From the NCBI GenBank assembly GCA_022574775.1, contig JACZRI010000003.1, forward strand, positions 34,308 through 98,307: a stretch of DNA of 64,000 nt. The letters are read 5' to 3'. Origin of the DNA: Patescibacteria group bacterium. GTDB taxonomy: Bacteria; Patescibacteriota; Minisyncoccia; Minisyncoccales; RBG-13-36-15. A model generated the notes under the pieces. It made no database searches. It saw nothing but the letters and a program-made list of their open reading frames with translations, and was not told the origin of the DNA. Both the position numbers and the translations under genes were made by a program. Of this stretch, positions 1 to 64,000 are shown piece by piece (position 1 is the first letter of the stretch; each line of letters starts with the position of its first letter).

Positions 1-1
1 A

Positions 2-370
2 TTTCCCGATAGGTTTTTTAATTTTGGCGTAACTGAACCAAGCACGATGATAATCGCTGCTGGATTGGCATTATCTGGCTTTAAGCCATATGTATACAGT
101 ATGATAAATTTTGTAGTTTTTCGGTCTTATGAAATGGTGCGTAATGCTGTTTGCTTGCATGCAGCTAATGTGAAAATTATTGGAGTTAGGGGCAGCGAGA
201 AATACAAATTTTTAGGTTTTAGTCATAATCTTATTGTTGAGGATGAGGAAATAAAAGTTTTGGAACATCTACCCAATCTTGAGTCCTTTATTATAAAAAA
301 CCCAGAAGAGGTAAAAAGAATTGTTTTAGAATCATATAAAAGAAAGGGCCCAGTTTATATAAGACTTTGA
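2..370 (+). CDS. Transketolase-family protein, C-terminal part; the 5' end lies outside the window
   Basis: The open frame runs from the window edge. The motif GVTEPSTMIIAAGLALSG resembles the transketolase GIAEQHAV..AAGLA motif and is followed by a transketolase C-terminal-like fold. Confidence 0.55.
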   Translation, partial: FPDRFFNFGVTEPSTMIIAAGLALSGFKPYVYSMINFVVFRSYEMVRNAVCLHAANVKIIGVRGSEKYKFLGFSHNLIVEDEEIKVLEHLPNLESFIIKNPEEVKRIVLESYKRKGPVYIRL

Positions 371-373
371 AAT

Positions 374-1486
374 ATGAGCTATAAAGTTCCTTTTGTAAAT
401 TACCGTCTTCAATATAAAGAATTAAAACAAGAAATAAACAAGACCACACAGAGAGTCTTATCGCGTGGTGATTTGATTCTGAGAAAAGACGTAAAAGATT
501 TTGAAAAAAAGTTAGCTGATTTTGTAGGAGTGAAATATGCCGTAGGTTTGAATAGCGGCACCGATGGTCTCTTTTTGTCACTTTTGGCTGCAGGAATTGG
601 CAAAGGAGATGAAGTGATCACAGTTTCCCACACTTTCATAGCTTCCATAGCTCCAATAGTTCATGTTGGAGCCAAACCAATTTTAGTGGATGTTGGGGAT
701 GATTTTCTAATGGACTTAGATCAGGCAGAAGAAGTAATCACCAAAAAAACTAAGGCAATAATTCCAGTGTACTTAAACGGAAGAATGTGTGACATGGGAA
801 GACTTACAAATATTGCCAGGAAACATAATTTGATTGTGATTGAAGATGCAGCCCAAGCATTAGGAGCTTCTTTTAAAGATAAAATAGCAGGTTCTTTTGG
901 TTTTACTGGTTTTTTTAGTTTTTATCCTGCCAAAGTCCTTGGCTGTTTCGGGGATGGAGGGGCAGTGACAACTAATAATTCTAAAGTTGCCAATATCATT
1001 CGTCTTTTTCGAGACCACGGCCAAAAAACCAAAACCAAGATAACTTTCTATGGATGGAATTCTAGGTTAGATAATTTACAAGCGGCATTTTTAAATATGA
1101 AATTTAAATATCTAAAAAAATGGATAAAAAGGAGAAGAGATATTGCGAGGTTATACGGTAAAGGACTTTTTAAAATAGGGGAGTTGAAACTGCCCTTTTC
1201 TCCCGATTCAGATTCAAGGTTTTTTGATGTTTTCCAAAATTATGTTTTGCGGGCCCAAAGACGGAATGATTTTTTCGAATTTTTAAAGAAAAAAGGCATA
1301 GAAACCCTGGTTAAAGACCCCATTCCTCTTCATTGGCAAAAGGGACTTTTTCTTTCTCGCTTTCATCTTCCTTATACAGAACAACTGGCAAAAGAAGTTA
1401 TTTCTCTTCCTATGTATCCTGAGCTTACTGGCACGCAAATAGAGTATGTAATAGATTGTGTAAAAGATTTTTATTCAAATGATTAA
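374..1486 (+). CDS. DegT/DnrJ/EryC1/StrS-family PLP-dependent sugar aminotransferase
   Basis: The 370 aa product has EDAAQALGA and a glycine-rich PLP-lysine region, and it sits in a sugar-nucleotide cluster. Confidence 0.7.
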   Translation: MSYKVPFVNYRLQYKELKQEINKTTQRVLSRGDLILRKDVKDFEKKLADFVGVKYAVGLNSGTDGLFLSLLAAGIGKGDEVITVSHTFIASIAPIVHVGAKPILVDVGDDFLMDLDQAEEVITKKTKAIIPVYLNGRMCDMGRLTNIARKHNLIVIEDAAQALGASFKDKIAGSFGFTGFFSFYPAKVLGCFGDGGAVTTNNSKVANIIRLFRDHGQKTKTKITFYGWNSRLDNLQAAFLNMKFKYLKKWIKRRRDIARLYGKGLFKIGELKLPFSPDSDSRFFDVFQNYVLRAQRRNDFFEFLKKKGIETLVKDPIPLHWQKGLFLSRFHLPYTEQLAKEVISLPMYPELTGTQIEYVIDCVKDFYSND

Positions 1487-3314
1487 TTTTTTTCAACAAA
1501 ATAGAAAAGTTTTCTTCTTTTTCGGAGACGCTATTTTAATTATTATTGCTATTTATTTAGCATTTTTTTTAAGGTTTGACGGGAGAATTCCCAGCCAATA
1601 TTTTGAAGGAGTTTTCCAAGGGGCAATTGTTTTAGCTTTGATTTTTTCTTTACCTCTTTTCTATTTTTTTCGACTTTATTCTTTTTCTTGGGCTTATGTT
1701 AGTACCAGCGAATTAATATCTTTAGTCAAAGCCCTGATTATAAGTTTTTCTTTTTTCGGGGCTACTCTTTTAATTTTTGGAGATGAGCTGATTTTCCAAG
1801 GTTTTCCCCGTTCAATTCTTGTTATTGGTTATTTTTTAATATTTATCTTCAGCGGGACGATTCGTTTTTCAAAAAGAATTTATCTACAATTATTTAAAGC
1901 AAGCCCCAAAAGAGAAAAAGAGAGAATTTTAATTGCAGGAGCTGGCGATGCCGGAGAGCAAATTTTGAGAAATATTCAAGCGTTTAGAAACAGCCCTTAT
2001 TCTCCAATAGGTTTTGTAGACGATAGCGCGTCAAAAAAAGGAGTTTTAATTCATGGTTTAAAGGTCTTGGGGAAAATAAGCGATATTCCTTCTTTAGTAA
2101 AAGAAAAGAACATCGAAAGTTTAATCATTGCTTTTCCTACAGCAGGCACAAGAGCTATCCAAGAAGCAGTGGAGCAAGGGAGGAAAGCCGGGCTTCAGAA
2201 AATTAAAATTATACCGTCAATGGATGAGGTTCTTGAGGGCAAAATAGGGCTTGAAGGTTTAAGAGAAGTTCAAGTAGGGGATTTGCTGAGAAGAAAACCG
2301 CTTGCTCTAGATCAAAAATCAATCGAAAATTTTATTCAAAATAAAGTGATTTTAATTACGGGAGCTGCAGGCTCTATAGGTTCAGAACTCTGTCGCCAAG
2401 TTGCGAAATTTAATCCCTCTTCCCTGATTTTGTTAGATCAAGATGAAACCGGAATTTTTAATATTTCAGAGGAGTTAAAAAATAAATACACCCAATTAAA
2501 GTTTTTTTCAATAATTGCCGATATCCAAGATGCAGAAAAAATTAATAAAATTTTTAATCAATTCCTGCCTCATATTATCTTTCATGCAGCTGCCTATAAA
2601 CACGTACCCTTGATGGAAAAGAATCCTGATGAGGCAGTGAAGAATAATATTTTTGGGACAAAAACAGTTGCGGAGATTGCCCGAGAATCTGGCGTCGAAA
2701 AATTTATTTTCATTTCTACAGATAAGGCGGTAAATCCAACTTCAGTCATGGGTGCAACGAAGAGAATAGGGGAAATGATGTGCCAGATTTTAAATCGGAA
2801 AAATAGTACGAAATTTATTTCTGTCCGTTTTGGCAATGTTTTAGATAGTCGGGGAAGTGTGATCCCAATTTTTAGAGAACAAATAAAAAAGGGAGGGCCA
2901 GTAGAAGTGACGCATCCTGGAATGAAAAGGTATTTTATGCTTATTTCCGAAGCCTGCCTTTTAGTGATACAGGCCGGGATAATTGGCAAAGGAGGAGAAG
3001 TCTTTGTTTTAGATATGGGTAAACCCATTAAAATATTGGATTTGGCGAGAGAAATGATTCGATTTTCTGGGCTAGAGCCAGACAGAGATATTCCGATTGT
3101 ATTTACTGAACCCAGGCCTGGAGAAAGATTATTTGAAGAGATTTTTACTGCCAAAGAGAAAATTTTAGCCACTCAGAACCAAAAGATTTTTATAGCAAAA
3201 CTCCCAGCGATAGATGAAAAAAAACTAAATCGAGCTTTAAAACAATTAAAAGATGAAACCCAAAAAGTTGAAAAGGAATCAATAATAAAGACACTGAAAA
3301 TGGCCACCTCTTGA
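1479..3314 (+). CDS. Membrane-anchored polysaccharide biosynthesis protein (CapD/WbpM/PglF-like UDP-sugar 4,6-dehydratase)
   Basis: N-terminal TM helices are followed by an NAD-binding LITGAAGSIGSEL motif and a YKH catalytic region. Confidence 0.75.
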   Translation: MINFFQQNRKVFFFFGDAILIIIAIYLAFFLRFDGRIPSQYFEGVFQGAIVLALIFSLPLFYFFRLYSFSWAYVSTSELISLVKALIISFSFFGATLLIFGDELIFQGFPRSILVIGYFLIFIFSGTIRFSKRIYLQLFKASPKREKERILIAGAGDAGEQILRNIQAFRNSPYSPIGFVDDSASKKGVLIHGLKVLGKISDIPSLVKEKNIESLIIAFPTAGTRAIQEAVEQGRKAGLQKIKIIPSMDEVLEGKIGLEGLREVQVGDLLRRKPLALDQKSIENFIQNKVILITGAAGSIGSELCRQVAKFNPSSLILLDQDETGIFNISEELKNKYTQLKFFSIIADIQDAEKINKIFNQFLPHIIFHAAAYKHVPLMEKNPDEAVKNNIFGTKTVAEIARESGVEKFIFISTDKAVNPTSVMGATKRIGEMMCQILNRKNSTKFISVRFGNVLDSRGSVIPIFREQIKKGGPVEVTHPGMKRYFMLISEACLLVIQAGIIGKGGEVFVLDMGKPIKILDLAREMIRFSGLEPDRDIPIVFTEPRPGERLFEEIFTAKEKILATQNQKIFIAKLPAIDEKKLNRALKQLKDETQKVEKESIIKTLKMATS

Positions 3315-3392
3315 CATAATCATTTGATTTTGTTAATATCTAATCAGTGAGTGTGACCCTGAGAGCAATTGAAGGGCCATTCTAAAGTCGGC

Positions 3393-3426
3393 AAAAATCC
3401 TCTCTCGAGAGGATTTTTGCTTTTCC
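3393..3426 (+). terminator. Rho-independent terminator after the capD-like gene
   Basis: AAATCCTCTC-tcga-GAGAGGATTT stem followed by a TTTTGCTTTT run. Confidence 0.6.
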
Positions 3427-3743
3427 GAGAAGCATCAATACGCTAGATGCATTAATATATCAACAATAAAGTTAATATATGAATAGTGTTTTATAAATAA
3501 ATACGCGTAAATCTTGCCATGGCTTAATTTTGGCGTATGGATATAAATAAATAATAAATATAAATTAGGTTGTTTTTTGCTATATTGTTTTTATATCTAT
3601 TTATATTACTTAAAAAAAACAATTTGCTTTTTTGTGTGGATTATTTACAATATAATTGGCGGGAGGATAGCACTCACTAAAGACTTAGAATTGGAGTCAA
3701 CTCTCCCGCCTTTGCTTATTAGCTATTAGATTTTAGCGTTTAG

Positions 3744-4760
3744 GTGTTTAAGGATAAGGTATACAATAAGAAGATGAAAAAGACGAGTTTGCAAAAGTTA
3801 CTACCAGGTTTAAAGAGAAATGTTTTACTAAAAAACTATACTACTTTTAAAATTGGGGGTGCCGCCCAATTTTTTTTTGTTGCGAAAAATAAAAAAGATG
3901 TAATGAAAGCAGTCCAAACGTCCAAAAAATTAAAGCTTCCATTTTTTATTCTAGGAGAGGGAAGTAATTTGTTGATATCTGATAGGGGATTTAAAGGGTT
4001 AGTTGTCAAAATACGAAATACGAAATACGAGATACCCCGCACCAGAACAAGTTCGGTGCGGGGCAGGCAAAACATTCTGGTTTATGCAGAAGCTGGGGTT
4101 TCTTTCCCTGTTTTGGTTAAGGCAACGACTGAATTGGGATTGTCTGGATTAGAGTGGGCAGGTGGATTGCCAGGTACTCTAGGTGGAGCAATAAGGGGTA
4201 ATGCAGGAGCATTTAGAGGAGAAATAAAAGATGTTATTTTGGAAGTTGAAGCTTTGGATGAAAAAGGTAATTTAAAAACATTATCTCGAAAGCAATGTAA
4301 TTTTTCTTATCGATCCTCTATTTTTAAAAAAAATAACTGGATTGTTTTATCAACTGCGCTAAAACTGGGAAAAGGAAATAAAAAATTGATTCAGTCGATT
4401 GCAAAAAGTCATATAAGATATCGAGAAGAAAAACATCCACTTGAATATCCTAATGCCGGCAGTATTTTTAAAAACTGTGACCTCAAAAAAATTCCAAAAA
4501 GACTAAGAGCCAGTTTTAATAAAGTTGTAAAGACAGATCCATTTCCATTAATACCTTCGGCCCACCTTATTTCAGAAGCTGGATTGAAAGGATTAAGAGT
4601 TGGCCAGGCAGAAGTTTCAACCAAGCACCCAAATTATATTGTTAATCTGGGTAATACTACAGCAAAAGATGTAATAAAATTAATAAATTTAGTAAAGAAA
4701 GAAGTAAAAGATAAATTTGGAATAGTATTAGAAGAGGAAATAAAACTTGTAGGGTTTTAA
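3744..4760 (+). CDS. murB: UDP-N-acetylenolpyruvoylglucosamine reductase MurB (alternative start at 3774); carries a 36 nt in-frame palindromic insertion at 4036-4071
   Basis: NYTTFKIGG and GEGSNLLISD FAD-binding motifs plus a MurB C-terminal domain. The PRTRTSSVRGRQ segment has no counterpart in reference MurB alignments. Confidence 0.8.
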   Translation: MFKDKVYNKKMKKTSLQKLLPGLKRNVLLKNYTTFKIGGAAQFFFVAKNKKDVMKAVQTSKKLKLPFFILGEGSNLLISDRGFKGLVVKIRNTKYEIPRTRTSSVRGRQNILVYAEAGVSFPVLVKATTELGLSGLEWAGGLPGTLGGAIRGNAGAFRGEIKDVILEVEALDEKGNLKTLSRKQCNFSYRSSIFKKNNWIVLSTALKLGKGNKKLIQSIAKSHIRYREEKHPLEYPNAGSIFKNCDLKKIPKRLRASFNKVVKTDPFPLIPSAHLISEAGLKGLRVGQAEVSTKHPNYIVNLGNTTAKDVIKLINLVKKEVKDKFGIVLEEEIKLVGF

Positions 4761-4862
4761 ATTTTTATTTTTTTGATTTCTCTCTTGACCCCGCAGAGAA
4801 TTTTTTACCTTCTTGCAATCTGAGGTTTTTTATAAAAACTTTGTCGAAATTTTTCTAAGGGG

Positions 4863-4891
4863 TTGACATTGTTTCTTGAAATGAAATAATA
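4863..4891 (+). promoter_or_regulatory. Sigma70-like promoter P1 (TTGACA, 16 nt spacer, TGaAATAAT extended -10)
   Basis: TTGACA at 4863-4868 and TG-n-AATAAT at 4882-4890. The same promoter module is duplicated at 5120-5148. Confidence 0.45.
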
Positions 4892-4980
4892 AAGTAATAA
4901 AAATAGATTTTCATAAAAATTTTTCAAATAGCTGGTCGACTATTTGTTTCACTGCTCATAAAACCAATTTATTTTCAATT

Positions 4981-5070
4981 ATGGTAAAGAAAAAAGCAAA
5001 GAAAAAGAAGAAAAAGGCAGTAGTAAAGAAAAAAGCAACAAAGTCTAAAAAAAGAAAAAAAAGAAGATAA
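4981..5070 (+). CDS. Lys-rich 29 aa micro-ORF (MVKKKAKKKKKKAVVKKKATKSKKRKKRR) bracketed by promoter P1 and a terminator; could instead be an sRNA
   Basis: An open frame of 29 codons lies between a consensus-like promoter and an intrinsic terminator. No homolog was recognised. Confidence 0.25.
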   Translation: MVKKKAKKKKKKAVVKKKATKSKKRKKRR

Positions 5071-5081
5071 TATTTCTTTCA

Positions 5082-5114
5082 CCCCGTACCAGTTGGCGCG
5101 GGGTTTTTTTATTT
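5082..5114 (+). terminator. Rho-independent terminator
   Basis: CCCCGtaccagttggcgCGGGG hairpin followed by T9. Confidence 0.55.
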
Positions 5115-5119
5115 TTCCC

Positions 5120-5148
5120 TTGACACCGTTTTTAAAAATGAAATAATA
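5120..5148 (+). promoter_or_regulatory. Sigma70-like promoter P2, a duplicate of the P1 module, upstream of hpf
   Basis: TTGACA at 5120-5125, 16 nt spacer, TG-n-AATAAT. The sequence AAATGAAATAATAAA is shared with P1. Confidence 0.45.
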
Positions 5149-5171
5149 AAATAACTATTCGAAAAATTTTT

Positions 5172-5606
5172 ATGAAAATTATTATTAAAACGAAAAATAT
5201 CAAATTAACAAAAAATTCACAAAAATATATTAATGACAAAATAAATTCTTTGGAAAAGTTTTCCAGAATTTTCCAACAAAACCAAAAATATTTTTTCAAA
5301 AAAACAGGAATAGTAATCCGGATAGAGATTGGAAAAGAAACCCTGCATCATAAAAAAGGAAATATTTTTTTCGTAAAATGCCAAATGAAACTTCTTGATA
5401 AAATCTTGCGAGCAGAAGTTGTTTCAAAAAATTTGCGGGAGGCAGTAAATGAAGTCAAAAATATTTTACAAAAAGAATTAAAGCAGTCTAAAGAAAAATT
5501 AACTTCCAAAAATTTAAGAAAAGCAAGAATTTTAAAAAAATCTTTCCACCTTTCTTCTCAAGCTCGCTTTTGGAGAAAAGGTAGAATAAGAGAAGAAGGA
5601 ATATGA
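5172..5606 (+). CDS. hpf: Ribosome hibernation promoting factor / RaiA family protein
   Basis: The size, beta-alpha-beta-beta-beta-alpha pattern, and the (I/V)xIxxG...TLH motif are typical of HPF/YfiA. Confidence 0.55.
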   Translation: MKIIIKTKNIKLTKNSQKYINDKINSLEKFSRIFQQNQKYFFKKTGIVIRIEIGKETLHHKKGNIFFVKCQMKLLDKILRAEVVSKNLREAVNEVKNILQKELKQSKEKLTSKNLRKARILKKSFHLSSQARFWRKGRIREEGI

Positions 5607-6145
5607 TTCCATCAAAATTTTTCTTTACCAAAGGAGTTGGGATAGCGAAAGAAAAACTGAGTTCTTTTGAGTTAGCTTTAAGAGACGCTGATATTGAGCA
5701 GTATAATTTAGTTTCTGTTTCCAGCATTTTACCACCCGGCTGTAAAAAAATTTCAAGAGACAAGGGAATATCTATGTTAAAACCAGGCGAGATTGTGTTT
5801 TGTATTATGGCTAGAAATGAAACGAATGAACCCAATAGATTGTTAGGAGCTGCAGTTGGTTTTGCGCTACCTACTGGAGATAAAAATTATGGTTATCTTT
5901 CTGAACATCATTCTTTTGGCGAGACAGAGGGGAAAGCAGGAGATTATGCCGAAGACTTAGCAGCTTCTATGTTAGCTTCTACTCTTGGAATTAAATTTAA
6001 TCCTGATGATGCCTGGGATACTAGAAAGCAAGCCTTTCGGTTAGGCGGAAAGATAGTCTATACTTCTAATGTTACCCAAACTGCCAAAGCTAACAAAAAT
6101 GGCCTGTGGACTTCAGTCTTAGCGGCAGTCATTTTTATTCCCTAA
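5603..6145 (+). CDS. pdaD: Pyruvoyl-dependent arginine decarboxylase
   Basis: MIPSKFFFTKGVG..FELALRDA..SVSSILPPGC closely matches the PdaD N-terminus, including the serinolysis site. Confidence 0.8.
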   Translation: MIPSKFFFTKGVGIAKEKLSSFELALRDADIEQYNLVSVSSILPPGCKKISRDKGISMLKPGEIVFCIMARNETNEPNRLLGAAVGFALPTGDKNYGYLSEHHSFGETEGKAGDYAEDLAASMLASTLGIKFNPDDAWDTRKQAFRLGGKIVYTSNVTQTAKANKNGLWTSVLAAVIFIP

Positions 6146-6168
6146 GGCATTTGGACCATTTTTTTGCA

Positions 6169-7317
6169 ATGAACAATAAACTTTCAAAAAAAGAAAAACA
6201 TCTTGCCAAACTTGTTTCTGAATACGCAAAACTGAACCTAAAAGAGTATAAAAAAGTAAGGAATATTACTCAAAAATACAAGACAAAAAAAGTTGAGACC
6301 ATTGATGTTAATTCCAAAAGTGTTTCTGAACTTTTATCTGCGATGGCAAAAACAGGTTTTCAGGGCAGGAAGCTTGGTGAAGTAGTTGATGTTTGGGAAG
6401 AGATGATTAAGGACAAGAATATAACTATCATAATGGGGTATACGGGTTCTTTAAGCACAACAGGTCAGTGGAAGATAATAAATTGGCTGATAGAAAATAG
6501 ATATATAGATGTTTTGGTTTCGACAGGAGCCAACATCTCTGAAGAGATTGTAGAGGGTATGGGGTATCATTACTGGCAAGGAAGCCAGAATGCTGATGAT
6601 GCTAAGTTATTAGATAGCGATATTAACAGGTATTATGATATTTTTGGGGACGATGTAGAGTATCTGGACATGATAAACTTGATAGCTAAATTTATCATGA
6701 CCTGTAAAGAAGGCTATAATTATTCTACAATGGAATTCCTGCGCGACTTTGGCCTGTGGTTGAATAAGAGAAAAGTAGACAGTATTGTAGGGGTTGCTGC
6801 CAAAGCCAAAGTTCCTGTTTTCAGTCCTGCTTTGGTAGATTCAGCGTATGGAGATGCTGTATTGATAGCAAAGAGTAAGAACTTCGATTTAATACTTGAT
6901 CAGGCAAAAGATTATGTAGAATTCATGGGTCTGGCAAGAAAGGTAAAGGATATCGGAGTAATTTACATAGGCGGTGGCGTACCAAAAGACTTCATTCAAC
7001 TTTTAGCGGTATCTGCGCCTCTTGAATATTATGATAAAAAAATACCTGACAGATCTGGAGGCGTTTTTCGTCCTGCAACCAACGAATGGTTTTATCCTCA
7101 CAAGTATGCTATACAAATAACTACTGACAGTCCGCAATGGGGAGGCCTTTCGGGATGCACTTTCGAAGAAGCGAGCAGCTGGGGCAAAGAAGAACCAGGT
7201 GGCAAGAATGTAACGTGCTACTGCGATGCCACCATAGCCTTGCCGATTGTCACACATGCTTTGGCAGAAAGAATCAAAACAAAAAGAAAAGGTACTGATT
7301 TTTCCGACCTTTTTTAA
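6169..7317 (+). CDS. Deoxyhypusine synthase-like protein (DHS family)
   Basis: The GSLSTTG...LVSTGANISEE Rossmann-like DHS signature is present, and the gene sits between pdaD and speB. Confidence 0.65.
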   Translation: MNNKLSKKEKHLAKLVSEYAKLNLKEYKKVRNITQKYKTKKVETIDVNSKSVSELLSAMAKTGFQGRKLGEVVDVWEEMIKDKNITIIMGYTGSLSTTGQWKIINWLIENRYIDVLVSTGANISEEIVEGMGYHYWQGSQNADDAKLLDSDINRYYDIFGDDVEYLDMINLIAKFIMTCKEGYNYSTMEFLRDFGLWLNKRKVDSIVGVAAKAKVPVFSPALVDSAYGDAVLIAKSKNFDLILDQAKDYVEFMGLARKVKDIGVIYIGGGVPKDFIQLLAVSAPLEYYDKKIPDRSGGVFRPATNEWFYPHKYAIQITTDSPQWGGLSGCTFEEASSWGKEEPGGKNVTCYCDATIALPIVTHALAERIKTKRKGTDFSDLF

Positions 7318-7326
7318 AGAATAAAA

Positions 7327-8190
7327 ATGAAGAAACCTTCTTATCCAACTTTGGAGCCTTTCAATTTTCTTGGCCTAGAAAAGCAAGATTATGAAAAAGC
7401 AAAAGTAATAATTTTCCCAGTTCCTTATAGCTCAACCACGTATTGGAAATCAGAAACAAAAGATGGGCCAAGAGCAATCATTGAGGCTTCCAGGCACTTG
7501 GAGCTTTACGATTTAGAGCTAAAAAAAGATCCCTCCAGAATAGGGATTTTTACGTTGGAGCAATTAGAACCATCAAAAGATTCTCCTAAAGCGACCATAG
7601 CCAGAATAAAAAAAATAATAAAAGATCTGTTAAAAGATGGGAAATTCCCCCTGATGATAGGGGGGGAACATTCAATTACTAACGGAGCTATTCAAGCTTT
7701 CAAAGAAAAATTTTTAAACTTTTCTGTTTTGCACATTGATGCCCATACAGATTCGAGAGATGAATTTGAAGGAACAAAATGGCATCATGCTTGTGTAATG
7801 AGAAGGGCAAGGGATTTTAAGATTCCAGTAACGCAAGTTGGAATTCGAAGTATTTCAGAAGAAGAAGCAGAATATTTTAAAAAGAAAAAGATTAAGAGTA
7901 TTTTTTATTCCCCAAATCTTCCGCTTAATAAAATCATTGCCACTTTGAAAAAAAATGTATATATAACCTTTGATTTAGACGTTTTTGATCCTTCTATTAT
8001 GCCCTCTGTGGGAACCCCAGAGCCTGGAGGTCTTGGCTGGTATGAAACCTTAGATCTTATTAGAGCAATTGCGAAAAAAAGAAAAATAATCGGAGCAGAC
8101 GTAGTAGAACTTTGCCCAATTCCAGGAATTTCTGCCCCTGATTTTTTAGCAGCAAAACTGGTGTATAAAATCATAAGCTATATAGCGTAA
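7327..8190 (+). CDS. speB: Agmatinase (arginase/ureohydrolase family)
   Basis: GGEHSIT, DAHTDSRD and DLDVFDPS..PGG manganese-binding motifs. Confidence 0.8.
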   Translation: MKKPSYPTLEPFNFLGLEKQDYEKAKVIIFPVPYSSTTYWKSETKDGPRAIIEASRHLELYDLELKKDPSRIGIFTLEQLEPSKDSPKATIARIKKIIKDLLKDGKFPLMIGGEHSITNGAIQAFKEKFLNFSVLHIDAHTDSRDEFEGTKWHHACVMRRARDFKIPVTQVGIRSISEEEAEYFKKKKIKSIFYSPNLPLNKIIATLKKNVYITFDLDVFDPSIMPSVGTPEPGGLGWYETLDLIRAIAKKRKIIGADVVELCPIPGISAPDFLAAKLVYKIISYIA

Positions 8191-8410
8191 TACGCAATAA
8201 AACAACTTTAAATAATTATTTCAGCCTAATGCGCAGTAAGAAATCTGTGCTTTTTTCTTTTGAAAAATCGGCATCAGGTAAGAATCCAGGAGAATTTTAC
8301 CAATTAATAAAAGATGGCCAAGAGAGCAGTTGATATATTCAAGTTATGCTGTGGCTATTCATAGCCGGGACAAACTATAACATCTCCAGTTTTTTACGAG
8401 CATTAAACCC

Positions 8411-8439
8411 TTGACAGATAATTATTATGGTATTATAAT
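8411..8439 (+). promoter_or_regulatory. Perfect-consensus sigma70 promoter (TTGACA-17-TATAAT)
   Basis: TTGACA at 8411-8416, a 17 nt spacer and TATAAT at 8434-8439, lying 40 nt upstream of a strong SD (AAGGGAGG) and the ATG at 8481. Confidence 0.6.
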
Positions 8440-8480
8440 AAATATAGAAACTAGGAAAGGAAGAAGAAAGGGAGGTTGGA

Positions 8481-8929
8481 TGACAACGATAGGAGAGCTG
8501 GAAGGTGTACAGCCTGGCGGTACGGTAATCGTTTCGGGGCAAGGCTACATCATCGTGGAGGTGGACGAGTACAAGTTCGGCGACTTTAAGTGGCTGAACC
8601 TGGTCTCTCATCATCAAGACAGCGAAAGGCTGATTGTCTTTGAAATCGCAGAAGGCAAAGTGAGGCGCTGGGATGAGGTTAATCTCCCTGGCGCTACGGT
8701 GGATGACGAGACCCTCGAGTACAAAAGAGAGAAGTTCGAGCGAGACGTGACGGGTATTCCCCACGTTTCAACCCATACCGAAGAGGAAGATGAAGAAGGC
8801 GAAATTTCTTACTCGGTCCTGGATGCTGAGTCTGAAAACAAACTTTTCATAAAGGAGAATGATGACGGTGAAGTCACTGTCTACTTCTCCGAAGGAACGG
8901 TTCCTCTCGACGCCATCCGGGTTCTGTAA
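8481..8929 (+). CDS. Hypothetical acidic protein encoded in a GC-rich (about 50%) island; the frame opens upstream at 8411
   Basis: A strong RBS (AAGGGAGG, 7 nt, ATG) and a terminator hairpin downstream. Its composition is strongly atypical for this genome. Confidence 0.5.
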
Positions 8930-8975
8930 GGATGTGGTAAATTTGAGCTAACTCCTTGGAAATACTCTCCATAGA

Positions 8976-9012
8976 AAGGCTCTCTGGCTTCGGTCGGAGA
9001 GCCTTTTGTATT
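8976..9012 (+). terminator. Rho-independent terminator
   Basis: aGGCTCTC-loop-GAGAGCCt stem followed by TTTTGTATT. Confidence 0.6.
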
Positions 9013-9028
9013 ACAAATCTAGCCCAAA

Positions 9029-11551
9029 ATGTCCAGCTTTTTATTGGACGAAACGGAGAACTTTTTGTATAATAAAGTTCGTATGAAACTTTTGTCTAAG
9101 ATTTTTAAAGACCCAAATGATGCTTATCTAAAGAAATTACAGCCCGTGATCGAGAGTATAAACAACCTCGAAAGAGAATTCGAGGATTTTTCTAACGAGA
9201 AACTGAAAGAAAAAACTTTGGAATTAAAGGAGAGACTGAAGAAAGGAGAAACCTTAGACGACCTATTGCCAGAAGCTTTCGCTTTAGTGAGAGAAGCTGC
9301 GAAACGAACCCTTGACCAAAGGCATTTTGATGTCCAGTTGATTGGAGGAATTGTTTTGTATCAAGGAAAAGTAGCTGAAATGAAAACCGGTGAGGGAAAG
9401 ACTTTAGCAGCTACCCTGCCATTATATCTTAACGCTTTGGCGGAGAATGGATGTCATTTGGTTACTGTTAATGACTATTTGGCCAAAAGGGACACTGTGT
9501 GGATGGGTCAGATATACGAAGCTGTTGGCATTTCGGTTGGCTGTATTGTGCACGATGCAGCTTTTTTATATGATTTGAACTATCAGCAATCAACAGCGAA
9601 TGATCAACAATCACAAGATCAAGAACGAGATACCTTAGGTTCTTTTAAAGTTATTGAAAGTTATTTAAGGCCGGTTTCAAGGAAAGATGCATATACAGCG
9701 GATATTACTTACGGCACCAATAATGAATTTGGTTTTGATTATTTGCGAGACAATATGGCTTATGACTTATCACAACTGGCGCAGAGGGGCTTTCATTACG
9801 CGATTGTTGACGAGGTTGACTCAATTTTAATTGACGAAGCAAGGACGCCTCTTATTATTTCTGCTCCAGACAAAGAGGCTTCCAAAATGTACACAGAATT
9901 TTCTAGAATTACCCCAAATCTTAAAGAAAATTCTAATTATGTCATTGATGAGAAACAACGAGTGGTTACTTTGACTGAAGAAGGAATTGATAAAGTAGAG
10001 AAAATTTTAGGATTAGAGAATATATATCAGGAAAAGGGAATAAGATATCTGCATCATTTAGAACAAGCCATAAGGGCCGACTTTCTATTTAAGAGAGATA
10101 AAGATTATGTTGTGAAAGATGGCCAAGTGATTATTATAGACGAATTTACAGGAAGGTTGATGCCCGGAAGAAGGTGGTCAGGAGGGCTTCATCAGGCAAT
10201 TGAGGCAAAAGAAGGGGTGAATGTTCAGCCAGAGTCTCTGACATTAGCTTCCATTACCTTTCAAAACTATTTTAGGCTCTATAAGAAAATAGCCGGCATG
10301 ACAGGAACAGCTCTTACTTCAGCAGAAGAGCTTGATAAGGTATATGGTTTGGATGTAATTCCTATTCCTACTCATAAACCAATGGTCAGAGTTGACTCTC
10401 CAGACAAAGTGTATAAAACAGAAAAAGGAAAATTTAAAGCAATCATTCAGGAAATAAAAGAAAAACACCAGAAAGGCCAGCCCGTTTTGATTGGGACAAG
10501 GTCGGTTGAGAGGAATGAATATTTAGGAAAATTATTGGAAAAAGAAGGGGTTCCTCACCAGATTTTAAATGCAAAAAATCATGAAAGGGAGGGAGAAATT
10601 ATTGCCCAGACTGGAAAGTTGGGAACTGTGACTGTGGCTACGAATATGGCAGGAAGGGGCGTGGATATTATTCTGGGAGGTAATCCCCGAGACCTTGAGC
10701 TGAGTAGAAGGGTTATTGAGCTAGGTGGTCTCCATGTGGTTGGTACAGAAAGACATGAGGCAAGAAGAATAGATGATCAGCTTCGGGGCAGATCAGGGAG
10801 GCAGGGAGATCCAGGATCCAGTCAATTTTTTGTTTCCCTGGAAGATGAATTATTGAGAGTATTTGGAGGAGATAAGATTAAGTCCTTAATGGGTTTTTTA
10901 AAGATTCCTGAAGACCAGCCAATTGAAGCTAATATGATTTCTTCAGCTATTGAACAGGCCCAGTCAAAAATTGAAGGCTTTAATTTTGATGTCAGAAAGC
11001 ATGTCTTGGAATATGACGATGTTTTAAATAAGCACAGAGGAGTTATTTATAAAAAAAGGAGAGAAGTGCTGAAAAAATCCCAAATCTTAGATTCCAGAGA
11101 CCAAAATAGCTTGAAGTTTTACGTTTTGGAGATAGTGAAAAAACAAGGGTATACAGAAGAAGATTATACAAAAAAGGAAAAAGAGCTGGGAGAAAAGAAC
11201 ATGCGTCAGATTGAAAAAGTAGTGGTTTTGCGGACTTTAGATATGTTATGGATGGATCATCTGGAAAATATGGATAGCCTGAGAGATTCCGTGAGGCTGA
11301 GGGCTTACGGTCAGCAAGATCCTTTAATGGAATATAAAAACGAGGGCCACAAAATGTTCCAGAACCTTTTAAGGATAATGGAGTCGAGTATTGCGCACAC
11401 AATTTTTAAGGCGCAGATTGCTCAACAACCAGCTCAACCTTCTTTTGCTGTACAGTCAGGTTCTCCCACACCTAACTCTAAAAAAATCGGCAGAAACGAC
11501 CCTTGTCCTTGTGGTTCCGGGAAAAAATATAAAAAATGTCATGGGAAATAG
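9029..11551 (+). CDS. secA: Preprotein translocase ATPase SecA, with C-terminal zinc-binding tail CPCGSGKKYKKCHGK
   Basis: Walker A MKTGEGKT, DEVDSILIDEARTPLIIS, and the SecA C-terminal zinc finger. Confidence 0.95.
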   Translation: MSSFLLDETENFLYNKVRMKLLSKIFKDPNDAYLKKLQPVIESINNLEREFEDFSNEKLKEKTLELKERLKKGETLDDLLPEAFALVREAAKRTLDQRHFDVQLIGGIVLYQGKVAEMKTGEGKTLAATLPLYLNALAENGCHLVTVNDYLAKRDTVWMGQIYEAVGISVGCIVHDAAFLYDLNYQQSTANDQQSQDQERDTLGSFKVIESYLRPVSRKDAYTADITYGTNNEFGFDYLRDNMAYDLSQLAQRGFHYAIVDEVDSILIDEARTPLIISAPDKEASKMYTEFSRITPNLKENSNYVIDEKQRVVTLTEEGIDKVEKILGLENIYQEKGIRYLHHLEQAIRADFLFKRDKDYVVKDGQVIIIDEFTGRLMPGRRWSGGLHQAIEAKEGVNVQPESLTLASITFQNYFRLYKKIAGMTGTALTSAEELDKVYGLDVIPIPTHKPMVRVDSPDKVYKTEKGKFKAIIQEIKEKHQKGQPVLIGTRSVERNEYLGKLLEKEGVPHQILNAKNHEREGEIIAQTGKLGTVTVATNMAGRGVDIILGGNPRDLELSRRVIELGGLHVVGTERHEARRIDDQLRGRSGRQGDPGSSQFFVSLEDELLRVFGGDKIKSLMGFLKIPEDQPIEANMISSAIEQAQSKIEGFNFDVRKHVLEYDDVLNKHRGVIYKKRREVLKKSQILDSRDQNSLKFYVLEIVKKQGYTEEDYTKKEKELGEKNMRQIEKVVVLRTLDMLWMDHLENMDSLRDSVRLRAYGQQDPLMEYKNEGHKMFQNLLRIMESSIAHTIFKAQIAQQPAQPSFAVQSGSPTPNSKKIGRNDPCPCGSGKKYKKCHGK

Positions 11552-12032
11552 AAACCAATATCTGCACGAAGTAGTAATTACAGCAATTATTATAAAAGAT
11601 GGTAAATACCTTATTACAAGGCGTTCTCCGAACAAAAAAAGATTTCCCGGGATGTGGACGGTGCCTGGAGGAAAGATGGAAACAAGTGACTACCTTCAGT
11701 TATCGAAAGATACAGAACACTATTGGTACAATGTTCTCGAGCGGACATTACGGCGAGAGGTAAAGGAAGAAGTGGGAATTGATATTGATAATATTGAGTA
11801 TGTAACGAGTCTTGCAACTATTCATGATGATGGAAGCCCGTCTCTTGTGATATCATGTATGGCAGATTATGTCTCGGGCGATATCAAACTTCAGGAGAAA
11901 GAATCAGATCAATTTGCCTGGGTTGATTTGGAAGGAGCTAAAAAGTACAACCTTATTGACGGAATCTATGATGAGTTTGTAATGGTTGAGAATAAAAGGA
12001 AAGGCAAGAAAACGGAATGGAAAAGATTTTAG
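11541..12032 (+). CDS. NUDIX hydrolase
   Basis: The Nudix box GGKMEtsdy...REVKEEVGI is present. The start codon overlaps the secA stop. Confidence 0.6.
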   Translation: MGNRNQYLHEVVITAIIIKDGKYLITRRSPNKKRFPGMWTVPGGKMETSDYLQLSKDTEHYWYNVLERTLRREVKEEVGIDIDNIEYVTSLATIHDDGSPSLVISCMADYVSGDIKLQEKESDQFAWVDLEGAKKYNLIDGIYDEFVMVENKRKGKKTEWKRF

Positions 12033-12038
12033 AATAAT

Positions 12039-12554
12039 ATGCCAGCTGAAAAAATAAGCTTACAAAATGCAAAAGAAAATAAGTTATTCTATTTTGTTGC
12101 AAATGTGGTAGTATACCGGGAAAAAGATTCGCGTTGTTTAATTTTAAAGAGAAGCGAACATGAAATTGTCCATCCCGGGAAATACGGAGTCATAGGAGGG
12201 AAACTAGAGTGGAAAGATTTAGATTTAGAGAACCCCACACGCATTCATGGAGATGTTCTTGATTATGAAGCAGCTATTGAAAAGTTATTGGTCAGGGAAG
12301 CAAAAGAAGAAGCAGGGATAGAGATAGAGCCTCAGCTTCTTTACGTAAACAGTGTTGCTTTTATCAGGCCTGATGAAGTTCCTGTGGTAATGGTAAAATT
12401 TGCTGCAAAATATAAAGGAGGAGAAATAAAACTCCAGAGAGAAGCTTTTACCGATTATGCTTGGGTAAATGAAAATGAAGTAAAAAATTATAACTGCATA
12501 AAAGGCATCGCAGAAGAGATAGCAGCTACTATTAAAAAATTTCAATTAAAATAA
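12039..12554 (+). CDS. NUDIX hydrolase
   Basis: Nudix box GGKLEW...REAKEEAGIE. Confidence 0.65.
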   Translation: MPAEKISLQNAKENKLFYFVANVVVYREKDSRCLILKRSEHEIVHPGKYGVIGGKLEWKDLDLENPTRIHGDVLDYEAAIEKLLVREAKEEAGIEIEPQLLYVNSVAFIRPDEVPVVMVKFAAKYKGGEIKLQREAFTDYAWVNENEVKNYNCIKGIAEEIAATIKKFQLK

Positions 12555-12556
12555 AA

Positions 12557-13966
12557 ATGTCAAAGAAAAACCTCTATTTTAGTCTTGCCTCTGTTCTTAT
12601 TTTGTTTTTCTTGGCTGCGAATTTAAGTTATCCAAAATATTTTAATCAAGGGGTAGATTTCATTAATTCTAAATTCCAGATTCAGGATTCAAAACTCAGA
12701 ATCCCGCATTTTCCAGAGATTCCATTCAAGTTAGGACTGGACTTGCAGGGAGGAAGCCATCTTTTATATGAGGCTGACTTGTCACAAATAGATCCCAAAG
12801 AGCAAGATTCTGCGATGGATGGTTTGAGGGATGTGATTGAAAGACGGGTCAACCTTTTTGGGGTTGCTGAACCGGTTGTTCAGATTCAGGAAGTGGGGGG
12901 GAGACTTGGGCTAATTGTAGAATTGGCAGGGATAAAAAATGTCGGAGAAGCCATTGAGATGATCGGAGAGACCCCCTATCTTGAATTTAAGGAACAGAGG
13001 TCAGAGGGTGAGACACAAAAAATCCTTGATAAACAAAAAGAAGTTGAGGGCAAGACTTCCGAAGAATTTCAACAAATTTCTGATTGGCAGTTGGCCTTTG
13101 AAGATCCTTATTTTAAAGCCACCTCTTTAACCGGGAAATACCTAGAAAAAGCAGAACTTAATTTTGACCCGACTACAAATGAACCATTAGTGTCGCTTTC
13201 CTTTGACGATGAAGGTTCAAAAATTTTTGAAGAACTGACCTCAAGAAATATCGGAAAACCTCTTCCAGTTTATGTTGATCAATTCCTAATTTCTGCCCCG
13301 GTTGTACAGGGAACTATTTCAGGCGGAAGGGCCCAAATTACAGGTAACTTTACTATTAATACGGCAAAAGAGTTAGCTAGGAATCTTAATGCGGGAGCTC
13401 TTCCGGTTCCAATTAATTTAATCTCTCAACAGACAGTAGGGCCAATTCTTGGCAAGATATCTCTGGAAAGGAGTTTGCGGGCAGGAATTTTCGGATTTTC
13501 AGCTGTTATTCTCTTTATGATTCTTTTTTATCGGTTGCCCGGAGTTTTAGCCTCTATATCCCTGCTTATTTATCTGACTTTTATTTTAGCCATTTTTAAG
13601 TTAATTCCCGTAACTTTAACTTTAGCAGGCATCGCGGGCTTAATTTTGTCAATTGGAATGGCAGTTGACGCGAATATTTTAATTTTTTCCAGAATGCGGG
13701 AAGAATTAAAAGAAGGCAAAGGTTTTTTAATCAGCGTAGAGGAAGGATTTCGAAGGGCTTGGTCTTCCATAAGAGACGGAAATTTTACCACATTAATTGT
13801 GGCTTTAATTTTATTTGGTTTTGGTACGAGTTTCGTTAAAGGATTCGCTTTAGTTTTAAGCTTGGGAGTCATTGTAAGCATGCTTTCTGCAATTTTCATT
13901 ACAAAAAATCTTCTCAAACTGTTTGTCAATACAAGGTTTGAAAAAATAAGTTGGCTGTGGAAATAA
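12557..13966 (+). CDS. secD: Protein translocase subunit SecD
   Basis: Periplasmic domain followed by a 6-TM SecD/SecF region (LDLQGGSHLLYE, GIAG..LSIGMAVDANI). Confidence 0.85.
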   Translation: MSKKNLYFSLASVLILFFLAANLSYPKYFNQGVDFINSKFQIQDSKLRIPHFPEIPFKLGLDLQGGSHLLYEADLSQIDPKEQDSAMDGLRDVIERRVNLFGVAEPVVQIQEVGGRLGLIVELAGIKNVGEAIEMIGETPYLEFKEQRSEGETQKILDKQKEVEGKTSEEFQQISDWQLAFEDPYFKATSLTGKYLEKAELNFDPTTNEPLVSLSFDDEGSKIFEELTSRNIGKPLPVYVDQFLISAPVVQGTISGGRAQITGNFTINTAKELARNLNAGALPVPINLISQQTVGPILGKISLERSLRAGIFGFSAVILFMILFYRLPGVLASISLLIYLTFILAIFKLIPVTLTLAGIAGLILSIGMAVDANILIFSRMREELKEGKGFLISVEEGFRRAWSSIRDGNFTTLIVALILFGFGTSFVKGFALVLSLGVIVSMLSAIFITKNLLKLFVNTRFEKISWLWK

Positions 13967-13976
13967 TGAACTAATT

Positions 13977-14014
13977 TTATCCTTCGATAAACTCAGGACA
14001 CTTCGACTTGCTTG
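13977..14014. repeat. GC-rich palindromic repeat, family B (core ATCCTTCGAnAAnCTCAGGACACTTCGACTT), truncated copy between secD and secF
   Basis: 37 of 40 nt identical to 25962-26001. Related copies lie at 53343 and 63676. Confidence 0.6.
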
Positions 14015-14052
14015 TAGAAATTTACAGTTTTCAGCAACAAAATACAATAATT

Positions 14053-14946
14053 ATGAATTTCATTAGATATAGAAAAATTTATTACACTTTTTCTGGAATC
14101 CTTATTGCGGCAAGTCTCTTTGCTTTGTTTTTTTTCGGAGTTAACTTAGGAATTGATTTTACTGGAGGAAGCATCCTCGAAGTAGAATTTAATAACTCAA
14201 GACCATCTAACCAGAAAGTTCAAGAAGGATTGGCGAATCTTAATCTGGGATCTATCTATTTACAGACAACAGGTGAGAAAGGATTAATCTTGAGGCTGAA
14301 AACCATTGATGAAAGCGCCCATCAAGAGCTTATAGAAAGACTGAAAGAAGAAGGAGAATTTGCAGAGAAGCGATTTGAAGTGATAGGACCTGCTATCGGT
14401 CAGGAGCTACAGCAAAAAACTAAGACTCTAATAGCCCTTTCTCTGTTAGCTATAGTTTTGTATGTTGCGCTGTCTTTCAGAAGAATTTCTCGGCCTCTTC
14501 TTTCTTGGCACTACGGGCTGGTGACAGCTTTCGTTGCGCTTTTTCACAATATTTTAATTCCTTTAGGTGTCTTTTCTGTTTTAGGCGAGTTTTTAGAAAT
14601 TCAGATAACAATCCCTATCATTGTTGGTTTATTAACCGTTTTTGGTTATTCAATCAACGATACTATCGTTGTTTTTGATAGGATAAGAGAGAATCTTTTA
14701 AGAAGGAAAGGGATAACTTATGAAGACACGGTAAATCTAAGCTTGAACCAGACCTTTACCCGTTCTCTTAATACTTCCCTAACAACATTGTTTGTTTTGA
14801 TTTCTCTCTTCTTTTTCGGTGGTGAGAGCTTAAAATACTTTGCTTTAGTGCTGATTCTTGGGGTAACATTAGGAACTTATTCTTCAATATTTATTGCGAG
14901 CCCAATCTTAGTCAGTTGGCTTAATTTTAAACAGAAGAGAGGTTGA
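14053..14946 (+). CDS. secF: Protein translocase subunit SecF
   Basis: GIDFTGGS motif and SecF TM topology immediately after secD. The track ORF starts at 14008, but the likely start is MNFIRYRK. Confidence 0.85.
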   Translation: MNFIRYRKIYYTFSGILIAASLFALFFFGVNLGIDFTGGSILEVEFNNSRPSNQKVQEGLANLNLGSIYLQTTGEKGLILRLKTIDESAHQELIERLKEEGEFAEKRFEVIGPAIGQELQQKTKTLIALSLLAIVLYVALSFRRISRPLLSWHYGLVTAFVALFHNILIPLGVFSVLGEFLEIQITIPIIVGLLTVFGYSINDTIVVFDRIRENLLRRKGITYEDTVNLSLNQTFTRSLNTSLTTLFVLISLFFFGGESLKYFALVLILGVTLGTYSSIFIASPILVSWLNFKQKRG

Positions 14947-15004
14947 CTCTTCCTATGAAATCTGATATAAAAATGTAATATGATCCTTAAATATATTCAG
15001 GGTC

Positions 15005-16093
15005 ATGATGAGGATTTCGACTGAGCCCAGCCGAAGTTTCTATCGAACCATGAAAAACCATTTTAATTTCGCTAAAATATGCCAGGATTTTCTAAAAGAC
15101 CTTTCCGTTAGGCATAAAGAGGTAATTTTAAGGCGTTTTGGCTTTAAGTCTGGCAACAGGGAAACCTTGGAATTTATCGGGATGAACTACGGTATTACAA
15201 GAGAGAGGGTGCGTCAGATTGAAAAAGACAGTTTTATGAAAATGGAGCCAAAGATTAAAAAATATGAAAAAGTATTTACCTCTTTTGTGAACCATTTTAA
15301 GAAACACGGGGAGTTGAAGAGAGAAGATATTTTACTCTCTCAGTTAACAGACCCTCAATTTCATCCTCATCTCAACTTTCTCTTGTCATTACATTCACGG
15401 TTCTCTAGGTTTTCTGACAGCAAGGAATTTTATCCTCTCTGGACGATAAATAATAATTCTTTAAAATTGGCTCTGCAAGTCAACAATTTTTTAATTTCAA
15501 AATTTAAAGAAAAAGGAATACCTTTGCCTTTTCCAAAAGTTTTCGAGCTTTGTAAAAAAAACCCACTTGTGATAAAAAAGAATCTTAATTCTCCTGCTAT
15601 ATTGTCTTTTATTGAAGCCTCAAAGGGTATTGAGCAGGGAATGAACAACCTTTTTGGACTTAAGGGTTGGCCAGAAATTAACCCAAAAGGAGTAAAAGAT
15701 AAAGCTTTCTTAGTTCTGAAAAGAGAGAAAAAACCAGTTCATTTTAATACTATAGCTTCTCTCATTTCTAAATTACCATTACAGGAGGAACTTGAAGAAA
15801 AAAAAGAAGTTATCTCACAGACTGTCCATAATGAACTTATCAAGGATCCAAGGTTTGTGTTGGTTGGCAGAGGAATGTATGCTCTTCGCGAGTGGGGGTA
15901 TGAACCCGGAGTAGTCAAGGATATTATCGTCAGACTGTTAAAAGAAAAGGAAAGATCAATGACCAGAGAAGAAATTATTAAGAAAACTTTGCAGCAGAGA
16001 TTCGTTAAGGAGAGCACCATTTTATTCAATCTCCAAGACAAAGGATATTTTTTAAAGAATTCTGATGGAAAATATACTTTAAGAAAAATATAA
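15005..16093 (+). CDS. DNA-binding protein with an N-terminal sigma70 region-4-like HTH and C-terminal HARE-HTH-like segments
   Basis: The segment KEVILRRFGF...ETLEFIGMNYGITRERVRQIEKDSFMKM resembles sigma region 4. The motif GMYALREWGY resembles the HARE-HTH of the RNAP delta subunit. Confidence 0.45.
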   Translation: MMRISTEPSRSFYRTMKNHFNFAKICQDFLKDLSVRHKEVILRRFGFKSGNRETLEFIGMNYGITRERVRQIEKDSFMKMEPKIKKYEKVFTSFVNHFKKHGELKREDILLSQLTDPQFHPHLNFLLSLHSRFSRFSDSKEFYPLWTINNNSLKLALQVNNFLISKFKEKGIPLPFPKVFELCKKNPLVIKKNLNSPAILSFIEASKGIEQGMNNLFGLKGWPEINPKGVKDKAFLVLKREKKPVHFNTIASLISKLPLQEELEEKKEVISQTVHNELIKDPRFVLVGRGMYALREWGYEPGVVKDIIVRLLKEKERSMTREEIIKKTLQQRFVKESTILFNLQDKGYFLKNSDGKYTLRKI

Positions 16094-16094
16094 G

Positions 16095-17384
16095 ATGCCA
16101 TTCGAAGATCTTTTGCAGGTTTTAAAGCCGGAACAATTGGCTTTTATCTGGGATATCGTAAAAAATTGGATCTGGGTACCCTTAGCCATTTTGTTTTTTT
16201 ATTTAACTGTCACTTTATACCTCTTTTTGATTAGAGAAAGATGGCTTTCTAGGACGAAATGGATAACACTGGAGATTAAGATCCCCAAGGAGATTTTAAA
16301 GCCAATAAAGGCTATGGAAAACGTTTTCTCCAATCTTTGGGCAATTTATGATCCAGCCAATCCTCGGGAGAGGTGGCTGGAAGGGAAAGTTCCTCTTTCT
16401 ATCTCCTGTGAAATCGTAAGCATTGATGGAGAACCGCATTTTTATATCAGAGTGCCAATAAAATTTCAGCCCTTAGTGGAATCTGCAATTTATTCTCAGT
16501 ATGCTGATGTTGAAATTTCTGTAGTTGATGATTATACAAAATATGTGCCTTTGGATATTCCGAACAAAGATTGGGAAATGTGGGGAACAGACTATATTTT
16601 AAACAAACCCGATTCTTATCCGATTAAAACGCATCCTTTTTTTGAGTTAGAGAGAGAAATAAAAGAAGAAAAAAGGGTTGATCCGATGTCTTTTCTCTTA
16701 GAGGGATTATCAAAGCTTGGGCCGGGAGAACAGCTATGGGTTCAAATTACAGCCGTTCCTGTTACAAACTTAGAGAATAATTGGGTGAGCAGGGGAGAAA
16801 AAATCAGAGATAAATTAGCAAAGCGTATCTTACAGGACGCCCCCAAACCCTTAATACAAGAAGCAGCTGAAGTTTTAATCTCAGGCCCTCCTGTTCCTTC
16901 TGCAGAAAAAGAAATATTTCCTCCTGAGATGAGGCTTACTCCTGGGGAAAGGGATGTAATTGTGGGAGTGGAAAATAAAATTGGGAAACACGGTTTTGAA
17001 ACAAACATCAGATTTATTTATTTGGCAAAAAGAGATGTTTATTTTCCTCCAAATTTCAGATCTGTTATGGGGTTTTTTGCATCTTTTGCAACTCAGAATC
17101 TTAACGCCTTAAGACCTTGGACGAATACTATAACTAAAATTCATACTCTACTCTTTTGGTTTCTGGATAAGAGAAGGCTTTATATAAGAAAAAGAAGGAT
17201 GTTCAGGAACTATATAAGAAGATTCTCGCCTCTTTTTCCAAGGCGGGGTGGGACTTATGTTTTAAATATTGAAGAATTAGCCACTTTATTTCATTTCCCA
17301 AGCAAGATAGTAGCACCTGCCCCGACTCTTCCCAGAGTAGAAGTTAAAAAAAGAGAAGCCCCTCCTGGATTACCTACAGAATAA
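16095..17384 (+). CDS. Hypothetical protein with an N-terminal TM helix and a basic C-terminal region
   Basis: Hydrophobic N-terminus; no recognised family. It is immediately followed by a TraD/FtsK-like ATPase. Confidence 0.4.
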   Translation: MPFEDLLQVLKPEQLAFIWDIVKNWIWVPLAILFFYLTVTLYLFLIRERWLSRTKWITLEIKIPKEILKPIKAMENVFSNLWAIYDPANPRERWLEGKVPLSISCEIVSIDGEPHFYIRVPIKFQPLVESAIYSQYADVEISVVDDYTKYVPLDIPNKDWEMWGTDYILNKPDSYPIKTHPFFELEREIKEEKRVDPMSFLLEGLSKLGPGEQLWVQITAVPVTNLENNWVSRGEKIRDKLAKRILQDAPKPLIQEAAEVLISGPPVPSAEKEIFPPEMRLTPGERDVIVGVENKIGKHGFETNIRFIYLAKRDVYFPPNFRSVMGFFASFATQNLNALRPWTNTITKIHTLLFWFLDKRRLYIRKRRMFRNYIRRFSPLFPRRGGTYVLNIEELATLFHFPSKIVAPAPTLPRVEVKKREAPPGLPTE

Positions 17385-17616
17385 TCGCTAGTTGCAAGCC
17401 TTCAAAGTTCCCAATTGTTTCAGACCCCAGCGTTTTGGGGTAATCTACGTCCTCCCCGGTTTTTTAAGCGAATAGAAGGGAATAAAGAGATATCCTCAAA
17501 TACTTATTATTGCGTAGTTTAAATGAGAATAGAAGGCGGGGTCTAAGAGTTACTTTGAAAACTTACCCCTCGCTTAAAGGTTTCGTAATTCGCATAAATT
17601 CATAATTCATAAGAGT

Positions 17617-19227
17617 ATGAATAAAGAAATAACACTTTTTGCAGAAACTACTTTCAGGAATTTGAGAAAGAAGTTTGGAATTAAGCTTGATGATAGAAGG
17701 AGACATGTTTATATCATAGGAAAAACCGGGATGGGAAAAACCGTGTTGCTTGAAAATATGATAATTCAAGATATTCAGCAGGGCAAAGGAGTAGGTTTTG
17801 TTGATCCTCATGGGGAGGCTGCGGAAGGATTGCTTGATTTCATTCCCTCCAACAGGATTAATGATGTAATTTATTTTAACCCTGCTGATCTGGAACATCC
17901 CATCGCTTTTAATATTATGGAGAAAGTGGATGTTGAGCATCGTCATTTGGTCGCAGGAGGATTAATGGGAGTTTTTAAAAAAATCTGGCCAGACGTCTGG
18001 TCAGCAAGAATGGAATACATTTTGAATAATTGTATTTTGGCTCTTTTGGAATACCCGGACTCAACCTTACTCGGAGTAAACCGGATGTTGGCCGATCCTG
18101 ATTATCGAAAAAAAGTCGTGGAAAAAGTTACAGATCCTATGGTAAAATCATTCTGGCTTCAAGAGTTTGCTAGGTATACTCAACGCTACGAGGTGGAGGC
18201 AACAGCTGCTATCCAGAATAAAGTCGGACAATTCATTTCAGCTCCTTTAATCAGAAATATTATTGGCCAGGTCAAGTCCACACTTGATATGAGGGATATT
18301 ATGGATAAAGGCAAAATTTTAATTTTGAATTTATCCAAAGGAAGAATAGGAGAAGATAATTCTCGGTTATTGGGGGCTCTTTTAATAACTAAATTGCAGT
18401 TAGCTGCTATGTCCCGCGTAGATGTACCAGAGGATGAGCGAAGAGATTTTTTTCTTTATGTTGATGAATTTCAGAATTACGCAACAGAGTCTTTCGTTAA
18501 TATTTTATCTGAAGCAAGGAAATATAGATTGTCCTTGATTTTGGCTCATCAGTACATTACCCAGATGGAGGAAACAGTAAGAGACGCAGTATTTGGAAAC
18601 GTGGGAACTATTATCGCTTTTCGGGTGGGAGCAGAAGATGCAGAATTTTTAGAAAAAGAATTTGTTCCTGAATTTACTGCCCAGGATCTAGTTAATTTAG
18701 CCAAATATAATATTTATTTAAAGCTGATGATTGATGGAATAGCAGGCTCTCCATTTTCTGCAGGGACTTTTCCTCCTTTTCCAAAGCTAGAGCATTCAAA
18801 TAGAGAGAAAATTATCAAGGCATCTAGGGAGAGATATGGGACGAAAAAAGAATTGGTAGAAGAGAAAATTATCAGATGGACAGGTATTGTAAACTCACTT
18901 CCACCCACTTCCGCCCAGACTGTTCTTTACGATGCAAAATGCTCACAATGCGGGAAACAGACAAAGGTTGTTTTTCCTCCAGATGGAGTGAGGCCTACTT
19001 ATTGTAAATCCTGCCGGAATAAAATGAAAAAAAGTGAGGCGCAAAGAGAGAGTGGAGAAGCTTCTATTTCTTTTAAGGAAGCCTTGAAAAAAGAACCAAC
19101 CTCTTTTTCTCCCAGAAAATTAAACAGAGAACCTTTTAAGAAAAGAAAAAACGTTAATGTAGAGGAATTAAAGAAAACATTAGATGAAATCTTAGAAAAA
19201 AGAGAAAATAAAGATTCCCAACAATGA
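17617..19227 (+). CDS. FtsK-HerA superfamily ATPase, TraD/VirD4 (type IV coupling protein)-like, with a C-terminal Cys4 zinc ribbon
   Basis: Walker A YIIGKTGMGKT within H-x-YIIG...VDPHGE context, Walker B FFLYVDEFQNY, and CSQCG...CKSCRNK. Confidence 0.55.
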   Translation: MNKEITLFAETTFRNLRKKFGIKLDDRRRHVYIIGKTGMGKTVLLENMIIQDIQQGKGVGFVDPHGEAAEGLLDFIPSNRINDVIYFNPADLEHPIAFNIMEKVDVEHRHLVAGGLMGVFKKIWPDVWSARMEYILNNCILALLEYPDSTLLGVNRMLADPDYRKKVVEKVTDPMVKSFWLQEFARYTQRYEVEATAAIQNKVGQFISAPLIRNIIGQVKSTLDMRDIMDKGKILILNLSKGRIGEDNSRLLGALLITKLQLAAMSRVDVPEDERRDFFLYVDEFQNYATESFVNILSEARKYRLSLILAHQYITQMEETVRDAVFGNVGTIIAFRVGAEDAEFLEKEFVPEFTAQDLVNLAKYNIYLKLMIDGIAGSPFSAGTFPPFPKLEHSNREKIIKASRERYGTKKELVEEKIIRWTGIVNSLPPTSAQTVLYDAKCSQCGKQTKVVFPPDGVRPTYCKSCRNKMKKSEAQRESGEASISFKEALKKEPTSFSPRKLNREPFKKRKNVNVEELKKTLDEILEKRENKDSQQ

Positions 19228-20297
19228 AGGTACTTTCAGATTTTGGTTTTGAAAATAAAAAAGTTTTGATGAGATGTGATTTTGATGTTCCCCTCGATGA
19301 AAAGGGGAATATTTTAGATGACTTTAGAATTGAACGGTCAATTCCCACAATTGTATATTTAACGAAAAAGAATGCAAAACTTATTTTAATGTGCCATCTG
19401 AAAGGATTTGGCGACGAGATAGTGAGCGTAGCTCCAATCCAGAAGAGATTAGCGGAATACCTGGATTGCCCGGTAATAAAAGCTAAAAATTGTGTTGGCA
19501 AGGAAATTGAAGACTGGATTTCGAAAATGTCTCCAGGAGATATTTTGCTCTTGGAAAATTTAAGATTTTATGCAGGCGAGAAAGAAAACGATCAGGAATT
19601 TGCCAGGAATTTGGCAAAATTAGGAGATATTTATATTAATGATGCTTTTGCTACTTGCCACAGAAAGCATGCTTCAATTGTTGGAGTGCCAAAATATCTA
19701 CCATCGGCAGCAGGGTTGGTTTTAATGGAAGAGATAAGGATATTGTCTAAGATCAGGAAAAATCCAGTAAGACCCTTAATAGCAATAATGGGGGGTACCG
19801 TTCAGGAAAAAAAAGGATTAATGTTCGTGGAAAAGATGTCACAAATCGCAGATTTTGTTTTAGTCGGCGGCCTAATTAAAAAATCAATTGAAAAAGAGAA
19901 ATTTTCTTTTACCAGTCCTCAGAAAATTATCCTTCCAGTAAAAGAAGCTATGTCTGACTTTGATTTAGGGCCAGAAACCTTGAAAATTTTTAAAGAAAAA
20001 ATTTCTCAGGCAAAAACTATCTTTTGGTCGGGACCTGTGGGGAAGATTGAAGAAGAAAGATTTTCGAAAGGAACTATGGAAATTGCCCAGGCAATTATCA
20101 GCGCTTCGGCTTTCAAAGTAGCAGGAGGGGGAGCAACAATTGATTTTCTAAGAGACCATAATTTAGCTTCCAAATTTAATCATCTTTCCACGGGAGGGGG
20201 ATCTGCATTGGCTTTTTTAGCAGGGGAGAAATTGCCAGGTATTGCCGCCCTCGAAGAGGGCGAGCCTCGCTCAGTGAAACTGAGCGGGAAGCCTTAA
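19224..20297 (+). CDS. pgk: Phosphoglycerate kinase with an atypical C-terminal extension (EEGEPRSVKLSGKP) built from two GC-rich hairpins
   Basis: RCDFDVPLDE N-terminus, GGGA..DFL, and a ...GGGSALAFLAGEKLPGIAAL C-terminus. Confidence 0.9.
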   Translation: MKVLSDFGFENKKVLMRCDFDVPLDEKGNILDDFRIERSIPTIVYLTKKNAKLILMCHLKGFGDEIVSVAPIQKRLAEYLDCPVIKAKNCVGKEIEDWISKMSPGDILLLENLRFYAGEKENDQEFARNLAKLGDIYINDAFATCHRKHASIVGVPKYLPSAAGLVLMEEIRILSKIRKNPVRPLIAIMGGTVQEKKGLMFVEKMSQIADFVLVGGLIKKSIEKEKFSFTSPQKIILPVKEAMSDFDLGPETLKIFKEKISQAKTIFWSGPVGKIEEERFSKGTMEIAQAIISASAFKVAGGGATIDFLRDHNLASKFNHLSTGGGSALAFLAGEKLPGIAALEEGEPRSVKLSGKP

Positions 20298-20301
20298 AAT
20301 A

Positions 20302-20372
20302 ATCCGAATACCATCCGAATCGTATCCGAATGTCACTAATAAATTATTCGGGTCATTTGGATTTTATTCGTA
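20302..20372. promoter_or_regulatory. Helically phased repeat array ATCCGAAT x3 (11 bp period) plus inverted ATTCGG/ATTCGTA copies upstream of the DHH gene
   Basis: ATCCGAAT at 20302, 20313 and 20324. Inverted copies at 20346 and 20367. Confidence 0.45.
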
Positions 20373-20388
20373 GATTAGGATTACATTT

Positions 20389-21543
20389 ATGGAAATAAAA
20401 AACCTAAAAAAAGTAGCTGATAGGATTTTAAAGGCAGTAAAAAATAAGGAGAAAATAATTTTATATGGTGATGCCGATATGGATGGTATATCTTCGGTTA
20501 TTATTCTCAAAGAAACTTTGAAGAATCTGGGAGGGGGTGTAGCATCAGTTTATTTTCCAGACAGAGAGACTGAAGGGTATGGGTTAAATGAGGAGGCTTT
20601 GCATTTTTTAAAACCAATAGCCCCTGCTCTTTTAATTACTTTAGACTGCGGGATTGGGAATTTTGAGGAGACAAAATTAGCAAAAAAAATGGGGTTTGAA
20701 GTAATTATTGTTGATCACCATGTGGTTTTAGGGAAATTGCCAGAAAATGCAATTGTTGTGGACCTGAAACAGAAAGGAGATACTTATCCTTTTAAAGAAT
20801 TTGCCGCAACCGGTGTTACTTTTAAGCTTTGTCAATTGTTGCTGGGAGAAAAGTTAAGCGAGAACTTGAAAAATAATTTTTTAGAGTTGGTAGCTTTAGC
20901 AACTTTAGCAGATATGATGCCGGAGCAAGAAGAAAATAAAACATTTATTGAGGATGGATTAAAATCTCTGGAAACAACCTATCGGCCTGGACTGAAAGTT
21001 TTTTTTGAGATTGATACTATCAAGGATCTTCCTTCAACCCGTCAAATTGCCCAGAAAATTATTTCTGCTTTGAATATTCCTACTCCTAAGGACCATTTAA
21101 ATAAATCCTATGACTTATTGACCTGTTCTTCTTTTTCTATCGCAAAGAGTTTAGCCGAAGAGCTTTTGGATAAAGCAGAACAGAAAAAGGCCAGAGTAAG
21201 AGAGATTGTGCAGACAGTAGAAGAAAGGCTTTCCAATAAAGAAGAGCTTATCGTTTTTGAAGGGGATCCTTACTGGTCCATTATTTTATCTGGGACAGTC
21301 GCTTCAAAAATATGTTATACTTATCGTAAACCCACTTTTATTTTTAAAAAGAGAGAAAAAGAAAGCCAGGGGGCAGTAAGAGTGCCAAAAGGTTTAGATG
21401 CGGTGAAGGCAATGATGCACTGCAAGAAATTTTTAATTACCTTCGGGGGACATCCTCCGGCAGCCGGGTTTCGATTAGATAATAAAAACTTAGAGGAATT
21501 TAAAAAATGCCTGAATGACTATTTTAGCGAACACAAGAATTGA
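20389..21543 (+). CDS. DHH-family phosphoesterase (RecJ-like/NrnA-like)
   Basis: DHH motifs GDADMDGISS and IVDHH. Confidence 0.65.
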   Translation: MEIKNLKKVADRILKAVKNKEKIILYGDADMDGISSVIILKETLKNLGGGVASVYFPDRETEGYGLNEEALHFLKPIAPALLITLDCGIGNFEETKLAKKMGFEVIIVDHHVVLGKLPENAIVVDLKQKGDTYPFKEFAATGVTFKLCQLLLGEKLSENLKNNFLELVALATLADMMPEQEENKTFIEDGLKSLETTYRPGLKVFFEIDTIKDLPSTRQIAQKIISALNIPTPKDHLNKSYDLLTCSSFSIAKSLAEELLDKAEQKKARVREIVQTVEERLSNKEELIVFEGDPYWSIILSGTVASKICYTYRKPTFIFKKREKESQGAVRVPKGLDAVKAMMHCKKFLITFGGHPPAAGFRLDNKNLEEFKKCLNDYFSEHKN

Positions 21544-21554
21544 TGCGCAAATTT

Positions 21555-21598
21555 TATACGAATGCTATACGAACAAATTATTTGTATCATTCGTATGT
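21555..21598. promoter_or_regulatory. Repeat array TATACGAA x2 (11 bp period), a CAAATtATTTG palindrome, and an inverted ATTCGTAT
   Basis: TATACGAA at 21555 and 21566; ATTCGTAT at 21591. Confidence 0.45.
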
Positions 21599-21742
21599 TA
21601 TTAGCCCCAGAACCAATCCTCACTTCGTTCGAATGGTACGGGGCAAGCATTAATTATGGTTTAACTTGTTTGGAGTTTCCTATGCCCGCCCCGTATTTCC
21701 CGACTTGTCGGGATAGTACCGGGGTATATTAGTGTCGCGTTT

Positions 21743-23605
21743 ATGGGACAACAATCATATTATGGCATTGTAGGCAACGGAGAGACTTGTGCATTGATTT
21801 CTTCCACAGGGAGCATTGACTGGTTTTGTCTGCCTTCATTTGACGGGAATATGGTTTTTTCCAAAGCTCTGAATCCAAATTTAGGAGAGTCTTTTTATAT
21901 TGAGTTATTTGATGGAGAAGAGGGGATATTGCCAAAGAAATTTAGCCAAAGCTACATTAAAAACACGAATATTTTAGTAACAGAAATAGAGTATAAACCT
22001 GTAAAGCTGAAGGTTATTGATTTTATGCCGTGGAAAGGAATTTCAGAAAGCATTCGAGAAAAAAGATATCTGTTCCGTATATTAGAGGTTCAGAATAAAA
22101 CACAGCGAAGAAAAAGTATTAAAATAAGTTTATCAACAGAGAAAGGAGGCGAGATAAAAGAAAGAGGTTTTATTGAAGATAAGAATTTTGCGCTCGGGGT
22201 TTATATAGAAAAAAACACATTTGAATTAAAGCCAAAGGGTCATAAAGAAACATTCATTGTATTATCTTATGGAGAGACAAGGGCTAAGGCAGAATATCTA
22301 TTAAATAAGGCAAAACGAATAAATATAAGAGACGAATTGGCAAAGACTGAAAACTTCTGGAAAAATTGGTTAGCGAGAGGATATAAGATTTCCTTCAAAG
22401 ACAAAGATTATGAAGACATGTATTCTCGTTCTTTGCTGGTCTGCAAGCTTTTAACATACCTTGAAACGGGAGCTTTTCTTGCAGCCCCCACAGCATCTTT
22501 TCCAGTTACTCCAAGCACAGCCGAGAACTGGGATTACAGGTTTTGTTGGTTAAGAGACAGCTATTTTGTATCTCGTGCATTTCTTAAAACAGGCCACTAT
22601 GAAGAAGTGAGAGATCTATTAGAATTTTTCTACTCTATTCAAGAATCAGACGGGAGTTGGCTTCCATTATATACGATAAGCGGTAAGAAACTAAGAAAAG
22701 AGGTTGTAATAGAAGCGGAAGGAAAGATTATACGGATGGGCAATGCAGCTAAAAATCAGCTGCAGTTGGATAATGAAGGGAGCGTCTTACATACAACATA
22801 CCTCTACTATCTTTTTACTAAAGAAAAAAGTTTTCTTCGGGAATACTGGAAAAAAATCGTGAAGGCAGCTGACTGGATCTCAAAGAACTATCAAAGGCCA
22901 GAGAATGGATTATGGGAGTTGCGTGAGAAAGAGCATAGAAAAAAAGCGCAGTGGGTTTACGGAAAAGTTATGTGTTATGTAGGCTTGGAGTCAGCTATTA
23001 AGATTGGAGAAGTTTTGGAGAAAAAGTTAAGGCCAAAGTGGGAGATGGTAAAAAACAGCCTTAAAAATGATATCCTTAAAGAAGGGTGGTCTAATCAAAG
23101 AAAATCTTTTTTACAGCTCTACGATGCTGATTCTCAAATAGACATCTCTGTTCTTGCGATAGAGGATTACGGGCTTTTGAGTCCGCTCAATCCAAAGATA
23201 CGTAAAACCGTGCAACTCATAGAAGAAAAATTAGTAACAAAAGGTTTTGGAGTGAAGAGGTTTGAGGATGCAAATCTGCCATTCTACCTGCCAACCTTAT
23301 GGCTTGCCACTCACTATATAAGGGCTGGAGATAAAGAAAAAGCAAAGAAATATATAGCAGCTTGTATAAGGTCAAGCACTAATCTATATCTGTGCGCAGA
23401 ACATTTTGATCCTATCAAAGGTGAGCAGCATGGCAATTTCCCGCAGGCATTTAATCATTCAATGTTTGTGGAGACACTGCTTTGCCTAAAAGAAGAAAAG
23501 TATGCACTTAGATTTTTAAATGTCCTGAATATTCACTTTAAAACATTTTTGAGCTTTTTAAGTAAGGTGAAGCCAAAGAAAGGATTTTATCTCCGAAAAA
23601 AATGA
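21743..23605 (+). CDS. Glycoside hydrolase family 15 (glucoamylase/glucodextranase-like)
   Basis: N-terminal GIVGNGETCALISSTGSIDWFCLPSFD, and a C-terminal (alpha/alpha)6 domain with the WDYRFCWLRDS motif. Confidence 0.75.
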   Translation: MGQQSYYGIVGNGETCALISSTGSIDWFCLPSFDGNMVFSKALNPNLGESFYIELFDGEEGILPKKFSQSYIKNTNILVTEIEYKPVKLKVIDFMPWKGISESIREKRYLFRILEVQNKTQRRKSIKISLSTEKGGEIKERGFIEDKNFALGVYIEKNTFELKPKGHKETFIVLSYGETRAKAEYLLNKAKRINIRDELAKTENFWKNWLARGYKISFKDKDYEDMYSRSLLVCKLLTYLETGAFLAAPTASFPVTPSTAENWDYRFCWLRDSYFVSRAFLKTGHYEEVRDLLEFFYSIQESDGSWLPLYTISGKKLRKEVVIEAEGKIIRMGNAAKNQLQLDNEGSVLHTTYLYYLFTKEKSFLREYWKKIVKAADWISKNYQRPENGLWELREKEHRKKAQWVYGKVMCYVGLESAIKIGEVLEKKLRPKWEMVKNSLKNDILKEGWSNQRKSFLQLYDADSQIDISVLAIEDYGLLSPLNPKIRKTVQLIEEKLVTKGFGVKRFEDANLPFYLPTLWLATHYIRAGDKEKAKKYIAACIRSSTNLYLCAEHFDPIKGEQHGNFPQAFNHSMFVETLLCLKEEKYALRFLNVLNIHFKTFLSFLSKVKPKKGFYLRKK

Positions 23606-23629
23606 AAGGTGATTCCAATATACTGATGC

Positions 23630-23679
23630 ATACGAATTATATAAATAATTTATTCGCATCATTAAAACTTATTCGCATA
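23630..23679. promoter_or_regulatory. Repeat array ATACGAAT / ATTCGCAT x2 upstream of rnhA
   Basis: ATACGAAT at 23630; ATTCGCAT at 23652 and 23671, spaced 22 and 19 nt apart. Confidence 0.4.
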
Positions 23680-23690
23680 TTACCGATTTT

Positions 23691-24131
23691 ATGAAAAAAA
23701 TTCTCATTTATACTGACGGCGGCTCCAGAAGCAATCCTGGACCGGCAGCCATTGGAATTGTTTTTTGTAATGAAAAAGGCCAAAAGATTAAAGAATTTTC
23801 AGAATATCTGGGAGAAGCGACAAACAACGAAGCTGAATATCAAGCTGCTATTTTTGCTTTAAAAAAATTCAAAGCTCTTTTTTCAAAAAAATTAGCCAGT
23901 CGTGCAGAAATTGAATTAAAATCAGATTCAGAGCTTTTGGTGAATCAACTATTAGGAAAATATAAAATTGTGGATCCAAAAATTCAACCTCTTTTTTTAC
24001 AACTTTGGAATTTAACGCTTGATTTTAAAAAAGTCAAATTCAAATTTATTCCTAGAGAAAAAAACAAAGAGGCAGACCGTTTGGTCAACGAAGCCCTTGA
24101 TGGGGCATCCAAGACCCAAAAACTTCTCTAA
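23691..24131 (+). CDS. rnhA: Ribonuclease H (RNase HI-like)
   Basis: IYTDGGSRSNPGPAAIG..NNEAEYQA catalytic DEDD signature. Confidence 0.75.
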   Translation: MKKILIYTDGGSRSNPGPAAIGIVFCNEKGQKIKEFSEYLGEATNNEAEYQAAIFALKKFKALFSKKLASRAEIELKSDSELLVNQLLGKYKIVDPKIQPLFLQLWNLTLDFKKVKFKFIPREKNKEADRLVNEALDGASKTQKLL

Positions 24132-24149
24132 AAAACCATATAATAATTC

Positions 24150-25436
24150 ATGACAAACAAAAAATTACCACTTATTTTTCTGTTAGCCGTTATATTGTCT
24201 TTTGCCATATCTCCTTCTGCAGCCTTTGCTGTAAGCGATGAAGAATTATTTAATGAGTTACTTGATAAATTAATAGATGTTTCTTTAGCCCTTTCTTTGC
24301 TTCAACAACAAATCAATGACCTAATAAATTCCTCACAGCCTTTGCATCAACTGGCATTAGGCGCATACTTAAAAGATTTATTTGAAAGTAATGAGATTAT
24401 TTTAGACAAAGATGATTTTTTAGAACAAACGGAAAATCCTTATCTTAGTTTCGCGAAAATATTAAATTTAATTCCGTCTTCCTATAAGGTGGATAAGAGA
24501 ATAACTCAAAGGGAAGTTGATCAAATTTCAGAGCAGTTTCTTTTACTAAAAGACCGGCTACTTCTTGACGGACTTTACGGAAAAGTCGATATGCATGAGC
24601 ACTATCGATCTGGAGGCGATATAGAGAAATTTTTGAAAGCAGCCGGTAGTTTGGGAATTTCTAAAATTGTTTTTGTGCCAACAGGATTGGGTCCTGACAA
24701 TAAAGGCTATATATTTCATCAGAGCTTTCTCATTAGATATATTAAAAAATTATACCCAGAGAAAATTATTGCTTTTTGTACTATTGATGAAGCAGACCCA
24801 AAAGCAGCTGAAGTTTTTGAAGACTGCCTTAAAAACGGCGGGCAGGGTTTGAAACTTCTCGGCGGCCACCCAAGTTTTTATGACGAACCTTTTAATTCTG
24901 AAAATATGTACAAAGTGTATCAAAAAGCTGCTGAATATCAGGTGCCCATTTTGCTCCACGGAAGTATTATCAATGTCCCAGAAACAAAAAATCAACTTCA
25001 CCAAGTATATTCAGATTTTCCCGAAGTAACTTTCATCCATGCTCATTACTGTTCCGCAATTTTTAGAGGCATTAACCTTGATCAATGTGCAGAGTTTTTG
25101 GATAAATATCCTAATGTATATGTTGACCTCTCAATGGGAGGAGGCATTAAAAGATACCATCGTTATTTTAGAGAAGATTTGGCGAAAGTAAAAGATTTTA
25201 TTTTAACTTATCAGGACAGAATTTTATTTGGCTCAGATATTATTTTAGATCGTGCCACATACAAAGATTTTGATTTTATTTACGACAGAATTCAGTGCGA
25301 TCTTGATTTACACCAGAAAAAAGAATACACTTGCCCTTATGGAGAAAAGGATGTTTTACACCAGGGTTTTGATTTAGACCGAGATATTCTTAAAAAACTT
25401 TATTTTGAAAATCCAAAGAAAGCTTTTAATTTTTAA
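24150..25436 (+). CDS. Secreted metal-dependent amidohydrolase-family (TIM-barrel) protein
   Basis: Signal peptide. HEHY..., HAHY and D..L motifs suggest an amidohydrolase_2 fold. Confidence 0.45.
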   Translation: MTNKKLPLIFLLAVILSFAISPSAAFAVSDEELFNELLDKLIDVSLALSLLQQQINDLINSSQPLHQLALGAYLKDLFESNEIILDKDDFLEQTENPYLSFAKILNLIPSSYKVDKRITQREVDQISEQFLLLKDRLLLDGLYGKVDMHEHYRSGGDIEKFLKAAGSLGISKIVFVPTGLGPDNKGYIFHQSFLIRYIKKLYPEKIIAFCTIDEADPKAAEVFEDCLKNGGQGLKLLGGHPSFYDEPFNSENMYKVYQKAAEYQVPILLHGSIINVPETKNQLHQVYSDFPEVTFIHAHYCSAIFRGINLDQCAEFLDKYPNVYVDLSMGGGIKRYHRYFREDLAKVKDFILTYQDRILFGSDIILDRATYKDFDFIYDRIQCDLDLHQKKEYTCPYGEKDVLHQGFDLDRDILKKLYFENPKKAFNF

Positions 25437-25445
25437 CTATGGACA

Positions 25446-25476
25446 TATAAGAATTAAAAAACCCGCCGGTGAGGCG
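25446..25476 (+). terminator. Rho-independent terminator, possibly bidirectional with the rnpB 3' end
   Basis: CCCGCC-ggtga-GGCGGG hairpin followed by ATTTTT. Confidence 0.6.
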
Positions 25477-25477
25477 G

Positions 25478-25853
25478 GATTTTTAATGTCCTAGCAAGTC
25501 TATAAGCCGAATTCTGTATTTGTGTGATCATTTGTCTGGGCCCCGATTTACATCTGAGCTCAAGCGAACTACTCTTTCACAAAAATTCTAGATAAACCCA
25601 GAATTTCTGATTTGTTCTTGCACCCAATAAGGATTTAGCCGTTTCACTCCTACATTGCTGCAGGACTACTCCGACAATAGTCGGAGTGCTCAACCTTTCG
25701 GTTTCGCGCGTCTCTGTTCGCACCTCTAGTCTTACGACCGACGGCCGTTAACCGCTATATTTTTTGACCCCGATATCTATTCGGAGAAATGGTGTTCGGA
25801 CTTTCCTCCCCCTGTCATTGCTGGCAAGGAGTAATCACCCAACTTACTAGGAC
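25478..25853 (-). ncRNA. rnpB: RNase P RNA, bacterial type A
   Basis: The minus strand reads GGGGGAGGAAAGUCCGAACACC (P4 5' strand), GGAGUGAAACGGCU and ACAGAAUUCGGCUUAUAG (P4 3' strand). P1 pairs UCCUAGUAAGU with ACUUGCUAGGA, and the region is GC-enriched. Confidence 0.8.
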
Positions 25854-25961
25854 AATTATATTGTATCGATTTAGACAAAATTTGTCAAGCTTAAGAATTC
25901 TCATTTGAAAAAGATGTCAAAAAAGATTAAAATAAGTTATTCGTGTTGATACTAGATTAAA

Positions 25962-26046
25962 GTTATCCTTCGACAAGCTCAGGACACTTCGACTTACTTG
26001 CACTGAGCGAGGCCTGAGCAGAGCGAAGGACGAGTCGAAGTGTGAC
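25962..26046. repeat. Family B palindromic repeat, full composite copy immediately upstream of and overlapping the murJ start
   Basis: CCTTCGacaaGCTCAGG...CCTGAGCagagCGAAGG and ACACTTCGACT...AGTCGAAGTGT form interleaved inverted pairs. Confidence 0.6.
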
Positions 26047-27718
26047 TTTTCACAACATTTTTAATTCTCAAACAAAGAGTATCACTTTTGCTGCTTTCTT
26101 GATTGCGATTTCTTCAGGTATTAGCGGTGTTTTGGGTTTGATTCGTGATGGATTATTGGCAGGCCGTTTTGGAGTCTGGTCAGAAACTAATTCCTATTTT
26201 GCAGCTTTTAGGGTTAATGATTTCTTCTATAACCTTTTTATTATAGGAGGATTTGCCGTGGTCTTTTTACCTCTTTTTGCCGAATATTATTCAAAAGAGA
26301 GAGAAAAGACCTGGGAGATGGTAAGTCATGTTTTAAATTTTTTTTTATTTCTGCTAATTTTAGCTTCTTTGTTTATTTTTATCTTTGCTCCCCAACTGGT
26401 GAAAATCATAACTCCAGGATTTTCCTTTGAAGAAAAGAACCAAACAGCTTTTTTAATCAGGATAATGATTTTAAGCCCGATACTATTTGGTCTGTCAGCA
26501 ATTTTCTCAGGGATTTTACACTATTTTAACCGTTTTTTCATATATTCACTTGCTCCAGTTTTATATAATCTTGGGATTATTTTCGGTATTTTGTTTCTGT
26601 CTCCATCCTTCGGTATTATCGGGGTTAGTATGGGAGTTGTTCTGGGGGCCTCACTTCATTGGGCGGTGCAGATTCCATCTGTTTTAAATTGCGGTTTTAA
26701 ATACCGCCTTCTTCTCAACTTCAGATATCCTGCTATAAAAAAGATTTTTTATTTAGTTATACCTCGGCTTTTTGCAGTAACTTCACAGCAAATAAACCTA
26801 ATCGTGATTACAGCTATTGCTTCAACTATTAGTGGGGGCATTGCTATTTTTACTTTCGCAAACAATCTTCAGCATTTTCCAATCAGTCTTGTTGCGATTC
26901 CCTTTGCCATAGCTTCTTTCCCGTCTCTTTCCAGAAACTGGGCGGCAAATCAAAAGAAAGATTTCTTGGAAAACTTCTCTTTAATTTTCAGGCAAATTCT
27001 TTTTTTTATGGTTCCTCTTACTATTTTGCTCTTTATTCTGAGAGCTCAAGTAGTCAGGTTGGTCTTGGGAACTTTAGGGGATGGTAAGTTTGACTGGGTC
27101 GCAACACAATTGATAGCCGCTTCACTTGGACTTTTCTGTTTAGGGATTATAGCTTTTGCATTTATTCCTTATTTAGCCAGAACTTTCTTTTCTTTTCAGG
27201 ACACGAAAACCCCAACTTTCATTGCCATATCCACAGTTCTGCTTAATATTACTTTAAGTTTTTTGCTGGTTTGGCTTTTGGGGTTTCAGAATGCTTTTCA
27301 AGATTTCTTGGTAAAGATCCTCAAATTAGGAGGAATAGAAAATGTCACAGTTGTCGGACTGCCTCTTGCTCTTTCCATTGCTGTGACTTTCCAATTCTTT
27401 CTTCTTTTGTTTTTTCTCTACCGGAGAATTGGTGATTTTGGCGTAAAGAAAATATTTTCTTCTTTCGCGAGAATAATTTCTGCCAGCTTTCTGGCTGGAA
27501 TTACAACCTTTTTCGTCCTCCGTTTGGCAGCTTTTTTTGTTGAGACAGACAAGGTTCTGGGATTGCTCGCCCAGACGGTTATAGCAGCTTTTTCCGGGAT
27601 TCTTATTTATTTTATCTTGACTCTCGTTTTTAAATTTCCAGAGCTGAAAATTATCGTCAAGTCTTTTAAAAAGCAATTTAGAAAAGAGGTTACACCAGTT
27701 GAAACAGAGTCCTCCTAA
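26042..27718 (+). CDS. murJ: Lipid II flippase MurJ (MviN); GTG start
   Basis: GVLGLIRDGLLAGRFG N-terminal motif and a 14-TM MOP-superfamily profile. Confidence 0.8.
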   Translation: MTFHNIFNSQTKSITFAAFLIAISSGISGVLGLIRDGLLAGRFGVWSETNSYFAAFRVNDFFYNLFIIGGFAVVFLPLFAEYYSKEREKTWEMVSHVLNFFLFLLILASLFIFIFAPQLVKIITPGFSFEEKNQTAFLIRIMILSPILFGLSAIFSGILHYFNRFFIYSLAPVLYNLGIIFGILFLSPSFGIIGVSMGVVLGASLHWAVQIPSVLNCGFKYRLLLNFRYPAIKKIFYLVIPRLFAVTSQQINLIVITAIASTISGGIAIFTFANNLQHFPISLVAIPFAIASFPSLSRNWAANQKKDFLENFSLIFRQILFFMVPLTILLFILRAQVVRLVLGTLGDGKFDWVATQLIAASLGLFCLGIIAFAFIPYLARTFFSFQDTKTPTFIAISTVLLNITLSFLLVWLLGFQNAFQDFLVKILKLGGIENVTVVGLPLALSIAVTFQFFLLLFFLYRRIGDFGVKKIFSSFARIISASFLAGITTFFVLRLAAFFVETDKVLGLLAQTVIAAFSGILIYFILTLVFKFPELKIIVKSFKKQFRKEVTPVETESS

Positions 27719-27768
27719 ATTTTTTTCTTTCTTAAATTATGACTGGTAAACCTTAAAATTGTTACATT

Positions 27769-29607
27769 ATGGAAGAACGAAAGAACATAATAAATTTCTG
27801 TATTATTAGCCATATAGATCATGGAAAGTCAACTTTATCTGATCGTTTCTTGGAGCTTACAGGCACTGTTTCAAAAAAGAAAATGCGGCCCCAGTATTTG
27901 GATTTAATGGATCTGGAAAGAGAGAAAGGGATTACCATCAAAATGCAGCCAGTAAGGATGTCCTATACCTTAAACGCCAAACCCTATATTCTAAACCTTA
28001 TTGACACGCCGGGTCATGTTGATTTCTCGTATGAAGTTTCAAGATCCTTGGCTGCAGTTGAGGGCGCAATATTATTGGTTGATGCGACAAAGGGAATTCA
28101 GGCGCAGACTATACACAATTTAGAATTGGCGAAAAAACCCCGATACTATTCATCTTCTGCGGAGTTACGGGGCAGGCAAAATTTCGTAATCATTCCAGTT
28201 GTTAATAAGATTGATTCGTTGTATGCGCGAGTTGAAGAAGTAAAGGCGGAAATTTCCCAGGTTTTAAATGTTGAGGAACGGGAAATTTTATCTATTTCAG
28301 CGAAAAACGGCACCAATGTAGAAGAACTTCTCAAAGTTGTGATAGAAAAAATTCCAAAGCATACTGGCAGCGAGGATGCTCCTTTCAAAGCGCTCATTTT
28401 CGACTCTAAATATGATTCCTTCAAAGGAATAATCGCCTACATAAGAATTTTTGAAGGGAAGATTAAAACAGGAGAGCAGATTTATTTAATAGGAGGGAAG
28501 TCAAAGTCTATTGTGAAAGAGGTAGGGTATTTTAAGCCGGGTTTAACCCCGGCTTTAGAGCTTAAAGCCGGGGAGATCGGGTATTTGGCTACTGGCATTA
28601 AGGAGCCTGGAAGGGTAAGAGTGGGAGACACCATTACGAAATTAAATACTGCTGAAATTAAACCATTGCCGGGCTATAAGGAGCCGAAGCCTGTGGTTTT
28701 TGCCAGTTTATATCCTGAAAGCCCAGAGGATTTTGACCTTCTCAAAGAAAGTTTAAACAAATTAGAACTGTCCGACCCTTCTTTTACGTTTGAGCAAGAA
28801 GCAAAAGAGATGCTGGGAAGAGGGTATCTCTGTGGATTTTTAGGTTCGTTGCATGCTGAAATTGTGATTGAGAGGCTTCAAAGAGAATTTGGACTGCATT
28901 TGATAATTTCTCATCCTTCGGTGGTATATAAAATTATTGATAAAAAAGGAAAGGAAGTTTTAGTTTTTTCTCCTATTGATTGGCCCGATGTATCTTCAAT
29001 CCAAAATACTGAGGAACTCTGGGTGAAGTTAGAAATTATTGTTCCCAAAAAATATTTCGGCAAAATCTTCAAGGTTTTAGAAACAACTAAAGGAAAGCAT
29101 ATTGAGAACAAGTTTTTTGGGAAGGAGCAAGTCTTGTTGATTTATGAGGTTCCTTTGCGAGAAATAATAAAAGACTTTTACGACAAACTAAAAGGAGCTA
29201 CAGAGGGCTTTGCCTCAATGAATTATGAAATTTTAGGTTTTCGAAAGGCAGATTTGGTGAAGTTGGATATTTTGATTGCCGGCAAGAAGGAGAAGGCATT
29301 TTCTAAAATTATCCCCAAAGAAAATACTTTTTTGGAAGGCAGAAAGATTGTAAGCAAATTAAAAGAAGTCTTGCCTCCTCAACAATTTGCTTTACCATTG
29401 CAGGCTGTTATCTCCGGGAAAATTATTGCAAGAGAAACACTTTCTGCGAGAAGAAAGGATGTTCTGGCATCTATCTACGGCGGAGATTATACGCGAAAAA
29501 AGAAACTGTTGCAAAGACAAAAAAAAGGCAAGAAGAAACTAAAAGGGAGATCCTTGCCAATTAAGATCCCCCCCAAAGTGTTCTTAGAAATTTTCAAAAG
29601 CTCTTAG
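27769..29607 (+). CDS. lepA: Elongation factor 4 (LepA); carries a 42 nt in-frame palindromic insertion at 28139-28180
   Basis: G-domain motifs HIDHGKST, DTPGH and NKID plus the LepA C-terminal domain. The PRYYSSSAELRGRQ segment is absent from reference LepA between QT..N and NKID. Confidence 0.9.
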   Translation: MEERKNIINFCIISHIDHGKSTLSDRFLELTGTVSKKKMRPQYLDLMDLEREKGITIKMQPVRMSYTLNAKPYILNLIDTPGHVDFSYEVSRSLAAVEGAILLVDATKGIQAQTIHNLELAKKPRYYSSSAELRGRQNFVIIPVVNKIDSLYARVEEVKAEISQVLNVEEREILSISAKNGTNVEELLKVVIEKIPKHTGSEDAPFKALIFDSKYDSFKGIIAYIRIFEGKIKTGEQIYLIGGKSKSIVKEVGYFKPGLTPALELKAGEIGYLATGIKEPGRVRVGDTITKLNTAEIKPLPGYKEPKPVVFASLYPESPEDFDLLKESLNKLELSDPSFTFEQEAKEMLGRGYLCGFLGSLHAEIVIERLQREFGLHLIISHPSVVYKIIDKKGKEVLVFSPIDWPDVSSIQNTEELWVKLEIIVPKKYFGKIFKVLETTKGKHIENKFFGKEQVLLIYEVPLREIIKDFYDKLKGATEGFASMNYEILGFRKADLVKLDILIAGKKEKAFSKIIPKENTFLEGRKIVSKLKEVLPPQQFALPLQAVISGKIIARETLSARRKDVLASIYGGDYTRKKKLLQRQKKGKKKLKGRSLPIKIPPKVFLEIFKSS

Positions 29608-29636
29608 GAGCACAGGGTTCGAACCAGAATTAATTG

Positions 29637-29845
29637 AGCGGAGCGAATTCAGGCAAGATTCGAGGCGCGAGGAGCGATGCGATGCCGAAGTGCATCGTGA
29701 GCGATGAGCAACAAAGAAGCTTGCCTGAATTCGCTCCGCCCGAAGGGAAACTGAAAAATGGCTAATTTCTTTGTTGCTCCTCCTTGAAGTAGTTTCTAAC
29801 TACTCCTTTGTCGTCGCGTCGCGAAATTACCTCATTTTTCAGTTT
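29637..29845. repeat. Interleaved long inverted repeats in the lepA/mscS convergent intergenic region
   Basis: Stem A is 21/22 bp (29637-29657 with 29719-29739). Stem B is 13 bp (29700-29712 with 29767-29779). Stem C is 14 bp (29748-29761 with 29832-29845). Small hairpins GTAGTT-tcta-AACTAC and CGATGC-cgaagt-GCATCG are also present. Confidence 0.6.
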
Positions 29846-29891
29846 CTCAATCTGATTTTGGTTCAAATCCTGCGCTCTTAGTTCAAGATAG

Positions 29892-30734
29892 TTATTTTTT
29901 CCTCAATAAAACTTCAGTGTGAGGATAGGCGAATTCTACATCTTTTAATGACCGTACATTTTTAAATATTTCCTGAGTAATCAAGCTTCTTATTTCTTCT
30001 CTGGAAACAGCTGGAGTAAAATATCGAACTAAAACATCAACTCCAGATGCTTGGAACCAGATTCTCAGATATGGCTCTTTCATATTTTCTACGAAATTTT
30101 TAAGAACTTTTTTTGCAGCAAGACTTGCGATTTCTTTCGCTTTCTTAAGATTTGATTCAAAGGTTATCGCAAATTTCACTTCATCCAGAATAGTTTCGCC
30201 TGTCTTTGTATAATTGATTATATCCTCATCAAATAATTTTGCATTAGGGACTAAAATTATTCTTCCTGAATTTTCCTCAGCAGCTATTGTTCCTCCAATT
30301 TCTCCAATATGAATGTGGGTTAATGTTATATCCACTACATCACCTTTCGTTTGACCAATAATTATTCTATCTCCAATCTCAAAAGGCCGTTTAATAACCA
30401 TCATCAGCCAGGCAGCAATACCAGTAATTGGTCTTTGTAAGGCCCAACCTAGAGCAGCCGTTAAAAAACCTGCGGCTATTCCTATTCCAGCTAAAGAACC
30501 AGCATAAGATAGAAAAGCAAAAATTATTATTAAGAGAAAAATTAAATATTGAGCTGCCCGAAAGAAAATTTCAATATTGGAACGCTCTTTTTTTGTTTTG
30601 ACTCTCCGGAGGAATCCCCTTTTCGCTATTCTAAGAAGAAAATTAAAAAGCCAAAATAAAATTATAAAAGTTAAAACTGATCTCAGAATATTTACAACCA
30701 GTTCCAAATTGAGATTGTTAATAAAATCTGCCAT
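29892..30734 (-). CDS. Mechanosensitive ion channel, MscS family
   Basis: 3 TM helices followed by an MscS beta-domain (GDRIIIGQTKGDVVDITL). Confidence 0.75.
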   Translation of the reverse strand: MADFINNLNLELVVNILRSVLTFIILFWLFNFLLRIAKRGFLRRVKTKKERSNIEIFFRAAQYLIFLLIIIFAFLSYAGSLAGIGIAAGFLTAALGWALQRPITGIAAWLMMVIKRPFEIGDRIIIGQTKGDVVDITLTHIHIGEIGGTIAAEENSGRIILVPNAKLFDEDIINYTKTGETILDEVKFAITFESNLKKAKEIASLAAKKVLKNFVENMKEPYLRIWFQASGVDVLVRYFTPAVSREEIRSLITQEIFKNVRSLKDVEFAYPHTEVLLRKK

Positions 30735-30875
30735 TTTACTTTTTATATTCTTTTGCTAAAATCAATACGGAAGAAGAAAGAGAACCAGACTCAAAATTAT
30801 AATTACAACAAGAATAAGCCAGACTATTTTAAAAATTGGAATTTTCTTCATTGCTATATTGTACCAAAAATAACA

Positions 30876-31283
30876 ATGTTTAAAAAGAGCAAGCTTTCTT
30901 CATCTTTCAGAAGGAAAAAAGAAACTACTTTTTTCAAATCTATTCTTACTCCTATTCTTTCAGGGTTGATGATTTTTGCAGTAATCGGTTTTTTGGTTAT
31001 TACAAATTTTGAGCGGAATAAAAAAAGATCAGAACTTAATTTAAGGATTGAAAATTTGAAAAATGAAATAGAAATTTTAGAAAGAAAAAAGCAGGAGTTA
31101 TCAGCCGGCATCTCTCAAATCTCCACAGAGGAGTATTTAGAAAAAGAAGCCAGAGAAAAATTTAACCTGAAAAAACCAGGAGAGGAGTTAGTGGTAATTT
31201 TGTCTTCGGAGGAAAGCGAGGAAGAAGTGCCTGAAAAAAAGGAAGGCTTTTGGCAAAGATTTTTAGAAAAAATCGGTTTCTAA
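30876..31283 (+). CDS. ftsB: Cell-division protein FtsB/DivIC-like (septum formation initiator)
   Basis: A single TM helix, a coiled coil, and EEYLEKEAREKFNLKKPGEELVVI. Confidence 0.55.
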   Translation: MFKKSKLSSSFRRKKETTFFKSILTPILSGLMIFAVIGFLVITNFERNKKRSELNLRIENLKNEIEILERKKQELSAGISQISTEEYLEKEAREKFNLKKPGEELVVILSSEESEEEVPEKKEGFWQRFLEKIGF

Positions 31284-31285
31284 GT

Positions 31286-31356
31286 GCGGGATTAGTTGAG
31301 CGGTTCAACGTGACCTTCCCAAGGTTAAAACGCGGGTTCGACTCCCGTATCCCGCT
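31286..31356 (+). tRNA. tRNA-Gly (anticodon CCC); CCA not encoded
   Basis: Manual cloverleaf: acceptor GCGGGAT/ATCCCGC, D-stem GTTG/CAAC, anticodon stem TGACC/GGTTA with loop TTCCCAA, T-loop TTCGACT. Confidence 0.85.
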
Positions 31357-31370
31357 TAAGAAACTGATAT

Positions 31371-31442
31371 GCCAGTGTAGCTCAGCGGCAGAGCAGGGCT
31401 TTCGTAAAGCTCAGGTCGTCGGTTCGAGTCCGACCGCTGGCT
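31371..31442 (+). tRNA. tRNA-Thr (anticodon CGT); CCA not encoded
   Basis: Acceptor GCCAGTG/CGCTGGC, D-stem GCTC/GAGC, anticodon loop TTCGTAA, T-loop TTCGAGT. Confidence 0.85.
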
Positions 31443-31488
31443 CAATACAAAGATTGATTTTTAATACATTTCGTGTTAAAATAAAAAA

Positions 31489-32584
31489 ATGGAGAATCTT
31501 TTAGAAAAAATCGGCGAATTGTACAAAAAAATCCTTCATCTGGAGGACTGTCTTTGACTTAGCTAAAAAAAGAGATAGAATCGAGGCATTAGAGAAAGAG
31601 ACCCAAGAGTCTGATTTCTGGTCTGATAAAGGAAATGCAGTAAAAATAAGTCAGGAGTTAGCTGGCTTAAAGGGAGAGGTAGAAAAAATTGATGGTTTAA
31701 AAAAAGAATTAGAGCGCTTGAACTTATTGGTGAAAAAGGATAAGGATAAGGATCTGGATTTTACTAAAGACTTTCAAAGCCTGGAAAGAAAGATTAAAAG
31801 CGAGGAAATAATCAGTTTTTTTTCCGGGAGATATGATAAGAATTCAGCCACTTTATCAATTTTTGCCGGGGCTGGCGGGCAAGACAGCCAGGATTTCGCA
31901 ACTATGCTGCTTCGGATGTATGAAAGATACTGTCAGAGGAAAGGATTTGGAACAAAAATTTTACATCAATCATTTGGAGAAGGAGGAGGGCCGGAAGGAA
32001 GAATTGGAATAAAATCTGTTACTTTGGAAATTGAAGGGACTTTCGCTTTCGGGTTTTTAAAAAAAGAGTCAGGAGTGCACAGACTGGTGAGAATTTCTCC
32101 TTTTTCTACGAAAAAGCTTCGCCATACCTCTTTTGCCTTAGTTGAAGTTTTACCGGAGATAGGAAAAGAAGTAGAGGATGAAATAGAGATCAGACCTGAA
32201 GATTTAAGAACTGATTTTTATCGAGCTTCCGGCCCTGGCGGACAGCATGTCAACAAACGGGAAACTGCAGTTAGAATCACCCACTTGCCGACTGGAATTG
32301 TTGTTTCTTGCCAGTTAGAAAGACTGCAGGGAAAAAATCGGGAAAGAGCAATGAAGCAGCTGTATGCAAAACTTTATCAGTTAAAGGGAGAGGAACAGCA
32401 AAAAGAATTATCCAAAATAAAAGGGAAAGCGGTTTCTGCAAGCTGGGGAAATCAGATTAGATCTTATGTGCTGCATCCTTATAAACTGGTAAAAGACTTA
32501 AGAACGAATATAGAGACTTCCAATGTTGAGAGAATTTTCGATGGTTACTTGGACGAATTCATAGAAGCGGAGATAAAGACATGA
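31489..32584 (+). CDS. prfB: Peptide chain release factor 2 with a programmed +1 frameshift at CTT TGA C (31552-31558)
   Basis: The frame-0 peptide MENLLEKIGELYKKILHLEDCL ends at an in-frame TGA that is preceded by SD-like GGAGG. The +1 frame continues DLAKKRDRIEALE... through SGPGGQHVN and the RF2 domains. Confidence 0.85.
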
Positions 32585-33261
32585 TTAAGTTTCAAAACAT
32601 TACCAAAATCTATAATCATAACACCACCGCAGTTGATGATGTTTCTTTTGAGATAGACGGAAAAGAATTCGTCTCAATTGTTGGCCGTTCAGGGGCGGGA
32701 AAGACGACTTTACTTAAATTACTTTTGGCTGAAGAGAAACCAACGCGGGGGAAAATTTTTTTGGATAACCAAAATGTCCATAAAATAAAACCGGAAGAAC
32801 TTCCCCGACTAAGAAGGAGAATCGGAGTAATTTTCCAGGATTATAGGCTTTTGTCTTCAAAAAACGTTTATGAGAATGTAGCTTATGTCTTGGAAGTGAT
32901 AGGAGCGTCAGACCTTGAGATTTCACGGGACGTTCCCCAAGTTCTGGAGATTGTCGAACTGGCAGATAAGGCCCAGAATTTTTCTAAAGAACTTTCAGGG
33001 GGGGAGCGCCAGCGGGTAGCTATTGCGAGGGCTTTAATCCCAAGACCGGAAATTATTTTAGCTGATGAGCCGACAGGCAACCTAGATCCTTACCACACGA
33101 GGGAAGTTATGAACCTTTTATCAAGAATTAACGAGATGGGAACGACAATTATTTTAGCTACTCATAACAAAGAAGTGATTAATAATTTAGGAAAAAGAGT
33201 AATCACCCTTGAAAAAGGCAGATTAGTGAGAGACGACGAAAAGGGTAGATTTATACTTTAG
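32581..33261 (+). CDS. ftsE: Cell division ABC transporter ATP-binding protein FtsE
   Basis: Walker A GRSGAGKTT, the ABC signature LSGGERQR, and ftsX follows it. Confidence 0.85.
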   Translation: MIKFQNITKIYNHNTTAVDDVSFEIDGKEFVSIVGRSGAGKTTLLKLLLAEEKPTRGKIFLDNQNVHKIKPEELPRLRRRIGVIFQDYRLLSSKNVYENVAYVLEVIGASDLEISRDVPQVLEIVELADKAQNFSKELSGGERQRVAIARALIPRPEIILADEPTGNLDPYHTREVMNLLSRINEMGTTIILATHNKEVINNLGKRVITLEKGRLVRDDEKGRFIL

Positions 33262-33264
33262 ATT

Positions 33265-34173
33265 ATGTTAGTTGCGTTAAAAAGAATAATTCATTCTGGT
33301 TGGTTGAGTTTTAGAAGGCAAACAGCTTTATCTTTTGCGACGGTTTCCATTATGATGATGGCCATCTTTTTAATAACTTCTCTTTTTCTTTTGCAGGGAA
33401 TGACGAAATTTTTGATTGCTGATCTGCAAGATAAAGTTGATATTTCAGTTTATTTTAAAAAAGATTCTTCTGAAGAAGACATCTTAAGGGTAAAAGCTGA
33501 ATTATCTGAAAATCCAGAGATTAAAAATGTTGCTTATGTATCAAGGGAAGAGGCATTGGAAAAATTCATTGAAAGGCACAAAGAAGACCAAATTTTAATA
33601 GAATCTTTAGCTGAAGTTGGGGAAAACCCTTTGTTGGCTTCTTTGAATATTAAGGCTTGGCAGGCGAGTCAATATACGGCAATATCAATTTTTTTAGAGA
33701 AAGGGCCTTACCAAGAGCTTATTGAGAAGGTAGATTATTACCGGAATAAAGAAGTTATTGGGAGAATTTTTGAAATTTCTTCAAATATTAACTTAGCAGG
33801 TATTATTTTCAGTCTTATCTTAGGGTTTATTGCTATCGTAGTTGCTTTTAATACTACAAGATTGGCAATTTATAATTCCAGAGAAGAAATTTCCATAATG
33901 AGGCTTGTAGGAGCTTCTAGTTGGTTCGTGCGAGGGCCATTTATCGTTCAAGGAGTAATTGTTGGGGTGATTGCCACTCTTCTTACCGTTTTGGTTTTCA
34001 CTATCGGTGTTTTCTTTTTTAGTTCAAGAATTGATCTTTTCATCCCTGGTTTTAGTCTCTTTGGGTATTTCAAAGCGCATTTCTTTACCTTGCTTTTCAT
34101 CCAGCTTGCAACGGGTGTGGGTCTGGGGGTAATATCTAGCTGGATCGCAGTAAGGAAGTATTTGAAAGTATAA
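33265..34173 (+). CDS. ftsX: Cell division permease FtsX
   Basis: TM1, a periplasmic domain and 3 TM helices in the FtsX topology, directly downstream of ftsE. Confidence 0.8.
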   Translation: MLVALKRIIHSGWLSFRRQTALSFATVSIMMMAIFLITSLFLLQGMTKFLIADLQDKVDISVYFKKDSSEEDILRVKAELSENPEIKNVAYVSREEALEKFIERHKEDQILIESLAEVGENPLLASLNIKAWQASQYTAISIFLEKGPYQELIEKVDYYRNKEVIGRIFEISSNINLAGIIFSLILGFIAIVVAFNTTRLAIYNSREEISIMRLVGASSWFVRGPFIVQGVIVGVIATLLTVLVFTIGVFFFSSRIDLFIPGFSLFGYFKAHFFTLLFIQLATGVGLGVISSWIAVRKYLKV

Positions 34174-34259
34174 TATCCACCTCTTCGGCGGATGCACCGA
34201 TGAGGTGCATTGCGAGGTCGTCTAATGGCCCCGTGTACTATAAAAATTATATTTAGAGC

Positions 34260-34330
34260 TGGGAGGTCATCTAATGGTAGGATGCAGGCCTCTGGAGCCT
34301 GGCATGATGGTTCGAGTCCATCCCTCCCAG
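34260..34330 (+). tRNA. tRNA-Gln (anticodon CTG); CCA not encoded
   Basis: Acceptor TGGGAGG/CCTCCCA, anticodon stem CAGGC/GCCTG with loop CTCTGGA, T-arm GATGG-TTCGAGT-CCATC. Confidence 0.75.
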
Positions 34331-34446
34331 CTGTGGATATAATTTTAGTACGGGGTAAATAGGACTTGGTTCGCCTGCCCCGCTGTGCCTCCCCAGTAAC
34401 CTTGAGCATAGTTCGAGAGACCGAGAGGTGTTATTTACGAATTCTA

Positions 34447-34470
34447 AAATCGCCAAGAAGGCGGTTTTTT
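34447..34470 (+). terminator. Rho-independent terminator (member of a repeated terminator module)
   Basis: CGCCaagaaGGCG hairpin followed by T6. The same roughly 50 nt module recurs at 40872-40922, and its core at 46483-46508 and 44072-44128. Confidence 0.6.
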
Positions 34471-34547
34471 ATATTAAGATAGAATAATTAGAATCTCTGT
34501 GGAAAAATACACTTGACGCCAATTTCATATGAAATATAATTCATACT

Positions 34548-34850
34548 ATGAAGAGGACTATTCGTGAACCATACAAAATATTTTTTGAGACACTCGGGAA
34601 TAAAACGAGGTGGGATATTATCCATTTGCTTCAAAAAGGAAAACTTAATGTAACTGCTATTGTAAAAACTCTTGGCTATGAACAGAGTCTCATCTCTCAT
34701 CACTTAGGGCGGCTTGAAAGATGTGGTTTTGTAGGTGTTGAAATAAATAAGAAAGAACGCATTTATACCTTAAACAAAAAAACAATTAAGCCTCTTTTGA
34801 AACTTATGGACAAACATATAAACAGGTATTGTAAGAATCTTTGCCGATAA
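34548..34850 (+). CDS. ArsR/SmtB-family transcriptional regulator
   Basis: HTH segment TRWDIIHLLQKGKLNVTAIVKTLGYEQSLISHHLGRLERCGFV. Confidence 0.7.
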   Translation: MKRTIREPYKIFFETLGNKTRWDIIHLLQKGKLNVTAIVKTLGYEQSLISHHLGRLERCGFVGVEINKKERIYTLNKKTIKPLLKLMDKHINRYCKNLCR

Positions 34851-34854
34851 GTTA

Positions 34855-35829
34855 ATGGAGAGCGACCAACAAAAATCAAAACTTCTTCTCGCTCTAATCG
34901 GTTTTATTCTTTTGGTAATTATCATTGCCGGCCTTTTCTTTTTAGCATTAAGTACGGCAGGGGCGACAAGCTTAGTTCTTTCTTACGTTGCTGGCCTTTC
35001 AATGATTTTCTTGCCCTGCACCCTTCCTCTAGCATTTATCATTGTACCCTTAACAATGGGGCAAAAGCCAAAAAAAGGATTGATAATGGCGCTTCTTTTT
35101 GGCCTTGGCATCTCGATTACCTTAGCGTTCTATGGAGTTCTTACTGCAAGCGTCGGCTCATTTCTTGGAGTGGATAAGGCGACCCGCATTATGTTTACTA
35201 TAGCAGGATTTGCCGCACTCATTTTTGGTCTTTCAGAACTGAAGCTTATTAACTTTACCATGCCGGGGTTTTCTGGAGCCATGCCCTCTTGGATTCAACA
35301 AAGAAAAGATTATACCAAAATCTTTTTTATAGGTTTGTTTCTTGGCAATGCTGGTGTAGGGTGTCCCAACCCGGCATTCTATGTCTTGCTCACCTATATT
35401 GCATCAGTCGGCAATGTAATTACAGGCGGCTGGCTTGCTTTTATTCATGGTGTAGGGAGAGCAACACCTCTTGTTTTCCTTGCCATTTTAGGACTCCTTG
35501 GTATTAATTCTTTGAAATGGATTACCGAGAGGAAGGCATCGGTAGACAAAATTATGGGCTGGGGACTGGTGGGAGTAGGGTCGTTTATCTTGACCTACGG
35601 CATTATGGGAATGAATTGGTGGGAAGACGGCCCTATTCATAAAGCATGGAATGATTTTGTGTTCCGTATTGCGCCAAATCTTGCAGAACTTGAAGGGCAT
35701 GATCTTTTGGTACCGAGAGGATTTGTTGATGCTCCACTATGGGCTGGCTGGGCTTTCTTCTTGGGATTAGTAACACTGAGTATTGTTTGGTACAAGATGA
35801 GAAAAAAGACTGACCAAAACACCGTATGA
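34855..35829 (+). CDS. CcdA/DsbD-like thiol-disulfide transporter membrane protein
   Basis: Cys motifs inside TM helices (LPCTLPLAF and GVGCPNPA) follow the C-x-x-P pattern of CcdA/DsbD. It is a paralog of the gene at 38348-39502. Confidence 0.45.
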   Translation: MESDQQKSKLLLALIGFILLVIIIAGLFFLALSTAGATSLVLSYVAGLSMIFLPCTLPLAFIIVPLTMGQKPKKGLIMALLFGLGISITLAFYGVLTASVGSFLGVDKATRIMFTIAGFAALIFGLSELKLINFTMPGFSGAMPSWIQQRKDYTKIFFIGLFLGNAGVGCPNPAFYVLLTYIASVGNVITGGWLAFIHGVGRATPLVFLAILGLLGINSLKWITERKASVDKIMGWGLVGVGSFILTYGIMGMNWWEDGPIHKAWNDFVFRIAPNLAELEGHDLLVPRGFVDAPLWAGWAFFLGLVTLSIVWYKMRKKTDQNTV

Positions 35830-36080
35830 CATATTCTCCATCAACAAAGACGACATATATCCTTTGGGTTGTTGCCGGAATTGCAGTGTTCGCGCTTATT
35901 ATCATCCTTGGCTTCATATTTTACGGTTTTGTAGTACCGCAGGCGCAAGCCGTAAGCCAATTTGGTACTTTTGTGGTGCTCGGTTTCGTTTTTATAGCAG
36001 GGGTCGCTGCTTTCTTTTCTCTCTGTCCTTTTGCGGTATATTGCCTATTATCTCAACACGGAGACAGAAGAGCACAGTGA
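35826..36080 (+). CDS. Small 2-TM membrane protein
   Basis: Two hydrophobic helices; overlaps the stop of the upstream gene. Confidence 0.35.
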   Translation: MTYSPSTKTTYILWVVAGIAVFALIIILGFIFYGFVVPQAQAVSQFGTFVVLGFVFIAGVAAFFSLCPFAVYCLLSQHGDRRAQ

Positions 36081-36440
36081 AAATAAAACCAGCGAGAATA
36101 GAGCTAAATTGAGACACGCCTCAAACCGTTTAATTTCCCCTTGAAACCCAGGTTCTAGACCGAGGATGCCAGCCAGATACTCCGTATTATAATTTTCCTT
36201 TTATTTTTGAGATATTTTATTAGATTTATGGGTTCAGCACGGATAATTTTTTGGTCTTTTACCCAGAATCCATCCCAGAAAAAGCTAAGGTCAAAAACTT
36301 ACGCAGAACTCCTTGTCAGTTTTTATTTAATATCGCCATCACAATAAACGAAACAAATACCATAATTGGTAAATATTCTTCGATTAAATTTTGAATCTTA
36401 TAAATCATAGAATTAAAAGAATTTAAATCAAATTACCTTT

Positions 36441-37019
36441 ATGATATTTCAACAGATGCTGATGGGAGATATGCAAAACTTCACCTACATAATAGGCGAT
36501 GAGAAGGATAAGGTAGCTGCGGTTGTAGATGCCGGTGAGGATACTAATGAGATAATCAAAGCCGTAGAAAGTAAGGGCTTGAAGGTAATCTATGTTATCA
36601 GTACCCACTCTCACTTTGACCACGTTTGGGGCAATGAAAGTTTAGCTGGTAAGATCGGCGCTAAGATTATTGCACACAAGAATTTTCCTCATAGGAAGGA
36701 TGTTGGTGTGGATGAGGGTAATGTCATTGATGTAGGTAGTATTAAGATCAAAGTACTATATACTCCCGGTCATACTGAAGATGCTATTTGCCTTCTGGTT
36801 GATGGTAAGCTTATTACTGGTGATGTCCTTTTTGTTGGTAATTGTGGTAGGACTGATCTTCCTGGTGGTGATGTTGATAAGATGAGGGATAGTCTTAAGA
36901 GATTGATGGAATTGGATGATGGTATAGAAGTTTGGCCTGGGCATGATTATGCTGATAGGAAGTATTCTACTATTGGTAATGAGAAAAGGAGTAATGTTTG
37001 TTTTAAGGAGATTATTTGA
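36441..37019 (+). CDS. MBL-fold metallo-hydrolase (glyoxalase II / persulfide dioxygenase-like)
   Basis: THSHFDHVWG (HxHxDH) motif. Confidence 0.7.
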   Translation: MIFQQMLMGDMQNFTYIIGDEKDKVAAVVDAGEDTNEIIKAVESKGLKVIYVISTHSHFDHVWGNESLAGKIGAKIIAHKNFPHRKDVGVDEGNVIDVGSIKIKVLYTPGHTEDAICLLVDGKLITGDVLFVGNCGRTDLPGGDVDKMRDSLKRLMELDDGIEVWPGHDYADRKYSTIGNEKRSNVCFKEII

Positions 37020-37571
37020 AAAATATCAGCATTTACTAGATAGAAAATTATTAAAAAGGGTAAGAGATAAAGAAGAATTATCATTACGATCTGTTCTAGA
37101 AGGTGTAGAGACAGAGAAGAAAGAAAAATTAGATTCAAAAAATATACCATTTTGAGATACTTTTGAATTCAAATTTTCAAGCCTAAACTCTAAATCGTCC
37201 AGCTAAAAGAGTTTGAGCCGGTGTTTTAACCCCAAACCCCTCTATAAACCAAGTTCTAATACTGTACCATCCCCGCAGTCATTTAGGGCACCTGACCGAA
37301 ACCAGTCTCAAGCCACAAGAAAACCGCCTTGTCCAGGCGGCTTTCTTTTTACTTCTCAACACGCTTGTCTTATATTCTTCAACGAGATTCAACTGGTATC
37401 ATTCATTTCAGATCATGTGAATCTGAAAATACTACAGAGATTTCGGTATCCAGAAAGTCTTTAATCTATATAATATAGTTTCCGAATGCTACTCCCACGT
37501 TTCCCGTAGAGATAGTATTATTCGCTTTATTCTTATCGGTGCTATAATTAATAAGATAACAATTTATTGCT

Positions 37572-38003
37572 ATGCTTGATTCTATAGCTTTTCGTTTTCA
37601 AAAATTCGCGCCTCTCCTTTTACGATTTGGGCTCGCGACGGTGTTTCTGCTTTTTGGAGTGCAAAAACTCATAAATCCAAGCCAGACCACCGTAGAGATT
37701 CAATTGCTTTTAAACTTTGAGTTAGCTGATGCTGCCGCTCTAAGTTTTTATATGGGTTTGTTCGAAATACTAATTGCGCTGGCTTTTATAGTTGGATTGA
37801 AAGTCAGATTTTCTGCACTTGTTTCCAGCCTGCTAATTTCCATATTCTTCATTTCATTTCTTGTAAAATACGGTTTTTCCATTAGCCCCGACCTTTATCG
37901 AGATATAGGGCTCCTAGGAGCTTCTATGGCACTTTTCTTACTTGGTGCGGGACCCTGGAGTATAGATAGTTTGTTACGAAAAAAAGGATATGAATCCCGT
38001 TAG
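37572..38003 (+). CDS. DoxX-family membrane protein
   Basis: 4 TM helices in DoxX topology with a FGVQKL-like N-terminal motif. Confidence 0.6.
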   Translation: MLDSIAFRFQKFAPLLLRFGLATVFLLFGVQKLINPSQTTVEIQLLLNFELADAAALSFYMGLFEILIALAFIVGLKVRFSALVSSLLISIFFISFLVKYGFSISPDLYRDIGLLGASMALFLLGAGPWSIDSLLRKKGYESR

Positions 38004-38092
38004 AGATAACAAGATGTTTTACACTTATCTGACACAAAGCTCAAAAGACCATAAATGGTATAATACGAATATATAAAATTTATAGTGTTATT

Positions 38093-38311
38093 ATGACCAA
38101 AAAAGTTCAATTTTCTATAGAAGGCATGCATTGCGGTTCATGCGCTGCAGGAATAAAAATGGTCTTGGACAATACAGACGGAGTTTTAAGCGCTTCTGCA
38201 GATTGGGACAGCAAAAATGGCGAGGTTGAATATGACGAAGAAAAAATAAAGCTGGAGGATATCTTGAAGGCGATTGGGGAGCTTGGATATAAAGCGACCC
38301 CTAAAAGTTAA
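38093..38311 (+). CDS. Heavy-metal-associated (HMA) domain protein, CopZ-like metallochaperone
   Basis: GMHCGSCA metal-binding motif in a 72 aa ferredoxin-like fold. Confidence 0.75.
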   Translation: MTKKVQFSIEGMHCGSCAAGIKMVLDNTDGVLSASADWDSKNGEVEYDEEKIKLEDILKAIGELGYKATPKS

Positions 38312-38347
38312 TAATATATATTTTCTTTAGAAAAAAAATAAATATAT

Positions 38348-39502
38348 ATGAGTGATGAAATTCTTCAGGAGCAAAAGAACGAACTAAGCAACGATGAAGT
38401 GTCTCAAAAAAGAGGAGCTGGGCGTTTTATTTTTGCTTTGTTAACATTCTTCTTTCTCGCTGTTGTAATCGGAGGACTTTTTTGGATTTTTGCGTTAAGC
38501 CCGAGTTCTCCTGTAGGGTTTGGATGGTATCTTTTTGCGTTTGCTGCGGGGCTCTCAATGATTGTTTTGCCATGTACTCTGCCATTGGCATTTGTCATTG
38601 TTCCCATGGTGATTGGGAAAAGTTACGCGAAGGGTCTTGCGACTGCGTTAAGTTTTAGTATTGGGGTCGTGATAACTCTTAGTATGTATGGTATATTTGC
38701 CGCCTTACTTGGCAAGGCAGTATTTGGTTTTTCTGGTGGAAGCGGGGAGATGATTAAAAATATTTTCTATGCGCTTGCGGGAATATTTGCGATTGTCTTT
38801 GCTTTTGGAGAGCTCGGATTTTTAAAAGTGAGAATGCCAAGTTATTCGGGGGCAGTACCCGGATTTATTCAGAAACGTAAAGATATATTAAAGCCGCTGC
38901 TTCTCGGACTATTTTTGGGAAATATTGGTGTTGGTTGTCCTCATCCCGCAACTCCTATGATTTTAGGACAAATTGGCGTTGTAGGAGATGTGTTCTATGG
39001 CTGGCTTTTGTTCTTTGTTCATGCTATTGGAAGGGTAATTCCACTTTTGGTTCTCGCAATGTTTGGAATAATTGGAATTAATGCGACAAAAGCATTGGTT
39101 CGTCATAGAGTAACTATCGCAAAAACAACTGCTTGGGGAATGGTATTTGTTGGTGGTTTCCTCTTCACTCTTGGGTTCTTCGGTCATGATTGGTGGGTAA
39201 ATTCTGGCCAGCATACATTTTTTGAACAGATTGTTCAAGAAGAACGTTTTACCGGAATACTCAAAGGACGTTTAGACAGCGAGGTTATCCATGCCCATAG
39301 GATTGCAGATGGGAAAGGAATGTTCGGGGCGCCTCTTTGGCTCGGGAACTGGGTTTTAGTTGCCCTTTGGGTTCTGCCGATGTGGTGGTATTGGTTGCAG
39401 TCAGGGCGCAGAAAAAAAATGGGAGCACTTTTTGTGGCGATTACTATTTTGTTAGGTTTAATCTTTATTCGTATCTTGCCTAATTGGTTTCTTGGCTTAT
39501 GA
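38348..39502 (+). CDS. CcdA/DsbD-like membrane protein (paralog of 34855-35829) with a C-terminal extension
   Basis: Shares the LPCTLPLAFVIVP and GVGCPHPA motifs with its paralog. Confidence 0.45.
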   Translation: MSDEILQEQKNELSNDEVSQKRGAGRFIFALLTFFFLAVVIGGLFWIFALSPSSPVGFGWYLFAFAAGLSMIVLPCTLPLAFVIVPMVIGKSYAKGLATALSFSIGVVITLSMYGIFAALLGKAVFGFSGGSGEMIKNIFYALAGIFAIVFAFGELGFLKVRMPSYSGAVPGFIQKRKDILKPLLLGLFLGNIGVGCPHPATPMILGQIGVVGDVFYGWLLFFVHAIGRVIPLLVLAMFGIIGINATKALVRHRVTIAKTTAWGMVFVGGFLFTLGFFGHDWWVNSGQHTFFEQIVQEERFTGILKGRLDSEVIHAHRIADGKGMFGAPLWLGNWVLVALWVLPMWWYWLQSGRRKKMGALFVAITILLGLIFIRILPNWFLGL

Positions 39503-39618
39503 TAAATATTCGATAAAATAAAGATATTTTGAGAGTAGATATATAACCAAAAAATCGCAAAAACGGCGGTTTTTCTTGATTGTTTTGTCAAATCAAAAAA
39601 TTGAACTTTCAACATCTT

Positions 39619-40185
39619 ATGAAGAGGGAAATTATAATACATAATAAAACTGTTTCTTACATTCTTTGTAAAAGCAAGCGGGCGCGCAGGGTGAGGCTAG
39701 TTGTGCATTGTGATGGAAGTATAATTGTTACTACTCCCTATGATATTTCAGAAAATGTGGCAGAGAGATTTATCAAGGATAAGGCTAAATGGATTTTTAC
39801 TAAATTATCTTTCTTTAAGAAATATAACGGTAAACTGACATCAAAAAACCACACAGATTATTTAAAATATAGAGATAAAGTGCAAAGATTAGCTGAGGAT
39901 AGAGTGGAATATTTCAACGAAATTTATAATTTTAAATTTAATCGTATAAATATCAGAAACCAAAAGACCAGATGGGGGAGTTGTTCTAAGAAAAGAAATT
40001 TAAGCTTTAATTATAAAATACTATTTCTGCCTTCACATATCTTTGATTACATTATTACTCACGAACTATGCCATCTGAAAGAATTTAATCATTCGCGAAA
40101 GTTTTGGAATCTTGTTGCCGAAACGATTCCTAATTGTTCAGAGATCAAGAAGGATTTGAAGCGAAATGTTTTGAATTCTTATTAG
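39619..40185 (+). CDS. YgjP/DUF45-family metal-dependent hydrolase (SprT-like HExxH)
   Basis: WGSCSKKRNLSFNYKILFLP and the ITHELCHLKEFNHSRKFW motif. Confidence 0.65.
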   Translation: MKREIIIHNKTVSYILCKSKRARRVRLVVHCDGSIIVTTPYDISENVAERFIKDKAKWIFTKLSFFKKYNGKLTSKNHTDYLKYRDKVQRLAEDRVEYFNEIYNFKFNRINIRNQKTRWGSCSKKRNLSFNYKILFLPSHIFDYIITHELCHLKEFNHSRKFWNLVAETIPNCSEIKKDLKRNVLNSY

Positions 40186-40286
40186 AATATAAAAATATCT
40201 TTTTATAAGTTCTATTTTACGAGGCTTAGCCTCGTAAAGTTACTTAATCGCTAAGAATGCGATTTTTTGGTAGAATTAAATAAATT

Positions 40287-40868
40287 ATGAAAATATCAAA
40301 AGCAGAATTTATTAAAGGTGTTATCGGGGACGATTACGGTTTGGAAGACAATTTACCGCACATCGCTTTTTTTGGCCGTTCTAATGCGGGGAAATCAAGC
40401 GTGATTAACTCCTTAGTTGGCAAGAAAGATCTTGTAAAAACAAGCAAGATGCCAGGGAAAACACGTGAAGCGAATTTTTTCCGCATCAATGATTCTTTCT
40501 ATTTTGTGGATTTTCCCGGATATGGATATGCGAAGCGTTCGATATTAGAGCGCAACAAAATAATCAAAAGGATTTTTTGGTATGTGAAATTTTCCAATAC
40601 GAGGCCTAAAGCAGTTTTCTTAATTATTGACGCTAATGTCGGTTTGACTGCTCTTGATCGGGATATGATAAAAATTCTCGAGGCAAATAAACATCAAATT
40701 ATCATTATTGCAAACAAAATTGATAAATTGGCTAAAGGCGCTGCGGGAAAACAGCTTTCCTCAATCCAAAAAGAAGCGCGAGATATACTAGTTTTGGGAT
40801 ACTCGGCCAAAACAAACGAAGGAAAAGACGAATTAACTGAAAAAATTGCGGGTTTTGTAATAAAATAA
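40287..40868 (+). CDS. engB: Ribosome biogenesis GTP-binding protein EngB/YihA
   Basis: G1 GRSNAGKSS, G3 DFPGYGY, G4 NKID. Confidence 0.8.
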   Translation: MKISKAEFIKGVIGDDYGLEDNLPHIAFFGRSNAGKSSVINSLVGKKDLVKTSKMPGKTREANFFRINDSFYFVDFPGYGYAKRSILERNKIIKRIFWYVKFSNTRPKAVFLIIDANVGLTALDRDMIKILEANKHQIIIIANKIDKLAKGAAGKQLSSIQKEARDILVLGYSAKTNEGKDELTEKIAGFVIK

Positions 40869-40895
40869 GTCTGACCGAAACGCGTTATTTACGAA

Positions 40896-40930
40896 TTCTA
40901 AAATCACCAAGAAGGCGGTTTTCTTTTATT
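40896..40930 (+). terminator. Rho-independent terminator (repeat of the 34416-34468 module)
   Basis: CACCaagaaGGCGG hairpin followed by TTTTCTTTT. The upstream 30 nt are also shared with the 34416 copy. Confidence 0.55.
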
Positions 40931-40934
40931 AAAG

Positions 40935-41340
40935 AAAAGAGGGGAGCACGCCTGACTGACGCAACTCCCCTTGTTCGTTCGAAGACTCTGAGCACCTATT
41001 AAGAGAGGGCTATTTCACTGGCGACTTCACGGAAGCTGGCGCCCCCGCTTCATAGTCTCGCCCCTATTCTACACATTCTAAGAGGTGTTCCCTCCAACGG
41101 TATACTCCGCGAGTCAGAACCACTGGGAGGTTGAACCCAGCTCTCCCATCCATGTGGAGATTATCCCAACCAACGACTAGTCCTTTTTCCGAACGAACAT
41201 AGTTTTTTTATAACAATCCAAATAACGTGTCAATAGGGCAACAGAAAATCGTCAACCTGTCCGCCTGTGGAAGAAAAGCATGCCTCACACCGTCGAGTCA
41301 AACTCGACTGGTGCGGGGGTCCACGGCTACCAGTCGCTTA
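40935..41340. ncRNA. Candidate structured ncRNA in a GC-rich (about 50%) non-coding segment; identity unresolved
   Basis: 400 nt with no credible ORF, marked GC enrichment as seen for rnpB, and multiple GC hairpins (GGGGAGC...GCTCTCC, CTGGG-aggttgaa-CCCAG, GGTGCGGGGGTCCACGG). Confidence 0.3.
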
Positions 41341-41373
41341 GAAATTATGCTAAACTAAGTTTAGTGAAAAAAT

Positions 41374-41931
41374 ATGGTACTAACACAATCACAAACAAAA
41401 CTTCGTCTTGGAGATAAAGCTCCGGACTTTACCTTGCAAGGTATAGACGGCAAGAGATACTCTCTGTCAGATTTTGCTGACTCTGAAGGCTTTCTCCTCA
41501 TCTTTATATGCAATCACTGTCCATATGTGAAAGCAAAGATTGACGATATTGTAAAATTACATGAGCAATTTAAAGATAGGGTTGCTGTGGTAGGTGTTAA
41601 CAGCAATGACCCTGAATATCCTGGAGAGGGTATTGAAAACATGAAGAAATTTGCGCAGGAACGAAATATCACATTTCCCTATCTATTGGATGATACGCAG
41701 AAAGTTGCCAGGTCTTATGGCGCTACCTGTACTCCAGACCCGTTTCTTTTTGATAAAATGCAGCAATTGGTGTTTCATGGCAGAATAGATGATGCATTCA
41801 ATCCAGAAGATAAAGTGACTGAACGTACTATGGAAGACAACATTCAAAAGATGCTGAAGGGTGACAAAATAGACAGAGAACTTAAACCCTCAATGGGGTG
41901 TTCTATTAAATGGATTGAACCTGCCGCGTAA
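41374..41931 (+). CDS. Thioredoxin-fold redoxin (AhpC/TSA-like, CxxC)
   Basis: CNHCP active-site motif within the redoxin fold. Confidence 0.65.
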   Translation: MVLTQSQTKLRLGDKAPDFTLQGIDGKRYSLSDFADSEGFLLIFICNHCPYVKAKIDDIVKLHEQFKDRVAVVGVNSNDPEYPGEGIENMKKFAQERNITFPYLLDDTQKVARSYGATCTPDPFLFDKMQQLVFHGRIDDAFNPEDKVTERTMEDNIQKMLKGDKIDRELKPSMGCSIKWIEPAA

Positions 41932-41952
41932 GTTTGTTTTGGAATAATTGAC

Positions 41953-43113
41953 ATGCGCATCTCAAAAAAAGAAGCTTTACAATATCATAAGAAATACAGA
42001 GGGAAGATAGGGATTGTTGCAAAAACTTCAATTAAGACGAAAAAGGACTTGAGTTTAGCGTACACTCCTGGTGTTGCTTTTGTGTCTCAAGCTATAGCTG
42101 AGGATAAAAGTTTGGATAGGGTACTGACAAATAAAGGAAACAGCGTTGCCATTATTACTGACGGTACGGCTGTTTTAGGTTTGGGGGACATTGGGCCAGA
42201 AGCCGCCATTCCCGTAATGGAGGGGAAGGCAGCTATTTTTAAGTCCTTTGCCGGAATTGATGCTTATCCTATTTCTTTAGATGAAAAAGATCCAAAGAAG
42301 ATTATTGATATAGTAAAGGCATTGGCTCCCAACTATGCCGGAATTAATCTTGAGGATATTTCAGCTCCAAGATGTTTTGAAATAGAGCGCACGTTACAAA
42401 AAGAGCTTAAAATACCCGTGTTTCATGATGATCAGCACGGAGCTGCAATCATTATTCTAACAGCACTCATAAACGCGCTTTTAGTTGCAAAGAAGAAGTT
42501 TGAAAAGGTGCGTGTGGTTATAAACGGGGCTGGGGCAGCTGGTATTGCAACAACTCATCTTTTACTTGCTTATGGGGTAAAACACATAACTGTTGTTGAT
42601 AAACAAGGGGTTCTGCATAAAAAAGCAAAAGGCATGAACCGATACCAGGCTGAGGTGGCGCGATTAACCAATCCCAAAGTTAAAGGAGGGTTAAAAGAGG
42701 CGATAAAAGGGGCAGATGTGTTTATTGGTTTTTCGGTTGGAAACATTCTGTCAAAGAGCATGGTTACCTCCATGGCTCCAAAATCAATTGTATTTGCTGC
42801 AGCAAATCCAGTACCTGAAATTAGTCCAAAAGACGCAAAAGCAGCCGGTGCTTTTATTGTGGCAACCGGGCGATCTGATTATCCAAATCAGATAAACAAT
42901 GCACTTGTGTTTCCAGGTTTGTTTAAAGGATTGCTTGATGCGGGAGCTTCGAAGGTTACGCCAGAACCCATGATATGCGCTGCAACATGTCTTTCAGGAT
43001 TGATTAAAAAGCCAACTCCAAACAACATAGTTCCTTCTCTTTTTGACAAGCGGGTTGTTGAAACCGTTGCTTTTACCGTTCGGCAAGAAGGAGTGTGCGT
43101 GTGCAAGTATTAA
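41953..43113 (+). CDS. maeA: NAD(P)-dependent malic enzyme (short form)
   Basis: YTPGVA, GLGDIG and NGAGAAG Rossmann motifs. Confidence 0.8.
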   Translation: MRISKKEALQYHKKYRGKIGIVAKTSIKTKKDLSLAYTPGVAFVSQAIAEDKSLDRVLTNKGNSVAIITDGTAVLGLGDIGPEAAIPVMEGKAAIFKSFAGIDAYPISLDEKDPKKIIDIVKALAPNYAGINLEDISAPRCFEIERTLQKELKIPVFHDDQHGAAIIILTALINALLVAKKKFEKVRVVINGAGAAGIATTHLLLAYGVKHITVVDKQGVLHKKAKGMNRYQAEVARLTNPKVKGGLKEAIKGADVFIGFSVGNILSKSMVTSMAPKSIVFAAANPVPEISPKDAKAAGAFIVATGRSDYPNQINNALVFPGLFKGLLDAGASKVTPEPMICAATCLSGLIKKPTPNNIVPSLFDKRVVETVAFTVRQEGVCVCKY

Positions 43114-43324
43114 GAATGACTACTCTTTTCTCAGCGGTGCGTTTTTTACAATACGCAAGTCAAAACTTAATAATTATTTAGGAATTTTCTATTTTCTCTC
43201 CTCCTTTATTTCTATATCAAACAAGTAACCAAACAAGCTAACTTTAAAAAACGGCTTCTATAAGCCATTTTTATTTTATGCCGAAACCTGGGTATTTAAG
43301 CTCTCCAAATGATATAATGAATGT

Positions 43325-44035
43325 ATGGAGCATTTTTTCTTTTTTGGAGTTGCTTTTATTGCTGCAGTAATTGGGACTATAGCGGGCTTTGGTACAGCTA
43401 CTATTTTAACCCCGTTTAGTTCTTTGGTGATTGATATTAAGGTGGCCATTGTTTTGGTAGCCTTTTTTCATTTATTTAGGAATGTATCTACAATTTTTCT
43501 TTTTAAGAAAATAAATTGGGGGATTTTTTTAAAATTTGGTATCCCCAGTATTGGGGCTTCATTCCTTGGCGCCAAACTCATAACCACATTAGATACAGAA
43601 ACCGTAAAAGTTATTTTTGGTTTATTTTTGATCACTTTTGTTCTTTATTCCTTTACGAAAAAAGTCATTCAACTAAGACCAGTCAATTATGTTGCGTTTT
43701 CTGGCGGATTGAGTTCAGGATTTTTAGCGGGGCTTATTGGTACAGGCGGAGCCATTCGTTCACTTTTTTTGAATGCTTTTGGTTTACCCAAAAAAGTTTA
43801 TATAGCCACTTCCGCGATGATCGCCATTGTTATTGATTTAACTAGAATACCTGTGTATTTTGCAGGTGGGATTATTTTTGATAAAATTTATCTCTATTAT
43901 ATCCCAGCTTTAATTCTAATAGCTTTTTTCGGAGTTATAATCGGGAAAAAGATAGTCAAAAAAATACCAACCGAAACTTTTAGAAGAGTGGTGTTAATAG
44001 CCTTACTTTTGATTGGGCTAAAGTTAATATTTTGA
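43325..44035 (+). CDS. TauE/SafE (DUF81) family sulfite/anion exporter
   Basis: Duplicated 4-TM repeats, each with a G-rich motif (GTIAGFGTAT and GLIGTGGAI). Confidence 0.7.
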   Translation: MEHFFFFGVAFIAAVIGTIAGFGTATILTPFSSLVIDIKVAIVLVAFFHLFRNVSTIFLFKKINWGIFLKFGIPSIGASFLGAKLITTLDTETVKVIFGLFLITFVLYSFTKKVIQLRPVNYVAFSGGLSSGFLAGLIGTGGAIRSLFLNAFGLPKKVYIATSAMIAIVIDLTRIPVYFAGGIIFDKIYLYYIPALILIAFFGVIIGKKIVKKIPTETFRRVVLIALLLIGLKLIF

Positions 44036-44071
44036 ATTTAAATAAACCAAATATAAACTCATCTAATAAAA

Positions 44072-44128
44072 AAATCGCCAAGCCCTAAACCAGAACAAGT
44101 ACGGTTCAGGGTAAAAAGGCGGTTTTTT
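44072..44128 (+). terminator. Rho-independent terminator whose loop carries a nested 33 nt palindromic insertion (44083-44115)
   Basis: AAAATCGCCAAG[CCCTAAACC-AGAACAAGTAC-GGTTCAGGG-TAAA]AAGGCGGTTTTTTT. The flanks equal the intact terminator module found at 34447 and 46483. Confidence 0.55.
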
Positions 44129-44272
44129 TAGTAGAATTGTTTGATGAAAAAGAAGACTTTGATGGCCAGCTTGAAAAATTTCTTTATTTAGAACCTCTCT
44201 TTTTTTAATTTATAATTAGATAGAGTAGATAAAAAAAACTTCAACTAAGCCTGTGGATTTAAGTCTGGTATT

Positions 44273-45160
44273 TTAATTTTTGAGTTGGTTAATAATTTTG
44301 AATGTATCAGATTGGCGATTACTGGAATAAAACAAGATAATGACGACAGGCTCTTTGTTTATATTAAATAACGATGCTGATGTCTGTCTGGCTTCTGGCA
44401 GGTAGCCAGTTTTTCCGCCAATAAATTCAGGAAGAGCATAAAAATTATTTACATTTTGGAACTTGAGTAATCTTCCTGTTGGATCCGGAAGCCAAAAGTT
44501 ATTATTTTTGGTAATGCTTAAAATTTCTGCATGATTCTCGTGAATATAAGTTAAGAGTTTTGCTATGTCGGTGGCAGTAGAGCGGTTTGCGGGATTTAAT
44601 CCGTGGGGGTCAAAAAAAACAGTATTAGCCATATCGAGCTCTTTTGCTTTTTGATTCATCAGATCCAAAAAATTTCCCTTTCTTAAAAAATAAGTTAAAG
44701 ATTCAGCAGCATCATTTGTTGATTGAATAAGACTGGCTTGGAGAAGATTTTTTGCGCTAACATTTAAGCCTAGGAAAAGGGATGGGCTATATCCTAAAGG
44801 CTCAAGCATTTTTTCTGTTAAAGTTATTGTTTGGTCAGTATCAATATTTTCAAAAGCAACTACAGCGCTCATGAGCTTGGTAATAGAAGCAATGGGAAAG
44901 GGTTGATTAGCGTTTTTCTCTAAAACCACTGAATTATTAGAAAGGTTTACTGCCAAATATGATGCAGCTGTAATTTCTTGTTGTAAACGTAAATTTAAAA
45001 TCAGTGCTTGAAGATGTTGAATTTTTTGTTTGAGGACTTGTATTTGCTGGATTAATTTCATCCTTTCTGTCTGGTCGAAGGCTTTAGCTGTTTTAGAAGC
45101 AAAGGGTGAAAAAGCTAAAAGTAATGTACAAAATAGAAGACAAAAGATTTTGTATTGCAT
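44273..45160 (-). CDS. D-alanyl-D-alanine carboxypeptidase (peptidase S11, PBP5-like)
   Basis: Signal peptide, and SITK (SxxK), SxN and KTG-like motifs. Confidence 0.7.
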   Translation of the reverse strand: MQYKIFCLLFCTLLLAFSPFASKTAKAFDQTERMKLIQQIQVLKQKIQHLQALILNLRLQQEITAASYLAVNLSNNSVVLEKNANQPFPIASITKLMSAVVAFENIDTDQTITLTEKMLEPLGYSPSLFLGLNVSAKNLLQASLIQSTNDAAESLTYFLRKGNFLDLMNQKAKELDMANTVFFDPHGLNPANRSTATDIAKLLTYIHENHAEILSITKNNNFWLPDPTGRLLKFQNVNNFYALPEFIGGKTGYLPEARQTSASLFNINKEPVVIILFYSSNRQSDTFKIINQLKN

Positions 45161-45411
45161 ATCTAAAATATATTTTAATCCATCTTTATTTTACCAGAAT
45201 GATAAAATAATATAAGATTGCCAATCAGGCGGTTTTGCGTTTAAAAATCTATGCCTTAAATCCAGCGTGGTTCAAACGATTGACAAGATATTGTCTATAT
45301 GCTAATCTTACTAACGAGATAGTTGCCTAATAAAAATTTAGTCGAGTTTATTTGGGAAGCTAAACTTTAGGGTAAAACCTTAAAATACTAATAAGAATAA
45401 TTCATATAACT

Positions 45412-45612
45412 ATGGAAGGAACAATTAAAAACCTTACAGACAAAGGATTTGGATTTATTACCGTTGAAGGTGAAGATAAGGATTTATTTTTTCACAGCAA
45501 CGAGCTTGAAGGCGTGAAATATGAAGAGTTGAAGGTAGGCGATAAGGTTTCTTTTGAGAAAGCTGATTCTCCAAAAGGACCTAACGCAGTAAAAGTAAAT
45601 CGCATTCAATAA
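45412..45612 (+). CDS. csp: Cold-shock protein (CspA family)
   Basis: GTIKNLTDKGFGFI RNP1 motif and FFHSNEL. Confidence 0.9.
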   Translation: MEGTIKNLTDKGFGFITVEGEDKDLFFHSNELEGVKYEELKVGDKVSFEKADSPKGPNAVKVNRIQ

Positions 45613-45630
45613 AATCCGATTCAGCGATAT

Positions 45631-45667
45631 AAAAAACAAGCCCATCTCCGGGCTTGTTTTTTATATC
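45631..45667 (+). terminator. Rho-independent terminator after csp
   Basis: AACAAGCCC-atctcc-GGGCTTGTT hairpin followed by T6. Confidence 0.75.
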
Positions 45668-45856
45668 GTTAATCGCGCGTTTAATCCTTGTTTCTTTTTC
45701 AAAGAAGTTTTTTTCGCATTTTTGGATGTTTTTTCTCATATGTTCATTAATAATCCCTCTTTATCATCTCAAAAAACCGGCTTCATATCAATTCTTTTTA
45801 CTTAATCAAAAAACTTTTCGAGAGGTTATTGGAAAACAGGTATAAACCACTAATCT

Positions 45857-46219
45857 TTAATCTCGAGTATGCCAGTGAGCCCACGCAATAAACAGGGGCT
45901 GAAACGGCAACCTAACCAACAACGCCCACAGGGGTGTGCCCAAACCAGCGCCAGCAGAAGTTAAATGATAAATGTTGGCGGGAAATATTGCTATGAGTAA
46001 AAATATGATTCCCCAAGATGCCGGTTTTCGTAATTTTTTTGCCAAAAGAAGTATTCCAAGGAATATTTCTATGACCCCAGAAAGATATACTAACTCTAAA
46101 TGAAAAGGAATATAAGGTGGCATGATGACTAAATAAAATTCCGTTGATAGGAAATGATTCACACCATTAAAAATATAAAAGACCGACATTACATAAAGAC
46201 TGGCTTTTTTAAATTTCAT
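45857..46219 (-). CDS. Small integral membrane protein (DoxX-like)
   Basis: 4 predicted TM helices; family assignment is weak. Confidence 0.35.
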   Translation of the reverse strand: MKFKKASLYVMSVFYIFNGVNHFLSTEFYLVIMPPYIPFHLELVYLSGVIEIFLGILLLAKKLRKPASWGIIFLLIAIFPANIYHLTSAGAGLGTPLWALLVRLPFQPLFIAWAHWHTRD

Positions 46220-46482
46220 ACAAACTCGTTTTTAACTTATAAATATTAGATTAATCATATCACGGTTTGGATTTTTACTTGAACCATATGTCATTTCACG
46301 GCAGAACCATAATGAGATATTAAGCTAGGAGTTTCGGATCAATTAATTTCTCCTTTGCATCAGCTTCGTTAAACACGATCGTTTCTCATATCATCCTAAA
46401 AACAATCCGAGAGTTGCTTGCTCTGAATTTATTGAAGGGTTGTCTCGGGCCCGACTTTTTTTATAGCTTTTAACGAGATTTA

Positions 46483-46508
46483 AAAATCGCCAAGAAGGCG
46501 GTTTTTTG
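46483..46508 (+). terminator. Rho-independent terminator (same module as 34447)
   Basis: AAAATCGCCAAGAAGGCGGTTTTTTG. Confidence 0.6.
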
Positions 46509-46904
46509 TTTGGCAAAAAAGCAATTTTGTAATAGTGTTAATTTAATCGCACATCATAAATAGAAAGGAGGCATCTTATGGTTACTCTGGGAAAAATACA
46601 GATTCCAGAAACATTAAGGGAAGGAAATCAGTGTCCGGCATTGGACGGCGGAACGCTTGGTCTATTCCGGAGCTGAGGGGTGAAGTTGGGATGCAGTGTG
46701 CATCCTGAAATACACAGACGCCGACCGAGGCAACGGATAAGGAGAAAAAGCAGTTCCAAGAGCGACTAGAACAGTCCACAAGACCCTGCGTGTAGGGGTC
46801 AAACCCCGCCCGATTCAATACTTTGCAGTATGTCTGAAAAGAGCGGGTTATTTATTTACAAATTTTTTAGTATAATGATTAAAGGAGAGTGTATTTAATA
46901 AATA

Positions 46905-47219
46905 TTGACTATGGAAATATTTTGGTTGTTAGCTGGCCATTTTCTCGGGGATTTTGCATTCCAGGTTGAATGGATAAAGAGTGAGAAAGGGAAATCCTGG
47001 GAAATAAACGGCTACCACGCGATTGTGTACACAGCCACGGTTTTTGTAGTGGCTGGTATTGGTGATATTGCGTTGTCTCCTCTGGTGCTTGCGATACTTT
47101 TTACTTCCCATTTTCTCATTGATCCTTTCAAGGCAAGGTGGGGTATTATCAAGCATATTTGGATAGACCAAATTCTTCACATTGCAGTTCTTGCGGCAAT
47201 AGCCATATTTCTTTTGTAA
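46905..47219 (+). CDS. DUF3307-like membrane protein
   Basis: HFLGDFAFQ motif within the first TM helix. Confidence 0.4.
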   Translation: MTMEIFWLLAGHFLGDFAFQVEWIKSEKGKSWEINGYHAIVYTATVFVVAGIGDIALSPLVLAILFTSHFLIDPFKARWGIIKHIWIDQILHIAVLAAIAIFLL

Positions 47220-47249
47220 TAACTCAATATTTTTGTATAATTAATTTGT

Positions 47250-47444
47250 ATGAAAAGACTTTATAAGAGCAACAATAATAAGGTTTTTTTTGGTGTTATC
47301 GGAGGCATTGGAGAATATTTCAATATCGACCCTGTTATTTTGAGGATTATTTGGGTTGTAATAGTTATTTTTACGGCTTTTATTCCAGGTACCATTGCCT
47401 ATATGATTGCTATTTTTGTCATTCCTCATAGAACAAATCCTTAA
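47250..47444 (+). CDS. PspC-domain protein
   Basis: RLYKSNNNKVFFGVIGGIGEYFNIDPVILRIIWVV is the canonical PspC domain. Confidence 0.75.
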   Translation: MKRLYKSNNNKVFFGVIGGIGEYFNIDPVILRIIWVVIVIFTAFIPGTIAYMIAIFVIPHRTNP

Positions 47445-47493
47445 AGGTCGACATTCCCATAAAAGGAAATAATAATTCTAATCAGAGAATAAA

Positions 47494-47694
47494 ATGTTTT
47501 TCGGAATTATTCTTATTGTCGTGGGCGCGATTTTCCTTGCCCAGAATTTAAACCTCATTTCAGGCGATGTTTTGGGTACGTTGTGGCCGATTATTTTAAT
47601 TGCGCTCGGCGCAGGACTGTTGCTTAAAAAAAGAGGAAGTGGGCGTTGCTGGTGCTGCGCTTGGGTACATCGGGGGCGTAAAGAGTCTCAATAA
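47494..47694 (+). CDS. Small membrane protein (LiaF-like TM helix region) associated with PspC
   Basis: 2 TM helices and a Cys-rich tail. Confidence 0.35.
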   Translation: MFFGIILIVVGAIFLAQNLNLISGDVLGTLWPIILIALGAGLLLKKRGSGRCWCCAWVHRGRKESQ

Positions 47695-47709
47695 AGCACT
47701 TTCAGAAAA

Positions 47710-48225
47710 ATGAGAGATATTGTACATAGATTTTGGGTATGGTATGAAAGAAATCTTGTCCTGAATACCAGTATTGCAGCTGGTTTATTTTTATGGCAAT
47801 TGGTTCATCTTTTTTGGCTTTTTACGAACGTAGTTTTGCTGCGCCTCTTTGGAGAAAGTTATTTTAATCTTTCTGGGACCTGGGAATATGTGATTATTTT
47901 TGTTGATTATACAGAAATCCCAGCTATCTTAAGCGTTTCTTTACTCTATATCAATGACCTGAGAAAAGGTTTTCGCTGGAAGCCTGTCTGGTTTCTCCTT
48001 TTATTGAACTCCCAGTGGCTGCATCTCTTTTGGCTTACAGACGAATTTGTGGTCAGCCAGTTGATTGGTTCTGTCCGGAATCCTTTTTTACCTTTGTGGC
48101 TTGCCTGGATTGCTATTGGTGTTGATTATCTGGAATTGCCTGTCATGTACGATATCACAAAAAAGGCAATTGACGGGATTAAAAAAAAGCTGTCGAAACA
48201 AAAAAGCGCCCAAGGGAAATCCTGA
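47710..48225 (+). CDS. Hypothetical membrane protein
   Basis: Multiple TM helices; no recognised family. Confidence 0.35.
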   Translation: MRDIVHRFWVWYERNLVLNTSIAAGLFLWQLVHLFWLFTNVVLLRLFGESYFNLSGTWEYVIIFVDYTEIPAILSVSLLYINDLRKGFRWKPVWFLLLLNSQWLHLFWLTDEFVVSQLIGSVRNPFLPLWLAWIAIGVDYLELPVMYDITKKAIDGIKKKLSKQKSAQGKS

Positions 48226-48250
48226 GCGATCTTCGCTTTCCCTTTCTTAT

Positions 48251-48976
48251 TTAATTTTTCAAAATTATTTTCTTGAATCCTTCGGCAAATCTATATCCTT
48301 TTTTTTTGCCAACTCTTTTTGCCCATTCTTTAATTCTTTCCGTTGCTTCTTTCGAGACTTGGCTTTTGTGTAGCAACAAGGCTTTTATTTTTAAGTGAAT
48401 CGTTGAACTAATGTCAAGAAAAGTATCCTGTTCATCAAAGTTTATTAAATAGACTTTTTTGACTTTATGAGGTTTAAGTTTTTCTTTCTCATGGTTCGGG
48501 AATGTGAGGCGGTCGCGGGAGAGAGGATAAATTGAATCTAAAACTGCTTGGCCGCAAGCCCTGTGGTCAGGATGGTTGAGATACCCCCTTTTTTTGGAAT
48601 AAATCATAAGAGGATCCGTAGTAAAAACAATATCTGGGCGGACTTTTCTAATTATTCTTGTAACTTTTTCTTTTAGTTCAAGATTATTCTCCAACTCCCC
48701 ATCTTCGTGGCTCAAAAAGAATACCTTTTTTATTCCCAATACTTTGGCTGCTGCAAGTTGCTCCATTTTTCGAATTTTAACTAATTTTTTTTGAGTCATT
48801 TTTGGATCATCAGAGCCCTTGCTTCCATTCGTGCAGATTAAATAATAAGCCGTAGCTCCTTCTTTTACCCATTTGGCAACTGTACCCGAACAGCCAAAAT
48901 CTAAATCGTCAGGATGGGCTCCAACGGCCAGAATAATTTTTCTATTCATTGATTTTCTATATTTTTTTCCAATCAT
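48251..48976 (-). CDS. PIG-L/LmbE-family N-acetylglucosaminyl deacetylase
   Basis: AHPDDLDFGCSGT motif. Confidence 0.7.
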   Translation of the reverse strand: MIGKKYRKSMNRKIILAVGAHPDDLDFGCSGTVAKWVKEGATAYYLICTNGSKGSDDPKMTQKKLVKIRKMEQLAAAKVLGIKKVFFLSHEDGELENNLELKEKVTRIIRKVRPDIVFTTDPLMIYSKKRGYLNHPDHRACGQAVLDSIYPLSRDRLTFPNHEKEKLKPHKVKKVYLINFDEQDTFLDISSTIHLKIKALLLHKSQVSKEATERIKEWAKRVGKKKGYRFAEGFKKIILKN

Positions 48977-49056
48977 ACGAATATATTTTAAAATTTTTAT
49001 TCAACGACATAATGTTGCCATGGCGATATTATGTCGTTGAATACTCACACTTTTTC

Positions 49057-49656
49057 TTATTCAACTCTTCTTATATACTCGTGTGTCTCCGTGTTTATTT
49101 CGATGATATCTTCCTCTTTTATAAAGAGGGGAACATTTATTTTAGCTCCGGTTTCCAGGGTCACTTGTTTTTTTCCGGGCTGCGATCTCCCGCCTTTAAT
49201 ACCTGGCGGGGATTCTATGACCTTCAATTGGACTTTAACGGGCAGCGCGATATTGATCACCTTTTCTTTAAAAATTATTTGCTTAATGATTTGATTCGGC
49301 TTTAGAAAGCTGGTTTGTTCTCCAATTTGCTCCGATGTTAAATCAAATCTTTTACTTGGATCATCTTTTTTTGAAAAAAAATAGCGATGGCGGCTTGTCC
49401 CATCGGAGATTGAAGATTTTCTATCGAGGTGGGAGTATAGAAATTTTGCTTCAATTTTCGAAATATCCGCTTCGTGGAAAGTTTCTCCCTGGTGGAAATT
49501 TTTAGAAAAAACATTGCCGTTAATAAGATTCTTAATCTTGGTTTGAATAATAACCCTTCTTTGAGCCATTTTCAAAGGACGAGCCTCCAATATCTCGTAA
49601 GGTTCTTCGTCAAGAATAATTTTTACTCCTTTTTTTAAATTAGTATGAGTGAGCAC
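49057..49656 (-). CDS. efp: Elongation factor P; carries a 39 nt in-frame GC hairpin insertion (RKSSISDGTSRHR) at 49384-49422
   Basis: The KPGKG-equivalent N-terminal domain, a KOW-like fold, and OB domains II and III (PPGIKGG). The product is about 13 aa longer than typical EF-P between the FLYS and SEQIGE landmarks. Confidence 0.8.
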   Translation of the reverse strand: MLTHTNLKKGVKIILDEEPYEILEARPLKMAQRRVIIQTKIKNLINGNVFSKNFHQGETFHEADISKIEAKFLYSHLDRKSSISDGTSRHRYFFSKKDDPSKRFDLTSEQIGEQTSFLKPNQIIKQIIFKEKVINIALPVKVQLKVIESPPGIKGGRSQPGKKQVTLETGAKINVPLFIKEEDIIEINTETHEYIRRVE

Positions 49657-49657
49657 A

Positions 49658-50680
49658 TTACTTTAAAATAGTTCCTATAAAATCCGTGCGGCCTCTTAGA
49701 AAATCTTCAGAGGTTGTTGATTTTTTTCCTTCCAATTGCAATTCAGTGATTATAAGAAAATCTTTTCCTGTTTGAACTGCGATTTTGCTATCTGGGGCTA
49801 AAAAAGTTTTTCCAGGGCTCCCAAATGGTCCTTTGCTTGTCTGTTTTAAAACATTTACCTTCAAGATTTTTAATCTTAAGCATTTTTTTTCTTCACAATA
49901 AAGACAAAAACTTTCCGGCCATCCTTCAAAAGCCCTAACCTGTCTTTCAATTCCTATTGCTGGCATTTTCCAATCAATCTTCCCGTCTTCCCTTTTTAAA
50001 ATTTTTGAAAAAGTAACTTTTGAATTGTCTTGTGGAACTGGTTTTATATCGCCATTTATCCATTTCGGGATTGTTTCAACTAATAATTTTGCCCCCAAAT
50101 TCGCTAATTTATTTTCTAATTCTCTATAAGGAACCTTCAGGCTTTCTGCTTCATACTTCGTACTTGCAATTATTGGTCCGTGATCAATTTTTTCATCCAT
50201 TAAGATTATGGTTACTCCGGCTTCTTTGTCTCCAGCTAAAATTGTGTGTTGAACAGGCGATGGCCCCCGCCATCGAGGAAGTAAAGAGGGATGCAAATTT
50301 AAAGAGCCATATTTTGGAATTTCTAAGATTTCTTTGGGTAAAATTTCATTGTAGGCAGCAACAACTATTAAGTCTGGTTCATAGCCTTCAATTGTAAATT
50401 TATAATTCTTAATTTTTTCTGGTTGCAAAACAGGAATATTATATTTTTCCGCTAAAATTTTTACTGGTGGGGGAGTAAGAATTTTTTTTCTTCCTGCCGG
50501 TTTATCAGGGGCAGTGATAACGAAAACCGGTTGGAAAGGTCCATGCAAGGAGAGAGAAAAAGAGGACACATATGGAGAGAGAACAAAAGAAGGGATATAC
50601 TCAATAAGCTTTTTTAGGATAGTTGCTCCAAATTCCGGCGTTCCCAGAAAGATAATTTTTAGATTTGTTTTGTTTTTCAT
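49658..50680 (-). CDS. fmt: Methionyl-tRNA formyltransferase, with a CT-rich low-complexity insertion near the N-terminus
   Basis: IIFLGTPEFG, the SLLPRWRGPSP formyltransferase motif, and a C-terminal domain. Confidence 0.8.
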   Translation of the reverse strand: MKNKTNLKIIFLGTPEFGATILKKLIEYIPSFVLSPYVSSFSLSLHGPFQPVFVITAPDKPAGRKKILTPPPVKILAEKYNIPVLQPEKIKNYKFTIEGYEPDLIVVAAYNEILPKEILEIPKYGSLNLHPSLLPRWRGPSPVQHTILAGDKEAGVTIILMDEKIDHGPIIASTKYEAESLKVPYRELENKLANLGAKLLVETIPKWINGDIKPVPQDNSKVTFSKILKREDGKIDWKMPAIGIERQVRAFEGWPESFCLYCEEKKCLRLKILKVNVLKQTSKGPFGSPGKTFLAPDSKIAVQTGKDFLIITELQLEGKKSTTSEDFLRGRTDFIGTILK

Positions 50681-50684
50681 AGAG

Positions 50685-51158
50685 CTATTTCACAATTCTC
50701 CATTCAATTTCTTCTTCCTTGCCTGCGAATTCCAACCAACTGTTGCTTTCATCAATGACATACCATTTCCTCTTTGTTTCTGACCAGACCATTGGATTTC
50801 CCTGAAAATATGGTTTTTTTATAATTTCTTTTGGCTTCAACCTGTCCAATTCCAACCACTTTTTAAAGACAGTTTCAATTGCATAATCTAAATTTCGTGA
50901 TTTTGCCCATTCAGCAACTTTCGTAATTGCTTTTTTTGCTTTTCTTGCAGACCCTGCTAATTCTAAAAGCTGTTTTGCAGGTCTTGTAAATCTGGAATAA
51001 ATTATTTTTTTCTTTTTGGCGTCTTTTTTGATCAGATCCAAGGTCAACCCTTTGCTGTAAAAATAATGATTAACAATTTTTTGGATAGCAGTTTCCTCAC
51101 GCCTTTTTGCCAGAGATTTTTCCTTTCTTTTCACTTTTTCGCTTTTGGTTTTTGCCAT
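50685..51158 (-). CDS. Hypothetical highly basic protein
   Basis: Lys/Arg-rich N-terminus; the C-terminal YFQGNPMVWSETKRKWYVID has no recognised family. Confidence 0.35.
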   Translation of the reverse strand: MAKTKSEKVKRKEKSLAKRREETAIQKIVNHYFYSKGLTLDLIKKDAKKKKIIYSRFTRPAKQLLELAGSARKAKKAITKVAEWAKSRNLDYAIETVFKKWLELDRLKPKEIIKKPYFQGNPMVWSETKRKWYVIDESNSWLEFAGKEEEIEWRIVK

Positions 51159-51303
51159 TGCTATATATTAAAATAATAACCTATTTCAAGGTCATTTTAA
51201 AGAGGAGAACATCAATCTTCATTATCTGCTAAAATATAAAAAAACCATCATCGTTTGCCGATAATGGTTCTTTGGAGATTTTCTAAGAAAATCAAGCGCC
51301 AGT

Positions 51304-52167
51304 TTATTCTTCAAATTCTATCGCAATAGCGGTTGCCTCTCCGTGTTCTATATGCCTTTCTTTTTCTTTTTTCTCAAAATTTCTCGTTTCCTCTAAGATA
51401 CCCTTCAGGCTTCTTTGTTTATAGAGTGCTATCATTTCTTTTGCTAAGAATTCTTCATTTCCAGGATCAAGCAAAAGTGGCAATAAGCCATCACTGAAAA
51501 GTATTAAAAGTTTGAGATTTTCTAAAGGAATTATTAATCTTTGCCAGCATTTTTCAAATAGAGCTTGACCATTTAAAAGGCCATAACCTGTTGGCTGATT
51601 GATTTGATTGATATCTCGAAGCCGAAGACTAGAAAGGGGTTTGTGAAATTTTACCCAAGTTTCTCGACGATCTTGAATGCCCTCAGTTTGTTGAATGATT
51701 CTCCAAGTTTCCCGAATTTCTACCTCATGCAAAGAGGCTTGATTTTTGGTGAATCCTATTCTTCCTTTATTTGTAATCCAAATTGCGAAGCAATCACCTG
51801 CCTGGATGATATCTATGTTATTTTGGCTTAATCTTGCTACTACAATACAGGCTCCAGCGAGGAGATCTGCTCGATCTAAAGGGATACCGTGTTCAGATTG
51901 GATAATTCCAACTTGTTTATTGGCATGTAGGAGAATTTTCTCAAGGGTTTCATCATTGTTTGCCGAGTATAGAGCTTTAAGGATTTCTTGTCGGACCATT
52001 TGTCCGCCGCTCATTCCATTAAAAAGGGGCCGCTTCATTTCATGATGAAAAGGAGCGCTTAGTCCATCAATTACCCCAACGAGTGGTAGGTTTACACAAA
52101 GGCCATCTTCTTGGTCTTCAGCTGTTCCCTGGCTGTAAATCGTTTCAATCCTCTTAATATTTGACAT
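51304..52167 (-). CDS. PP2C-family Ser/Thr protein phosphatase-like protein
   Basis: VIDGLS, GDCFA and SDGLL motifs at the PP2C metal-binding positions. Confidence 0.45.
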   Translation of the reverse strand: MSNIKRIETIYSQGTAEDQEDGLCVNLPLVGVIDGLSAPFHHEMKRPLFNGMSGGQMVRQEILKALYSANNDETLEKILLHANKQVGIIQSEHGIPLDRADLLAGACIVVARLSQNNIDIIQAGDCFAIWITNKGRIGFTKNQASLHEVEIRETWRIIQQTEGIQDRRETWVKFHKPLSSLRLRDINQINQPTGYGLLNGQALFEKCWQRLIIPLENLKLLILFSDGLLPLLLDPGNEEFLAKEMIALYKQRSLKGILEETRNFEKKEKERHIEHGEATAIAIEFEE

Positions 52168-52274
52168 TCTTCACCTCCTTAGAAGTATTTACCGAAGTTA
52201 AAGAACTATTACTATATTACATATTTGAGTAGTTTTGTCAAGATTTAAATCTTTTCGAATTTGTGATATCTTAA

Positions 52275-52877
52275 ATGAAAATGAGAACAAAACACAGAAT
52301 CTTTATTGCTATTAATTTCCTTCCAGAAATAAAAAAGGAGTTCCTTTTTTATCAGAAGAAATGGGAAGATTTACCGGTTCGATGGACGAAAAAAGATAAT
52401 TTACACTTAACTTTGGTTTTTATCGGCTCTGTGGAGGATGAAGGTTTACTAAAAATCCTTGAAACTGCAAGGGAAGTAGCGAAAAATTCCCAACCTTTTT
52501 CAATACATTTTCAAAGAATTCTTCTTGGTCCGCCTGACAGAACTCCTCGAATGTTTTGGGTAGAAGGGGAAAAGAATCAAGATTTGAGTGTCTTAAAAAA
52601 TAATTTAGAAAAAGAATTGTCAGAGTTAAAATTAAGACGAGAGCTTCGAGAATTCAAAGTCCATATTACCATAGGAAGAATTAAAATATTAGAATGGCGC
52701 CAGCTTCAAAAGAAACCAAGAATTGAAGAAAAAATCTCCTTAACGGTATCGGTAAATTCTATTGAAGTTATGGAGAGTAAATTAAAACCAACTGGGCCGG
52801 ACTATTTTGTTTTAGAGTCAATCAAGCTTGGACCCCTTTCTTTTTCAAAAAAGAAAGGTGATCCCCCGGTACTATAA
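52275..52877 (+). CDS. thpR: RNA 2',3'-cyclic phosphodiesterase (ThpR/LigT, 2H family)
   Basis: Two H-x-T/S-x motifs (HLTLVF and HITIGR). Confidence 0.65.
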   Translation: MKMRTKHRIFIAINFLPEIKKEFLFYQKKWEDLPVRWTKKDNLHLTLVFIGSVEDEGLLKILETAREVAKNSQPFSIHFQRILLGPPDRTPRMFWVEGEKNQDLSVLKNNLEKELSELKLRRELREFKVHITIGRIKILEWRQLQKKPRIEEKISLTVSVNSIEVMESKLKPTGPDYFVLESIKLGPLSFSKKKGDPPVL

Positions 52878-53091
52878 ATCCTTTCGGATTTGAGTACGGG
52901 GCTAGAATACGAAATACATACGTTATTTTACAAGATGCTCGCCCCGTACCATGCGAACGCAGTGAGAATTGGTACTGGGGCAACCTCCAAAGAAAAAATA
53001 TAATGTTATCGCTCGCTCGGCGCCGGTAAGCCGTAGCTCGCGATATTTGTTCGAGACCTTTTTAAAAAAAGGTTCTCGAGCTCTCAAAATT

Positions 53092-54453
53092 ATGAAAAAG
53101 GTTCATTTCATTGGCATTGGAGGAATTGGGGTTTCTGCATTGGCCAGATTTTATTTGAAAAATGGGTGGGAAGTTTCAGGTTCTGATTTGGAAAGTTCAG
53201 AAACCATAACGGCGCTGGAAAAATTAGGAGTTAAAATTTTTGTCGGCAAACATAAAGTTAAAAACTTGAATCCTCAAGCTGATTTGGTTATTTACAGCCC
53301 AGCCATTAAATCGGACAATCCAGAGTTGCTGAAAGCTAAAAGCTATCCTTCGGCAAGCTCAGGATCCCGAGCAGCGTCGAGGGGTAAGTTGGAAGCTATC
53401 TCTTATCCTCAAGCTTTAGGCCAATTAACAAAGAAATATTTTACCATTGCTGTCTCTGGGACGCACGGAAAAAGCACAACCGTAGCCATGATTAGCCTGA
53501 TTTTAATAAAAGCAGGACTTGACCCAACTGTAATTTTAGGAACAAAACTTAAGGAATTCGGCAACAGCAATTTTCGAATGGGCAGCAAACTGCCAACTAC
53601 TAAATATAAACTGCCTTTTCTGGTGATTGAGGCTGATGAATGGGGAGCATCTTTTTTGTATTTTTGGCCAAAGATTATTGTTTTGACCAACATTGAGAAA
53701 GAACACCTCGATTATTATAAAAACTTAAACCATATTTTGAAAACTTATAAAAAATATATTTCCCATTTGCCAAAAACCGGCGTTTTGATAGCAAATAGAG
53801 ATGACCAAAATATAAAAAAAATTATAAGAAAAGAAAAAACGTCATTTTATTCTCTAAGCGATACGGAAGCAAAGAAATTAAAAAATATTTTGGAAGTTCC
53901 GGGAGTTCACAATATTTCTAATGCTCAAAGCGCCTTGACAACTGCCAGAGTTCTAAAAATCCCAGATAGGATCTCTTTTAAAGCTCTTTCAGAATATAAA
54001 GGAGCCTGGCGACGGTTTGAGATTTTTACTAAATATCTAGCAGCTCGGCCCTATACCTTAATTTCAGATTATGCTCATCATCCAACAGAGATAAAAGCTA
54101 CCCTTCAAGCCGCCAGAGAAAAATTTAAGGGAAGAAAAATATGGGCTGTTTTCCAGCCCCATCAATATCAAAGAACATATTATTTTTTTAAAGATTTCGT
54201 TAGAGCTTTTGATTTGGCAGACGAAATTATCTTAACTGAAATTTATCAGGTTACAGGAAGAGAGGAAAGAAAAATTTTAAGAAAAGTCAGCGCTAGAAAA
54301 TTAGCAGTAGATATTAGAAAAAGAAGGAAAAAAGTCCACTTTGTTAAAGATTTTGAGAAAATCCCAAAATTTATTAAAACAAGAGTCAAAGGAAAAGATG
54401 TTGTTTTAGTAATGGGAGCAGGAGACATTTATAAGATAATCGACTTTTTATAA
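53092..54453 (+). CDS. murC: UDP-N-acetylmuramate--L-alanine ligase MurC; carries an in-frame GC palindromic insertion at about 53343-53384 (SASSGSRAASRGK)
   Basis: IHFIGIGGIGVSALA, GTHGKSTT, and the Mur ligase middle and C-terminal domains. The track ORF extends upstream to 52969, but the likely start is MKKVHFIG. Confidence 0.8.
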   Translation: MKKVHFIGIGGIGVSALARFYLKNGWEVSGSDLESSETITALEKLGVKIFVGKHKVKNLNPQADLVIYSPAIKSDNPELLKAKSYPSASSGSRAASRGKLEAISYPQALGQLTKKYFTIAVSGTHGKSTTVAMISLILIKAGLDPTVILGTKLKEFGNSNFRMGSKLPTTKYKLPFLVIEADEWGASFLYFWPKIIVLTNIEKEHLDYYKNLNHILKTYKKYISHLPKTGVLIANRDDQNIKKIIRKEKTSFYSLSDTEAKKLKNILEVPGVHNISNAQSALTTARVLKIPDRISFKALSEYKGAWRRFEIFTKYLAARPYTLISDYAHHPTEIKATLQAAREKFKGRKIWAVFQPHQYQRTYYFFKDFVRAFDLADEIILTEIYQVTGREERKILRKVSARKLAVDIRKRRKKVHFVKDFEKIPKFIKTRVKGKDVVLVMGAGDIYKIIDFL

Positions 54454-54971
54454 ATGTCGCCTGCTAGGTATTGACAGACCTTGGTAATAAAGAGAAAATA
54501 GAATAAAGGTTATAAGTTGTAAATTCGCCACGTATTTTATGTCAACTGCAGTCTTGGGGATAGTTGTGGCAGTGGTGGTGATCGCAATCGTGGGTTATTT
54601 CCTGGTAAGAAAGAAGGGAAAGAAATCTTCCCAGGGACCGGAAACACCCTCATCTCCACCTTTTCAGCCGCCAACGTCCTAAATAAAAACTAAGCACTAA
54701 GCATTACGAACTAACAACTATTTTATGGATTGGCCATTAATTATTTTTGTTTTGGCAGTTATTAGCATTTCTCTTGGTTATTGGTGGTATCGCCGAAAGA
54801 ACAATAGAATTCCTCCTTCCACAGAAAGCTGAAGCTAAGTTGAATCTTTTAAGCTATTAGAAAGCAGTGAATTTCTGCTTTTTTGTTTTGGAAAATAAGT
54901 AGGCTTGCATTTTTTAATTTATCAGTTATTATGTGTATAGTTCTTACTATGCTTTTTCAAGGAGGGATAAT

Positions 54972-55430
54972 ATGGGAGTGTATACGGTGGAACGAGAAAT
55001 TCCAGTGCCTGATGGTCCTCACGTTTGGCTTAATCTAAATCAGCTGATTAATGGAGTTATCGCAGAGTCTGATTTCCGAGAAGGATTTGTCATAATTCAA
55101 ACAAAACATACAACTACTGGCCTGTTGATCAATGAAGATGAAAGAGGATTTAAGAATGATTTACTTCGCCGCTTAACGAAAATGGTTCCTGATGATGAAT
55201 ATTATGAACATGATGATTTTACGAAGAGGACAGAAAACATTGGTCCTGACGAAAGGAAGAATGCAGTAAGTCATATCAGAGCTTCCTTTTTACAGACATC
55301 TCTGTCTCCTATAATCTTTAAAAACCGTCAGCTGCAACTTGGAACTTGGCAATCAGTTTTATTTGTCGACTTTGATCCTAATGGAAGGCCATCTAGAAAT
55401 CTCGTTGTCCAGATTCATGGAGAAAAGTAA
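54972..55430 (+). CDS. yjbQ: YjbQ/UPF0047 family protein (secondary thiamine-phosphate synthase-like)
   Basis: HTTTGLLINEDE...LGTWQSVLFVDFD signature. Confidence 0.7.
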   Translation: MGVYTVEREIPVPDGPHVWLNLNQLINGVIAESDFREGFVIIQTKHTTTGLLINEDERGFKNDLLRRLTKMVPDDEYYEHDDFTKRTENIGPDERKNAVSHIRASFLQTSLSPIIFKNRQLQLGTWQSVLFVDFDPNGRPSRNLVVQIHGEK

Positions 55431-55534
55431 TATGCCTGTCGGCTAAAAGAGAGAACCTTTACGTTCTCTCTCTTTTTTTACAAGCTCTTATTCCTATTTG
55501 TTCAATAAATTGCTAAAATAAAATAACATAGAGT

Positions 55535-57082
55535 ATGCAAAAGAAACTACTTCTTGTAAATAAAAAAGATAAAGTTATAGGAACCGAGACAAAGGAAAAA
55601 TGCCATGATGGCAGGGGAATTTTGCATAGAGCTTTTTCTATTTTAATTCTGAATAACAAAAATCAAGTCCTTCTTTCAAAAAGAAGTAAATTTAAAAGAC
55701 TTTGGCCATTATATTGGGATAACACCTGCTCAAGCCATCTCCTTAAAGGTGAAGGCTATGAGTCGGCTGGCAGAAAGAGGTTAAAAGAGGAGTTCGGTTT
55801 TAACAATTCTCTTAAATTAATAGATAAGTTCCAATACCAGGCTCCATATAAAAATGTAGGTTCAGAGAATGAATTGTGCGCTTTGTTAGTAGGAAAATAC
55901 GATGAAGAAAAGATTAAACCTGATAAAAGAGAAATCGCCGCATGGAAATGGATGGATTTTTCAAAGCTTCAAAAAAGCATGAAAAAGAACCCCAAAAAAT
56001 ACACCCCTTGGTTTAAAATCGGCGTGAAACGTTTAAAAAAGGAAATTTTGTCTAATGAGCAAGATAAAGAAAAATTAAATTCAATTTTGACCGAATTGAC
56101 AAAGAAGGTAGATCCAGTGATTAAAAAAACTCTTATTTCCGGAGTTGATAAAAAATTCCAAAAAGTTGTAAGTTATCAAATTACAACTGGCGGAAAGAGA
56201 CTAAGGCCGGCTTTAGCCATAATTTGCTGCAGAATGCTTGGAGGACGGCTAAAAGATGTTCTGTATGCGGCAGCAGGCCTAGAAATACTGCATAATTACA
56301 CCTTAATCATTGATGATGTTATTGATAAAAGCACTCTCCGAAGAGGAAAACCAACTACTTGGTCCAAATTTGGGAAATCTGTTGCTGAATGCGTTGGTGT
56401 ATATTATTCAGCAGCTATTTTCCAAGCGGCAAACAAATCAAAAGCGCCGGTTTTAATATCCGAATTTTTTGCCAAGACTATTAAAATAATTATTGATGGA
56501 GAAATTTTAGATATTTTATTTGAGCAATCTGGCAGAAGTGACGAGCCCTACGTTATGAAGAATAGATACCGCGAAATAAGAAAGAAAGATTATTTTAAAA
56601 TGATTGGCAAGAAAACAGCGTCTTTACTGCAAACCAGCTGTGAGGTAGGCGGAATTTGCGCTGGAGCCAAAGAGAAGGAACTAACAGTTTTAAGAAAATA
56701 TGGGTTTAACATAGGAATGGCTTTTCAGATCACAGATGATATTTTAGACATTTTTGGTGAAGAGAAAAAATTTAGGAAAAAAATTGGGAGAGATATAATA
56801 GAAAGCAAAAAAGGGAATATTGTTATCCTTTTGACACTAAAAGAGCTAAACTCCGCTGATAGGAATAAATTTTTAAAAATAATGAAAAAGGATAAAATTA
56901 GCAAAAAAGATGTTAGAGAGGCAATGATATTGATTGAAAAAACAGACAGTAGGCAAAAGGCTTATCAATTAGGAGAGGGCTTTACAGAAGAGGCTAAAAA
57001 AGATTTGAAAGCTCTGCCGCAAAACAAATGGAATGAAATGTTGAGAATTTTGGCTGATTTTACCCTTGAAAGAGAAAAATAA
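55535..57082 (+). CDS. Fusion protein: type-1 isopentenyl-diphosphate isomerase (NUDIX fold) fused to a polyprenyl diphosphate synthase (GGPPS/FPPS-like)
   Basis: The N-terminus has HRAFSILIL...WPLYWDNTCSSH and the IDI Nudix-like box. The C-terminus has the first DDxxD (LIIDDVIDKS) and the second (FQITDDILD). Confidence 0.7.
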   Translation: MQKKLLLVNKKDKVIGTETKEKCHDGRGILHRAFSILILNNKNQVLLSKRSKFKRLWPLYWDNTCSSHLLKGEGYESAGRKRLKEEFGFNNSLKLIDKFQYQAPYKNVGSENELCALLVGKYDEEKIKPDKREIAAWKWMDFSKLQKSMKKNPKKYTPWFKIGVKRLKKEILSNEQDKEKLNSILTELTKKVDPVIKKTLISGVDKKFQKVVSYQITTGGKRLRPALAIICCRMLGGRLKDVLYAAAGLEILHNYTLIIDDVIDKSTLRRGKPTTWSKFGKSVAECVGVYYSAAIFQAANKSKAPVLISEFFAKTIKIIIDGEILDILFEQSGRSDEPYVMKNRYREIRKKDYFKMIGKKTASLLQTSCEVGGICAGAKEKELTVLRKYGFNIGMAFQITDDILDIFGEEKKFRKKIGRDIIESKKGNIVILLTLKELNSADRNKFLKIMKKDKISKKDVREAMILIEKTDSRQKAYQLGEGFTEEAKKDLKALPQNKWNEMLRILADFTLEREK

Positions 57083-57542
57083 AATAAAGCAACTTAAAAT
57101 GGAGAGAAATAATAAAGAAAGTAAGAATTTAGAGTACGAAGATTTTTTGAATTTAGGAGTAGCTGTTAATAATAGAGGCGAAGTTCTGTTGATTCGTTGG
57201 GTTGAACCGGAAGTCGGAAAAGATGGCTCTGTTTTGACTTGGGCTTTTCCTGGCAGTGGGCAACGATTAAACGAGACGCGGGAAGAATGCGTCAAGAGAG
57301 GTATATTAGCGAAAACCGGTTATGATGTTGAATCGATTAAGCAAATATCTTTACGGTCTCATCCTCAATTCCCAGTATTTATTGTTTATCATCTCTGTAG
57401 ATTAGTCTCTCCCGAACAGGTTGCCAAACCCAATAAATCTCACGAGGTGGCAGAGATTAGATGGGTTAAGCTGGAAGAAATTAAGAATCTAATTAAAACA
57501 GATATTGACCCTAAGGTCAGTCGAGAACTCGGTTTACGTTGA
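57066..57542 (+). CDS. NUDIX hydrolase (alternative start at 57099)
   Basis: Nudix box GQRLNETREECVKRGILAKTG. Confidence 0.6.
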   Translation: MKEKNKIKQLKMERNNKESKNLEYEDFLNLGVAVNNRGEVLLIRWVEPEVGKDGSVLTWAFPGSGQRLNETREECVKRGILAKTGYDVESIKQISLRSHPQFPVFIVYHLCRLVSPEQVAKPNKSHEVAEIRWVKLEEIKNLIKTDIDPKVSRELGLR

Positions 57543-57700
57543 TTCTTAGAATAATATAGTGAATTTCCCGCGCAGCTTCACTGTACGGTTTTTTGTTTGT
57601 CTTGAGACAAGAAGAGATACTAAGCACCAAAGGGGTTCTTGATTAAACGAAATTTAATAGCATGTTTTCGAAAAAGAAATTTTTATGAGAACTAAAAATT

Positions 57701-58585
57701 CTACGTTTCCACAGAATCTATACTTAAAACAGTTTTGATAATGAGGTTAGTGATATCAATATTCGATGCTTTTCGATTGATCGTGTTTGTGAGATAAAGT
57801 TTCGAATATATTTGCTTAATTTTTGAGATACCGGGAGGAAAGACACCGTGGGCCACCAATGCGATAATTCTTTTTGCCTTGGATTTTTTGGCAATTTCAT
57901 AAAACTTCAAAAGAGTGCCTCCGGTTTTAATCATATCGTCAACCACTCCAACTGTTTTTCCGTCCAGATCGATTCTGGGAAAAGCCATCTTTACTTGATA
58001 GGAGTTTATTCTTTCTTTTTTCATTCCTGGAATTTTAGTTCGCCTTTCTCCTCCTATATCCGGCGATAAAAACAAGATATGTTTTCCGAAATTCTTTTTC
58101 GCCATTTTGATTAACAGTGGAACTGCTGAAATGTATGATATTGGGTACTTTTTAGTCCATTGCCGCCCGTGGAAATGGGCATCGATAATGTAGATTTTCT
58201 TCACTCCGTAATAGTGCGCGAGCTTTTCGATTAAATTTTCTGCAACATTAGTTTCTCCAACTTCCAAAACTTGATCTTGCATACCGTAAGGAAAATAAGT
58301 AAAGAACACCTCTGGTTTTACATTATTGTCTCTTAAGATTTGTAGGATTAATTCCAGCTCAATCAGTCCTTCATTCGGTTTTGGCGCTCCTGAATGGAGA
58401 ACAATCACCTTTCTGTTTTGTAAATTTTTTGCTTTAACAATCTTCATATAAATTTCTCCATCAGGAAAGTATCTCTTTCCTTCCATATTTAAATCCGGAA
58501 GATGAACTTCAATATCTTTTGTTTTCGCTTTGAGGCGTTTTGCCAAATGTTTCGCAGAGGAGGTTGGAATAAGAATAGTTTTCAT
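57701..58585 (-). CDS. prs: Ribose-phosphate pyrophosphokinase (PRPP synthetase)
   Basis: PRPP-binding loop VGVVDDMIKTGGTL and a Prs N-terminal domain. Confidence 0.8.
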   Translation of the reverse strand: MKTILIPTSSAKHLAKRLKAKTKDIEVHLPDLNMEGKRYFPDGEIYMKIVKAKNLQNRKVIVLHSGAPKPNEGLIELELILQILRDNNVKPEVFFTYFPYGMQDQVLEVGETNVAENLIEKLAHYYGVKKIYIIDAHFHGRQWTKKYPISYISAVPLLIKMAKKNFGKHILFLSPDIGGERRTKIPGMKKERINSYQVKMAFPRIDLDGKTVGVVDDMIKTGGTLLKFYEIAKKSKAKRIIALVAHGVFPPGISKIKQIYSKLYLTNTINRKASNIDITNLIIKTVLSIDSVET

Positions 58586-58642
58586 ACTATTTATTTTAGA
58601 ACAGAAATTTTACAAAATCAAAAAATATGATAAGCTTTAAAT

Positions 58643-59359
58643 ATGGAGGTGATTCCGGCCATTGATATCATTTCAGGTAAATGCGTAAGGTTAACGAGAG
58701 GGGATTATCAGTTAAAAAAGATTTATAACGATACTCCAATTAAGACAGCCAGACGTTTTGAAAGGGCCGGGTTCAGGAGATTACATCTTATAGATTTAGA
58801 AGGGGCAAGGGAGGGAAAAATAAAAAATTGGAAAAGCATAAAAAATATCGCAGAGAATACCAACCTTTTATTGCAAGTTGGCGGTGGCATTCATTCACAA
58901 GGAGATATAAAAACACTTTTTGACTTAGGGGTAGATAGAGTAATTTTAGGAACAGTTGCTATTAAGGAGTCTCAAAAACTGAAAAAGTTCTTAAAAAAAT
59001 TTGGAAACGAGAAAATTGCTGTTGCAGTTGATATAAGGAAAAACAAAATTTGCTACCGAGGTTGGCGAAAAGAGAAGAAAATTACTCTCCGTACATTCTT
59101 AAAGAGTTTGATTCGATTGGGAATAAAAACCGCTATTGTCACTGATATTGAGCGGGATGGCATGCTCAGAGGCCCGAACTTCTCCCTTTACAAGACACTG
59201 ATAAAGACCTTCTCAAATTTAGAAATAATCGCCTCGGGAGGAATAAGAACAAAGGAAGATTTGCAAAAACTTTCCAAAATTGGACTTTCTGGAGCAGTCG
59301 TGGGAAAAGCAATATATGAAAAGAAAATCCTGCTCAAGAATCTTAAAGCCTTTCTATGA
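58643..59359 (+). CDS. hisA: ProFAR isomerase HisA
   Basis: VIPAIDIISGKCVRL, the (beta/alpha)8 HisA/HisF fold, and a GG..SGAVVG phosphate-binding end. Confidence 0.8.
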   Translation: MEVIPAIDIISGKCVRLTRGDYQLKKIYNDTPIKTARRFERAGFRRLHLIDLEGAREGKIKNWKSIKNIAENTNLLLQVGGGIHSQGDIKTLFDLGVDRVILGTVAIKESQKLKKFLKKFGNEKIAVAVDIRKNKICYRGWRKEKKITLRTFLKSLIRLGIKTAIVTDIERDGMLRGPNFSLYKTLIKTFSNLEIIASGGIRTKEDLQKLSKIGLSGAVVGKAIYEKKILLKNLKAFL

Positions 59360-59952
59360 TCATTATCATTAACTATGGAATGGGAAACCTTAGGTCTCTC
59401 GCTAACGCTTTCCAGTTTTTAGGGGAAAAGGTAAAAATAATTGATAACCCAAAAGAAATCGAAAGGGCCCAAAAGATCGTATTTCCCGGTGTGGGGCATT
59501 TTGGGGAAGCAATGAGAAGTCTAAAAACAAGAAAGATTGATGGAGCGATTCAAACGCGTATTCATAAAGGAATTCCTTTTTTGGGTATCTGTCTGGGACT
59601 TCAGTTATTATTGGAAGAAAGCGAAGAGGCGCCAGGAGTGAAGGGCTTCGGAGTCTTTAAAGGAAAAGTTTTGAAATTTCAAAAAGTGAAAATTCCTCAA
59701 ATTGGCTGGAATCAAATAAAAATTCAAAGGAAAACGAAAATTCTTAAAGGTATTCAAGATAAAAGCTTCGTTTATTTTATGCACAGTTTTTATGTTAAAC
59801 CTTCAGATAAAAAGATTATAGTTTCGCAAACTCATTATGGAAAAGATTTCTGTTCAACTATTGAATCAGAAAATATCTTTGGAGTTCAGTTTCATCCCGA
59901 AAAAAGTGGAGCGGTTGGACTCCAAATTCTAAGAAATTTTATTAAACTTTAA
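59356..59952 (+). CDS. hisH: Imidazole glycerol phosphate synthase glutaminase subunit HisH
   Basis: Class I GATase with the GICLGLQ catalytic Cys and a FHPEKS His-Glu end. Confidence 0.8.
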   Translation: MIIIINYGMGNLRSLANAFQFLGEKVKIIDNPKEIERAQKIVFPGVGHFGEAMRSLKTRKIDGAIQTRIHKGIPFLGICLGLQLLLEESEEAPGVKGFGVFKGKVLKFQKVKIPQIGWNQIKIQRKTKILKGIQDKSFVYFMHSFYVKPSDKKIIVSQTHYGKDFCSTIESENIFGVQFHPEKSGAVGLQILRNFIKL

Positions 59953-60731
59953 TGTTAACCAGAAGAATAATACCTTGTTTAGATTGTGATTTGGGCATAA
60001 AAGGAGGAAGAGTGGTTAAAGGAATAAAATTTAAAAAAATAAGATATGCTGGTCTTCCATGGGAATTGGCTGAAAGGTATTATAAAGAAGGAGCCGATGA
60101 AATTGTCTTTTTAGATATTACTGCTTCTTATGAAAAAAGGGCGACAATGATAGAAATTGTCGAGAAGACTTGCCAAAGAGTGTTTATTCCAATTACGGTT
60201 GGAGGCGGAATTAAAAACATTGAAGATGCTCAAAAATTATTTAAGGCAGGAGCCGATAAAATCTCGATTAACACAGCTGCAATCCAAAGGCCTAAATTGG
60301 TTCAAGAATTAAGTAAAGCTTTCGGCTCTCAAGCAGTAGTAGTGGCAATTGACGCTAAAAGAAGATATAAAAAAGGAAGATGCTGGTTTGAGTGTTCAAT
60401 TTATGGGGGTAGAAAATTTACTGGAGTTGATGCTATTTTCTGGGCAAAAAAGGCAGCTAAACTGGGGGCTGGGGAAATTCTTTTAACGAGCATGGACAGA
60501 GATGGGACAAAACAAGGCTTTGATTTAGAACTCAATAAAAAAACTTCAGAAGCAATTTCCATTCCAGTCATTGCTTCGGGAGGAGTGGGAGAAAAAAGAC
60601 ATTTCCTCGAAGTTTTCAAAAAAACCAAAGTTAATGCCGCTTTGGCTGCCGGAACTCTGCATTTTAACAAAATATCAATACCAGAACTAAAAAAATATCT
60701 CAAAAGTAAAGGAATTAATGTAAGAGTATGA
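59952..60731 (+). CDS. hisF: Imidazole glycerol phosphate synthase cyclase subunit HisF
   Basis: RIIPCLD, DELVFLDI-like and SGGVG motifs. Confidence 0.85.
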   Translation: MLTRRIIPCLDCDLGIKGGRVVKGIKFKKIRYAGLPWELAERYYKEGADEIVFLDITASYEKRATMIEIVEKTCQRVFIPITVGGGIKNIEDAQKLFKAGADKISINTAAIQRPKLVQELSKAFGSQAVVVAIDAKRRYKKGRCWFECSIYGGRKFTGVDAIFWAKKAAKLGAGEILLTSMDRDGTKQGFDLELNKKTSEAISIPVIASGGVGEKRHFLEVFKKTKVNAALAAGTLHFNKISIPELKKYLKSKGINVRV

Positions 60732-61054
60732 AAAATTTAACAAAGAATCTTGACTGGAAAAAATTAAATGGTTTAATTCCGGTAATTGCCCAGGATTTTA
60801 AAACAGAAAAAGTTTTAATGCTCGGTTTTATGAATAGAGAAGCTCTAAAGAAAACTTTAAAAGAAGGAAAAATTACTTATTTCAGTCGGGTAAGAAAAAA
60901 ACTCTGGACAAAAGGAGAAACCTCTGGGCATTTCTTGCAAACTAAAGCAATTTGGGTTGATTGCGATAATGATACTCTTTTAATTAGGGTGAAAGCACAG
61001 GGTAATGTTTGTCACACCGGTCATAAAAGCTGTTTTTATAGGAAAATTCTATGA
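60728..61054 (+). CDS. hisI: Phosphoribosyl-AMP cyclohydrolase HisI (no fused HisE)
   Basis: LIPVIAQD...SRVRKKLWTKGETSGH...DCDNDTLLIRV. Confidence 0.8.
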   Translation: MKNLTKNLDWKKLNGLIPVIAQDFKTEKVLMLGFMNREALKKTLKEGKITYFSRVRKKLWTKGETSGHFLQTKAIWVDCDNDTLLIRVKAQGNVCHTGHKSCFYRKIL

Positions 61055-61935
61055 AAAAAGAAAAGAAAATAAAAATAGGAATTCCAACCAGATTTTTACT
61101 TCTACCAACTTTAACAATTTTTAGAGCTGCAGGTTACAATCTCGAAGTTGATGAGAAAACCTTTCAAGTAAAAATTGATGATCCAGAAATCGAATGTTTT
61201 CCGGGAAGAACGCGAGAAATAGCTGAAAGAGTGGGAGATGGTATTCTGGATGCTGGAATTTCAAGGAAAGATAGAGTTTTGGCAAGTGGGGTCAAAGTCC
61301 GTGAAATTTGCGACTTAGATTATAACAGAACGGAGACCTGGGAAAAGGGAAAAATTGTTTTAGTTGTGCCAAAGACCTCAAAGATTAAAACCTTGAAGGA
61401 TCTCAATGGGAAAACAATCATTACTAGATTTCCTGAAATTACGAAAAAATTTTTAAAAAGGCATAAAGTCTCAGCCAAGATTGAAACTTCTGATACTCCA
61501 AACGAGTTTCAGATAGGCAAATTAGTTGATGCAGGAGTCGAATTTACTTTGACCGGCAGCACTTTGGCGGCTAACAATCTAAAACCTCTGGCAGTTTTAA
61601 TGGAAACTTCGGCAATTTTTATTGCTAATGAAAAATCCCTTAAAGATAAATGGAAAAGAGAAAAGATAGAAAACTTAGCGATTTTACTTAAGGGAGCAAG
61701 GTTGGCTCAAGAAATGGCAGGATTGATGCTTCATGCCTCAAATAAAATGATGGAAGAAGTTCTTGAGATTTTACCAGCCCTGAAAAAACCAACCGTAACT
61801 CAATTAAGAGGTGAAAACTGGTTTGATGTTCTTACCGTTGCAAATAAAAAAGAGATAAGAAAAATTATTCCAAGACTTAAAAAAATTGGCTGTACCGACA
61901 TCATTGAATTTCCTTTAAATAAAGTTGTAATCTAA
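61051..61935 (+). CDS. hisG: ATP phosphoribosyltransferase HisG (long form), copy 1
   Basis: KIGIPTRF, DAGISRKD and the LTGSTL PRPP-binding region, plus a C-terminal regulatory domain. Confidence 0.7.
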   Translation: MKKEKKIKIGIPTRFLLLPTLTIFRAAGYNLEVDEKTFQVKIDDPEIECFPGRTREIAERVGDGILDAGISRKDRVLASGVKVREICDLDYNRTETWEKGKIVLVVPKTSKIKTLKDLNGKTIITRFPEITKKFLKRHKVSAKIETSDTPNEFQIGKLVDAGVEFTLTGSTLAANNLKPLAVLMETSAIFIANEKSLKDKWKREKIENLAILLKGARLAQEMAGLMLHASNKMMEEVLEILPALKKPTVTQLRGENWFDVLTVANKKEIRKIIPRLKKIGCTDIIEFPLNKVVI

Positions 61936-61941
61936 ATATAT

Positions 61942-62817
61942 ATGGCTTTGAAACTAAAACTTGGAATTCCCAAAGGATCGCTTCAAAATTATACTTTAAA
62001 AATATTTAAGGAAGCTGGATTTAATATTGATATCCCTGAAAGGGGGTATTTTTTAAAAATTGATGATCCGGAAATTGACTGCTTTTTATTGAGACCCCAG
62101 GAAATCCCGAAATATATTGAAAAAAGAAAATTAGATTTAGGCATCAGCGGCGATGATTGGATTTTAGAGTCAAGGGCAAAAGTAATTGAGGTTTGTGACT
62201 TGAAATACGCGAAACAAGAAATGAAAAAGGTCAAATGGGTTTTAGCAGTTCCTGAAAATTCAAAAATAAAATCTATAAAAGATCTTGAAGGAAAAATCAT
62301 TTCCACGGAAATAGTTAATTTGGTAAAAGACTATTTAAGAAAAAATAAAGTTAAGGCCAAGGTTGAATTCTCCTGGGGGGCGGCCGAGATAAAACCTCCA
62401 AGGTTTGCTGACGCCATTGTTGATATCACCGAAACCGGGGCTTCTCTCAAAGCTCATAATTTAAAAATTCTAGATACAATTTTGGTAAGTTCAACAAAAC
62501 TAATCACGAATAAGGAAGCTTGGAAAAATAAATGGAAAATAAAAAAAATAAAAGATCTGGCTCTTTTACTTCAAGGGGCTGTTCGAGGCGAAGGGGCAGT
62601 AAGTTTAATAATGCATGTTCCCGGGGAGAAATTAAACAGAATTTTAAAAGTTTTACCAAAATTAAAATCGCCGACTGTCAGGAAAACCGCTGGTCAAAAT
62701 TGGTATGATGTTATAATTTCTTGCAAAGAGGAAGAGGCTAGAGAATTAATTCCAAAGTTAAAAAGAATGGGCGGTCAAGGGATTGTTGAATTCCCAATAA
62801 TTAAACTGGTGCCGTAA
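61942..62817 (+). CDS. hisG: ATP phosphoribosyltransferase HisG paralog, copy 2 (tandem duplicate)
   Basis: Same architecture as copy 1: LGIPKGSL, LGISGDDW and TETGASL. Confidence 0.7.
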   Translation: MALKLKLGIPKGSLQNYTLKIFKEAGFNIDIPERGYFLKIDDPEIDCFLLRPQEIPKYIEKRKLDLGISGDDWILESRAKVIEVCDLKYAKQEMKKVKWVLAVPENSKIKSIKDLEGKIISTEIVNLVKDYLRKNKVKAKVEFSWGAAEIKPPRFADAIVDITETGASLKAHNLKILDTILVSSTKLITNKEAWKNKWKIKKIKDLALLLQGAVRGEGAVSLIMHVPGEKLNRILKVLPKLKSPTVRKTAGQNWYDVIISCKEEEARELIPKLKRMGGQGIVEFPIIKLVP

Positions 62818-62967
62818 TTCCCAAACAGGATAGATATCATCTCGATTTTCTGCTTTTTAATTCCTAAAAACTTGACCGAAAGTAAGATAATATACTATGC
62901 TTGAGATAGTACATAAGAGCTCAATTCGGATAAATGGATAGCTTAGACACTAGAAAGGAGGCATATA

Positions 62968-63642
62968 ATGGAAAGCATTGCAAGCCGAACTAGCAGCCAG
63001 GAGCTCAGCCGGGAGATAATGGGGAATAACTTCTTGGGAGTTGAAGAGGTTGTTGAACACTTCGGCATTTCTTTAGTCCAAGAGGAACTGGCTAAGATAG
63101 CAGAGGTTCCTTTCTTTGAGGCGACACTTCAAGAATGTAAGGATTCTCATGTCCTTTTCCTGGGTGTTCCTGTAAATAGAGTAGGAAATCCTCTGACTGT
63201 TAATTATTTCCGTGATATGTTTCCTGCTGACAGTCCTCGTTTTTGGGCATATCAAGATTCTCGGTATGACCGGGAGAGGTTTGCCACCGAGGAAACCTGT
63301 GAGCTTCGTTGGTATCTCCTCAGGAAATCTATCCTTGATGAAAGTAGGCCTTTGGATTATAAAGAACAAAATTACCTCCTGCAGGAGAATGAATATCGTG
63401 AGCGGGCCATTGTCTATATTTTTTGCGAGCTCTTGATGTTTAGGGCGAGAAGCGAATTACTCTTTAAGGACGATTGGGTTTGGTGTACGGATGTTGATTC
63501 TGACGGCAGCCAGGTTCGTGTCGGCCGGCCCCTCGTTTCGGAGGGCCTCTATGTTAGCCTTGGATTTGGCGGCCACTATGTTCACCATCCTCTCGGCCTC
63601 ATTCCCGCCCGGAAGGAAGTCCGATCGAATTTCAAAGATTGA
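62968..63642 (+). CDS. Hypothetical protein encoded in a GC-enriched segment, with a strong SD leader identical to the one at 46565
   Basis: An open frame of 224 aa preceded by AGAAAGGAGGCAT-ataATG. Composition is atypical and no family was recognised. Confidence 0.5.
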   Translation: MESIASRTSSQELSREIMGNNFLGVEEVVEHFGISLVQEELAKIAEVPFFEATLQECKDSHVLFLGVPVNRVGNPLTVNYFRDMFPADSPRFWAYQDSRYDRERFATEETCELRWYLLRKSILDESRPLDYKEQNYLLQENEYRERAIVYIFCELLMFRARSELLFKDDWVWCTDVDSDGSQVRVGRPLVSEGLYVSLGFGGHYVHHPLGLIPARKEVRSNFKD

Positions 63643-63675
63643 CCACCTGTCTCTTTTTTAAGCTCTTGCCCACTC

Positions 63676-63790
63676 GATCCTTCAACAAAGTTCAGGGTCG
63701 CCCTGAGTTAAATCGAAGGGCGATAAACTCAGGGTAACCCTGAGTCCTTCGGTCCTGAATTCAGGGTTGAAGGATAAAGTCGAAGGATTT
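63676..63790. repeat. Cluster of degenerate family B palindromic repeats (CCTTCg/CGAAGG and CTCAGGG/CCCTGAG arms)
   Basis: Several hairpins, for example CCTTCaacaaaGTTCAGGG-tcg-CCCTGAGttaaatCGAAGG and ACTCAGGG-taa-CCCTGAGT. Confidence 0.55.
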
Positions 63791-63791
63791 A

Positions 63792-63830
63792 AGCCCTGCC
63801 TTGTAAATAGCGATGGCAGGGTTTTTTGTT
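63792..63830 (+). terminator. Rho-independent terminator
   Basis: CCCTGCC-loop-GGCAGGG hairpin followed by T6. Confidence 0.65.
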
Positions 63831-63869
63831 TGTCTTGAGACAGAAAAGATAGTAAAATATAGGAAAGCT

Positions 63870-64000
63870 ATGGTAATAGAAAAAATTCTACGTACAATTT
63901 GGAGGGAGTTTATTTATGGGGGGCATTTCCAATCATTGGGAGCAGCAAGTATTGTTTTTGTTTCGGCTATTTTATTGAAAATTCAAATCACTTGGGATGT
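63870..64000 (+). CDS. Partial ORF, hydrophobic (3' end outside the window)
   Basis: ATG at 63870, open to the window edge (MVIEKILRTIWREFIYGGHF...). It is not in the supplied track because no stop lies within the window. Confidence 0.25.
   Translation, partial: MVIEKILRTIWREFIYGGHFQSLGAASIVFVSAILLKIQITWD

Follow-up and report, generated by a model that had tools for sequence, protein, structure and literature searches.

The locus studied here raises the question of how a short in-frame segment came to lie within the gene for elongation factor P (EF-P), and whether it is kept there as protein, as RNA or as DNA. The gene, efp, is located in a 64-kb stretch of DNA (64,000 nucleotides, referred to as the window) with a GC content of ≈36%, which belongs to an AT-rich Patescibacteria (CPR) genome. 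In the following we define the segment, describe the palindrome that its orthologs carry, compare it with other inserts in the window, and weigh the explanations for its origin.

The efp gene and its in-frame insert

The predicted EF-P protein is 100% identical to an NCBI entry named "Patescibacteria group bacterium", Candidatus Nealsonbacteria is found among its relatives, and the gene order fmt-efp-PIG-L is kept in relatives (for coordinates of this and the other features see Table 1). The window protein was aligned with 120 homologs and with the EF-P of E. coli and T. thermophilus. A first-pass annotation of the DNA had described an extra segment of about 13 residues; the segment is real and in frame, as seen in the alignment of the 120 homologs, and it comprises 12 codons, not 13, with FLYSH before it and R(H/D)RYFF after it. 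The 13th residue that is extra relative to E. coli is found elsewhere, downstream of the insert, and all these relatives have it. The interval first given for the segment, 49384-49422 (RKSSISDGTSRHR), overlaps with the insert, but takes in the native RHR codons and misses the first two insert codons. That the segment is GC-rich and encodes a Ser/Arg/Gly-rich loop agrees with our data, the GC content being 53% in the insert vs 37% in the efp gene.

Table 1. Coordinates of efp, the inserts and the hairpins discussed in the text (positions in the window)
Feature	Coordinates	Strand	Sequence and remarks
efp (EF-P), host gene	49057..49656	minus	199 aa; assigned from ORF list, Pfam, identity and gene order
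efp in-frame insert, 12 codons (36 nt)	49393..49428	minus	residues 77-88, LDRKSSISDGTS; placed by alignment, the covariance model sets the element at 49394-49429
CGATGG-gacaagccg-CCATCG hairpin	49385..49405		spans the 3' third of the insert and the native RHR codons
murB insert PRTRTSSVRGR	4035..4067	+	CCCCGCACC-11 nt-GGTGCGGGGCAGG (arm GGTGCGGGG, then CAGG), 9-bp stem; murB gene 3744..4760
lepA insert PRYYSSSAELRGR	28138..28176	+	CCCCGATAC...GTTACGGGGCAGG (3' arm GTTACGGGG, then CAGG); lepA gene 27769..29607
murC insert PSASSGSRAASRG	53347..53385	+	hairpin ending in ...CGAGGGGTAAG
Intergenic copy	21605..21647	+	CCCCAGAACCA...TGGTACGGGGCAAG; third non-self model match, E 1.1
Intergenic copy upstream of murC	52942..52984	+	CCCCGTACCA...TGGTACTGGGGCAAC; placed by sequence; further hairpin at 52864-52901
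Intergenic hairpin	5082..5103	+	CCCCGTACC-AGTT-GGCGCGGGG, then T run; terminator-like, ordinary terminator

Pfam reports two domains in the window EF-P, i.e., the KOW-like N-terminal domain (PF08207 EFP_N, 6.2e-13) and the C-terminal OB domain (PF09285 Elong-fact-P_C, 6.3e-21), and the central OB domain II (PF01132) is unreported. In precomputed domain lists PF01132 is rarely shown where the homolog carries an insert at this turn, and commonly for the 187-aa forms. The insert probably breaks the match to the PF01132 HMM; the AlphaFold2 model still gives the strands of domain II. In this model (32-sequence alignment, mean pLDDT 84.5) the insert forms the loop that joins the domain II strands 65-77 and 90-96, with pLDDT <50 at residues 84-87, and it is predicted to cap the tip of a beta-hairpin in domain II as a disordered Ser/Arg/Gly-rich loop. 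A location in the linker between domains I and II, which the first-pass annotation had put up for checking, is at variance with the model. [quoted passage not shown] Compared with canonical EF-P of solved structure (1ueb/4v6a, 3a5z and 6enj), the window protein is the same three-domain factor and its domain I loop is tipped by a lysine, in the place of the modified lysine of E. coli EF-P, but it differs in having extra residues at the domain II turn. Residues at this turn are absent from all 9 matched solved EF-P sequences, and the two best printed alignments are gapped exactly there.

A palindrome kept at the nucleotide level in most efp inserts

The efp DNA was gathered for 16 relatives and base pairing was scored over 13 orthologous inserts. 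The ortholog inserts carry a palindrome, CCCCGATAGGAAGTC-TTC-GACTTCCAACGGGGCAAG, and their consensus reads CAC CCC GAT AGG AAG TCT TCG ACT TCC AAC GGG GCA AGT CGC, with an outer stem, CCCCG/CGGGG, and an inner stem, GGAAGTC-TTC-GACTTCC. Over the 13 orthologs 91% of the cells are paired, compared with 24-60% when the columns of the 3' partner were slid; four pairs have changed on both sides, and the covariation score was matched by 1 of 500 shuffles. Several compensatory changes alter the protein: GGAAGCC/GGCTTCC in one ortholog (L109) replaces Ser with Pro together with Thr with Ala, and in several lineages the change of AAG/ACT to AAA/ATT replaces Thr with Ile. Another ortholog (L110) has a CTCC/GGAG pair, and in a third one (L031) the outer ends are kept and the inner stem has been swapped for an unrelated 9-bp GC stem, with a predicted fold of -38 kcal/mol.

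The synonymous sites follow the same pattern. Identity at the third codon position is 0.69 in the insert vs 0.52 elsewhere in efp, which exceeds all 175 other 12-codon windows, and GC3 is 0.52 vs 0.31 elsewhere; at the amino-acid level the identity is 0.69 for the insert vs 0.70 for the rest of EF-P. Taken together, the pairing, the compensation and the conservation of synonymous sites argue for a constraint at the nucleotide level, or for a more recent common origin, beyond selection on the protein. Since G-T and A-C mismatches are about equally common in the palindrome (13 vs 11), such that the comparison of G-U with A-C counts gives no sense-RNA signature, there is no particular pointer to a folded sense RNA, and a palindrome at the DNA level agrees with the data. 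An Rfam scan of the window returned only RNase P and three tRNAs above the gathering thresholds, with no match at or near the insert. Selection at the protein level may also play a part, the insert peptide being conserved as much as the remaining EF-P.

In the window itself the copy has decayed. A covariance model of the efp inserts (see below) matches it with 48 bits (E 2e-9), and 6 of the 12 ancestral pairs are still Watson-Crick; the palindrome has also decayed in the closest relative (L105). Judged from this comparison, the window insert looks like a worn-down copy of a palindromic element. Most carriers keep the palindrome at the nucleotide level, and the window lineage retains only the loop.

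The palindrome described above differs from the hairpin that was noted at first, CGATGG and CCATCG separated by 9 nt. This hairpin is present in the window but weak: the 79-nt context has a predicted fold of -9.7 kcal/mol (z = -0.42 vs shuffles), and perfect hairpins with a stem of ≥6 bp number 278 in the window, including 29 that are GC-rich. The CGATGG helix pairs in 51% of the cells in the 13 orthologous inserts, shuffles being equally good, and it arose by an AAC to GAT change in the window lineage. As a functional unit it was ruled out, being unconserved and of no significant fold; it is a private by-product in the window genome and not the relevant palindrome. The search for repeat copies of CGATGG...CCATCG, which the first-pass annotation had proposed, gave a sole other site in the window (50258..50275), and this is ordinary fmt coding sequence that encodes the RWRGPS stretch of Fmt and is positioned outside the length difference among fmt orthologs.

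Distribution of the efp insert and its possible relatives

An insert of at least six residues is present at the EF-P turn in 32 of the 120 closest EF-Ps (59-87% identity), and 26-29 of these are of the PDRKSSTSNGAS type. All carriers fall within one 50%-identity cluster, the representative of which is insert-free, and in a single-gene NJ tree computed with the insert excluded, carriers and non-carriers are interleaved, this tree being poorly resolved. One relative with syntenic fmt-efp-PIG-L genes (L104) is without the insert (CAC CGA GAC CGC TAT), and its fmt and PIG-L are as near to the window as those of the carriers L102, L106 and L107; a syntenic relative without the efp insert is 76% identical. 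The scan of genome contigs gave no efp of insert-bearing (PDRKS-type) length. Moreover, other types of insert exist at the same EF-P turn, e.g. tandem 16-residue units in two relatives (L111 and L112), and an EF-P of 43% identity bears there an unrelated insert of the P...GG form, PARNASRSEAGG. The sequence CAC CGG GGC AGG TAT, present in three insert-free relatives (L048-L050), was considered as a footprint of the insert and rejected, since an in-frame deletion cannot yield it; we treat it as a coincidence or as unexplained.

The insertion into efp is an old one, and about one in four of the closest EF-Ps carries it today. On these alignments, it is not a recent event in the window genome, and the loop is tolerated by EF-P and probably not essential, close relatives being without it. 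The first-pass annotation had set its claim against a lineage-wide ancestral segment with no repeat relatives. Half of this description applies to the insert, which is old and widespread, yet patchy and with weak, structurally similar relatives.

Those relatives are found in other housekeeping genes of the window. The GC-rich, in-frame hairpin inserts claimed for murB, lepA and murC were confirmed, each being missing from close orthologs, and the inserts in all four genes, efp included, are multiples of 3 nt and stop-free. The murB insert (predicted fold -24.8 kcal/mol) is present in about 11-18 of 120 MurB homologs in a patchy manner, i.e., it is missing at 84% identity and appears as PRTRTSSVRGK at 64%; the ends of the MurB inserts are conserved (P...RG[RK]) and the middles variable, and a murB ortholog (L114) carries an insert with CCCCGTACC...GGTGCGAGGCAGG. 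Of 120 LepA homologs, 119 are without the lepA insert, even those that are 73-75% identical; the exception is L113 (63% identity), whose homologous insert is longer and sits at the same codon junction, AAA|CAA. At least eight insertion sites exist among LepA homologs. For both lepA and murB, the closest homologs are without the insert and more distant ones have it, with homologous DNA and at an identical codon junction. The murC insert, the 84-nt context of which has a predicted fold of -29.1 kcal/mol, is missing from one ortholog (L102) and is a probable diverged member of the same family. A 19-aa insert in fmt was rejected as a member (CT-rich, 39% GC, no hairpin), the comparison of secA with its L114 ortholog gave no GC-hairpin insert, and lepA has at 28534-28573 a coding palindrome without length change.

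To compare these features, a covariance model was trained on the 13 efp inserts alone and run unfiltered on both strands of the window (128 kb). Apart from efp itself, it ranked the insert of lepA first (E 0.012), followed by that of murB (E 0.83) and by a hairpin between genes (E 1.1), all with E-values that are borderline and only roughly calibrated; in related loci the model matched the L031 variant, on which it was untrained (E 0.0012), and an intergenic CCCCAGTAGGAAAGT-AAA-CTTCCTACGGGGTAAA (E 0.08). The top three non-self matches share CCCCG...CGGGGCARG ends. Specifically, the efp consensus has CCCCGATA in common with lepA, and ACGGGGCARG in common with lepA, murB and the intergenic copies. 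A kinship of the efp insert with those in murB, lepA and murC, which the first-pass annotation had implied, is supported by the common CCCCG(A)TA and ACGGGGCARG ends and by murB and lepA being among the top matches of a model built on efp only. The shared ends are translated in two frames, as PR...RG(R/K) in murB, lepA and murC and as PD...NGAS in efp, one base out of register.

The end motifs are more frequent in the window than expected: CGGGGCARG occurs 6 times vs 0.27 expected, CCCCG-N12-42-CGGGG 6 times vs 0.21, and CCCCGTACC with ≤1 mismatch 11 times vs 2.75. GC-rich hairpins are generally enriched in the window genome and one CCCCG...CGGGG hairpin is a terminator, and therefore some of the resemblance could be convergent. 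For the intergenic copies near murC a reading as terminators is not supported, as the scan finds no T tail. Searched by nhmmer with the efp insert profile, neither the window nor ≈575 kb of related loci gave a further copy, no transposase or RAYT gene was found among the window ORFs scanned (64 kb), and target-site duplications are not evident at the lepA (AAA|CAAAAT), murB (ATA|CAAAAC) and efp (CAC|CGC) junctions. What ties the sites into a family is the brevity-limited evidence of common ends, 5-10 nt long, and of the shape of the hairpins.

Origin of the inserts and likeness to known elements

On balance, we lean towards regarding the efp, murB, lepA and murC inserts as one family of short palindromic elements that are able to sit in coding loops. 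The ancestral efp insert would have been a GC-rich DNA palindrome, 5'-CCCCGATAGGAAGTC-TTC-GACTTCCAACGGGG-CAAG-3', and the putative family would be loosely defined, 33-48 nt in length, present in AT-rich Patescibacteria, and marked by CCCCG(x)TA...TA(x)CGGGG ends followed by CARG, with members positioned between genes and, for some, in frame within surface turns of conserved proteins. We infer the common origin with the other inserts and the mobility of the family; candidate routes of spread are a single-strand transposase that acts in trans, as in REP/RAYT or IS200 systems, and recombination following the uptake of DNA. That inserts recur at one site in lineages that are not sisters might be due to a preference for the site, to spread by recombination once DNA has been taken up, or to repeated loss.

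Other explanations start from the protein or from the RNA. The 12 residues might have been fixed as a lineage-specific loop that improves the working of EF-P on the Patescibacteria ribosome, e.g. through contacts with uL1 or the elbow of the P-site tRNA, in which case the palindrome would be incidental. The PDRKSSTSNGAS peptide is conserved across EF-Ps of 59-87% identity, the amino-acid identity of the insert equals that of the rest of EF-P, and it is through its domain II that EF-P binds uL1 and the tRNA D-loop (PMC11514478). We nevertheless find a functional loop unlikely, given that compensatory changes save base pairs while altering amino acids, that the synonymous sites of the insert are the most conserved in efp, that the L031 insert retains the hairpin and not the peptide, that equally close relatives are without the loop, that the loop is predicted to be disordered, and that the same DNA ends are present in unrelated proteins in another reading frame. 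Covariation and the conservation of synonymous sites would also be expected for an mRNA hairpin that functions in efp in translational pausing, in stability or in processing, and some orthologs have a stable fold, which in L031 reaches -38 kcal/mol. However, both the window and L105 have lost the hairpin, close relatives are without it, its wobble pairs have no sense-strand bias (the G-T vs A-C counts given above), it has no Rfam family match, and similar hairpins are located in unrelated genes and between genes, all of which makes this a very improbable account.

Two further possibilities concern the DNA. Local mutation without mobility would involve template switching at a quasi-palindrome or hairpin in replication, with an ongoing "correction" of the arms that mimics compensation, and the resemblance between sites would be due to a shared GC-clamp bias. 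This would accommodate the coding palindromes without length change (e.g. the one in lepA), the inner stems that were replaced or expanded in place (L031 and L113), the unrelated inserts that recur at the same EF-P turn, and the lack of any transposase or target duplication seen in the window. It does not readily accommodate the 8-10-nt ends (CCCCGATA and ACGGGGCARG) that are shared by unrelated genes and by intergenic copies in other genomes, and for lineages that are not sisters to have homologous inserts at one junction, identical outcomes would have had to recur; hence it seems to us a poor, though not negligible, candidate. Neisseria and Haemophilus have uptake sequences, and by analogy CCCCGTA/TACGGGG might act as paired DNA-uptake-type signals that are favoured by the uptake machinery of these competent bacteria, alleles with the inverted pair spreading via transformation and recombination. 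The motif is over-represented and mostly in inverted pairs, patchy homologous inserts at the same site would fit recombinational spread, and one related locus carries a DprA-like gene; the density is low, however, at about 11 sites in 64 kb, and the ends alone are conserved, and we give this analogy the least credence of the explanations considered.

Returning to a family of palindromic elements, its likeness to known systems is in part functional and in part structural. Rickettsia palindromic elements (RPEs), or "protein-coding palindromes", are in-frame palindromic repeats that are present in unrelated genes, translated, compatible with the protein fold, patchy and also intergenic (PMC10969869). 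The Patescibacteria inserts are likewise in frame in unrelated housekeeping genes, predicted to be translated into extra segments that the protein fold can accommodate, patchy among orthologs and also intergenic. RPEs are about 100-150 bp with a recognisable family consensus and are confined to Rickettsia, whereas the Patescibacteria elements are 33-48 nt, i.e., three to four times shorter, share just 5-10-nt ends and a variable stem, and have no sequence relationship with RPEs. They are RPE-like in working and not RPE members, functionally analogous to RPEs and structurally nearer to REP-type hairpins.

A more far-reaching reading, which we put forward tentatively and consider possible but doubtful, is that self-propagating, ultra-short (33-48 nt) coding palindromes repeatedly land in, or recombine into, the same beta-turns of essential EF-P, LepA, MurB and MurC, that their structure is actively maintained, and that they remodel surface loops, including the face of EF-P domain II for uL1/tRNA binding. 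If true, no smaller protein-coding mobile repeat would be known, and these would be the first to show such behaviour outside Rickettsia. A literature search for in-frame palindromic inserts in CPR/Patescibacteria gave nothing relevant. If the family reading is true, selfish or semi-selfish palindromic DNA would shape loops in core proteins of translation and of the cell wall in ultra-small, reduced CPR genomes, a mode of protein evolution documented so far mainly in Rickettsia, and it would explain many sporadic Ser/Arg/Gly-rich insertions in conserved Patescibacteria proteins; annotators and structure modellers would then have to treat such loops with caution as being of DNA-level origin. Moreover, compensatory evolution that changes amino acids in a coding palindrome provides a clean natural case in which constraint at the nucleotide level is separated from that at the protein level.

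REPs are extragenic by definition, are present in hundreds of copies and occur alongside a RAYT gene. As in REP/BIME elements, which are mobilised by RAYT (Y1 HUH), we find imperfect GC-rich palindromes of ≈20-40 nt, a conserved asymmetric tetranucleotide beside the stem (here CARG) and apparently dispersed copies; unlike in these, the copies in efp, murB, lepA and murC lie in coding sequence, about 7-11 copies are present per 64 kb sampled, and no RAYT gene was seen in the window. SPRITE terminator-like mobile repeats and MITEs are also short hairpin repeats at gene ends, and the copy at 5082-5103 has a T run in the style of an intrinsic terminator, but most of the Patescibacteria copies are without a T tail, no target-site duplication is evident, and typical MITEs are much longer than these elements. 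Terminal inverted repeats, CCCCG/CGGGG, are present in the Patescibacteria elements.

The EF-P domain II turn and its relatives

The EF-P domain II turn is a hot spot for insertions. In two related efp loci, L111 (1001-1708) and L112 (1001-1651), 48-nt (16-residue) tandem duplications are found at the same hairpin; the duplicated unit comprises the strand plus the turn, FLFSKEERKQGSxKDR, and because of these duplications the EF-P proteins encoded there reach 216-235 aa. Moreover, P0366, an EF-P representative of a distant lineage (43% identity), carries the insert PARNASRSEAGG at the same turn, and this insert is independent of the one in the efp gene of the window. The insert-free efp genes of three other related loci (L048, L049 and L050) have the turn H-RGR-Y written CAC CGG GGC AGG TAT, which matches exactly the CGGGGCAGG motif at the 3' end of the putative GC-rich palindromic element, while the codon use of these genomes is otherwise AT-rich, unlike that of the turn.

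Loops in LepA and Fmt

These genomes seem to be generally prone to insertions in loops. The LepA homologs of this clade (P0121-P0240) show sporadic short insertions in at least eight different loops; many of these insertions are Ser/Arg/Gly-rich, and examples are TSLNERRASRGGP, AALRGVAFDDRK and FTPYRAEGSGAG. In the window's lepA, positions 28534-28573 read AAGCCGGG-TTTAA-CCCCGGCTT-TAGAGCTT-AAAGCCGGGG, which combines a direct repeat with a palindrome of 11 bp, within the coding sequence (KPGLTPALELKAGE); the length of this stretch equals that in E. coli LepA and it therefore represents a coding palindrome without insertion. The fmt insert (see the table) is missing from four fmt orthologs, and since it is neither GC-rich nor hairpin-forming it is an insertion of a different kind.

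Hairpins and inverted repeats elsewhere in the window

The spacer 5' of murC (52864-53050) is filled by three consecutive GC-rich hairpins. The true murC start is likely the ATG at 53092, and the 494-aa ORF called from 52969 probably starts too early. At the 3' end of pgk (20231-20295) two GC-rich hairpins, GCCCTC-GAA-GAGGGC and CGCTCAGT-GAA-ACTGAGCG, fall within the last codons, and this region may be a C-terminal extension built from hairpin DNA. Directly downstream of the efp stop codon (49001-49042) there is a perfect AT-rich inverted repeat of 16 bp, TTCAACGACATAATGT...ACATTATGTCGTTGAA, which may act as a terminator or a protein-binding site.

Polyamine-related and other genes

Genes for an arginine decarboxylase, a deoxyhypusine synthase homolog and an arginase-family protein lie side by side at 5603-8190 and, taken together, resemble a pathway of the polyamine and hypusine type. 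In the EF-P of the same bacterium the domain I loop carries a lysine at its tip, and the gene trio may bear on the modification of this EF-P. Among the remaining features, the coupling protein and the RNase H-like protein might each belong to a mobile region.

Additional features of the window
Feature	Position	Strand	Remarks
Arginine decarboxylase	5603-6145		pyruvoyl-dependent
Deoxyhypusine synthase homolog	6106-7317
Arginase-family protein	7327-8190		possibly agmatinase
Type IV coupling protein	17617-19227		TrwB/TraG-like
RNase H / RVT_3-like protein	23691-24131
Bacterial RNase P RNA class A	25487-25850	minus	125 bits
fmt insert IPSFVLSPYVSSFSLSLHG	50516-50614	minus	19 residues, CT-rich

Follow-up and report, generated by a model that had tools for sequence, protein, structure and literature searches.

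The stretch of DNA analysed here, hereafter the window, spans 64 kb, is placed in Patescibacteria by its protein matches, and carries murC on the forward strand at 53092–54453 (probable ATG start at 53092, stop codon ending at 54453), which encodes a UDP-N-acetylmuramate--L-alanine ligase of 453 amino acids. Solved MurC structures match the protein, in which each of the three Mur-ligase domains is present; it is intact apart from an in-frame insert of 39 nt on the forward strand at 53347–53385, whose 13 codons (PSASSGSRAASRG) supply MurC residues 86–98. Directly upstream of murC lies a GC-rich element of 117 nt (52864–52980), here called family A, with the ends CCCCGGTAC...GTACTGGGG, which provides the last codons of ligT (PPVL) together with its stop codon; an inverted copy of family A is found at 21604–21650, and more distant relatives have no spacer between the neighboring genes ligT and murC. 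In the relative L001, the 52864–52980 element is cleanly missing between identical flanks (GGTGATC/CAACCTCC), with no duplication. Related GC-rich palindromic elements are therefore currently mobile in this lineage, and because the family A neighbor of murC is polymorphic between 94%-identical strains, their mobility is ongoing and can be traced in metagenomic populations.

The segment at 53347–53385 is an insertion in murC, since it is missing from nearly all members of an alignment of 120 orthologues, as the earlier note on this DNA had anticipated when it described a palindromic repeat inserted in the gene. The spacing between the invariant NPE and SYP motifs is exactly 15 residues in 86 of the 120 orthologues and differs from 15 in the other 34, compared with 28 residues in the window, and a 13-codon insert at this site occurs only in the two closest relatives (L001 and L002). 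AKSYKLxxKSYP in relatives corresponds to AKSY-PSASSGSRAASRG-KLEAISYP in the window, and the empty-site allele (P0121/L241) has AKSY/KLKAISYP. The same contrast is visible in the DNA, in which the empty site of L241 (AAA AGT TAC/AAG CTA AAA GCT ATC AGT TAC CCT) corresponds to the filled site of the window (AAA AGC TAT/39 nt/AAG TTG GAA GCT ATC TCT TAT CCT), and the close orthologues P0121 and P0004 are without any insert. An assembly artefact is excluded, since four contigs of different assemblies all encode an identical MurC protein. A protein search with the insert region as the query returned short fragments only, all without the insert and P0121 among them; a metagenome scan for further insert-bearing murC alleles gave two chance matches only, and no empty/filled polymorphism of the murC copy was found among near-identical strains.

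The limits of the insert were set by the 120-orthologue alignment and by codon alignment with relatives and the empty sites of L003 and L241, and they are ambiguous by 1 nt, 53346–53384 being also possible. The 42-mer at 53343–53384 reported previously was confirmed at that exact position, is unique in the window and lies inside the murC ORF; the insert is in frame and its length a multiple of three (39 nt, 13 codons), as had been claimed, and the peptide given for it has to be moved by one residue to the true frame, K-S-Y-PSASSGSRAASRG-K-L. The insert has 67% GC against 36.7% for the whole window, and the local GC content rises to 55% at 53320–53409, with about 30–40% on either side. Its left arm (53346–53364, forward strand, TCCTTCGGCAAGCTCAGGA) is a G variant, at core position 8, of a core sequence that recurs across phyla (see below), and its right arm (53366–53384, forward strand, CCCGAGCAGCGTCGAGGGG), which starts 1 nt after the left arm, is a degenerate inverted copy of that core, the two arms forming terminal inverted repeats. 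The region 53330–53400 is predicted to fold at −27.9 kcal/mol (z = −3.3), with none of 200 shuffles equally good, and the 39-nt insert alone at −17.9 kcal/mol (z = −2.3). The hairpin is imperfect, consisting of two 6-bp helices around a 5 × 6 internal loop, and the earlier description of it as near-perfect was thus overstated. Read from the sequence, the 39-mer is free of stop codons in five of its six frames, including the one in which it is translated. No T-run or U-tract follows the hairpin (TAAGTTGGAAGC comes next), so it is not an intrinsic terminator.

Around the insert, AAGCTATC occurs twice, at 53340–53347 and 53393–53400, and these copies had been taken to suggest a target duplication. 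Their spacing of 53 nt is not divisible by 3, and the second copy, lying 7 nt past the right edge of the insert, does not abut it. What refutes the duplication is that both copies belong to a KSY...ISY quasi-repeat of the host sequence, found in the empty allele of L241 as well (AAA AGT TAC AAG CTA AAA GCT ATC AGT TAC, KSY..AISY). A comparison of this empty site with the filled site of the window reveals no flanking duplication longer than 1 nt.

With respect to the MurC fold, the insert is an alignment gap relative to the Haemophilus influenzae MurC structure 1GQQ, just before the strand KRIPVIQR. In an AlphaFold2 model built from 62 sequences (mean pLDDT 90.5), residues 86–98 are predicted to form a coil between helix 77–84 and strand 101–104, with pLDDT falling below 50 at residues 93–95. 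The insert lies in a permissive surface loop of MurC; structural mapping had been proposed as a check. The P-loop, GTHGKST, had been said to follow immediately; the insert is indeed upstream of it, but about 30 residues away, in domain 1. The same NPE–SYP loop (residues ~83–100, P0001–P0120) is an indel hot spot among orthologues. About 20 of them have a form with five additional residues; an example is KLQTTNYKLQIL, encoded in L005 by a directly duplicated stretch of DNA, CTACAAACTACA-GG-CTACAAACTACA; in P0053, another GC-rich palindrome is nested in the loop, and P0107 has a Pro-rich stretch there.

Within the window, the 19-mer ATCCTTCGACAAGCTCAGG is matched with at most three mismatches at 25965 (0 mismatches), 53345 (1) and 13979 (2), where 0.02 such matches would be expected by chance. 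One base separates the left arm of the insert from the 25965 copy, and two more from the 13979 copy; in the right arm, about 14 of 17 positions agree with CCTGAGCAGAGCGAAGG (26013–26029), the corresponding arm of the copy at 25965, so that both arms bear out the claimed nucleotide kinship with intergenic copies. Nearly all orthologues are without the segment and both its arms resemble intergenic repeats, whereas a segment conserved in relatives and unrelated to those repeats is what the earlier note had named as speaking against its reading. At the level of sequence, the insert can be assigned with confidence to this repeat family, family B. The full intergenic copy (25965–26043, forward strand) lies between the RNase P RNA gene and murJ, and its arms follow the interleaved order A-B-A'-B', namely, the core, B (ACACTTCGAC), an inverted core arm, and B' (GTCGAAGTGT). 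Relative to this element, the murC insert reads as a compact form without the central 29 nt. The A–A' and B–B' pairings of the full copy are compatible with each other only as a pseudoknot, and its minimum free energy fold comprises B–B' and part of A–A'. A half copy with the core and B arm only is located between secD and secF (13979–14016, forward strand). Near-identical left-arm copies had also been claimed for 63676, a claim that stands for 25965 and 13979 but not for this site, which is beyond three mismatches and is a degenerate relative: at 63676–63788 (forward strand), degenerate units resembling the core are clustered, their orientation alternating, with a very stable predicted fold of −61.6 kcal/mol (z = −6.6), and a terminator-like hairpin follows. 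The 64-kb window thus holds three core copies and one degenerate cluster.

Several other features of the window were recorded in passing. A GC-rich palindrome, CCCCGCACCAGAACAAGTTCGGTGCGGGG, lies at 4033–4069 inside the murB ORF (3744–4760), in the region of the FAD-binding domain, and a similar hairpin is found at 5074–5105. The C-terminal tail of pgk, ...ALEEGEPRSVKLSGKP*, is encoded by two hairpins rich in GC, GCCCTCGAAGAGGGC and CGCTCAGTGAAACTGAGCG, which overlap the gene at its 3' end (20245–20293). The core resembles the anticodon arm of tRNA-Thr (31399–31415) at 14 of 17 positions, with three mismatches, which is probably a coincidence. Downstream of hisA, hisH, hisF, and hisI, two adjacent full-length hisG-like genes, each with HisG and HisG_C, occupy 61051–62817.

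The core itself is not confined to the window. A scan of 596 Gb, with one genome per species and the pattern TCCTTCGRBAARCTCAGG, found at least 120 loci, and in its 19-nt form the core can be written TCCTTCG[A/G][C/T]AA[G/A]CTCAGGA, to which 53346–53364 is an exact match. Among the matches listed, the core is found almost unchanged in more than 15 phyla, and the 18-mer G variant of the insert left arm recurs identically in other phyla in 11 of 129 cases. The hosts among the matches listed include Sphingomonadales, Caulobacterales, Rhizobiales, Burkholderiales, Chloroflexota, Acidobacteriota, and Bacteroidota, with further occurrences in Verrucomicrobiota, Planctomycetota, Nitrospirota, Elusimicrobia, Dependentiae, Eremiobacterota, and at least six Patescibacteria, and the GC content of the host loci listed ranges from 30% to 73%. 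It should be noted that the scan count alone (at least 120) is near a back-of-the-envelope chance expectation of about 200 in 596 Gb, which assumes uniform base composition. The contexts of the matches are not those of chance. With positions numbered from 0 at the first T, such that position 18 is the 19th and last base of the core and one past the 18-nt pattern, conservation among the matches listed extends outside the pattern to A at position 18 (127 of 129), G at +20 (101 of 129) and A at +21 (98 of 129), giving an extended consensus C-R-TCCTTCGACAAGCTCAGGA-Y-G-A, of which TCCTTCGACAAGCTCAGGA is the core. The murC copy fits Y with T at +19 and has C and C at +20 and +21 against the consensus G and A. 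In viral contigs, the 19-nt pattern was matched 114 times, compared with 0 and 0 for two composition-matched control patterns.

The bases flanking the core tend to pair with each other, with a score of 2.48 against 1.76 ± 0.07 for permuted flanks. In approximately 35 of 233 copies among the matches listed, a closing stem of at least 6 bp, varying in sequence, presents the core as a hairpin loop, most copies having no extended stem; such a hairpin is terminator-like in L071 and L105. The closing pairs of the murC copy are limited to A–T plus TCC/GGA. An inverted partner lies within 120 nt in 24 of 242 copies among the matches listed, and the murC copy has a degenerate one 1 nt downstream. In addition, tandem micro-expansions of the core occur in L011, L044, L053, and L086. 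In Rfam 15, no family matched the window copies at gathering thresholds, nor did any reach E ≤ 0.1 at eight loci that carry canonical copies. Among the papers searched, none had the core DNA strings or the encoded peptides, and broader searches yielded only the REP, RPE, and MITE literature; a plasmid BLAST with the canonical two-hairpin element gave three matches, the query being too short for good sensitivity. By inspection, the core fits neither Tn3 inverted repeats nor MOBP nick sites, and it fits neither the hammerhead core nor 16S h44–45.

Individual occurrences of the core deserve mention in their own right. In L023 (~4485–4530), the core abuts a truncated tRNA 3' half, which was judged a probable coincidence, and the core located 18 nt upstream of the RNase P RNA in L070 (2433–2450) is probably a coincidence as well. 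About 15–20 core-bearing viral contigs (L136, L142, L154, L156, L174, L185, L192, and others) share one head-tail module, composed of a terminase, an S78 prohead protease, an HK97-type capsid, and a tail tube. In the viral contig L140, the core is in frame in the tail of the protease (..ASFDKLRMPED..).

The core also lies in frame in cellular genes. In the galU gene of a Dehalococcoidia member (L020), a forward core, TAT/CCT TCG ACA AGC TCA GGA CAA, adds seven residues, and a reverse core, CCT GAG CTT GTC GAA AGA, adds another seven. The two sites, 835–852 and ~986–1003, are 150 nt apart, in opposite orientations and of 21 nt each, and both are gaps relative to PDB 5j49. These two separate 21-nt in-frame insertions suggest that the core of about 21 nt may be an insertion unit alone. 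An NRPS-PKS gene of Desulfobacterales (L086) has the core in a PKS linker, where it is read as PSTSSG(TSSG)n after the KS motif GGTNAHVVLEA, and further copies lie in carA-like (L124) and nuoE-like (L122) ORFs. The murC insert, galU, and the PKS gene all use the same frame of the core (PSxSSG). Given that the core is almost unchanged across distant phyla and viral contigs, unlike lineage-specific REPs, horizontal spread or a universal recognition system is pointed to. It may tentatively be proposed, with more doubt than confidence, that a mini-element of ~19–24 nt, C-R-TCCTTCGACAAGCTCAGGA-Y-G-A, nearly invariant and so far undescribed, is represented in murC by the left arm of the insert. Such an element would occur in more than 15 phyla and in viral contigs at any GC content, sometimes as a hairpin loop, with tandem expansion and with in-frame units of 21 or 39 nt. 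If true, machinery for its recognition or mobilisation would have to be very widespread.

The two closest relatives differ in what has become of the insert. L001, with 93% protein and 93.7% nucleotide identity, has kept it with 37 of 39 nt identical. L002, with 86% protein identity, carries at the same codon position (~393–431 of L002) a different 39-nt palindrome, CCGCCCGCCATGACTTCGTCAGGCGAAGTCGGGCGCGGT, predicted to fold at −22.9 kcal/mol (z = −3.6). L002 agrees with the window at only 18 of 39 positions in the insert, against 88.4% outside it and 79.4% at third codon positions, and the probability of so few matches is ~3e-6 under the third-position rate. Because the L002 palindrome differs to this extent at the same codon, one vertically inherited insertion is an insufficient explanation. 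Candidate explanations are that the insertions were independent and met at a hot spot, that conversion put the sequence of another copy in place, or that palindromes evolve rapidly in a way specific to them. Different palindromes of equal length at the same codon in sister lineages make palindrome turnover or site targeting testable. That the inserts of the window and L001, on the one hand, and of L002, on the other, are independent insertions or the result of gene-conversion replacement at a mutational hot spot is a possibility of some weight, although it is the less probable course: in addition to the drop in identity (18/39 inside against 88% outside) and the unrelated inserts in the same loop (the P0053 palindrome, the P0107 Pro-rich stretch and the ~20 forms with five extra amino acids), the L002 insert has CTTCG/CGAAG and TCAGG blocks like those of the B arms at 25984 and 26034. 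If the insertions were independent, however, the equal length and codon position in sisters would be a coincidence; 18/39 is somewhat above the ~28% expected for GC-rich random sequence, and no donor of the L002 palindrome was found in 2 Mb of sampled loci.

Alternatively, the hairpin could be a nucleic-acid element selected in the murC message for pausing, processing, or stability, in which case the palindrome rather than its sequence would be kept. The L002 palindrome, different in sequence, identical in codon position and length and more stable in fold (−22.9 kcal/mol, z = −3.6), would be expected on this account, as would the maintenance of a GC-rich sequence in a 37% GC genome. Against it, the L001 insert has only two substitutions, each synonymous and each weakening the stem (from −17.9 to −12.8 kcal/mol, z = −0.4), which speaks against the hairpin being under strong selection there; moreover, most orthologues, including the close P0121 and P0004, do without an insert, the hairpin with no U-tract behind it is not an intrinsic terminator, and the same core lies in frame in other genes elsewhere. 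Selection on the hairpin is thus improbable. Local slippage or duplication within murC, with a chance likeness to the intergenic copies, could draw on the host quasi-repeat (KSY..ISY) at the site and on the direct duplications seen there in other orthologues (L005), but it is effectively refuted by the 19/19 match of the left arm to the core variant of other phyla and the match of the right arm to the 25965 copy, and the insert has 67% GC inside AT-rich flanks and duplicates no part of the neighboring murC sequence.

The reading that accounts best for these observations, and which is held to be likely, is that the insert is a recent compact copy of a palindromic repeat in murC, a piece of near-neutral selfish DNA that a permissive loop accommodates. 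On this view, a miniature GC-rich palindromic repeat would have entered murC in a recent ancestor as a compact copy with two arms, and it would have survived because its length is a multiple of three without a stop in frame and because it landed in an indel-tolerant surface loop of domain 1, between helix 77–84 and strand 101–104. There it would be translated as a flexible loop rich in Ser, Gly, Ala, and Arg and carried along as near-neutral selfish DNA. Weighing against this reading are the different palindrome of L002, the bases at +20 and +21 that depart from Y-G-A, the failure to find a filled/empty polymorphism of the murC copy among near-identical strains, and the negative search for a mobilising enzyme in the 64-kb window. 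Two routes of movement may be considered: an HUH/Y1-type enzyme could act on a single-stranded hairpin intermediate, as in IS200/IS605 and REP-RAYT, or copies could be made from another genomic copy by template switching. We infer that copies move by one or the other, as both would fit the lack of a target duplication and the conserved loop in variable stems of some copies. A Pfam scan of the 60 ORFs in the 64-kb window revealed no transposase or RAYT, and ORF clustering within 2.5 kb of 240 core copies revealed no recurrent enzyme gene, the only recurring feature being a phage or GTA-like head-tail module. As for the earlier note, its reading holds for the insertion itself, its frame, its kinship with a repeat family, and its position upstream of the P-loop, but not for the target duplication, the immediate vicinity of the P-loop, and the 63676 copy.

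HUH endonucleases recognise hairpin origins and ends, such as IS200/IS605 ends and rolling-circle origins. By analogy, the core may be likened to such hairpins in that it can sit in the loop of a variable but complementary stem and appears to insert without duplication; unlike for HUH systems, no cognate enzyme, cleavage site, or target motif has been identified for it. To our knowledge, in-frame palindromic insertions in essential genes are textbook material for Rickettsia only, apart from scattered REP cases, and the Rickettsia work is reportedly to be credited to Ogata et al. (2000). For a Patescibacterium, with its reduced and AT-rich genome, the murC insert provides a clean in-frame case in which filled and empty sites are known along with the place of the insert in the protein structure. 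Two things about it are surprising: a core that is shared across phyla, and sister lineages whose palindromes have been swapped at one site with no change in length.

Among known systems, Rickettsia palindromic elements (RPEs) are palindromic repeats of ~100–150 bp, described from Rickettsia only, that lie between genes and also in frame in unrelated housekeeping genes, where they add an extra peptide, conserved in sequence, at places that the fold tolerates (PMC10969869). The murC insert resembles them in being in frame in a housekeeping ORF and in adding a peptide at a permissive site, but differs in its length of 39 nt, in its Patescibacterium host, and in a core that recurs across phyla. 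MITEs (Correia, ERIC, RUP, and others) are non-autonomous elements, usually of 50–500 bp, with terminal inverted repeats and occasional in-frame fusions, and they make target-site duplications (PMC10969869). The insert shares the terminal inverted repeats, whereas its 39 nt (21 nt in L020 galU) and the lack of a target-site duplication set it apart. REPs and REPINs are imperfect palindromes of 20–40 nt, often in inverted pairs and inserted with no target duplication; REPs usually lie downstream of genes and sometimes inside ORFs, and have a terminal GTAG or CGTC tag (PMC3733652). The insert is likewise a short (39 nt) imperfect palindrome with no target duplication, but it ends in CCTT.../...GGGT without a terminal GTAG or CGTC, CGTC being internal only (GCAGCGTCGAGG). 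Unlike lineage-specific REP families, its core is nearly invariant in genomes of 30–73% GC from more than 15 phyla among the matches listed. REP/REPIN families are further marked by a high copy number, mostly outside genes, and by a cognate RAYT (Y1 transposase) gene; the 64-kb window has three core copies and one degenerate cluster, and no RAYT gene among the 60 ORFs scanned. While a member of neither group, the murC insert finds its closest functional parallels in Rickettsia palindromic elements and intragenic REPs.
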